A stretch of DNA of 64,000 nt from Phallusia mammillata (GCA_965637545.1 OZ281494.1:31558001-31622000), one strand, 5' to 3'. Positions 1-64,000 are shown, counted from the first letter of the stretch. A program made the numbers and translations. The notes: generated by a model not told the origin, from the sequence alone.

Positions 1-319
1 TCTTTTTGAAGCAAAGCCCAGGCAAGAAAAAAGGTGATTATCCCTTTGAAATATTTACGTTCAAACAGATTGAAATTGCCAGAGATTATAAGCACTAAGC
101 ATTAAATATTTTTCATTACATAGGTTCGAGCGTTCTAACTTTGCCGAATATGTTAACTTTAAAGCAGCCGCTTTAGGCCTGGTTTTGGAGAACCTATGTT
201 CGTATTCTATACAGCCAAAAATGTAAACATGGCTTGCTCATATCATCTGAGATATAATAGCATGATGAAACGTTATGTGCCTTCATTTCTTTAAAACAGT
301 ACAATTTAATTCGACCTAC

Positions 320-3300
320 TCGTTTAAGCCTTTTTCTTGAGACATTTCTTCCAGTACAATAACATCATCCCGTCTGGCGGGCTGATTGGATTTCTTACAG
401 ATTTTGATGATCTGGCGTTGTGCTATGATGTCTGTGTAACGCCGAATTGGAGAGGAGCACCAGGAGTAAAACGGGAGGCGGAGTGAGAAGTGGGAGTGAG
501 AGGAGGGGAGGTTTTCATCAACACGGGAGGCTTCTTTAAGTGTTGCTCGCTTTTGTATCCCGATTAACCTGGTCAATGTTAGGTTGAAAGTTTTAGTCTT
601 TTAATTGACTTTGAAAAAGATACTAGGCCTATCACTTAGTTGAAAAACATATGTATGTAAATTGATTTATGTAACATCCTTAGTAAAGGGTGCATGACTT
701 TAGTTTAGACTTATCAAAGTTTACTTTTTTATGTTCATATACAGATTTTTGCACACTTATTAACATTAATTTTAAAAAAACATTGCATAACTGGACATGT
801 TTTTCTGAACTTTAGTTTCTTGAGCTTACCCGTCATTGGCGGGGCAAATAGAAGGTTGTAGTCCATCACACGAGAAAAGCATCAGAGCTAGATCAAGATC
901 TCCTTCTTGCAAAGCTTCTTTGATGCAAACTAATAGTTCGGGTAAAACGTGCAAGTCCTGTGCGGATAAAAGTATTGTGATATTCCACACATAATGAGGG
1001 TGCTTACCGGTTTCAGTCAGCACTGAGCCGAACAGACACTCAGTCTTGATATTCGAGTAAGTGTAAAAAAATCAAATAGAAAATAGTATTTCGTAAAAAC
1101 AGTCTTACAACCATCAAATGCTTAGTTTTATGTGTTATGGCTCTTTCGTCGTTTCAATTAATAGATGCGTCCCATCAAAGTTTGATAACCACTTAGCTAA
1201 TTTAACATGGCCACGGACAAAAATACCCAAAATCGTGCTTTTCTGTAATCAAAAAGCAATGGACGTACGTGTCTCGGTGTTGGCAAGTCCTCTGGAAGTT
1301 GTTGGTTGAGATAATTGACCCTTGACTTGAGTGAGAGCGATAGTTGGATTTGCGAGTCGTAGCGGAACATCCAGTCTCTCCATTCCTCCTCTAAGGGTGG
1401 ATCCTGGCACCGTAGGAGGAAATTGCACCTCTGTGTAAAGAGAAATCGTAAGGAACGATACATATCAACAATTTGAATGCACTTCGTGACCGACGTTTCG
1501 ATGTGCCATGTTTCAAATGCTGACAGCTTGAGTTAATCGCATACCGGTTTATATCAACACACTCCGTTTTATTGCATACTAAATCATATACGTTCTGTAC
1601 AGCAGTGTTTTCAACCTCTTCCGTCACGGGGACCCCTTGAAAATTTCGGCAAAATTCTGTAAACCACTTGTAGAATATTGGTTTGAAAATATTAGGTTAA
1701 TCCCACAAAAAAGGTTGTCTATATTTAGGATTCCGATTCACAACACAAACTACAAGAGCTTTCATTGCTCTGAAGAAGCCCTTCTGTTTTGGTGGGCGAA
1801 ACGTCAGCAATTTAATGTTCTTAAAAAAACAACTTTATTCTGTTTAGAATCACACCAGTTGAGCGACAAACTTTGTCAAACAAACAACAAAAGCAACAAT
1901 ACAAGCTACAAAACTTATTTAACGTGCTTTGTATACGCAAAAATGTAACTTAAAAAAATTGTCGTTTTTCAAACAAAAAAGAACGAGAAAAAGTAATACC
2001 CTTTTCTTGAGAAAGATCGCCGTGCATGCGTTGAGAGTGATCATTGCTTCTTCAATGAGCATATGAGCTGGACCTTCATCGAAAAACTCCTGGAGTTTGT
2101 TCGAGTTGATTTCGTGATGGTAAACCGCCGTGCCCAGTCGCGAAACTCGTAAACCCATCACGTATTGCCAGATTTGATCTAAACAATACAATTGCGAAGT
2201 AGTTTGTATGACTAAAGCGTGCAATGTGATTACTTGTCATTTTAATATAGAATTTTCCATGTCACTTGTGTGGTACGTTTTTTTATTAACTCCGTGTATG
2301 AATGACATCTCATTTGACCTTGGCAGTAGTGTGTGCCGTGGGCCAAATGCGGATCATTGAATTAAGGTTGTGCTGCCCGCGAAACGTTTGGATTTGAAAT
2401 GAAGTATGGCCCGCTAAACTATTTCAATGCAGCGCAAGCGAACAAAGTTATTGTTTCTTATTATTTTTTGTTTCTGAACAGATCAATGTGTCGATTTTTT
2501 TTTTTACGGTCCCAACTTTGCGAATAGCATCACTAGCAAATTTTTCCATAAAGTTGTTAACCTAACTAAAACACATTTGCTGCCAAAAAAGTCCCACCTG
2601 TGGTCTAATCATGCTAATGGCGTTTGGCCCATTAGTGATATAGAAACACTCCTGGTCTATGAAAGTGTTCCGCAGTAATTTTAGAGCACAATTTTAACAT
2701 GGTTAAGTCTACAACAGTTTGACTCACATAGTTGCTGGCCCAGGGTGTTTTCGTTGATTTCAAGTAGATTTGCATCTTCGGGGTCTCTTCTCGCTCGTCG
2801 CAACAAATTCTCTGCCTCCCTGTATGTCATTTGTTTACTGGATTTGATGGTGGTTAATTTCGGTGCTGGAACCTTGAAATCTGAAAAGCAGTTACAATCC
2901 TTCTCACAAACCCTTTTTATGACAGTCACACGTGAAACAAATAATAAAACCACAATTTTTTTGTTAATTTTTGCCTTAATAATTTATATGTGCATTTTCC
3001 TGAATGGACATCGAAAAGTTTTTAAATGGACAAAGCAACGTAAAAAATCAAAACTTTTTTTTGCCCCTATAATAGTAGACTAGGCAAAGGATATGACTTT
3101 TGCTCAAACAAACACATTTTTAAATCACTAAAAAATGCCCAAATGCACAAGGGAACAAAAAATAAACAACTTTGAGACAGAAATCAACGACATAATTGAC
3201 CGACCTGGGTCCAAAATGTCTAGAGGTTGTGAAGTATGGAAAAATGTAGAAATTGCCGGTTTTGCTTTTCCATCCGCTAGCAAGCTGCATTTGTCTGAAC

Positions 3301-4204
3301 TGAGATGTCGGGGCAGCATAGGCGAGTTTTTTCTTCGATCCTTCATCACGTCTGAAAGTTATTTTAAAATTTTGTATTCATTTGAACCTTAATGTGAAGT
3401 TAGTAAAAATTGAATGAAGCAAATTCCTCCGGAAACCTATATACTGTTCCTAAAAAATCAAGCTGGAAAGTAGTAGCAAAATTGCGTTAAAATATTCACC
3501 AAGCTGGAAATAGCTGCGCAACGTTGGGACGTTATATACAATACAAAGCATAACAAAGTAAAGAGCACAATTAGTGGATAGATGGTAAATGCGTTGCAGC
3601 TGCACTGTTTTGATGTTTCGGATTTGTGTTTTAGGTTCAGATTAGATTGTTGATTCGTAATAATCTGTGTACTTTTAATCACCAAAACGCGTATAATGTA
3701 TAACTACTGTATACCTGGATCGTAGAAAGTGGTTGCTCGGCTTCTTGCTTCTTTGTCGACTTTAGATTGAGCTGGAACCACTGATGCTACGTCGGCAATG
3801 TGAATTCCAATCTGTCAAAATTAATGCAAATCTCAAAATCACTGAAATATTCAAGTGCTCTTACTCTATGCAACAATTAACAGTTACTTTGTGTATAAAA
3901 TGCAGTCATTCCGCGCGTTTTCAAAAAAAGAACTGCTGTACATGGCATATCAATTATATATTTGTTTTTGCACAAAGCGCACACGTTTACTGTCAGTGAT
4001 TCGACAAAGTACAAATTTAATGAACTTAAACAGCATCTAACCTGATAGCAATTGCTGTGAGCTGTGCACTTCTCAATACTTAACGCGTCATCTAGGTCCT
4101 TGGAACCCGGGGGGTCGATAGTAAATGTGTAGAGACCTGTACAATCTTTTCGCAAGTCCTTGTTCTGGTCTTCAAGGCTTTGACATTGTTTTTCCATGTC
4201 CTGC
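320..4204 (-). other. RNB (RNase II/R/Dis3-type) exoribonuclease domain of the HELZ2-like protein
   Basis: TIDPPGSKDLDD at 4087-4122, HIADV in exon 3715-3811, SPIRRYTD in exon 320-568. Confidence 0.9.
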
Positions 4205-7200
4205 CTGTGTGCAACGGAAAACATGTTGCTTGGGTGTTTGGGTTAACGATATAAATTTGCTGGGCTACAGCGAAATTGCATTGAGGTTAACCGAGAAATG
4301 GCATTCAAGGACGGGGGTAACGGGTAAGTTGGCGCATTTTGTAGGCTTTGCGCAATTGGTGTGGTAAGGAAACTCCGAGGTAGGCTTTTATCTTAAAACC
4401 AGACAAAGAACGAATGAAAAATTTTTTTTAGGAATTTATACTCGAAAGTAACACACTGCTGCAGCGGTTTTGTGAGCATTCATTAAGATGCTGTACTTGT
4501 TCCACTGTTTTTAAGCATTTGATCCCAAATGGTTTGCGGACATTCAAAGCAAAATATCTGCACGTTTTGCTACAAAATTGAAGAAAAAGTCAATTACTTG
4601 TGTTCTGCTGGTCTGTCGTAAGTGATTGCGATGTAGCTTTCCGCATCACTGGCTGCAATGACCTTTGACACATATCCAAGGGGATAGGGGCTGTATTCGC
4701 TCCAGCGAAGATAGCGGACAATGAAGAGTTTTCCACCACCTCGGTTGTACGCATAACGGTCTATGTTCTCATAACGAAGAAATTTCAGATCATCTGCAAC
4801 ATATTACAGGTCCTATCCATCAAGAGCAATTGGACATTTTGTCACTTATCAGTTAATTGTGGCATTTTGTTTTGACATCTGGTCTATGATCTTCGTAGTG
4901 GTAACACAAGTATCTCAGTGGGCTAAGACAAGGTCTGTTCTAAGCTAGTAAATGTCAAGCACGAGATAATTACATTTATACTGAAACTAGATTAAGCTTC
5001 AAAAACGGTATTGATATTAATTGAAGTAATATAGAGGGTAATTGTACCTTCAACTGGCTTGTATATTGGAATTCGGTAATCAGGTGTTCCCCTTCTTCGT
5101 ATAAAGGCAAACTTGGTGACCTTGTAGTCAACGGGGCACAGAAATGCAGGGTTGTGTTCGTCAGGAATACACACAAATTCCCTGAGACGTGGTTCCTTAT
5201 ACCTGTTTAAGCATATAAAAAATGCATGCGTAATGATTCTACAAAAATAACGTATAAGCAAACAGGGTATAGCTTAAATACATTGCAACGTATTATCATC
5301 ATGAAAAGTTGTGGATAAAGAATGAAAATGTATGTCTAAACGCTGTAATCTTAAGCACAGAAGTGGTCATATATTCAAAACCACAAACAGACAATTTGGT
5401 ATAAAACAGGTTGTATCAAAACACAACAACTGTGATCTTAATTTTTTTTAACACTTTACCTTTGGAGAATTCCAATCACTCTTCCTGTGACGACCTTTCC
5501 TCTATTCTGGTGAAGCAAACAACAAAAATTTATTGGCAAAGAATTACGAACACACTTGCATTTGTTACTTGGCCGAACACAAGATATAATGACGTGTTTT
5601 TTTACAGATTAAATATTTTTGATTTTACTGTTCGATCTTGGAGGGTTGAAACTAGAAGAAAACATTTAGTTTCGGCTATCCTTGAAGTGAAGTTATAGAC
5701 TTATGATCGTTTTGTGACATTTGGTAGATACAACGATCTTAGAAACTCTTAGAAAAATAGACTAATTTTGTCTTGAAGTTTAAGTTAAATGTGATTTTTA
5801 AAACTAAAGTTGGCCTTTTTTTCACCTGATACAAATTGTAAAACAAACTGTTTTCGACAAGCAGTTTTTAGCCTATTGTCTATCTTGTTTTTTACTCAAC
5901 ATGAATTCCAACCTTCGAAACACGAACGACAACTTCGTCTTTGTTGAACGCTCGACCGATGCTTCTTCTTGTGTCGAGTGAGATTTTGATTAAATCACCC
6001 TCAGGCTCCTTGAGTATCGCCTCAGCTGAGTGCCACGACATCATGGAAAGGAAGCAGTGCTTATACTCCTCGGGATTGTCCCTTAGTAACCTCAAAAGTT
6101 GACCGACAGTGAACTTCTCGTGGATGACTGTCCGTCGTTCTCCGTGGTGTCTGTATTAATACGGAACAAAATCTGGGTAATTGCATACTGAATCCTAAAC
6201 TGTAACCCACGGGTGTGCAACCTTAATTACTGATGGACCTTACAGCGTTAGCATTACATTTGTACCCAACCAAATTAAATTTTCATGTATGACTGATTAT
6301 GCCTACATGGCAACTGGCAATTTACATGACTTTGCGATCAGTCTGTTCAGTTGCAGTTTGATGTACAGTTAAAGTTGAATTACTGTTTATCCTGAATGTG
6401 TTTCTATGACATCTATTGAATGTATGTTTCACGATTACGTTTACTAACAATCCCAAGCGCGTGGGCCGCACCTTTACTTTGCTACGTACTGAACACGCTC
6501 ATATTTTAACATCTGCAAGCGGTTCTAGTCGCACTGTTAGGTCGCAAAAGTAGCACCGAACGTTTTATCCGCTCAGCAACAAGCACTAGTTTAGCGGGCC
6601 ACCGTTTAATTAAAATGCAATCGTTATGAAAGCAACCCTAATTTACATCACTTTAACCGGAACGACATAGTCGAAAGAATGTTTTAGCAACTAACGAAAG
6701 GCTTCATTTTGAAATGCATTATGTTTTAAACGAAATTTGCGCTTAATAATCACGTTTTAGTCTGAGACAAGAACACACGCGACATTCACTTTAAATCTAA
6801 CTAATTTAACTTCCAATTTGGAATACCTAAGGTTTGGGCCGGGTTCATTTGGATCAGTTTCCAGTGCATCGAGATATTCCAATCCATACTGGTCTACTTT
6901 GACAACTGCTTTGTCAGGTCGATAGCCAAGCTGTCTTTCAAGGATGTCGTCCAAAATTTTGTCATCCACAAGTGCTAGCGGATCCTGCAAAAACATGTTG
7001 TTTCAATACTAGAACGTGAAAAAACAACGATTGATGGTTGCTTAAACATGTTTTAATGAACTTTAGAATGCCTTTTCTTACACTTACATTGGCTATTATA
7101 TTTTGATGATAAAATCCTTATCGAATGAATTAACATTACATATTCTCCACTGCAGCACTTTATTGTAAATCTACAATATTTTAATTGTGTGCTGTAACAA

Positions 7201-10200
7201 AAACAAACTTACATCTTCTGAAGTTTCGTCCTCATCAGATTCAGAAAAACCGTCTTCTTCTTGTCCAGGATCCTAAAACACAAATACTGATGATAGGCTT
7301 AGTTCAACACGGTTTGTTTAACCTTCATTGTTGACAGATTTTAGAGATTGACCATACCTGTATAGGCGAAATATATATCTCGAATTTTTACAGCTTCTCG
7401 TTAAGTGATTTTGTGTCAGAAACATTTGTTGTTTTATTATCACTTTAAATTTATAAAAGAGGAATCTGTCAAGAAGGTTGGGAACCAAAGGTTTCTGATT
7501 TGAGAATACGGAAAATATTTTCTGATTGAGATAACTGACCTCTTCAGAAGGTTGGTTTGAGTTCGGACTCGAACGATTCGAAGATGGAGAATCGGAGTTT
7601 CGAAGTGAATTTGATTTTTGTGAAATCTTTTTCTTTCTTGGCACAAACCCTTGTGCTTCTGGGTTAAGTTTCGACAAGCGATTCACTTGGAAGAGAATGT
7701 TATTGAATGTTTCGTAGCGAGGGAGTAGAGAACCCCATAGTGCACAGGTCTACAAATAAGAAAGTAACTTACAGTTTGTGTTTAAAATATGCCACACAAA
7801 TTAATAGTATAAAACAGGGCTCCGTAACCTTTTTCATGGCACATGCCAATTTGTTTTAAGGCAAATGAACAAATGGCGGTGAAGGTTTGTACCAGCTGAT
7901 TTGAAAAGTAATTAGAAGAGCAGATTTATGCGAAGATAGGGATTACAATTCATTTGTACGTTAAGTTTTGTTCGGATTAACCGAATTCGTTTTGACCGAG
8001 GTTTACTGTGCACCACAACTAACTAAGAAAAACAAACTAATATTTAACTATGCCAAAAAGAAATCAAATATGAAATCGCGATTCGTTTTGCATCCCATGG
8101 AAAATAACCCATCGCGCAACCTTAGCACACGTGTCAAGCGTTTCTGATTCCCGGTCTGAAAACATATTTCTCATAGAACGTATGTTCGTCAAAAAGCCTA
8201 CCTCAACAAACTTGTGCCAACGAAGATGGCACAAACCAAGAGAACACAGAGTTACTGCATCACCGATGGCAATCACAGCAACTTTTGACCGCGTGATGGC
8301 GGTATTGAGTAGTCCTACATCGGCAAGAAGTCCAGTCTTGGAACCGTTCTCATCTGTGGCTGATTTGCGACAATGCACCCCACACATAATCACTACTTTA
8401 TACTCTTGACCTAAAAAAGATAAAATACTTAAACAAATGTCTCGGGGTTGTGCAACCTGCGGTCCGTTAAGTAACGCTCGTGCGGCCCGCTGAGAAGTTA
8501 GATTTAAAGTGTGCCCCCCTAAAAACTATTTCATTGCAGTGCTATAGCGAGTACACTTCTTTTTTGGTTTTGTGCATATCAATGAGTCCGGTATCATTTT
8601 TCAGCGACCTGGCAAAGTGGACAGAAACACTTGCGTGTTTTATATGCAACAAAGTAAAGACAACTTGCAATACATCAACGTTTATGATTTTATGCTTATT
8701 ATGTTAATTGTATTTGGCCCATCAGTAATAAGGTGCCAAGGGGTTAGATAGACTGTTATCTGAAAGGTTCTAACTTTGCACGGCTTGTTTCGACTCGGTT
8801 GTCAAGTGTAATTGTGTTCCTACGTTTTCCTTCACCAAGCGAAACTTTACTCAACTGAAGTGTGAAAATGGAGTATTAGATAAACTTACCCTGAATATCT
8901 CTTACTCTGTTTACATTCACAGATCTGTATCCTTCTTTCCGGAAGAGGCTTCTCATATGTTTCACCTAAAAAAGTTTCAAATTTAGAGAAACGGTTCGGA
9001 CTATTGTAGGGCTTATTAAATCTGTGTGGTACGACTTGAACCACCTTAATTAGACATCAGGTTACGTTTGTAGGCGAAAAAGACTTGTAAGTTTAAAATG
9101 GTTGTTAAAAAGGGTTAAAATTCTTGTTTTATTAAGTAATATTATCATTTGTCTATGGCACTTTATACTTGTAAGCATTTATGTGGAATAGTTGGCAAAT
9201 TACATTTACGCTAATAGTAAATATGTTTTCGATTTAGTTTTATTTGAGAATGGAATTGTTTTCACAAATTACCTGTACAGAATAGGAGGATACAACAACG
9301 ATGTCGGTTTCTTGTATGAAATATTGTTGCAGTAAATCTTTGACGACATATACGGCCAACTCTGCTTCATCAAGGTTAAAAAAGCCACCACTCGAAAAAT
9401 CTTTTTGACAGTTCCCTTGACGATAATATTGAACTTGTCAGAAATTTGTTATTTCATACACCAACTAACGTTAAAATAACGCCCCAAAATTCGTACGGGT
9501 GAGTTTATCATGTGTTTTTTACCTACCAACTCTTTAAATTCTGGTACCCAAAGACGCAAAAAATCGTCCTTGGTTATGAAGCCTCCCTACCTTGTATGTG
9601 GTAAAACTGTACAGGTAGAAGTCCAGCTACAGGTTTTTCCTTTGTACATGCTTTCAGGATTCCTCTCTTATAGAAAACTTCTTGAATTAGATTCAGTATC
9701 GGTTCCACGCATCTGAAAATCAATCACCAACTTTAATGTAAACGGTTTTAGAAATATTACAGTACCAGTAAAAACACCACGTATCAATTTGTCAGTTTTG
9801 CTCAATGCAAATTTGTTTCGTATGTTCACAATATATTTGGTTTAGGTGTGTTAAATTCTGTGCAAAACCGCCGTTTTGTTGAGGGAAATTCCTAAATTTG
9901 AACACATACATTACCTAAATCTGTTCAATAACAGTTTAGGCCCAGGTACATAACACAATAATGCACTTTGTCAGCTTCTGTATGTGTGAAAAAATGCCTA
10001 CCTGTAGTTTCGCGTGAGAAAGACGAACAGTTGGTCGTGTGCTGAATTGTTGAAAGTTTTGTATCTTTTGTACATCCGTTCCACCAAGGTATAGTCGGCT
10101 TCTGACCCGAACTTTTTGCTGTAAACCTAAAAAGCACAAAAAATCGAAACATACGAAACTTGGCTTGCTGTCAAAGAAATCGTGCGCGTATAAAAAATAA

Positions 10201-13200
10201 ACGTGAAAATAACGTTGAATCTTTTATCTTTCAGCATTAGATTCTTGTTTGTATGGATGTGTTTGTAGTAATGCAAAACGGATTTACCTTCTGTGAAATC
10301 TGCATGTGGTCCCCAGCTACGATAACCTTGGTACGGTCGGTTGATGCAAGGGTCAGTGGAATTATCGCTTCACATTCCATTGCCTTAAAAACCATGCGAA
10401 AACACTTAAACCAGTGGCGACACAAAGAATTACAATAGCGTACACCGTGGCGAAAACACCTTATTGAAACAATTTTGCACAGCTAGGTCGTTTTTTTATT
10501 ACTTTACGGATGAATGGGCATATACACGCTTCACCGCAACGGCTGTTATAAAAGTTTACGTTTTGATGCAAAGTCTGTTTTAACAGTAGTATAAATGTTT
10601 TTCTGCCTTCAGTGAGAACCCTTTAATTAGGTGTTTTACAAGTACCTGTAAATGAAATGCACAAATATAACCATTATATTTCCGTTCCACAAGTTGTGGC
10701 CTACAACTGAGACCTCATAAAACTTCACAAAGCCGAAACGAAGTTTAACCCATGTAGCTTATACCTGAGCCGCTTCGTCCAGAAAGATGTGTGTAAAAAC
10801 ACCGTGTAGACCAGTAGCTTTAAGTCCCAACACCAGAGCAGTAGCAAATGTGGTAATAACCACGCGCACTTTATCTGAAAGAATTTCCTTGGTAGTGGGA
10901 TAGCGAAAAGTCGTGTGATGCTCGTCCATAACACAAAATCGGCGCACCTCCTGTAATGATAAAGATGTGAGATCAAATGTGCTTTATTTCGTAATGGAAT
11001 AGTCAAAACAAACACAGATGCAACTGCAGTTTAAATTCAACATAATTTTTTTTGATTTAAGTTCATGAAAAACATTTGGTCATTCGTCCTATTTTGATAT
11101 ATATATATAACTTAGTTGAATTTAAAATAAGATGATTTGCAATATTGGTCATATTTGTACCTTATACATACGAAACTGCTTTTTTACAACTTAAAAACTG
11201 AAATGGAGTAAATCACAGTACGCCAGGCCCAGTGAAGGTGCCATACCGAATCAGCCGGTCACCAAGCATTCACCACCATATGGCAAGGCGTAGGCTAGAA
11301 AAATCTAGCCTGCGGTGGGATTCGAACCCACGACAGCAGTCTTTCCGGGACTCGCACTCTACCAACTGAGCTACGCAGGCTCACTGTGATTTATATATGA
11401 GTGTACTGTGATCGCTGGTTTGCATAGACGCTTTAGGGCTGATCCCAGTTATGAATTTATGTTCATCTTAAATGAAATGGTGCATTAGCTGTATTCTGTA
11501 CAAAACGTAGCTTAAAAACATCAACACATAGGTCTATCATTCATACATACCGGTGGGACTGACTTGATGATTCGGTCATGGTAGTAAACTCGGATGATTT
11601 TTCCATCCCACTCATCACCACGAAAGTTGTTTTGTATGTACAAGTCGGCAGCACTAAAACACGATCAATACCATGAATTAGCAGATGTGACAAATTAAAT
11701 ATTTCCCTAGAGTGTTTGAATTGATTTCGTATGCGCGTTTAAATTTGCACCTAAAACTTCAACAGCACATCGGTAAAAGCTTGTAATGGTTACATTAGAA
11801 TTACGATTCACAAAAATTCCGCTAATTCAACGGTAAATAGTGCTAAAAGGAAAACATTTAGCTAAATTCACACAAGTTGACACTAATTGCACAAAAAATC
11901 CAAACATCTTGAATAGCAAATGAGTTGACCAATTCGTTTGTTAGGCAAACAAGTAAACAAATCAGTGCCAATACCAAATGGTACATACCATAACCCTATC
12001 CTACCCATGCTTTGTTTAATATACGGCCGAACTCCTTCGAACAAACCGGTTGCGTTATGTTTGCTTTGGCAATCATGTGATACTCGATACGACCTTTGTG
12101 GTAATTACGTCATAATACACACCGCTGTGTGTTAAGCTTTTGTAACCCGAAACAAAGACAAGGCGAGAATCTAGTTTCGCTTGCCTTGGCTACACTGGGT
12201 TTAAACTTTAAACGCCCACGGAAAAATGCTTTCTGTGTTTACAATACGATATTCCCACAGCTATTTCAACTCGGCAAATACGTAATGTAATATTTGTACA
12301 CTATTGCACTGTGATCGACTTTATGTTTGGCAAACATTGAAAGGGTATGCAACATATGACAAAGTGGGAATAATCTAAATTTCGATTGTACTTCAAAGAC
12401 GCATTTTGTATCTGTCGCTAGCCACATTACAGGATTTCAATAACGACCGTCAGTGTGTCTATTTGGCCTTAAATCTAGTCTAGCCGCTGGATCCGTACTT
12501 CTACTTGACAAGGAATATTAAAATAATGCTTCTTTGTCCCCCGGCCCCAAACAGGACCTTTTCAACCAGTTAATTAGAACTCAAATATCTAAAAAATGAC
12601 TTTCATCAACGCACGACCGCCAGTAAGTTATTTAATTTAAGTGTGCGCAGCCTTATGAAGTTGTGACCGCAACGATATGACGGTACACAGTTGCAGGTTG
12701 TATATACCTCTTTCTGGTTTATCTTTTAAATTGCAACAAGTGCGGTTTAACACCTAAGAGTAAAAGCAAGTTTTGTTGTTAAATATTATTCGCGAAACCT
12801 GTCGGGCATTCTCGTGGACTCAGTAATGGATTTTATACCTGTTTGAATGTGTACAGACGAGAATCTTTGCTTGGGTGTAGTGTCTCAGTAGAAACAGCAC
12901 ACATTGACTGATGGTGTAGGTTTTGCCTGTGCCGAAAGGTCCAACCACAGCGAAAAGTGGGTACGTAACACGGTCTTTGATCAAATGCTGAAGAACACGT
13001 ATCTGAAAAAACAAAGTAATTTTCTGGCAACCGAATTTTTTTGGGGTTGTTAAAAGCGTTTTGGGGGTCAGTCGCTGGTCTGTTAACAAGAAACCTTTGT
13101 GATTTGCTTTTCCATGCGGCAACTTATATTGTCACTGGTATCAAATATAGCAACAGCTGGCCGTAAACGATTGAGTAGTCCTTGTTTGTTTTTGAACGAG

Positions 13201-16200
13201 AAGAAAGTGAAAGTAAACACACATGCTTAACCACATGTAAAGTGTGGCAATTACCAAGTACACAGCACATGTTTTAGCCAACAGACGCATCCAAGCTTGT
13301 ACAATACACAACAACATATATATTTCCACTAAAAAAACGCTGAGTTTGTAGATGGCCAGAAAAGTCGTTCTAAACTGTATGGGAAGTAAGTATATTTTGG
13401 TAGCACACATGACGCTTAAGGTCATTTTCAACAAAAGGATTAAACCCACCGTTATTGCCAAAGCGTACAGAGACGCCCTACCCATTGTAAACTGAAACCA
13501 ACAAACAACTGTTGTAAACCGGCTACCACACATTCACAAAAAGATAATTACGCTTTCGAGAGCTTGGCTTACTCTAAAACAAAGGTTGGTTAGCTGAAAT
13601 ATCCGGCTAGTAGTAGTATCCCCTTTGTAAGTTACCTACTAGTGAGAAAGTTTTGTGTCACAATTTTCGTTGGGTTTTCACCTGTTAAAATTACCCTAAA
13701 TTTCCTGCTTGGACAACATCAAAAATTCAGACAAAGCAATAATAAAATTGTGATTTAAAAAATAGTACGACCCGTTTAAACCTTGGAGATCTCGGCTTTG
13801 GTCTGCGGTTTGGCAAAGGTTACTGGCCCTTGCTGGGAAAGCAAATACTTTTACAGACTACTACCTGTTGGGGGTCAAGTTCACGGCAATTTGCGTTGGA
13901 GTTCGCTGGGTGCGTGAGGTCAGACGACGGAGGGTCTGGACACACAATAGAAAGTCTGTCAAGTTCTGGAAGTTGGTCCAACGCACAATGGCTCATGCAG
14001 AACAAACGGCGGTCAAGTTGAAACTGAAGATCACACTCGATAAGCAGACCAGATCGAAGCTTCCAGTCTTCCACACATCTATGTTGAGTTCAAATAGGTT
14101 TATGTTCTTGCTTGAGTTGAGTTTATTTGGCTTGGTAAAAGAAAACGAAGCGACACTATCGAACTAAAATGATCACCAAGCCGGGAATGGCTGCGCAACG
14201 TTAAGACTTGGAGCGCAAAACAATGAAATGGAGCGCAAAACAATGAAAAGCACAATTGGCGGATAATGGCTGAACGCGCTGCAGCTATAGTGTATTATAA
14301 AGCGTAATATGAATGGACAAGAAAGTGAGGTTGGTGCAGTGGCGGTAAACACGACTACTGGCGTTGTTGGAACAAGTAGAGGGGGTCCTAAAACTAACCA
14401 CCCGTGTTAGGGAAAGAGGGTAAGGTTCGATAGCAAAGCCGTGAAGTAAAAGCGCTGCAGCTACAAAACGATGTTTCTCGGCATACAAAAGACTATGGTA
14501 CATACATTTGGGTAAACTGTTGAAAACTACATGCACAACACAGCTGTCAGAACATTTTCGTTTAGCGCTGTATAATACATTTGTGTGTTACTTATACCTT
14601 TTGGAAATTGAAAGCACTGCATGATCAGCTGCTTTGCTCTCCAATCTTGCTTCGTAAACTGTAGAACTCTGGTCACTGTTCTTTCTTGAAAGAAGCACCT
14701 AAAATTACAAAACAAATATTTCCAAAAAACTTGTATATTTAGAGGCATAAACAGGTTTTCTAGATCAGTGATTCTCAACTCGTTTTGGGCCATGGACCAC
14801 TGGTCCAGTAAAAATAATATCATGGACCATTTCATTTTGGAGCAAGATTGAGGTACGCATAAGAAACAACCATTTGGGCTCGAAACAAAGTTCTTTAAAA
14901 CCGATTTTCAAGACGTGACATACAATTATTAACAGGCAACGTTTTGATACTCTTTCAATATATAATATGCATCATCTCTAGTTTATCACCAAATTTAGTG
15001 GACGTCCTGTGGACCACTCAAAAAGTCATCATGGACCACCAATTGAGAACCACTGTTCTAGACCAATAATTTTCAGTATAGTGCTAATAATATTGAAAAG
15101 TAATGTACTATGCTTTACCCTTACCATTTGGCAGTTTTCTAACACCAGTAATCCCTCATCAGTGTCTCGATTAAGGTAACCAGGTAGTTGGAAGATTCCA
15201 AACAATCCACCTTTACCATCAACAAAACATAAGCCTCCAGACGTTGAGAAGTAATTGTCTGACAATCCTATCTTGCAGGAGCAATACACTCTGTAGTAAA
15301 AAAGTTATTATTTTGACACTAAAACCTAACAAAATTTTCAGTTAGAACAGAAAAGGATAACACATTTGCAAACATATGTTATTTTTTCTACAAGTGAATA
15401 TTTTTTTTTCATGTAAACTTTCACAAAAAGTTTTTATGAGGAGATTTATTTCATTTTTAAGGCAACATTTCCAAGCCTTTCCGATGTGTAATTCTATGAA
15501 ATATGAATTCAAAATCTACTTTCTCTTAAATCTACTTTCTCTAAAAATAAATAATAAAAAGTTTATTTGCAAAAACCTTAAAATTTTATAACAGCAGCAT
15601 TACTTTGAAATTGCTTGTTTTCTAGCTGCTTCCTCTCTGTACAGAAATCTGTGCATTTCTGACACATAGTTTTCCTTGGTAAGACTTTTTGAGTCCAAAT
15701 CTGCATCAGAGTCATCACTCACATATTCAAGTGCCACCTCACGAGGCTTGTACTTGTTGATCAACTGTTGCATAGTTTTCTCAAACTCATTGTGAATCTC
15801 AACGGCAAAAGGCACTATTTGTCTATTGTAGAAACAAACATATAAGTTCACAAGTATGATTTTGCCATTTCACTACAATTTAAAAGTTTCTTCTGCTTGA
15901 AAAGATATGTCTGTTGTAGAAACGATTTTTATAAAATGTACGTACATCATTACAAATACATTTGAACCATTTTTTAAAATCCTAGATATTATACCTTTTT
16001 TCCCAGCTATTCGAGTCAGGCATTTTCGGCCGTTCTTGGGAAATACTGATTTTGTCCCCAACAGAAACATGAAACTTCACCATCAAAGCAGGCCTTGGGT
16101 TTTTCAAAAACTCAAAGACCAATACTTCTGCAAATTTTCCTGGTTTTGGACTTTGAAACTTCACCTAAAAACAGTCAAAGACACCAATCAAAAGGTTGAA

Positions 16201-19200
16201 AACAAAAAAAATGAAATCAATGTAAGTAATGTACTTGAACAGTGAACACATAGAAGATTTAAGCAAGGAATGATAAAAATGAATGGACAAACAGGATATT
16301 AAAATTTATCAATAAGTGGTACTAATGACAGTGAAAAATGTTGTGTGTGAAGAAAAAAAAAATTTTTTTGGTTTAAAATAGAAAGCGATTATTTAACAGG
16401 TCTATTAATGTTAGAAACCTAAAAAATCCCATTTACTTTGAATTTCGCAATGCCGTGCATCATGCTGTTCACATCATCAGCCGATGCAGTGTAGTTGATG
16501 TGAGAAGTGAATTGTCCTTGTCTCTTTCCACGAACTTTGCATACTTTGAAGTAATCATTTCCATCTCTTTGTAGCAGAGCCACATGACTCAGTTTTTGCT
16601 GCATAAAAGTGAAAACAAGTGCATGTTTACTGCTTATCTGTCTGTTTGTTTCTTGAAGTTTTTGAAAACAACATGTGCTTTGAGGAAAATAGGTTTCCAG
16701 AGTGCAACAATTTAAAAAAAAAACTGTTATTGCAACAACACAAAAAGTGCTTTTATTGTAATACATAACACATATTCATGTAAAACACAATCCCAAATCA
16801 CAAAACACTCATGTTAAATGCGTCGACAACTAACTGCACATACATGTGTATCCTGGCAGTTAAGCCTGACCATCCATTCAACTGATTGGTCTGTTGGACA
16901 TCGCCGAAAGAAACAAGGACGAACTTTACATGACACTTCTTCTATACTCTCTGTTAACTGTCAAATACAAGTTTAACTCAATTATCTATTGTACATGAAA
17001 ACCCTAAACAATGAATGTAAACCTACCACAGATGCACTGTTCCTGTTTTCTTCAAATTCTTGAGAAATCTGTTCAGCAAATGACAGCAGTTGATTTTCTT
17101 TAGCAAAGCTGAAAAACAAAATGTCAGATTTGACCCTGCTGAATTGAGTCACATGTATTTTGGTTGGTAAAGGACACAATAGCACTAAACAATCACGAAG
17201 CCGAAAATAGCTGGGCAACTTTGAAACATTATTAAATGCAAAACAGTCAATGGCAGAATTGGTTGATCTTGGCTGAATGCACTGCAACTATACCATGGTA
17301 CAGGAGTCAGCAACCTTTTTTGCACTACGGACTGTTTTTGAAAGTAAAATTTTATCGCGGACTGTTCTTTAAAAAACTACAAATATTTAGCAATAAAAAC
17401 GCTTAAATTAGTTTATCATCCACTGGGTACATGGGCCAAAATGTTTTAAAGCATGTAACCTAAAAATATATACGGCCCTGTAACGAACTCCGGCGGTTGC
17501 CGACCACTGCCATAGTAAAAAGCTTAGATTACAAGCTGGTGTATCAACATTTTATGCAAAACATGTTCACTGACTGTAAAAACACAAGTAACCTACTTGA
17601 GTTTCTCCTTAATGACCGAGAAGCGTTTGTTCCATTCACTAAGTTCCTCTGCAGAATGGGCATTGTCACAAGCATCACCATGGTTACATTCTCTCCCTTT
17701 CTCAATGCTGAAGTACAAACAATTGATCTATTTTAAAAAAAAACTTACCATGGATATAAGCAAAGAGTATTTTTTCAATAGTCTATGGCAGTAGTTGTTA
17801 ACACTTTTTGAGTAACCGTGGTCTACAAAATAAATTTATAAAAGTTAAAACTTTTAAAAAATGGGTTCTATTCAGAAATAAAGGCATTCAGGAAACGTTT
17901 CTTTGTACCAACAGCTAAAACAATACTTCCGAAATAAGCAACAAAGTTCTTGTACATTTATAAAAAAGGATGATTCAATAAAAACTTAAAGAATTTAAGA
18001 ACAAACAAAATGCTATGGTATAGTAGAAAACAAAATAATAGGTTAAGTCTACTAAATATGTGTAAAATGTTTTTTTGCAACAATACAGTATCCACACAAA
18101 TTCAGCTGACTCTTACTGGACACAGATACGAAAATTTCCTTTCAGGTTTGGTGGTTGTCTGTATTTCCACTTCTGCCGATTAACATCCAGGCAGCGTGAT
18201 AGTTGTCTATGCTGTGGACTGTCACAATGAGCGGAAAATGTGCTTCCAGAGGAAAAGTTCTCACTACAGATTGGACAGTGGAAGCATCCAGCCATAGTAT
18301 CATCTGCAATTTATGCTTTAAAATGTGACGAGTTGGAAACACATGATGCATTTGTTGATAAATATGACCATTAGATATGTAAAATTTATAAATCAAAAAT
18401 GATGGTTGGTGTTAGCTGCAAACAGTAGCTACAATGTCTCATTACAGCAGCTGGTGACAAGACACTGGTCTAGCCACATTACAGCACACCAGTTTGTTGG
18501 GAGTGACTGGCTTAAAAGCTATGTTTAACTAAATTCGTTTTACCCACAACTGAGCATAAACTGTCTACAGTTTACTTACCACAAGTTTACAATTATAGAT
18601 GCTTAAAGTTTTTCACATTTATATGTTTTAAAACTTATTATTAGTACAGACATATTGTGATTTACACTAATACGATTTTGGATTTTTTTTAGTATAAAAG
18701 CACAGATAAAAAATGATATATATGTTAAGTACATGGGTGTAAGTTAAACTTTACATTTAATGCAAAATTTATTACCAAGAAAATAGTAAGAAAACACGGT
18801 CAAAACGCTTGTTACCGGAACCTCAACTATTTCCTGTTGTTACTAAATCATTCTACAGCACTGCACTAAGTTTATGCTGTGAATGTTACAGAGAAGAATT
18901 GATGTTAAAACATTTTGGGTAATTTGTAAATGGAAAATTTATTAACTAATATGGCAACAAAAAAAGCAAAGCTATGTTTTAGTTAGGGACATTTGATGAT
19001 ATTAGGACAATAAAAAAACGTGCTTTTAGGGCAGTTAAGCCTAAGGTGGTTAAGTACTTGTTGAAATTAGGTTATTAAACTGGTAAGCAGACTTGATAAA
19101 CAAATTGTAGGGTGATTCAATGTGACATTACCAAGTCAAGATTTCCTGTTGTGAAGGAATTCTTGCATGATTAATTGTTTTTAAGATGGGTTAAATTGTC

Positions 19201-21972
19201 AACAGGTGATAAATCAACCACATCAGTAATCTTGTTCTACGCCTTACAATTATTTGTTTGTAAAATGCAAATAAGTAGTTGATTAAGGTCTGGTAGTTAT
19301 ATAGGTAGTTATATAATGTATAGGTGTTATATGGGTAGTTATATAGGTGATTTATAGAAATATGGCAAACTATGGGACTCCGATTTATGCGAAAAAATAT
19401 AAAAATGCAAACCTTGTAAAAAGTCTTTTGACAGTTCCACACCAAACTGTTTCCATCCGAAACCATTGTCAGTCATGTACTGCCATAATCTTTTTTCATC
19501 TGGACTGTGAGCATATGTACAATCATTGCCATCAGAACATGTGCCTTGGCCACTCAAGTTGTTTCTACAGATTAAAATAGTCTGGTGTAAGTTAAACAAA
19601 AAGTTTCATCACATCAAAATATCAAGAAACATCATTAAGATTAGGGTTTGTAGCCTTTCACTCCTATGTATATTCTATGAGCAATTTTAGCCCCAATAGG
19701 ACTGATGCAAGTTAACCAATCCTGTCCTACAGACCATTCCTTACTGTGCAAACCCAAGACAATTCTTATGTGAGTTTTATTTTAAGCTGTAGATTTACAT
19801 GTTTCAGTCACCATTTTAGGTTCGTATTGTGTCATATAAACAATCTCTTACACTTCTGGCATATTTATCTTGCAACAATACTATATTTAAGTTATGCTAT
19901 GGTTTGAGCTCCTTTTTAGTTAATGTAAGGAACGAAACCATATTGTTAAGCATGAAGAATACTATTAGTGTTATTACAGAAAAAGCACAGAAGTTGGTGG
20001 AATGCTGCTTTACTATTACAGGCAATATTTTAATTACCAGCCAATTTAAAAAGGGTCCACAATGAACTGCAATGTTTTAGAATTGTTATTTTCTTACTGG
20101 CATATATCAAGGATGCTGTCTTCGCAGAACTTGCGAATTATCGAATATTCAACAAACAAAATATCATCCACCACATTTTTCATCTCATGCAGCAATATAG
20201 TTTCATCTGATTTGCACCAACTACATTCATTACCACCTGTTAAAAAAATTCTGGGTGAAGGGTTTATCAAATGAATCAACAATTTTAGGTAATGATAATC
20301 TGCTTCACAATTGCATGTTGTGTTCAATTCTGGCTGAACCCTATCACAACTTAAACAAAACATTTTAGTTAATCATAAGAAAAGAGTTTAGAAAATTGCA
20401 ATTGCTATGAACCAAATTAAAACTACTTAAAACTATAAAAAGTTTAATACAACTTCTTCACAAGCCTGTTTCCATACACGAACATGTGTATTTCATAAAC
20501 ACAAAACTGTCTTACTTTGTTGGATAATAATTGGTGGTTTAAGATTGTAGCACTTTTTGCATGCCGGAAAAAATCGATTGTTGTCACTTAATTCCAATGT
20601 GACAGCAATTTGAGGCATAGTTTCTATATGTTCAGAAGAAATGCCAGATGAACTTGATAAACCATCTAAAATAAAAAATATATAAAAACTGTCTACCGAA
20701 TTATCAAAACTTCAAAAAGAACATAAAAAACTTAGCCTTTTATTACACAAACCAGTGGTTCTCGAACTTTTTAAGCATGTGGCACAAAGCACTAAAATTT
20801 TCTCATGCGGCACACTTTGCAGGTAAACATAACAAACGTTGTATAAAGAATGATAATTTTCAACTGCATTCTGGTGGGTAAGGATAATTTTCATTGCCAA
20901 TAACAAAAATATGAACTTTGAAACATTGTCATGCACACAAGTCCTAAAATACCAGGGAATGTTTGCACTTTAAAATAAAGAATATTTCGCGACACACTTG
21001 GAAATCTCTCATGGCACACAGTTTGAGAATCACTGACACAAACATTTTAGAAACAGAAAACATGTAAACGCACTAATGTAACTTGATATCACCTTGCATT
21101 TAATAAAACTTAATCTGTCACACTGGGTAAAGTTTTAGTACCTGTATCATCCCCCAATGATGATTCCGCTGTGCACTCTTTGCTATATAAAAAAAATGAA
21201 TAATTGTTTAACCACATTTGTTAGTAAGTGTCTAACGCAAAGTTAGTCCACTTTTTATACATATTTCAGTCACACAAAAATCAACCAAAAAAAATACTTG
21301 CAACTGTGATGTGTTTAAAACTACTAACTAACACACAAACTTAATGCTATTGCACTACAGTATAATCACACAATGTTGGTACACATGCAATATTTGGTCA
21401 ATTATACAAATACAGATAAATCCAGTTAATTGCATAACCAATTTGCCTACTGTTTTATGCAATTAACCAGAAAACCTTTTAAACAGGGATTATTTATTGT
21501 GATAAGATTACCGGGTATATATGCAATTTACAAGATTTTTCTGTTTTTAGTACAGATTTTGTTATCTTGCAAAGACTTACATTTGTATGATTAAATCTTG
21601 CATGAATGCATAATCAAAACCCAGATTTGCGATCAGGTTTTTGATCTCTATTTTAAGTGCATCAGCAGTTCCATTCAAAGCAGTGGGGTGATTGTGGCGA
21701 CAAGTGATAATCGTTTCAAGTGAAATTTCATTGCTTAAAGCTTCCAGTGGATACAACTTCATACGGTACAAGGCATAGCATAATACAATTGCAGGCCGTA
21801 GATGTTTTCGAGAAAACCTTAGTAGGATTGAGGGGTTTGTCCGGGAATTATATGCATCTTGGCAGTCTGTAAAAAACTGGCTATGTTCCTGCACCGATGG
21901 CCACTGGATTGCATTGTTACTGTTTGTGTTGCCAAGTTTCAAAGGTTGAATGAAAATTTTTACTATGGCCAT
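320..21972 (-). CDS. HELZ2: Helicase with zinc finger 2-like protein (ZC3H7-like Zn fingers, SF1/Upf1-like helicase, RNB exoribonuclease); 3' part continues beyond the left edge
   Basis: Phase-consistent GT-AG exons read from the sequence, in transcript order: 21581-21972, 21142-21182, 20516-20665, 20098-~20329, an uncertain small exon ~19650-19745, 19413-19581, 18117-18303, 17597-17707, 17027-17108, 16844-16957, 16437-16598, 15995-16164, 15604-15822, 15125-15290, 14598-14698, 13865-14078, 12839-13002, 11551-11653, 10765-10950, 10288-10383, 10002-10126, 9591-9712, 9273-9415, 8890-8965, 8202-8410, 7540-7749, 7213-7272, 6827-6984, 5913-6150, 5460-5506, 5048-5202, 4598-4793, 4042-4204, 3715-3811, 3205-3351, 2728-2880, 2000-2211, 1227-1430, 830-1044, 320-568. 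Helicase motifs: GPFGTGKT, HTSNSAAD-type THSNSAADLY, FLDEAAQ, VAGDHMQ, NYR, DIQGQE, LNTAITRSK. RNB motifs: FTIDPPGSKDLDDALS, GIHIADV, PMLP, YSWCSSPIRRYTD. The order Zn finger-helicase-RNB is diagnostic of HELZ2. The start ATG at 21972 follows an in-frame stop. Confidence 0.92.
3440..3620 (-). repeat. Copy of the same dispersed repeat
   Basis: attgcgttaaaatattcaccaagctggaaatagctgcgcaacgtt...gcacaattagtggata...gcgttgcagct. Confidence 0.65.
7639..7674 (-). other. PAM2-like poly(A)-binding-protein interaction motif (SKLNPEAQGFVP)
   Basis: Matches the PAM2 pattern LNxxAxxFxP directly after the first helicase domain; G replaces the usual E. Confidence 0.6.
8202..13002 (-). other. First SF1B (Upf1/DNA2-like) helicase domain of the HELZ2-like protein
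   Basis: Walker A GPFGTGKT (exon 12839-13002), Walker B DEAAQ (exon 10765-10950), GDHMQ (10288-10383), motif VI NTAITRS (8202-8410). Confidence 0.9.
11209..11470. mobile_element. tRNA-headed SINE with inverted 5' part (head+body on minus strand, tail on plus strand)
   Basis: Minus 11307-11380 folds as a tRNA-like head: 7/7 acceptor stem GCCTGCG/CGCAGGC, A box TAGCTCAGTTGG, B box GGTTCGAATCC, irregular anticodon arm. Body runs to 11209. The plus-strand tail 11383-11470 matches the tail of copy 29623-29800. Candidate TSD tgaaatgg at 11199-11206 and 11473-11480. Confidence 0.85.
14110..14530 (-). repeat. Dispersed repeat, probably the 3' end of a non-LTR retroelement
   Basis: Core caccaagc.ggaa..gctgcgca...tggataatg...aacgcgctgcagcta is shared with 3440-3620, 31300-31530 and 55350-55500. 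The minus-strand end is aaataaactcaactcaa (AATAAA plus short tandem tail). The LINE assignment is inference. Confidence 0.65.
14766..15055. mobile_element. hAT-superfamily MITE
   Basis: TIR cagtgattctcaa / ttgagaaccactg; 8-bp TSD ttctagat / ttctagac. Confidence 0.8.
17301..17509. mobile_element. hAT-superfamily MITE
   Basis: TIR caggagtcagcaacc / ggttgccgaccactg; TSD ccatggta / ccatagta. Confidence 0.75.
17597..20665 (-). other. ZC3H7-like zinc-finger array (CxxC, C3H1, C2H2/U1-type, C3H1) in the HELZ2-like protein
   Basis: Spliced translation gives FPACKKCY, CRNNLSGQGTCSDGNDCTYAHSPDEKRLWQYM, FHCPICSENFSSGSTFSAHCDSPQH and RICVQHIEKGRECNHGDACDNAHSAEELSEW. Confidence 0.8.
19294..19352. repeat. 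Short degenerate tandem repeat (gtagttatatag-like unit)
   Basis: gtagttatataggtagttatataatgtataggtgttatatgggtagttatataggtg. Confidence 0.6.
20753..21035. mobile_element. hAT-superfamily MITE
   Basis: TIR cagtggttctcgaact / agtttgagaatcactg; perfect TSD acacaaac. A second, truncated copy lies at ~61586-61828. Confidence 0.85.
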
Positions 21973-22011
21973 ATTTTAAACCATTCACTTATCTACCATG
22001 GCCGAAAAACC

Positions 22012-23663
22012 TTTTTTCTATGTTAAAACCACCTTAAAACAACATTTGAATACTACAATTTCACTTTTTTAGTCTATTTGGGCCTATATTTTCCTCATTG
22101 CACTTATGAACAGATCCATGCATAGTGATCCTTAAAACAGTTGTAAAACTGATATTAAGTTCTATTAGCTATGGCTACTGAAGGTGCTGTAACACTTAAA
22201 ACAACTACATATGTATGATAAATTAGTATGTCAACTTATGATAACAAACAGTGTTGCAAATTTCAATACCCACACAATACAATTAAAAGCATTTGGTGAA
22301 ACAGCAGGTATCACACCTACAGCAAAGGCAACTACAATCAACACAATTGTAATCTCTACTTCACCTAAAGAAAACCATTGGTCTGACACTTAAATGTGTT
22401 TACTGGTCCAAACATTTGCAGAAAATGGACAAACGGTTGGGCAAAGCCCCAAGTCTTGAACTTTGTTGTCGTAGACTAAGGAGAAAAGAAACAACAAACA
22501 GGTTAAATTTTATTGACATAATTTATTGCGCAACTAATTACATATGGTAACTACTGATGACAATTTAATTATACCTCTGATGGCTTATAGCTTTTTCTGT
22601 GTAACTATAAAATAAGCCATTGGCTGAGTGCAAACTGCAAATCCAAAATCTTTATGTCTATTTTTTGTGCAACACGCAAAATTTACTTACCTGAAAGTTA
22701 AACAATATGATAAGAAACAGCCAGCTTACACTACAAAATACATTGTGGCATTTAAAGCTTTTAAACATTGCACTTATTTGTTTTGTCTCCTTTAGCCTTC
22801 TGAATCGCCTTTTTCTCAGAGGATTAGCTTTCACAAAAGTTCTGTCTCGGCGCCGAATGCAGAATTTTGATATCTGGAAATCCCCTAGGTAGAAACTTGA
22901 GTTAACCATTGTTTTGTTTGATTTGCTGCTTCATGGCATTCACGTGACATACATCACCGAACCACAAACTACAACACACTGAAAACAACGAATTATAAGA
23001 CAACATAAATAACCGCTATTGTGCCGTTATGTTTTCTCCATTTTCTTGTCCGTTTATGTAAAGAATTTTTTCCTTGTTGGTTTATCAGTTTCTGAAATAA
23101 AATTATTGCCAAATTTGTCTGAATTAAGCAGGCACTATTGGCAAAGAGTTCGTGTTATTTCTGCGCTCTTTTTTTAAATTACTAGTAAAATGCAAGATTG
23201 GACACATGTAGAACTCCATTTAAGTATAATGCCAAGCTGTCGTCACATATTAGGCGTATAGACAAGTGTTTAATGTGATGTCCCAGTCGTTACAAAATCG
23301 GTAGCTCGAATAATTCAATGATGGTTAAATTTTTGACACTGCTTGGCCAAAACCTTTATGTCTACTTATACAAGCTAACATTTTATTCATTTGTCAACAA
23401 AGTTTAATTGCAATTGTTAACCGTGGCATTTGGAGAAGTTTTGTTCCACATTATAGCCCCCGCAAAACCGACCGGCAGCCTTTGTAACAAGTTGGTGTGC
23501 TCTTTGACGTCAGAAGCGTAGGCAGTAGCCCTTTAAACAATTTAACAAGTTTTTCGTATTAACGTCTTTACTATGACGGGTACAAACTTAACAACGGTAG
23601 AACGCACATTAATAGTTTTTCGGGTATTTATTCATCAAAATGAATACTTATCAGATACTTACT
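22012..23663 (-). other. Probable multi-exon 5' leader of the HELZ2-like transcript
   Basis: Minus-strand GTAAGT donors at 23662 and 22690. Acceptors at 22969 (ttgtag), 22476 (ccttag) and ~22013-22018 (aacatag). There is an in-frame stop upstream of ATG 21972. No transcript evidence. Confidence 0.4.
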
Positions 23664-24869
23664 TGTTGCAAACAGTTTAAGCCTAATACAAAAATCCGCT
23701 CATATCAATATCTCGCTAATACGACGTATGTTATGTTAACATAGCAGTTACAAATCATCAACACTCTCAGCATGCGTTAACGAATTGTAATCTAAAACGA
23801 CTGACCTACACACAAACAACAAATTGTGTTTGTGAACGAACCCTTGTATCAAATCAACTTCGTTACGCAGTCTAGTGGATAGGTTGGACATCATGCACCT
23901 GCCACACGCTGTCGCACTTGGGCAGTCGAAATGCTTCCTTACAGGCTAATTTTGAAAGGGTGTGTTTATTTCGCTTGGAACAAGGAGGGTGCCCAAAATC
24001 AATCACCAAGCTTGAAAAATATGTATTATAAAGCGTTGTGTGACTAAGTTGGTGGGACTTTTAGAGATAGCCCTAAAATCGACATCAAACTGAAGCCTAC
24101 GGTTAGCGGTGTTCGACTCAACTGACTGAAAAACATGTTTCGGACCGTCCTAGGTGAAACCCGAAATATCTGGCTGAAACTCAATAAATTGCGTCAAACT
24201 GCAACGTGGTTTAACTTTCCTTTATCTTTTGCGTTGCTAGGCTATTCACCCAACACCTTGCAAACTCGAATTCTCGACTTCCCTGAGGTCATTAGGTCGA
24301 TGTAAATGGCTTTAAAATTCGTGGCAAAACGTTCAATTTTTAGATTTATAATGTAGATGTGAAGTAAATTAGTTTAAGTGAATAATTTGTAAGAAGTTGT
24401 CAGATGGTGCAGTTAAATGTATATTATATCATGTGGCGTGTATAGCTTGTATTACTTTTGGGTGGTCTGTCAAAAAAGTGAAAAAAATCAAATAGTTTTT
24501 TTGTACATTGAAGTCATTTGGATGCATATAAAAATGCTCTAGAAATGTTTTAGATGAAAACACAAGACAAAACTTACGACAATAATATTTTCGACGTTTT
24601 AACAGTAAATATCCACAAAAGCAGTTGTTAAAAAATATAAAGTGTTGATGTTTAAGTATGACAACATTCTAATACCCATCCTGTACTTATGCACAGGTTT
24701 TTTTAAGGTTTGGTTTGGGTGACCGCTAAGTAGTTTTAAGAGACCGCAAGTGTTTCATCTAAATACCAAAAACTGTAGTTGTAGTTGCAAGTCCAAATTT
24801 TGGGAAACTGCTGGAGAAATTTGGGGGACCGTTTCGGCTCAACTTAACAGTCCTGTCAACACCTTTACC

Positions 24870-24884
24870 GTTACCCATGGCAAC
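24870..24884. promoter_or_regulatory. RFX X-box-like site in the divergent intergenic region
   Basis: GTTACCCATGGCAAC, with a CRE palindrome TGACGTCA at 25052-25059 and a plus-strand GTGAGT donor near 25135 suggesting a first exon. Confidence 0.5.
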
Positions 24885-27795
24885 ACACCAATTTCAACCA
24901 CCCAGCGAACAAACTCAATTCACTTCTCAATTATCGCTCGGCATTGAATTGAGTTAGAGCTGGAATAGGCTAACTTGCTTGTGTGCTGTCTGTGGCCATG
25001 TTTGTTCTGCTCTTCGCATTGTCGGTCTATCAACATGGCAAGTGTGCATTCTGACGTCACACAGGTGTGAGGTGATTGCTTTGTGACGCAACAGACGCGA
25101 GTGATGGTGCGAACTTCGTGTTTGTTAGGGGTAGTGAGTGGATATGAATCTTGCGAGTAATCAAGTATAAGAAATTTTGAAGTTATTTAGCACAATTGTA
25201 CTGATAAAAACTCACATAAAGTTTTGTTTTTGCAATAATATTTCATGCGCTAAGCAGATTTGTTTCTTTAATTGCGTTTAAGCAGCACATGTTTTTGTTG
25301 CATAAGACAGCAACTAAATCAAGTGTGGATTGGTTTAAACTGTCGGTATCTTTAGAATCGATTTAAATGAATCAAGTCTGGTAAATTGTGAAAGGGTAGA
25401 TTTGAAAAAGAATCGAATTTTTGTATTCAATACCGTGATGACGTATATTGCTACGACGTTTTGTGATCCGATACTTTTTCATATCAATCTAGCAATATAC
25501 ATTGAACCGGTTAAAACTTAAAACAACAGACTTTTAAGCGATCATTTTACAACTCCGTTACCCTGATTGGCGTCGAAATATTGAAGCGCGAAGTATGAAT
25601 GTCAGAAGAGCTATGCTGTACTGAAATATGCCTAACAGCAAGAGTTTATATATTTGCAACTATGTTACTTACCCAACTATAAACAAATGTAAACTTAGTA
25701 TTGAGAAATGACCTACAATCAGAAGTTTACAATTTAGCTATGATTTTCACACAATCAACAAAAGATTTGAAAAGCAGAACGCATGGTCGAACAGAACAAT
25801 TTCATACACATATGATATCATATGTTCCTGTTCACATAGGAAAGTTGCCGGTATCTGTTGGCTACGGCTTAAGACAACCTACAATTTTGTAGTTTATTTT
25901 GGAAGCAAGGTGTTATATGACATATTTCTGAAGAGTGTTGCCTGACAGATTTATTGTGAAAGACTCACGTTGCCGTTTGTGTCCTCAGTTAAAGGTAAAC
26001 CGGAACGAATTAAATTTGATACGGTCACTTCAGTTTAAGAGCTAACCAAACATAAACTAGTTAGTTGCCAAAAAAATAGCTAGTGATACTGACCAAATTT
26101 ATGGTTTATGATTGAGTTTTTTTATAAGTAATCGCTAGCAACGAACGTAAAAGTAAAAAAAGCGAATTCTGTTGAACTTTATTTTCAAGTCAGTCTATTT
26201 GTCTGTTTGATTTTGTGTTTGTTTTTCGAGTTTTAATCGGTATTTTGCGCATTTAAAACAATACCTCATTTACCTTTAAAGTTTGACAATCCAAAACTAG
26301 CTCACACCACGACAAGCAAAATGTGCTATTTGTGTGTGCGGCTTGTTTCTCGTCACAGCAGCCATATCTATTGTGTCAACCACATCGGTTCGCTTGTTCG
26401 AGCAGCAATCGGACACCAAGGTACATCGTTTCGTCGTGGACTCAATTGTTCCTCAGGGCTGGTGGAATTCCAACTAACCCTCCTTCGAGCCTTCAATTAG
26501 TTGCATCTTACAACACTTTTGCTCGCCAGGGGGTCGAAGCGCAGCTAAATCCGTACCAAGCAGCGGTTTTGAGGAGCTTTTGTATAGTTGTTGGCCTGTT
26601 TCTGTAATTTGTCAAAGCTGTGCTAGTTTTTGAGACAGTTGGGCAAGGGCCTGTGACCTAAATATAAGAATTTGTAAGCCGTCTTGGTTAATGTGAAGTA
26701 TTCCCTACTGTTTTGACACATGGTTATTAAAAATCATGCACGTAAGGGTGTTAGCTACTGTGAAACTGCAAGACTTCTAATCTTTTGCAACTTAAGCACT
26801 AAGAAGTGAAACAACTTTTCAGACAGACATAACTTACCGGCATGTTAAAGGAAGTCCTATCTGAACTGTCCAACGAATTTTGCAGTTAAGAATCCATGGA
26901 TTATGAGAAGTGCTTATGTTTAAGACCGTGAAAAGTTTTCGTGAGTCTGCGGTCACTACATGACAAGGTTTTCGTGATTCTTCGATCAGTCCATGACATA
27001 CAAACATGTGTTTCAATTCCTTACTGATTTCCCTATTTTCATGAAGCGCAAAGTTAGTCTGAAGTAGAGCCAGTCCAAAACTACAAATTAAACAGTTTTA
27101 GTGACAACAGCACACACAAAATCAGTTTCTTATCATAAACTTGTTTAAGAATGGAACTGCTAGTCACAACCAGCATCAAAACCAGTAGCTGCAACAGACA
27201 TGTATAATTGTGCCATGTTTGGTGATTTCTTTTGTGTCAAAACAAACATCATAATTGTGTACCAGAATGCGTTCTTCACAGCTGTGATGTCACAAGTGTC
27301 TTGCATTGTATAATGACATGCAATTGATCGAGAGGTAGAAATTTAAACGACGCGCCCAGTTATACATCGTCACTGTTCTGCGGTTAGAGGTATCTATGCA
27401 AACAATAACTCAGGGACAATGTACTTTGTACGACTGGAAGAGAGAATAGCTGAAATTTTATGGAGCATTTGCGTTTGGTGAAGTCGTAAAAGTTCGGATA
27501 AACTTCAGCGATAACAAAAAACAGAGTGGAAGCTCGAAGTTGGTTTGCTTATACGAAACAAAATATGTGTATGCTTGTTTATATGGTACCGCTGATGATT
27601 GCTTTAATTCCTAACGTATTGAGCTGCAGTATGTAATGTGTTTTTAGCAAATTTGACCAGTTTTTTGCGACACGATCATGTCAAAAAAACATCAAGCCAG
27701 AAATAGCTACGCAATGTCAGAAAGTTATAGAACTCAAAAAGTGGAGGGCACAATTGATTAAACAAGGGTAAACCTGATGTAGCTAAAAAGTCATT

Positions 27796-30700
27796 ATGAA
27801 GCGATACGTGGCTCAAAGTGAATTGGGTAAGGTTGTTTGTGGGTAAACAGGAATAGGTAACGTTGCAGACATCAGCCGAGGCTAAAATCGAAGCACCCGT
27901 GTCAGGAAAAGAGTTTAGACAAATAAAACCGAAAAGAACCACAGCACAAAACTTTTATTGCAGTTTTTATGTGGTGTAAGTGCGTACAGTGTTTAACATT
28001 TTCTTATTTTAAACGGTATCATGGTTCTCTTTTTGCACCTATTTACTCAATACAGCTTTGAACGCTTTAGAGTGTTGAGTTTACATGTTTGTCAGTTATC
28101 CCCAGTAGGTCGGTGTTTTATTTCTGTCAACACTGCAATGGGGTTTTAAGATAGTTAAACACTGAATGGGTCCGGTTGTAAAGTAGTGTAAGCAAAGAGT
28201 TTCATTGGGAGATTTATTATCCACTCAGCAAACGTAGCCAGTTTTTAGCTGCGCAAGTCCAGGCTACAATACTCCGCAAAACAAGATTGAGTATAGTTGG
28301 ATTTGATTACAAGTAGCGGAAAATTGGCAATAAAGCACCTATTTTTGTAAGTTTAAGACAGGGCTTGGAAACCTTTCACTCGTGAGAGCCAATAAAATCA
28401 AAAGTGTTTTAAAGTGTATTACTTCGAAAGCCCTACAATCAGTGGTGGGATTCAGCCGGTTCGCACCGATTCTATAGAACCGTCTTACGAAATTTTATGA
28501 GATCAGGGAACCGGTTACCATTACTGGTTACTGTCAATGGACTTTTTGTAGCAGAACCGGCTAAAAAACATGACTTTTAGGATAGAACCGGCTGACAAAA
28601 AAATGGAATCGCACCACTGCCTACAATATATGTTTACTGATAAACGCTATTCTGCTACAACGCCATTTACCACATAGAAGACGCAATAAAACCTTTTTAC
28701 AGTTGTATTTATTAATGTTCAAGTTTTTTTCATTCTATTTTAGGGGCGAATCAGGTTCATTTGATAGTACCGCAGTGTCTGTGTTAGAATAAAATAAAAC
28801 ATACAATGTGGAAATAACGAAAAACAAGAAATCATCAGGATCGAAGTTTTTCGGGACCACTGCTGATTTTTACCCATCAAACACAACTTGGAATAACAGT
28901 CAACATGACTTTACTTTCACCACTTCAAACCTACAAAGGTGTGTTAATTATACCGACTTGTTGTTTACAAAAATACGCTTGATATTAAATTACATAAACT
29001 TAAACGCATTTATTGCCTTAAACTGCTAACAAACTGGAACGTGATCAAATGTCATTTTGACTTGATTTGTGACTTGTTTTAAAGTTTCAGTCATACTTTG
29101 ATGATTTAGTGACATTTAGAATTTCAATCATAAGCTGCTTTTGCTAAACCTTTACAAAATTTGGCTTTATTGTTTGCAAAACATTCACTGCCATATTTTT
29201 ACAGATTCGTCGGCCAAAGATACGCCCCTGAATCAGTGTGAAAACCTGGAAGAAGTTTTAAGTGAAATCACTGGAGAATTAACACAGGTAACACAGCATT
29301 TTTATTGGTTCAAAGCGTTACCCATCCAAAACCAAAGAAAAACATGTGGACGCATATTTTTACTGCATATAAAAGATCTTTTATCACTCTTCTGGGTTTT
29401 ACTACACTGTACATTTCAAGTGCTGGTAAAAATTTACCTAAGAAAGGTTGTTGTTGTTTTTTTAAAAAAAGCTTAACAGGAAACGTTTATCCATTTGAAA
29501 GACAATCCTTGTTGAACAAAACAGAAATTATTAATTTTACCAAATATGACACTGTAAAACAAACTCGTGTGCTGCACATGTCAGCATCATAGTAGGGGAT
29601 CGCCAGTTCGACTATTAATCGGTTAGGATGAACACAAATTCAATACTGGGATCAGCTCTGAAGCGTTTACGCAGACCAGCGATCACGGCACACTTAGCCT
29701 ATATATAAATCATAGTACACCAGGTCTAAATTGAAGGCCTGATACAGAATCAGCCGGTCGCCAAGCATTTCCACATATGGCAAGGCGTGGTCTAGAAACA
29801 TCAATGAGAAACCAGTTAAAAATCGGTTTCGCAAGATTTAGTACTTTTTCTTACTTATCCAGGTCCAATGGATGGGTATTGCAAGTTGGCTTCGTATCGA
29901 CCCAGATAAACTCCACCTGGTGTCCACTGCAAGTGGGTGCGACCTCCAGCGGCAGAAAACTCTCGGTTTGCTATGCTGGATTGAGGATGAACCAAGAACG
30001 GCAACGTTTGACCGCTTGGTGGCAGCATTACTGCAAGTTCAAGCTTCGTCGTTGGCAGGTAAAGTTTCAATGTGCAGCAGAAATTCGTCTGTAAGGTTGT
30101 AATACTGTAGCGACCATAGTCTGAATGGTAAAATAGTTGTTTTTATGATGCGCCATGTGCCTAAAGTCATATTACTGGTTTTACAACTGTATTGTGACGT
30201 GAACGTACGTCAGATTGGTCATAACAATGACATTTTAATAGAGTCGGTATTTGGACAATGCACTTTTGTTCTATTCTAAAGTAAAGAAACTGTTTCTTTG
30301 TCTCATGATTTTTAACAAAAGCACAGACAAAGTGAGGCGTCAAGCTGCATATAATATTGCTGTTACATAAACTTATTGTTTATATTCCACACTTACGAGC
30401 GTTGTGATTTTACCAGTTTGGTCTATTGATCATCCAAAGTTGCTAGCTCGGAGATACTCGGTATATAAATCTTTTGAACCTCGTTTTTGCCTTTGCAGGT
30501 GATGTAAAGACTTTTTGTCGGATACTTACCATGCGAAGAACGAGCCACACCCGCAAACACTTGTCACTGCAAACTCAATACTACTCCATGCAACTCGGTC
30601 CCCAATCTCGATATCCACAGCTACCCAAAACCGCTCTCTCCCAGGGCCAGTGGAAGCTTGCGGACATGCCTCTACCCCAATTCCTTTATGGTTCACCCAC

Positions 30701-33700
30701 AGTGGCGTTTTACCCATCTCGTTCAGTACCATCCAACGCTTCATTTGATCTCACATCTTCGGTGTCCATTCAAGGGTCAAAGTTGAACTTGGTTCATCGG
30801 GAACCGTGGGCTGTGAGAGTTACCAAGAAAGGTTAGTGTAAAGTTTACTGAGGTAACTATAGCAGAGTTGTAAGCGCTAAATTTGGGGACCAAAGGTACA
30901 AGCCCGAAACTGGGCGCACCTGATTGAAAAAATACGAATGATACCGTTGGTGAAGTCAGGCCTGCATCAAGCCCGAACCTGACTCGAAAAGCCCAGCCCG
31001 ACTTACAACTTTGCTTTATAGTTTATAGTATAGTGACTCTCCTGGCAAATGATTTAAAAGTGCCAAAGTTTAAAGACATGTCATGCTATAACGTAATTTG
31101 GAGGACAGTTCACTGGTTTGATACATTGTACACATGCAGATAAATGTTTTGCGTTTTGCTAAGGGATTTTTGTCTTGACGGCAAACCCCTGTTTTTAAAC
31201 GTTTGATTCACTTTTTCAACACCAAATCTGTAGTTTTGTGGCTAAGTTAGCCTTATGTATAGGCCTGTACCGCAAATGTCTTGTCACTAGCTGCACTGAC
31301 GAGACTTTACAGAGTTGGGTGTATTTCGGGTGAAGTAAACATAGCAACGCAATTGCACTAAAACAACACCAAGCTGGAAATAGCTGCGCACTGTAAAAAT
31401 GTAATTGGGTGCGAAAAAGAGAATGGAAATTGGTGGATAATGTCAAAACGCGCTGCAAGCTACACCGTGTTGTAAAGCGCTTGATGGAACCGTTTGAGGT
31501 GGTCCTAAAAAAGTTTGAAACATGGTACACTGTCTGCAGGTTACAAATCTGTAGTTGTAGCCTTTCTTGTTCTGTTGCCCTAAACATATGTGTGGTTCGC
31601 TCTCACCATAGCGTTTGCCGAAATATTGCGCAATATCCAATCACGTGATCGAGCGAGACCAATTCGCAAACGCAACTAAAAAACTCTTTTCTTCTTTGAT
31701 CCGAGCAAAAAGCGTATGAAAGTCGATACCTCGAGCATCTTTGCCAGCCCAGCGTTTATCTGTGTGTGTGACCCATTCCATTCAAACCAATGCTTTGATT
31801 TGGGTATCATGTTACAAGGCAAAACACAGGTCCTATCTTAGCGTATTCGCTAGGCCCGGTGTAAACCAGTGCAGCGTTTTGACCTATTGTGCTTGGTTTG
31901 GCCTAATTGAATTAACTTCAATATTGGTCCTTTGTCCTTCGCTGTATGTTCGTCGCTTTTGGATTTTCATCGGGTGTGTTGTTAAGTTTTTGCTGGTACA
32001 TAGTGATTGTTTTCCGGTTATTTGTTGCATGTTTTGTCACGTTACGCTATGTAAGTCATACTCTTGGCTGCTACACCTTAAATAAACTGCCCAAAATAGA
32101 TATGTAGGCTATGATATGTTACACAATACCTGGCTAGACAGAATAGGGTAATTTCATATATTCAGACATTTCCAAAACCATTAACTTGTCAACTAACAGT
32201 TAAACTGTTTGACTTACTTGACTTTGGTTGTCCTTTGTGACCTCCCTATCAATTTATTTTCAGCAGCAAGACCGTCTACAATCTCTGGAAAAACCCAGCA
32301 GCAGAAGAAGAAACGATCCCTGGGAGCCCACAAGCGATCAAGTAAATATTGCAAACTATAAGTGAATAAAAAGTTTTAAACAACACACATAGTTTTGTCT
32401 CTTCACGTTAGGAATTCTGATTAGATATACCATTTTGGCTTCGTTAACGTACCTGCGCCTTTCAGATGCCTGAAATGGTTTGCAATGAGTCTGTAAAATC
32501 GAAGGCGTTTTGTAGAACCAAGCATACCAACTATTTGGCATTGTCTGTTAAACAATTTTCAAAAATGTCGGAGCAAAACGTCTTCAATTCAAAAAAATGT
32601 TTATCTCAAGTAGAAGTTTAAACTTTCATTGTTGGTCTTTATAGCTAATTTGGTTCCCTGTGTTTTCATATACAACAAGCTTATGCTAAAATTGAGCGAA
32701 CCGTTTTAGTTAACTGATCAGCATGCTTTGATTTCGACAAATTTAGTAAAAACTAACTCATCTACATTAGCACCATATTAGTTGTTGCTGCCAGGCTTAC
32801 TAGAATAATAAATTGCGTTTCCAACAGATATAAAATAACACACAAAGCATTTATAAAGTAACAAACGCAGCTATAGCACTATTGTTTGGCTACAAACTGA
32901 TAATGTTTTAATGTCTTGTGTATACGTTATGTTTCATTTTTGCTTTGTTGCATCTCAGGTCAAGTTGACATCAGCACCACGATTAAGACCGCTGTTCCGC
33001 TCACCAACAACATTTACAGGGATTGTCATCCAGAGGAAATACAAGACAAGATTGCCAACAAACTCTTCGACTATTTACTCAAGTAACAAGTCACCATTAC
33101 TACGTAGCTTTTAAAACAGTTTACCTGAATCAAAAAACAACTGGTTATGAGAGTATACCTACTAAAGGAGTGTGGATAAGATATTAAAATGCACATTACT
33201 TTAAAAATATGTGGTAAGAGTGAAATATATATACATATATATGTATGTATAAACGAATCTAGCTGGTTGTTGTATATTGGGTACTCACATATTTTGGTTA
33301 TTAGCATCAGAATATCAAATTCCATCGTGTTACGGAAAAAAAAACTCTTCATAATCATATATTCTGGTTGTTTGCATAAAAAAGCTCAACAAATTGTAGA
33401 TGTTAAGTTATTTTTTTGCAGAATATATGAGTTTTTGTACATTTGGAAAAGTTGTTGTTATGTAAATTTTGTTTGTTTGGTTTAGCGGAAACGGTTCAAG
33501 AGAAGTTCTGTCAGTTGTTTCAACTCTCGAATCAATTGAGGGACTGGTAGTGAAAAAGTTGAGAAGAGGTTCGATCAAAATTGAGACAAACCTCCATAAA
33601 GCATCGGCTCTTAAAGCTCTTTGGGGTCATTTTGAATCAGGTGAGACAATGGTCCGTTTTCAAAGTTTTTTTTATGTGAACTCATACAAATTTTAAAATT

Positions 33701-36700
33701 AGTGTAAAGTCCTAAGTAAGTTAGCAATTAAACTTGTTGTTTTTGCTTGCTATATGTAATTTAAGTTTTTAATATGATGTCATTTCGTTGCGCCATAAAT
33801 GAAGCCACGCGTCTTGAATTGTGATAATGTTGGCAAATTAAAATCTTAACTAAAATTCTTGTCTTTTCACAAGGAAGTGTAGGCTATGTTTTACAAGATT
33901 TTAACATAATGGTTCTAACTGTTAAGTTACCAACAGCGCACACTATTTCACACTGTAACTTCTATAAGATCAGTGCAGCTGGTGACGAGAGATTTGTCGT
34001 ATGAGCTAATGTAGCCCCTTACCATGTTGGCTCGATTCTTTTATATTGATCCTTACTGTATATTTTCAACGTAGGTCATTTGAATGAGATCTTTCAAGAT
34101 CAGTTGATTTCCGACAACGCACTGAAGATGTCTGGCGCTTTTGCAATTTCACTTGAGACAAGCATTGACAGAAATGAACTTGAATCCGGGTTACAGCAAC
34201 TTCAGGTGGGAAAAACAAAAAGCATTTGATTGACGTTTATAGCTTTTTTTGCCGTAGAATGTAGAAAAAAAGTTTTTTTATGGTTATAACCACTACCCTG
34301 TTGCGCTTGCTGAAATAAAGTCTGTAATGAAGGAAGGCAATCAGTCTAATATCGTTACTAAACAATGCACTTAACTACACATAAGTCCATATTGTTACTT
34401 ATTCACGGTATTTATACCTACAGGACGGTTTTAAGAAATAATCCTAATACTAATAAGTCTGAGCATATAGACTAAGCTTCTGAGTCCTTAAGTCCTTGTT
34501 TTTATAAACTTAGTTTTTTAACGGGTTTTTAATCTAGGACCGTCTCGAATATAAATATTTGTTGTGCTTTAAACAGGGCGCTCCAAGCGGTGGAAAAGGT
34601 TTGGCTCATTCTGTCGCTAGACGGCAGCCGGGGGTCAACACTTGGGCACCATCGCCTATCCGCTTGAAGGCACCATACAAACAGACGCCAAGATTTCCTC
34701 TCACTGGAATGCAATCTAACCCACAGTTTCGGTAATATAAACGACTTAATTTGAACTAATTAAAACGAAAGGCAATACATAAGTATTTTTTCATCTTTTA
34801 CGGTGTTGCAATCGTGGTATGTTAAAGACCGAATTTTAGCATGTTACTGAGCAATTCTTGTAATCAAGCAAGTCAAAAATGCAAAACATATTGTGATTCT
34901 AAACCAAAGTAAAAACTTAGCATCTGTCCGTTAGCAATTGGTTTATGCTTCTAAAATTTTTTAGCAACTGGCTAGTTTTAGGTCCTCTAAACCAGGGGTG
35001 TCAAACTCGCGGCCCACGAACACTCAACAACAATTGTATTATTTTGTCAGATATTGGTGCGGCCGTAAACATGTTCATTTAAATAATGTACTGGCGACCG
35101 TGATGTAAAATACCATTGGCAAAAATATTGATCTTCAAACTGCTCTAAACAGATTTTGTGTTACTGAAAAGAGTATTACTAGCCTAGCAGCCATATGCGT
35201 CAGACTTTTTTGTAGGCCTATTGTGTGCAAACAATGCGAAAAACAGGTACCAAAAGCGTCACAATATAGATTATGACGTAATAAACAGTTAAAACTGATC
35301 CTCATACTGTGCAGCTCAATCTCTGCATGAAGTTGGAAATTAATCTGGGCTTTGGGGACGTCAATAGTTCGTATATATATATGATATAAACCCATTTCTT
35401 TACATCTGTAATTTTGAAACAAAAACCAGCAGGTAATTGGCGCTGTTGGTGAAATAAGGATCTGCAATGCGGCCGGCGTAGCGAAAAGGTTGTTCAAGTG
35501 TATAAAACTTCTCGGCATAATTTTCAAACTGCAATGTGGCCCTCGAACCTCACGAGTTTGACACCCCTGCTCTAAACTAAAGTATTTAGCCAACCAAAGA
35601 ACATTTCGTTGTTTTGTGACAGAGTATCATCTGTACCTGCCAGTCGATCTGTCACTGTTGAACTAGCACCCAGCGTTCGTACTGTGCGACCAGAGCCACG
35701 CGGGTCAATTGGGCGGGGAGAGAAGCCTCGAATCCCCGGCAAGTCTGACAGCGTCCACGGTGTCATTTACGATGAGTCCAACGACCTACCCGATGATGCA
35801 GACGACCGATTGGCGGAAAAAGAACTAGAGGCACGTGACCCCGAGAGCCAATCAGCGCCGCCCCCAACTCCGGAGTTCCCCGAAGGTGAAATATCAAGTT
35901 TTCATAAATAATTTGCAATTGGAAAAATGAAATTAAACATGTCTTTGCTCTGTGTAAATGACAACATACTTGTTATTTCAAATCGCGAATGCAAAAATCC
36001 AATTTAGGGACAAAAACACAAAATTCTTTCAAGACAATTGTAGCTTTTAAATCTAAGCTTGCTCAGAAGCACGCATAGTCAATCAATAATGTAAACCAGA
36101 GTGCAAATGAAAACCTGCAAAAATTGTGAGCCATGGTTTGCATTAGACCCAAATTATTGTATAAAACCACTTAGCGATTAGGTTTATTTGAAAATTGTCT
36201 TTAAACCATTTCCTTTTCACTTAGAGATTTCTTTGTGGTCTAAATGCAAGTACCTTTTAGATCCCTCGGGTGGAAAGTTGGATAAACAAGAAAAGAACGA
36301 TGATCTTGGAATTAAAGTTGCAATGGAAGATTTGGAGAAGAGAACCCAGGAAGCGGAAACAGCTTACAGGTAGAAGAAAAGTAAACGTATTTTGTCATTA
36401 TATATGGGTTTAATCACGTTTTATACGCCTGCAACGCCTACACAGGGTGTCTCTAACATTGCAGGGAAGTACAGTATGACATGTGTGGGGTACAGACAAA
36501 TCCGGCAAGATACAAACACAAGAGTAGCGCAGAAAATTTGCAAGACATTACGTTCTAATAGGTTTTTACTATTGCATAATAAACAATTCCTTAACTGTCT
36601 CTGAACAAGGTTGGTATTTTTAAGGATCTTTTGACTATTCAGGCTGATTTGTTATTCGATTGTTTTGAAAATTGCAGACAATTTGATGAAACTCTCTTGC

Positions 36701-37188
36701 GACGTCTGGTGGACGCGCTAAAGGGTTCATCCCAACTCGGCATCGAAAAAATCCACCACGTCAGCGACCTACGTAAGTACGCCACTATATTACGTCAGAA
36801 TGACGCAGCGGACACCGCGAAGCTGGTCGAAGAATTTGTCAACGTCACCGAATCACTGGACCGTATCCACCGTGACGTAACTTCCAAGATTTGGCTCCGT
36901 GTCGCAGAAAATTCGTCGGCGTCAGCGCGATCACGTGATTCCACTGGTAGCCACCGGAGGTCGCCATTGAGGAACCAAGTGACGCAATCCATAGAAATCT
37001 GGCAGAAGATGTTGGATCCCAAATATGACTTCAGTGAGCTGGAATCAAATGAAGAGGAGCATTTAAGAAGAATTCTTTCGCAGCAGGAGCTGGAGGAATA
37101 CGGAGGACTTCTCTCCCACGTGCCGGCGCTCCTCGCTACAGCGAAAACCTGTCATCAATTGCTCAATCATTACCTGCAAGCGCCTTGA
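27796..37188 (+). CDS. Uncharacterised DEATH-domain + TRADD-N-like domain protein (~720 aa)
   Basis: Phase-consistent exons: 27796-27826 (alternative start exon 28905-28938, also in frame), 29205-29287, 29863-30058, 30499-30831, 32264/32267-32341 (NAGNAG acceptor), 32959-33082, 33486-33640, 34075-34205, 34577-34731, 35623-35885, 36261-36369, 36678-37188; the total is divisible by 3. DEATH-like segment: QWMGIASWLRIDPDKLHLV...LLCWIEDEPRTATFDRLVAALLQVQASSLA. TRADD-N-like segment: LVVKKLRRGSIKIETNLHKASALKALWGHFESGHLNEIFQDQLI. Confidence 0.8.
28440..28619. mobile_element. hAT-superfamily MITE
   Basis: TIR cagtggtgggattc / gaatcgcaccactg; perfect TSD cctacaat; internal gaaccgg repeats. Confidence 0.85.
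29205..30058 (+). other. DEATH domain
   Basis: Characteristic W-x2-[IL]A-x2-L, L-x2-W and AT-x3-L-x2-AL pattern over about 90 aa in two exons. Confidence 0.8.
29623..29800 (-). mobile_element. 5'-truncated copy of the same SINE (body+tail in normal collinear order)
   Basis: Contains gaatcagccggtcgccaagcatt..catatggcaagg (body) joined to gcagaccagcgatcacgg..tatatataaatcatagtac (tail). Confidence 0.8.
30863..31013. mobile_element. MITE of the cagagttgtaag family
   Basis: TIR cagagttgtaag / cttacaactttg; internal gcccga repeats and gtgaagtcaggc shared with 43456 and 59787; TSD only partly conserved. Confidence 0.65.
31300..31530 (-). repeat. Copy of the same dispersed repeat
   Basis: caattgcactaaaacaacaccaagctggaaatagctgcgca...tggtggataatgtcaaaacgcgctgcaagctac. 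Confidence 0.65.
32959..34205 (+). other. TRADD-N-like domain
   Basis: GS[IL]x[IL] beta-hairpin motif, then ALxxLW, SGxL and a terminal LETSIDRNEL strand-helix. This is the pattern I associate with TRADD-N-like domains of invertebrate death-fold proteins (recall, not searched). Confidence 0.6.
34993..35569. mobile_element. hAT-superfamily MITE
   Basis: Perfect 17-bp TIR caggggtgtcaaactcg; perfect TSD ctctaaac. Confidence 0.9.
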
Positions 37189-51000: not shown

Positions 51001-51813
51001 AAGATTGTTAGGATGTTGTATCGAAACAATATAAATGCCATAAGTTGGTGTATCTTTTGATTTATTCCGTTAGCCATTGTTTTTATAGAACTTGAACGAG
51101 CTAGTCTCAAAGCAGACTAAGGTGAAACATCTGCAGTCGCTCAAGACGGCAAAATACACACCAATATGTCAGACTGAGGATGCTCTCAACACAGAGGTAA
51201 GTTAAAAGCTTTTAAATATGTGAGGTACACACAAACAGAAACCCAACCAAAACACTGAATGTAGATCAATGAATGGAGCCACAGTATATACCAGTCTTAC
51301 AATACGATACCAAAATAAAAACTTTTAAACTCACAACATTTGTTTACATTTTGTAATGCGTTGTTTGTAACCATGGCAACAGCAGCAGCGAAATGCCGTG
51401 GTTCTTTGGCCATGTTTCTCCTAAACCGGTTATCAATCGAACGTATAAGGGCACATCATGGATGAAAAGTGACATTAATATGGTTAAGTACGGCTACTTG
51501 TTGACTAACTTCATAGAAAGAGCACCAAACCATGGATCAATATATAGAGCGACAGACAATAGCAGTCCCAAAATAGTTAAAAATGCCAAAAATGAAAACA
51601 TTTGAAACTACCATTTTTATTTAAATTTTATTGTCAAATCCCACTCTAACGCCTTATATTGTGTAACCATGACAACAGCTGCAGCGACAGGAGGATCGCA
51701 TGCATCACATGATCAATATCTTGGATCGAATCAGTCAGGACTTTCCGCACGCTCAACAGGCCGTCCGTCGCATAGCAACCATCCATGGACCTCAGGACGA
51801 CTTCGCAAGCTAG
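39070..51813 (+). CDS. CCDC40: Coiled-coil domain-containing protein 40 (axonemal 96-nm ruler, partner of CCDC39), 973 aa, 20 exons
   Basis: Exons: 39070-39086, 39526-39592, 39987-40107, 40501-40586, 40924-41070, 41523-41742, 42374-42531, 43192-43332, 43824-43927, 44399-44642, 45100-45282, 45813-46058, 48031-48244, 49152-49321, 49494-49585, 49970-50090, 50281-50469, 50591-50749, 51089-51196, 51679-51813 (2922 nt, in frame). Signature segments: [101 protein letters not shown]. Confidence 0.96.
41773..42062. mobile_element. hAT-superfamily MITE
   Basis: TIR caggagggtgcaacct / aggttgcacacccctg; perfect TSD atctagta. A left-end fragment of the same family is at ~8444-8500. Confidence 0.88.
43456..43661. 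mobile_element. MITE of the cagagttgtaag family (hAT-like)
   Basis: Perfect 8-bp TSD aaatgtac; right TIR cttacaactcta; degenerate left TIR. Confidence 0.75.
44030..44170 (-). mobile_element. Diverged copy of the same SINE (tail+body)
   Basis: cagaccagcaatcacgg...acaccagg...ccaagcattcccacatatg...tagaaaaatc aligns by eye to copy 29623-29800. Confidence 0.6.
45317..45487. mobile_element. pogo/Tigger-like MITE
   Basis: Left end TA|cagtaaacctcggtta; degenerate right end taaccaagtattattg|TA. A homologous right-end fragment with a clean ccgaggtttactg lies at ~7940-8008. Confidence 0.6.
46147..46700 (+). mobile_element. DINE-1/HINE-like (Helentron-associated) non-autonomous element in CCDC40 intron 12; 3' end approximate
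   Basis: 5' ttattat followed by a perfect 9-bp hairpin gtccccttc-cct-gaaggggac (46156-46176), then a pyrimidine microsatellite (~46195-46265) and tandem core units starting at 46275 and 46433 (158-bp period) plus a partial third unit at ~46588. Confidence 0.65.
51367..51380. promoter_or_regulatory. X-box consensus in the last intron of CCDC40
   Basis: GTAACCATGGCAAC; a near-duplicate GTAACCATGACAAC at 51663-51676 abuts the last exon acceptor. Confidence 0.45.
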
Positions 51814-51957
51814 TCGTGACGTCATTAACCGATGACATCACGTTTTAGGATTTGTTTTGTAATATCGTGCAGCAACGGTGCGATAAATACAAGGCATGGA
51901 ACGTTTTTTACGCCCTGTTTTTTTGCAGCAGCATTAATGTATTGTTCTGTTTTCAGA

Positions 51958-51963
51958 AATAAA
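51958..51963 (+). terminator. Candidate polyadenylation signal of CCDC40
   Basis: First AATAAA, about 145 nt after the stop codon. Confidence 0.45.
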
Positions 51964-53685
51964 ACTGCTTTTGTTCCTAAAATAGTTTTGTTTTTTAACA
52001 CCAAAAAGTACATAATGTTTTGGATTTTTTTCAAAAGGAATGCTTACTAGTAGTGCATTTTTTTAGCCTACATGCAACATTGCATCAAAAGCGTTCCACA
52101 ACAAACAACAATTTTTCTGTTATTCTATACGTCATATTCGTGTGGAATACAGGCTTTTAACAAAGTTGCGTTAAACGGAAGCGAAAAACGCCTAATTTGC
52201 ACACGGTCCATTTGCAGTTCTCTCAAACCAATAAGCTTACCAGCACAATTTTTTTTGCGAAATTTCAAATTCCCCCAGAAACCACAAAAAAACATTTTTC
52301 CTCACTGAAAATACCACGAAGTGTTTTTCCCAAACTGTCGATTTGTAAGTTTAAAAAGGTAAAAAGAAACTTAATTCACTTAATTTATAAAGAGCAATTC
52401 GCGCAACTGAAGTAACAGCGAATTGCATTACTTCAATACAATTCAACCAATTAAGTGAACTCAAGAGAAACGCCACTTTTGGTAGGTCGCGGCAGGGTCA
52501 ATTAAATGCCATTGTTAAGTCACAAACAAACAACGAACGCCTAAACACCAGACGCCTTGCTGTTTACCTTGTCAATGAAAAACGCCTGTGGTTTAAGGGG
52601 AAGAATCAGGTAAAAGGTAGTGGCAGGTACCTGCTTGGTCAATTTGACCTAATGTTTAGCTTGCAGTTTTGGAGAAGGCTGTGACTTGCATCTAGTACTG
52701 TGTGTCACAGCAACTAAGCGAGTATTGTTTGACAAAATTGCTGGTTTTGCTTTATGATACGGACGTTCAGTTCCGGGATTATAATTAAATGTACACACTT
52801 TTGAAATTGGTGTAGTTATCATGTCACCAAGCTTATGAAAGATGTACTTATGAAAACCTATAGCAATTAACGGTTTCGGAAGCTGCTATTACTTGTAAAT
52901 TTGCTTTAGTTTATCATTGCAGCAAGGAATAAAAAAAATCAAGAATATGTTTCAATGAAGCCTACCTTTGTACAACCGTTGGTAGGAAAGCTTAATACCA
53001 TCCAAGCAACGCATTCTATAAACTGTTGCTATTAGGCTGCATTTTGTCCAACCGACTTCAAGATGTGTTTTCGTTGCGAGATTTCAACAAGTGATTTCGT
53101 TTCGATAAGGACATTTGGTTCAAAGTTCAAGTACAGATATTTGTTTTGTACCCATTAATACGAACTATTTGTTTTTGTCTTATACATTTGTGGCATGACA
53201 TTCCATACTTAAACGTACATGTCGTGATTGGTGTGTATAAGTTTGGGAAGGTCAATCTCCTAAAATTAACCCAAAAGTGACTGAGATTTTAACTGTAATT
53301 TGCTCAAAACGTACATTGGTGAATTTCAAGGTGCAAAAAATCTTTGGGCGTACAATTGTGGCACAACAGACGCTTTTAACCTAAAGAAACGCTTTAAGCA
53401 ATTCGAAATTTTCCCTCAGGCCCGGCACGACAAGCCGGCAATTTTGGTTTGCGGTCAGTCATGGGTGACGCTTTTTTCTTATTTTGCAAGACGAGATTGT
53501 GTCGTGTGAAACAGGATGCTACTGTGTGTGCAACGATTATTGGAAGCTGTGCAGAGTTTCAACATGTTTGTTTCTGATGTCCCTGCTGCTGTCTTAAGGA
53601 GGTTGACATACGTTTCTGATTTATTTGATTAAGAAACAAATCATGCAGGCGTTTCAGCAATCACTGTTGTCATCAGTGCAGGTCG

Positions 53686-53726
53686 TCCAATCGAGCTATA
53701 AAAACGGCCGTTAAGTGTTTCATTTA
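53686..53726 (+). promoter_or_regulatory. Candidate CCAAT-TATA-Inr core promoter, possibly of the metallopeptidase gene
   Basis: ccaat immediately upstream of TATAAAA (53697-53703), Inr-like tcattt 25 nt downstream, and a possible donor gtcagt shortly after. The next strong acceptor before the ATG is ttgtcgcag at 56849. Confidence 0.35.
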
Positions 53727-55349
53727 ATAAGTTTTCAAGTCAGTGTATAGTGTTCCTAAGTTTCTGATTTAACTTGCTCTAGATACATTCTGATAGGCAG
53801 AGCTAACTGTTTTAAGCTAACACAATTTAACTGTGATGATTTGCATAATTTTGGTGTTGCTCATGTATGGTAAAAGTACGCGAGTTTGTATGTAGTATTT
53901 GCTTAACGAACGTCACGTATTGTTTTTCTCCCAAATGCACTTGTCGAATACAGGTTTGCACATACTCGTAACTTATGTAAGTGTTTCTTAAGCAGCGTGT
54001 TTTTGACATTAAAACACTTGTTTTTCAAATATCGGCGCAACTGGATAACTTGTGGGTCTTGTGCTGCTTTTGTGAGACTGTAGTCCTATATTTAAGATGT
54101 AAGTGGATCTTTTGTCATATAAAAGTTCTTTGTAAGTTTTAAACACTTTGTATTCCAGGTTCGGACGTTTGTGCATAGTCTTAAAACGTAAACGACTACA
54201 TTGACCTAAATCAAATTTTCTATACATTTTAAAACTGTATTAGTGCATACTAGTGGGCCAAATGTCATGTTTCGGTTCATTTATGTATATAGCCTATATT
54301 CTGTGTGCAAAAATGCAAATCACTGTAAAATGTGGCCTATTGTGTGGTTCGTTTCGTAAAATAAATACAAACCGCGCGGTGTTTGTGATACCGAATTCTC
54401 CTTCCCAAACAATCGCCCGCGGTCTAGGAGGGCACCTTTCTCCTTACATTTTATTTTTGCGACCTAAGCGTTCAACCGGCATTCACCGAATTTCCTTTTC
54501 CCGCGCGCTACTAAATGGCAAAGAACCGCCGATTAGGAAATGCGCAGGCCTGCATCATGTCTTGGTGTTTTAAGTGATCGGTTTCGCTGTTGCAATGCAT
54601 GCAGCCAGATGTCGCTTGTGTGGCAGGATGCGTGTGTTTTCCATGAACTAAGGCTTAAAAGTAAGGAAGGTTGCTTGCGTTATATTTAAAAACTAGTATA
54701 ATAACTAGGTCAGTTTTGTATTTCTTGTTAAAACCTTGTTTTCTGGTATAGTAACATCACTGAATGCAAAACTGTCCGAAAAGCTTTTGTTACTGTACAC
54801 AACTAAGCTAAAACGATTTGGTTTAGGATGTAACCGTTTTAACAATGTACATTTTATCATTATAGGTCAAAGGAAGTAGTAAAAAGTTTATAAGTGTAGT
54901 TTCGTACTTGGTTAAACAGTAAACAGGTTATAAAAGTTTCAAGTCAATTTTCTTCCAAATTGTTGTCATAGCAAAGAGCTTAGTTTTGCCCGCGGTCATT
55001 TGTGAAATGCTTGCCCAATTTTCTGGTAGGAGGATTACAGACTTATTAAAGGCTTAGGGTGCGACTGTAACAACAATTTTAACGCAACAATGAATAGTCC
55101 TTGTTGGTCGGTATTATATTGACACGGCGCAATATCATTTGTGTTGGCGTAGTGTTGTGTTAGCTAGCAACTTGGCGCAGAAGTTTTTGCGTGATGCTTA
55201 AAAGAATTTAGTAGTAGTCAGCTTTTCGATGTGTGTTTTGGGCGTTGTCAAATTTTGGCTGTACTAAAACTTATTTGTGTCAATAGTGACTATAGTTATG
55301 GTGATTTTTGACTTTCGTAGATTGAATTGATACAATGTTGTTGGTTAAG

Positions 55350-55500
55350 CATGAGTTGAGTTGAGTTTATTTCGCCGGGTGAAACAAATCGTAACAGCAC
55401 AATTGCGCTAAAATATTTACCAAGCCGAAAACAGCTTCGAAACGTTGAGGCAAATGGGTGGTAAACGCGCTGCAGTTACTACATAGTGTTGTATGTCAGG
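55350..55500 (-). repeat. Copy of the same dispersed repeat
   Basis: gagttgagttgagtttattt...cacaattgcgctaaaatatttaccaagccg...aacgcgctgcagttac. Confidence 0.65.
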
Positions 55501-56892
55501 GACTAACACTGTATGATTAGGTTGAGACAGTAGGACATCGAAACTGGTGGGCTACGTTGGTGGAACCAGTCAAGTAAGGACTTAAAAGCTAACCAAGAAA
55601 GGTGCAGCCTAAACTATTGTTCAAACATTATTTTGCAAAATAGAGTACCGCACAGTTTTATACAGCGCCAAATAAGGCATAAAATGTATGCAGCATTGAA
55701 ACAGTAGCAATTATGACATTGCTGTCAGTAGTTGGCAAACCACTCTTACCGGCACAGCCGCAGGGCCAATTATTTTAAAGTCAGGCCAAGTGGTGGGCGT
55801 TGAGCCCTTGGGAGCTCATACGCATACCGAAGTTGGTAGGTTGCCTGCTTGGCTGTTATTACCAGATAGTATTATGTGATGAAACAATTATGCCACACTT
55901 TAATTGTATTTGGTGCTCTTGGTGATAAAATCTGCAAGTAAAAACTTGTTTAGCTTGAAAGTCAAAACTAACCACATTGAATTTGAAGGTCGTTGTAAGT
56001 TTCAAAGTATAATAGTGAGTGTAGTTGATGTTGGACTTAACAAATATAATTTCATGCTAAAGCAATGTTTTTTGTAGAAGACTTTTACCAAGACATTTAG
56101 GTCCACTTTAAGTATTTAGTCTATGCTAAATCAAGCAATACCGCAAAGTTTTTCGTGCGTTAAGACAGTCATTGGACCGTAAAGGGGACACAGGACACAT
56201 AGGCTTGATTTGGTTCAATTAAGTTGCACTGCCAAAATTGCTGGCATGTCCAAAAGGCACCTACAAAACCTTAATCGCCTTAATCTTTGTGTCTTTGTGA
56301 GTCGTTTTGCTTGTTACATGGCCCAAAACCGCCAACAAACTGAAAGGCTACTCTTTTATGGCTTTACTATTTGCCCACGCTTTAGTGCATGGTTGCGTCG
56401 CCATTGTATCGCTTGAGTTATATTGTTTGTAGAGGTCCCTTCTATCGTCGAAACCTGCTATTACTACAATTCTTCCCCTGTTTTTCATAAAACAGTCGAG
56501 CATATGCGTTGTGCCCATTTTGGCAAAGCAAACCAGTTTTTTTCCCTAGGGTATTTTTGTTGTGGTACGTTTCCGCCAGCAAAAAAGTTAAACTAGTTTG
56601 GTTTAAAATATTTATGATGCCTTACTGGACAGACTTGCAGTTTTTGTTTGAATGTATGCCAACTGTGGCAATCTATTCCAAAATCAAATGAAATTCCTTT
56701 TTTGTGCGTATGTTAGGCGAAAAGTATAGGGGATTCAGCGTTAAATATTGGAAATTTACTTTTGAATTTTGACATTGGACTTCATTAAGCTTTAATGTAC
56801 TTTCTTACGCATTATAGATCTGCATTTAAATACAACTATTTTGTCGCAGACTTGTTTTTAATAAGTCTTAGTCTCAACTTGAAATTGTAAGG

Positions 56893-59800
56893 ATGACTTC
56901 GTTGTATGCTGGATTTCGTCCTGGTGGCCGCAAACCTAGAGGTAAGTGTTAGTAAAAATAAATTGAAAAAAATCTAGGCAACTGTATTCATTTGAAACTT
57001 ACGCAAGATTTACAGGCATCGTACTTACTGTCTTAACGAAAAATATTTACATAAGCGGCCTAAATCACCTACTAACTATAAACATACAATTATTTCAGTT
57101 GACTATGCCAAATCTATCAGCGGCCTGTATGCGACTTCGAACAGAGACCAGAAGGTGGAGGTAAAAGTCGACGTGGACCAACCAGGCCCATACCAAACAG
57201 CTCTAAACATGATAAGTGGTACTCTGGTCGTTACTGGTGGACAAAAATGGTAAGGAATATACACGACTTGGTTTTAACGTAAAATCAACGTTTTGCAACC
57301 CTGTATTTGATGTTTAGACGTTGGTAGATTTTTAGCGTTATGCGTTTTGTTTACTTATTGATTTTTTTTCTTTTTTGGTGGTATGTTTGTGTTTTATAGG
57401 TCGATGATTTTGTTTGTGTTTAGCAAACAAGTGCGAAACGTTCTGTTATGAACTAACCTACGTTTTTGTGCGTTTACAAATCAATATATTAACAGGGAAA
57501 TATTAGGCTCATTTAGTTATTGGGTGTTTTACATTTAATTTGTGATCTAATGGATACCTCCACTGAACCTGCGTAGCTCAGTTGGTAGAGCGCGAGTCCC
57601 GGAAGAACTGTTGTCGTGGGTTCAAATCCCACCGCAGACTATATTTTTTCGCCTACGCCTTGCCATATGGTGGTGAATGCTTGATTAACGAGTGATTCGG
57701 TATGGTGCCTTCAATGGGCCTGGCGTACTAATTGTCTTACAATGCCGATTTTGTTCTTAAAATAGACCGCCTTAACATTTACTTTGAGAACACATAAAAT
57801 CACGTTGCAATAATAACAACGTCGGCCCCAATGCGAATTTTACACTAATCTAGTAAACTGGTTGTTTTAAAACTAGTATATGAAACATTAAAAAACAACT
57901 AATATTGTTTTTGATACTTTCATAAAAAATCTAATGCCGATTTAATTATTGGATGAAACTGCCCCAACTTAACTAAAGTTTAATGGTAAAAATAACGGCC
58001 CATATATAGACGTAAAAAGCGACATGCTTTATTTTTCAAACGTTTCGGTAAATGATCATGCCATCATCAGCTTTTTACATCTATATGGGCCGTTATTTTC
58101 ACCAATAAACTTATTAACTAAAGTCGATGCAAATCATAAAACAAGTCGGACTTTTTTTGCTAAATAAATTAACTAAATCACAATAACAGACACAATTTGA
58201 CCATAACCCATTCTAAGCATATTCCATCGACACAACTCTTAACTTTGAATATTCAAAGGACTGGAAAATCGACTGCTGCATTTTTTCGTTCTTATGCGGA
58301 CGGAGTGACTGTGACGTCACAGACAGATGGCACCCACGTGACCGCTGACGTGAACGTGACCTTGAGTGACGGCGGCAAAAGGGAGGGAACCATTACTGCC
58401 GTCGCGAAGACTGCAGGGAGACTAAAGCTCGACATGACAATCAAAATCGAAAACGCGCTTTTCCAATTCCACGGTGTTTCCCGGCAGAGTCAGGTATTTT
58501 TAATCAGTCAAATTCTGGCTTGTTTTTGTATGTAATCACCAGCGAAGGATGGCAACATATTGGTTTGTTTGTTAGTGCCGACCTTGCCACTGCTTTTTAC
58601 TGATTAATGTACAAAATAATCATAAGATCTAACGTATAGGTATGCTCCCTTAAAATTATTATGGTGTCTCACAAAGTCTTTACCCATGTGTAGGAACGTG
58701 TAGTGATGGGTTTAACGGTAATGTTCGCTGATGAGTCTCAAGGCTATAGCCGCGTCACTACAAATTAAAGAGGTATACCGTCCTAAACCTCCCGAGCTTG
58801 TCAGGACCGAGTCCTGCAAACTCCACACAAGTGTATTGCACTTCGGTTCGTTTCTTTATTGCTTCTGAAAGGCACAAGAAAGGGAAAGAAAATAATCGAA
58901 ATGAACCAGTGCGCTTTTATATATACCCGAGATAAAGGCGTTAAATCGTACACATGTACTATTGCGTTTGGCTCTTGCACAATTCCCACATAAAGCAACG
59001 TCTAATCACGGCACAGCACAAAACATACGGTTAAAGCACGTAAACACCAGATCACGAAGTCGCATCTACATCCTTATTAACTGCAACAGGAAATATTACA
59101 AGTTCGAACATGATTTGTCATTACAGTTGAATTAAGTTACTACACATTTGAACTTCCTCGCAGGCTTTGAGCTAACGAGTCAAAAACGAGCTATTTTGGT
59201 AAACAATTATTGCAAAGTTTGCACAAATTATGTCGCAATCGCTACAAACGCACTTCACTCGATAAGGCGTAAATGTTTGATAACATCAACTATAAACTAA
59301 ACAAAACTTAACAAACTTATTATGTTATAAATTGTTTTGGTGGCTAAGGAAACACTTTATTACCATTCGTTAAAAGTTTAAACGTACCACAGAAAATGGA
59401 AACACATTGCAAAAGCTAACATTGCTTAAAAAGCATAATTTCCACGAGATCAAACTTCCTGATGTTGCAGTAACACCAACATTTACCTGGCATCAAAATT
59501 TAGGACACTAGGTGAAAAGCGTAGCGTAAGACTTTGTATGATGTTACTATAAGAACCGTTCGATTGATTTAGAAAAACTGCCGAATATTCGGTTTCGGTA
59601 CGAACCTAATTTTGACGAATCGTTGCATTATTGGTTTTTTAAACTGACAGATATTTTTAACTGACCCTTGTGTTGTTGAACTTATTTACGATTCTCCAAA
59701 ACACCTTTTACAATACGTGAGCCAACCAACGACCTGAAATTTTGCAGACAAATTTGCTCGTGTTTTCAAAACAAAACAATTGTTGACAGAGTTGTAAACG

Positions 59801-62800
59801 GGCCTGAAACTGGAGCCCGAACCCGAATCGTCTTTGCGAAGACCCTTTGGGCCCGAAAGTTTAGTTGACAGGCCTAGAAGCCTAAGAAAAAAGCAAGACA
59901 AACACAATAGACAATTGGTCTTAAACAAGGCGTTTTAGGACTATTTGACATTAGGTCAGAACCAGCAACTGGCTACTTAGCTGGCTAAAATTATTCATAA
60001 AAATACTGACACAGAGTGTAAAGTCAGGCCCGAATCAAGCCATTTTTTTAAGAAACCCAAGCCCGAAATACCCGGCCCGATTACACCTCTGATTGGTGAA
60101 TCTGCGATCTTTCAAAAATTAAATCGATGATATTGAAAGTTTAGGCATTAGGTTTATGCACGTAAAAAGTTCCGGCCAAAACTAAAACATCCGCACAACT
60201 GCATATTGAACCGAAATTTCACTAGTTTAAACCCCTGCTACTTTACAGCACTTCCGTGACGTCACATTGGATATTGATTACGTCGACAAGAAGGTTTGGC
60301 CAATCATAGAGCTCAAGGATTTCACCACTGGTCCGATGGCCAACAGAAAGATTGATTTGTTTTCAGTTTTTGAGGATGCTGGTTTGAAACTTCGATATGA
60401 TGACGCTAATTCAGATAAGGTGAACTGTTTAGGTTGTTTTTATTAAATTTTCATAGAATGTGTAAAAAATATATTTACATTTTTTTTGTAAAACCGTTTT
60501 TTTCTACAAATCTACTTGACAAAAAAAGATATCACAAAATCCTGCTTTATTTGTTCAATAATTGTTTTCAAACAATATTCGATGTTTTTTCATTTCTCAA
60601 AATTTCTGACAATTTTTTGCTCCCCAGAAATAAAAAAATCCTAATATTAACGTCACAGGTTGCAGACCCGACACCAGGGACAGCGTGGAGCATGGCAGAC
60701 ATGTCAGCTGTAATGGATGACTTCTTTGATGAAGGAGGACTGACTGATCAGCACATTTGGTGTTTGATGGCAACTAATCCACCAGATTCAAGATACATGG
60801 GCTTTTCATTTGACAATAACAAAAAGAAGGGCTTCGGTCTGTTTCTTGGGTAAGGATTAAAATTAGGATAAGTTGTATTCCTACATCCTATATCAGTCAG
60901 TACGAATGCCTCAATAATAACATGTAAGGAATTGATTTCTAGTCCAGTTAATATATACATTGAGCCTTGTCGTGGGTTTTTTGAAAGTAAAAACTGTTTT
61001 TGTCTTTTAATCAAATTAGGGAATGCCAAATTGTTCCCTAAACTATACGTTAAGATTATTTGAATTGTAAAACATATTCTTCCAATTGCAATACTGTTTT
61101 TACGCATCTAAATATGTGTTAAATGCATTTTAATTCGAAGCAATGTATCAAACAACTTATAAATCGTACCATACTTTAAACTGATAGATTTTTTTGTGTT
61201 TAGCCACACTTCCTTTAACGGAATGGAAAGCGACGAAAAAAAGGTGAAGGTGAATGCTACGCGTCGTTTTCTCCACTACCTGGCGCACGAGTGCGGTCAC
61301 TGCCTTGGTCTTTCCCATCCGTTTGAAGAAGGTGATTTTAACAACGTTTCACCGAACAAATATTTAAACTTCTCAAGTAATGTTTATTGGCTACAAAACC
61401 GAATGCAATCATGAACGCCAATTTGACAACTCCATTTCCTTTGTCTGTCTTGAATGACTTGTCCTGTATTGAAAGATCTGTTCGTTTAATATAGGCAATA
61501 TATACTTGCAACAAAAGATCCATAAATTTAGCTTTTGTGTCTGTTTTCCCATTCACTGTATAGTCAAGAGTCATCACTATAGAACAGTGATTCTTATACT
61601 TTGCATTAAAAAACTAAAATTTCCTTCCGCGGCACACTTCGCAGGTAAACATAAAAAAGCTGTTCAAATAATATTCATTTTCAACTTTATTGTGATGGGT
61701 AAGGATGTTTGTCATTTCCAGTAACAAGAATACTAGCTTAGAAACATTGTCATGCACACCAGTATTTCGTCACAAAGTCCTAAACACCAGGAAATATTTT
61801 CACTTTAAAATATAGAATATTTCGCAGAGCACAATTTTCTGGACCTTTTTTCGATTTTCAGGTTTTCTGGGGGGTTCTAGAATCAATTCCAGTCTACCTT
61901 GCAGCGCTAACCCTAATCATAAAGTATAGTAACGTATTATTCTCTTGTAATCTTGCTAGTGTCAAAAGCTTGTGGGTTCTAATCCCGCTTCAGCCACTTG
62001 TGTTTCACTGGACAAAAAAGTTAAACGAAATGCTGAAAACCCACAGTAAAAAACAAAACTAAATAAATATTGATTTAACGGACTTATAATAAACACCCAA
62101 CACTACGACGATCGTATTCTAAACACAACACTGTCCGGCGCCGAGAATAAGAATACAACAAATAAACAAATTAACATTTGCTTGTGTCTGTTTAGGTAAA
62201 TCTGATGCCTTGTCGTGGATGAACTATGCATGGAAGTACGACAGTTTGTACGGAGCTGGGTCTTTCTACGATTTCTTTAAATATCAATTCTCTGATAATG
62301 AATTGGTGATTTTACGCCACCAACCTGACAAGGTAAGTTGCATATTCTACCAGTTTTTTTTAATGCGAAATTGATTTTATTATCCGCTTTCCAACTACAT
62401 TTTATATTGAAATCAGTATCAACTGGTCGTTTTGTTAAAAATATACTAAAACAACAACATGTTTAGTATACTTGTCAACAAAACCAGTTTAGGTCTAATT
62501 TACAACTGAAGTGCTAAAAAAAAAAAAAAAATTAAATATTTATTTTTACAAACAAGTGTGTTATAAACTTTAAAGGGGTTCTCAATCGGGGGCCCATGAG
62601 GTATATTTTACATAATTTGGTGGCATATTTACGTATGGAAATATTTATGCGAAATATGCAAAACTAGTGGTACGAAAACGCTTCTATTATGCCAAAAGAA
62701 AAACTTAAGAAAATGCGTTTGAAAACCTGGTTCTAAAGCATCACGTATGCCCCAAAAAACGTTGTGCATTTTTTTGTCTGCAGCCTTTCAAAGACGCTTA

Positions 62801-63998
62801 CGAGCAAACCTGTGGTGAAGAATTCGAATTTGCTCCTGGAACAAAGTCCAGCGCTCCTGATGCGGATTCAGATGATGAGAATGATGAAGATGGAGAATAC
62901 GGGGATCAGAGTCCGAACAAGAGAGCTAAGATGGATGGAGCAAGAAGAAAAGTGAAATTCAGCATCAAGTTCAGACCTAAGCCTTATCAGAAGGTAATTT
63001 TAATTAATAATAGAAACTGCTTTAAATGTAGCTGAAACAAAAACTCAACTTGTAATGATGACAACAGCTAAAATATTTTTCATCTTTGTAAACAAAACAC
63101 GTTGTAACGTCATAATATCACTGTTCACGTGTATGACGTCACAAGCTTGTGGCGCAAAACGAAAGCTCAAACATCCATGAAACTATTGGTTTATTATCAT
63201 TTTAGGGTGATATCGTTGAGTTTGAAGCGACCATGAAGAATGTTGGCCGGTTACCGTGCAAAATTGAGCCGGGATTCGAACCCGGAACTGGAAATCTAAC
63301 TGTGTACGTCACTAATCCAGAAGGTGTGGTCAAGGTAAGCTTCAACGTCTTAAATATGCTGTTTCATATCTTTATTGTCTGTTGTCATCTTCGACCTTAG
63401 GTTTTGTGCATGATATAGTAAGTTCAACGTCGTAAGAGTATTGTTTCATGTCTTTATTGTCACTTTACGCTGTCCACAAAATGCAATCTCTTCATTTTGT
63501 AATTGGTCGTAACCTTGCTCAATAGTTCAGCAAACAAATAGTTAATTCTCCAAACTGGCAATATTTATTGTGCCTTTAGGAGTGCTTGGAAGTTCGGCTT
63601 GATTCGGCATCACCTGACAAACTATGATTTATATTTTGTATCGTGATCATTGGTTTGCATAAACGATTTAGCGCGTATTCCAACAATAAAAAAAAAATTA
63701 AGTTTAAATTTTGGGCAGCTTTTCGCCACTAGAAAAAGGAATGTGTGGTAAACAAAATATTGTTACTGGGCTAAACGTGTTTGAACATTTTCACAGATAG
63801 CCAATCCGCTTGTTCGCACTATCGACCCGCCAACTCGTCGCTTTGTTATTTTGGGGAAACCCGGAAGTCGAGAAAACTCTGACACGTACTGCGAGGTGGT
63901 TCCCCTTTTACAGTCCTCCAAGGGACCTCTGTTCAATAAGATTGGAACTTATGTTGTGAAAGCTGTGTACGAAACCACTGGATTTAAACTCACTTCAG
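56893..63998 (+). CDS. Metzincin-type zinc metallopeptidase-like protein without a signal peptide (bacterial-like); continues beyond the right edge
   Basis: Exons: 56893-56941, 57099-57249, 58259-58493, 60249-60419, 60659-60849, 61204-61331, 62196-62332, 62784-62993, 63206-63334, 63797-63998 (534 codons, all junctions GT-AG and phase-consistent). Zinc motif HECGHCLGLSHP at 61286-61321, Met-turn SWMNY at 62213-62227. A beta-rich N-terminal domain precedes and an Ig-like C-terminal domain follows. Confidence 0.9.
57567..57729 (+). mobile_element. tRNA-headed SINE copy (head+body, no tail)
   Basis: Near-identical to the reverse complement of 11215-11380, with the same A/B boxes and body ccttgccatatggtggtgaatgcttg...gggcctggcgtact. 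Confidence 0.85.
57976..58112. repeat. ~46-bp imperfect inverted repeat (fold-back) in intron 2 of the metallopeptidase gene
   Basis: Left arm aagtttaatggtaaaaataacggcccatatatagacgtaaaaagc. The right arm reverse-complements to aagtttattggtgaaaataacggcccatatagatgtaaaaagc. Confidence 0.85.
59787..60091. mobile_element. MITE of the cagagttgtaag family (hAT-like)
   Basis: TIR cagagttgtaa / ttacacctctg; TSD attgttga / attggtga; multiple gcccga motifs. Confidence 0.75.
61586..61828. mobile_element. Truncated copy of the 20753-21035 MITE family
   Basis: Starts cagtgattctt. Internal gcggcacact.cgcaggtaaacata...gaaacattgtcatgcacac...cactttaaaata.agaatatttcgc is shared with 20800-20995. Confidence 0.75.
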
Positions 63999-64000
63999 GT

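Follow-up and report, generated by a model that had tools for sequence, protein, structure and literature searches.

A spliced and expressed sea-squirt gene for a predicted intracellular metzincin, assigned by sequence to an undescribed, largely prokaryotic family and probably acquired from bacteria

How a gene whose predicted product looks like a bacterial metallopeptidase came to lie, divided by introns, in the genome of the sea squirt Phallusia mammillata is the question raised by a locus near the end of a 64,000-nucleotide stretch of its DNA (GCA_965637545.1 OZ281494.1:31558001-31622000; hereafter the window). A reading made from the sequence alone had described a 10-exon open reading frame with a zinc-binding motif, a Met-turn and nine canonical introns, had compared its architecture with that of uncharacterised bacterial proteins, had assigned it to the serralysin (M10B) branch of the metzincins, and had proposed that it was horizontally acquired.

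The gene lies on the + strand between positions 56893 and 63998, where 10 exons with GT-AG borders at every intron give a single open frame after splicing, i.e. 1605 nucleotides or 535 codons if read to base 64000, and 534 codons to the true exon end at 63998. Exon 1 (56893-56941) has the predicted start codon, with an in-frame TAG 24 nucleotides 5' of the ATG, and contributes 16 codons and one nucleotide before its GT donor. The N-terminal beta domain begins in exon 2 (57099-57249, with AG/GT borders), which has an ISGLY...VKVDVD motif, continues through exon 3 (58259-58493), and ends in exon 4 (60249-60419), in which the catalytic domain starts (FRDVTLDIDYV). The first helix and edge strands of the catalytic domain are encoded by exon 5 (60659-60849; W..A.M, MGFSFD, GFGLF) and its active-site helix by exon 6 (61204-61331), where the motif HECGHCLGLSH forms residues 294-304 (61286-61318; His294, Glu295, His298, Gly301, His304) and is followed by Pro305. 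Exon 7 (62196-62332) supplies the Met-turn, LSWMNY, with SWMNY at residues 315-319, Met317 (62219-62221) 13 residues past the third His, and Tyr319, together with the C-terminal helices of the catalytic domain (ELVILRH). An acidic, low-complexity linker follows in exon 8 (62784-62993), and the two halves of a beta-sandwich domain are encoded by exon 9 (63206-63334; GDIVEFEATMKNVG) and exon 10 (63797-63998; GTYVVKAVY). The spliced protein has no signal peptide, as had been suggested, and no transmembrane segment; its N terminus is not hydrophobic, the maximum Kyte-Doolittle mean over 19 residues being 0.75. Intron 2 houses a tRNA-derived SINE-like repeat (57564-57729, + strand), for which ARAGORN identifies a 76-nucleotide tRNA-like head (57566-57641); further copies occur in the window at 11217-11383 on the minus strand (167 bp, 89% identity) and, in part, at 29713-29788.

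RNA evidence covers the junctions from the 3' end of exon 2 to exon 10. In spliced contigs from four runs, belonging to four studies, all seven modelled junctions from exon 3 through exon 10 match the model exactly, including those on both sides of exon 4 and those of exons 5 to 9, and the joining of the 3' end of exon 2 to exon 3 was seen as a loose end of contigs in four runs. The locus is thus a real gene of the animal's own genome, with introns, spliced and expressed. The 10-exon frame of the sequence-only reading, with its zinc motif, Met-turn and introns, therefore stands, but the gene does not end within the window, because a GT donor follows exon 10 at 63999-64000 and the transcripts go on: beyond 63998 the contigs of all four runs depart from the genome with one identical in-frame continuation and reach 1.9-3.3 kb further, one transcript contig, of run X1, being 4.8 kb long. 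The window holds roughly the 5' two-thirds of the gene, with the C-terminal third of its product encoded beyond it.

The bacterial family that had been suggested, of hypothetical and often actinobacterial metallopeptidases, does exist, and the in-window architecture is colinear with it. A profile built from 82 bacterial members matches the spliced protein with 197 bits (E 5e-53, Z = 1.84e9), and the exons match profile positions 32-557 in colinear order, with exon 2 at 32-90, exon 4 at 181-240, exon 5 at 251-302, exon 7 at 365-406 (E 6e-16), exon 9 at 456-497 and exon 10 at 500-557 of 735. In pairwise comparison, residues 23-528 of the spliced model align to residues 46-544 of a 723-residue Acidimicrobiales protein with 140 bits, and scores with others reach 152 bits. 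The motifs listed beforehand, i.e. SG.Y...VDVD, WS.A.M, MG..FD, LSWMNY.WKY, F.F.D.EL...RH and a beta domain ending in AVY, coincide with the conserved blocks of the family. Of 89 covered positions with a conservation of at least 95% among the bacterial members, 53 are identical in the sea-squirt protein, including H349, E350, H353 and H359 (the zinc ligands and catalytic Glu, invariant in bacteria), M372, N373 and Y374; exon 5 keeps the conserved W254, M263, W280, G294, F297, D298, G314 and F318 (bacterial-family numbering). The Met-turn Met is invariant in the 82 bacterial and three eukaryotic sequences compared. Exon 7 is the best conserved, with 44-61% identity to bacterial loci (one broken locus excepted), and a profile search with it in one-genome-per-species contigs returned 18 bacterial loci. 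The exon 8 linker has no counterpart in the bacterial family profile or in the related eukaryotic loci. Overall identity to the sampled bacteria is about 23-28% throughout, with no close donor visible. These alignments place the sea-squirt gene in a large, unnamed and almost exclusively prokaryotic family, to which it is homologous over its whole in-window length.

That family comprises more than 1045 clusters of proteins of about 750 residues without a signal peptide, all annotated as 'hypothetical' except for one cluster labelled 'PAS domain-containing protein', and without a Pfam domain; Pfam, NCBIfam and PADLOC hold no model for it, a phage collection gave no match to it, and a keyword search found no publication describing it. 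In its members an N-terminal beta domain precedes a zinc endopeptidase domain of metzincin fold, which is followed by a beta sandwich and, at the C terminus, by a helical domain; the family is in effect an undescribed metzincin family, apparently intracellular. It is commonest in Actinomycetota and extends to Acidobacteriota, Chloroflexota, Myxococcota, Bacteroidota, Pseudomonadota and Bacillota, i.e. at least seven bacterial phyla, and to one haloarchaeal plasmid; examples are Acidimicrobiales ACKV2O_22045, Nonomuraea solani SAMN05444920_111107, Paenarthrobacter RI444_05110 and Bacillus thuringiensis WP_080470901.1. The bacterial members lie on Mb-scale bacterial chromosomes with bacterial genes around them, and their neighbourhoods reveal no conserved operon, except for an ORF of about 175 codons downstream in one actinobacterial subfamily. 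Members from Bacillus, Methylobacterium and Halocatena lie as far from the core of the family as the animal copies do, and the family is old and deeply split within prokaryotes too.

Related copies sharing introns with the sea-squirt gene, of at least three paralogue types, are present in other eukaryotic contigs, where the C-terminal helical domain can be followed as well: positions 16109-16333 of one locus (L024) correspond to profile positions 674-734 (E 2.6e-4), and positions 12387-12605 of another (L068) also match. None of these related loci has a SINE in common with the window. The eukaryotic copies form one long-branched clade with 100% support, the stem of which, at 3-5 substitutions per site, joins bacterial lineages at a polytomy from which the long branches of Bacillus, Methylobacterium and the archaeal members arise too, without a rooted, supported nesting of the eukaryotic clade. 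A set of 241 million metagenome records contained copies of the eukaryote type in four JGI metagenome samples, with the same contigs in each. Exon 5 compared with 1.84e9 representatives matched exon fragments of eukaryotic origin in two cases and, spuriously, repeat proteins in three, and the searches with exons 5 and 7 together (1.8e9 and 5.8e9 proteins) gave five exon fragments, annotated full-length proteins and distant relatives being out of reach of such single-exon queries.

Because the gene belongs to a very large and almost purely bacterial family, bacteria were probably its source in the distant past, and an old bacterium-to-animal transfer is the best reading of the data, one that we hold to be fairly probable. 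The animal copies would then descend from a single such event, followed by the gain of introns and of the acidic linker exon, by duplication into at least three paralogue types and by fast evolution. Bacterial genes acquired by tunicates have been published, namely cellulose synthase and rusticalin (PMC6339383). The most serious competitor, to which we give a minor but real share of the probability, is that the family is an ancient eukaryotic or metazoan one inherited vertically and present in further animal or eukaryotic lineages beyond the reach of these searches, with no transfer into the sea-squirt lineage, or that the transfer is far older than tunicates. Great age would fit both the identity of about 25% to all bacteria and the very long stem, as well as the deep split of the family in prokaryotes, where the Bacillus, Methylobacterium and Halocatena members are equally far from the core. 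However, in the ESM Atlas the bacterial share of the family's clusters is 94-100%, with no cluster dominated by eukaryotes, and both the confinement of the eukaryote-type metagenome copies to four samples and the mere five exon fragments argue against a family widely inherited among eukaryotes.

Structural work on the catalytic domain was done by proxy, on an AF2 model of the closest bacterial homologue (pLDDT 89 overall and 80 in the catalytic domain) rather than of the sea-squirt protein. Metzincins account for 34 of the 35 best matches of the modelled catalytic domain among 48,161 chains, the remaining one, at rank 21, coming from a chaperone-substrate complex and left unassigned; Z scores are 9.4, 9.2 and 8.9 for archaemetzincins, 9.0 for an adamalysin and 5.2 for a serralysin. 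Foldseek was uninformative with the whole bacterial protein, and at the domain level its matches were weak (E of at least 0.1), yet all were metzincins. The zinc motif of the metzincin clan (MA(M)), HExxHxxGxxH/D, is present in the sea-squirt protein and aligns with the invariant H, E, H and H of the bacterial members. Single-exon searches of Pfam and NCBIfam gave only motif-level matches to exon 6 below the cut-offs, in Pfam to M10, reprolysin, M43 and M54, and sequence searches of the PDB likewise. The predicted fold is that of a metzincin, nearest to archaemetzincins and adamalysins and not to serralysins.

Since the sea-squirt protein retains all three zinc-binding His residues, the Glu expected to act as general base and, in the Met-turn, both Met and Tyr, we infer that it is an active intracellular zinc endopeptidase, whose substrate is probably selected or held in place by the beta-sandwich and helical domains. 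It seems improbable that the protein has lost catalysis and persists as a pseudo-protease with a scaffolding or binding role: inactive zincin-like domains do occur in bacterial conflict systems (PMC8195603), but all zinc-binding and catalytic residues, the Met-turn and 60% of the near-invariant positions have been kept at an overall identity of about 25%, and the same residues are kept in the other eukaryotic copies.

The more specific proposal of a secreted, serralysin-type (M10B) enzyme did not survive, and we give it very little credence. It drew on HECGHCLGLSHP and SWMNY, which fit the serralysin signature residues, and serralysins do appear among the weak sequence matches to exon 6. The Pro after the third His is, however, not a property of the family: it is present in the window protein, in a copy of the 74% type (L025) and in a paralogue of the L001 type, whereas one eukaryotic relative and more than 95% of the bacterial members have Ser there. 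The identity is further contradicted by the HMM scores, i.e. 17 bits for NCBIfam Zn_serralysin against a cut-off of 500, and 19.4 against 24 for Pfam Peptidase_M10, through the exon 6 motif only, by the structural Z of 5.2 compared with 9.4 for an archaemetzincin, and by the domain layout, which lacks a signal peptide and in which the catalytic domain is followed not by an RTX beta-roll but by a beta sandwich and then a helical domain. Neither an RTX domain nor GGxGxD repeats were found in the exons of the window, and the bacterial homologues have no RTX domain. Bacterial contamination or a chimeric assembly, which the otherwise prokaryotic range of the family might suggest, has a negligible probability, being ruled out by the nine GT-AG introns, which the sequence-only reading had rightly taken as evidence on this point, by spliced RNA from four studies, by the host SINE in intron 2 with another copy 46 kb upstream, by a GC content of 36-38%, similar to that of the remainder of the window, and by intron positions common to other eukaryotic contigs.

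What follows the gene may bear on its function. In two related eukaryotic loci an exon that we take to resemble Hemocyanin_N lies on the same strand, 0.3-0.6 kb past the last exon of the metzincin gene. Taken alone, this exon has no Pfam or PDB support; the haemocyanin assignment is made because, in one of the two loci (L066), exons further on match PF00372 Hemocyanin_M (E 3.5e-7). Neither locus offers an in-frame ATG in the Hemocyanin_N-like exon. Strong GT/AG sites connect this exon in frame with the metzincin gene in one locus; in the other the splice phases mismatch, and the Hemocyanin_N-like gene has its own candidate first exon, with a signal-peptide-like sequence. Transcripts from the window continue 3.3 kb past exon 10, a length that would roughly accommodate the rest of the metzincin coding sequence (0.7 kb) together with a haemocyanin ORF. 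We therefore raise, tentatively, the possibility that the metzincin module is coupled to an arthropod-type haemocyanin/phenoloxidase, either as the N-terminal half of a chimera of about 1400-1500 residues or as the first of two closely spaced, co-transcribed genes. The ascidian phenoloxidase system has roles in cytotoxicity and allorejection. If the coupling is true, the acquired protease could be a built-in or dedicated activator of sea-squirt prophenoloxidase and, as such, a candidate for the long-sought activating protease of that system.

The overall results bring to light multidomain peptidases of metzincin fold that make up a very large prokaryotic family, with no model in Pfam, NCBIfam or PADLOC and no solved structure of any member, and of which an invertebrate chordate has intron-bearing, duplicated and expressed copies that keep the entire active site. 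If confined to tunicates, the gene would be another bacterial gene, besides those for cellulose synthase and rusticalin, to have been domesticated in the animals most closely related to vertebrates.

With the bacterial 750-residue family the sea-squirt protein shares, as far as the window extends, a colinear arrangement of a beta domain with G.Y...VDVD, a catalytic domain and a beta sandwich, together with the conserved blocks and the lack of a signal peptide. It differs in that the animal gene has introns and an extra acidic linker exon, in having Gly where bacteria have Asn in HExxHxx[G/N]xxH and Pro rather than Ser after the third His, and in that the related eukaryotic loci carry extra conserved exons past the bacterial-like C terminus. 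The archaemetzincins (M54; PDB 3lmc, 2x7m and 3zvs) are the best structural matches (Z 9.4, 9.2 and 8.9 over 137-156 residues) and are likewise intracellular metzincins without a signal peptide. They are, however, small single-domain proteins with 11-14% identity; the Cys after their third His is replaced by Pro or Ser in the window protein and its family, which also do not have the four-Cys second zinc site, and Pfam M54 matches with E 0.085 at best, through the motif only. The adamalysins, ADAMs and ADAMTS proteins (M12B) and the pappalysins (M43), e.g. ulilysin, share the metzincin fold (Z 7.9-9.0), and in pappalysins the Met-turn is followed by Tyr, as in the sea-squirt protein. The latter, in contrast to these groups, has no cysteine-switch prodomain, disintegrin, TSP or other accessory domain and no secretion signal, and the sequence similarity is not significant. 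Serralysins have in common with the window protein HExxHxxGxxHP and S.M.Y, but differ in structure, the match being poor (Z 5.2), in a Pro that is not family-wide here, in the RTX domain, which is lacking in the window part and in the bacterial homologues, and in scores far under the cut-offs. Cellulose synthase and rusticalin (PMC6339383), although they belong to other protein families, offer a parallel in history, each being, like the gene described here, a prokaryotic-type gene that in ascidians has introns, is expressed and has been duplicated.

Joined, the ten predicted exons of the plus-strand metzincin-like gene at 56893-63998 (interval read, 56500-64000) make up a single open frame of 1605 nt. 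Every intron is bounded by GT..AG, and an in-frame stop lies 24 nt 5' of the ATG. The zinc motif, HECGHCLGLSH (residues 294-304), is encoded by exon 6 and the Met-turn, LSWMNY (residues 314-319), by exon 7; neither a hydrophobic N terminus nor a membrane segment was found in the protein. Sixteen small RNA runs from four studies contain about one-fifth of the sampled words of 58200-64000, i.e. approximately the exon share of that stretch. Four runs, one per study, were compared in detail with the same interval, and contigs in all four skip exactly seven introns with GT..AG ends, so that splicing from exon 3 to exon 10 proceeds as modelled in the sequence-only reading; exon 1 and its junction to exon 2 are predicted. 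Ahead of exon 3, a loose contig end matches the final 30 nt of exon 2. The contigs otherwise agree with the genome, except that in two runs they have T>C at 62278; this lies in exon 7 at a third codon position and is presumably a synonymous polymorphism.

All four runs depart from the genome at the GT that follows 63998 in the window and continue in frame with the same 30 letters; the 10-exon ORF was thus correct but incomplete. Beyond exon 10 the contigs of three runs reach 1.9, 3.0, and 3.3 kb past the window end, whereas the bacterial architecture described below would call for only approximately 0.7 kb of further coding sequence.

Single exons matched nothing in Pfam or NCBIfam, except that exon 6 resembled many metzincin families at sub-threshold scores. 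Exon 5, searched against 1.84 billion representatives, returned only two short eukaryotic fragments, the contigs of which, both from metagenome assemblies, contain this gene with its exon boundaries conserved (40-58% identity). An exon 7 alignment from three of these eukaryotic genes, scanned against one genome per bacterial or archaeal species, gave 18 loci, mainly in Actinomycetota (Thermoleophilaceae, Acidimicrobiales, Geodermatophilaceae, Motilibacter) and also in Acidobacteriota; identity is 44-61% over 41 residues, except at one broken locus, and most loci have an intact ORF of 660-870 residues. Residues 23-528 of the spliced model align with 46-544 of a 723-residue Acidimicrobiales protein (25% identity, 140 bits), and dozens of other bacterial members score 130-152 bits. 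A profile of 82 bacterial members matches the spliced model at 197 bits (E 5e-53 for a search space of 1.84e9 sequences), running colinearly through exons 2, 4, 5, 6, 7, 9, and 10 over profile positions 32-557 of 735. The sea-squirt protein covers 89 of the 105 bacterial columns that are at least 95% conserved and is identical at 53, including the four active-site residues and the Met-Asn-Tyr of the Met-turn. The resemblance to a bacterial family proposed in the sequence-only reading is borne out by this match, and the motifs listed there correspond to the conserved blocks of the family.

In the phylogeny the eukaryotic sequences form one clade (100% support) on a very long stem, joined to a polytomy of bacterial lineages from which Thermoleophilaceae-type, Bacillus, Methylobacterium, and archaeal long branches also arise. 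With the core bacterial profile the animal protein scores 197 bits, compared with 146 for the Methylobacterium and 116 for the Halocatena member, and so lies inside the prokaryotic divergence range of the family. Among 241 million metagenome records, eukaryote-type copies occur only in four JGI samples carrying the same contigs; they are of three paralogue types, 74% (L025-L027, L029-L032), 60% (L001-L004, L033-L036), and 57% (L037-L038) identical in exon 7. An exon 7 profile found three exon fragments among 5.8 billion clusters, and one ENA long-read assembly contains two further copies (L005/L024/L066 and L028). With at least three paralogues in the JGI samples and their ENA counterparts, and two in the long-read assembly, duplication has enlarged the animal family. 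In a tblastn of the spliced model against the whole 64-kb window, no second copy was found. The relatives have intron positions in common with the window's gene, their DNA aligns with it in exons only (66-73%), and no repeat element is common to their loci and the window. The most economical reading, and to us a fairly probable one on these sequence comparisons, is a single old horizontal transfer from bacteria: a bacterial gene would have entered a eukaryotic lineage once, gained introns, and then been duplicated, with fast evolution of the copies.

The window has an even GC content (34-40%) and contains no N. Intron 2 carries a tRNA-derived, SINE-like repeat (57564-57729, plus strand) with a 76-nt head called 'tRNA-Ser GGA' by ARAGORN; a further copy (89% identity over 167 bp) lies 46 kb upstream at 11217-11383, and a partial third at 29713-29788, both on the minus strand. 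Upstream of the gene, coiled-coil-rich ORF pieces (41532-50980, plus strand) gave no significant Pfam match and, from their sequence, look like exons of a gene for a large coiled-coil protein. Within the window there is no sign of a functional link between the gene and its neighbours.

The most interesting thread concerns a possible linkage to haemocyanin in the related eukaryotic loci. A bacterial-like C-terminal helical domain is present at L024:16109-16333 and L068:12387-12605, and after it comes a conserved short exon ending ...SG[LI]GL[GE][MK], where the stop codon that follows doubles as a phase-2 GT donor. In two loci another conserved exon, on the same strand, without an in-frame ATG and resembling a haemocyanin N-terminal domain, lies 0.3-0.6 kb further on. 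Exons further along L066 contain the copper-A motifs YWRSDGDLNYHH and HWH...YMHQQMLARY, and L066:14356-14640 matches PF00372 (Hemocyanin_M; E 3.5e-7) above the curated cut-off; this segment, together with L066:12514-12715, L066:13137-13286, and L025:16439-16652, appears to represent pieces of arthropod-type haemocyanin/phenoloxidase genes. The last metzincin-gene exon of L025 is connected in frame to the haemocyanin-like exon through a strong donor (GTGAGT) and acceptor (ttttcag), a sequence arrangement by which the two genes may be spliced together. In L066 the splice phases mismatch, and the gap contains a candidate first exon encoding MKFFFSLALF.... The arrangement may reflect a fusion, an operon, or mere adjacency; a fusion or co-transcript would require roughly the 3.3 kb by which transcripts of the window's genome run on.

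The Acidimicrobiales protein as query retrieved more than 1045 family clusters among 8000 scored candidates, from Actinomycetota, Chloroflexota, Myxococcota, Bacteroidota, and Gammaproteobacteria; all are labelled 'hypothetical' save one 'PAS domain-containing protein', and no Pfam domain is present in any. In the ESM Atlas, clusters belonging to this family have a bacterial share of 94-100%, with Actinomycetota commonest. Full-length members match no model in Pfam, NCBIfam, or PADLOC, no signal peptide was found in any bacterial member examined, and the genes stand alone amid unrelated bacterial genes on Mb-scale chromosomes. Plasmid records add members from Rhizobium, Methylobacterium, Bacillus megaplasmids, and a haloarchaeal plasmid. 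Divergent, shorter plasmid-borne members occur, one of them in a haloarchaeon: they are those of a Halocatena salina plasmid (L070:2833-4449), a Bacillus thuringiensis megaplasmid (L069:3905-6007), and a Methylobacterium conjugative plasmid (L071:2854-4542). After the third His, the Methylobacterium segment AFDDGRDSALTWMNY is strikingly like the sea-squirt PFEEGKSDALSWMNY. In Maribellus sediminis (Bacteroidota; L064:8640-11414) the genes after the peptidase gene are SIR2_2 and DUF87/HerA-like, a combination typical of anti-phage islands; the other peptidase gene contexts examined have no such neighbours. One actinobacterial subfamily has a conserved ORF of approximately 175 residues directly 3' of the peptidase gene (L009:4153-4692, L011:4148-4693, L013:4246-4788, L014:4147-4659, L015:4124-4627, L020:4147-4659), which has no match in Pfam, NCBIfam, or PADLOC and a sequence pattern resembling a small beta-sandwich. 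Since the sandwich domain of the peptidase resembles BsuPI protease-inhibitor models (Atlas TM 0.68), the ORF product could be a cognate inhibitor of the adjoining peptidase.

The structure predicted, with the 82-sequence alignment, was that of the closest bacterial homologue rather than of the sea-squirt protein (pLDDT 89, pTM 0.84); in its model, residues 48-185 form a beta domain, 216-410 an alpha/beta catalytic domain, 430-558 a beta sandwich, and 564-722 a helical domain. No PDB sequence was matched in a profile search. When the bacterial catalytic domain was folded alone and compared with 48,161 chains, metzincins made up 34 of the 35 best structural matches, rank 21 being a chaperone-substrate complex; Foldseek gave the same kind of match, weakly. 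The predicted fold places the family among the metzincins but outside the serralysins. The serralysin assignment had been based on the Pro after the third His, a residue that is Ser in the bacteria and in one eukaryotic relative, in contrast to the window's protein. The catalytic domain compares best with archaemetzincins (Z 9.4, 9.2, and 8.9), adamalysin (9.0), ADAM17 (8.8), and ulilysin (7.9), followed by MMPs (5-6), serralysin (5.2), and astacin (4.5).
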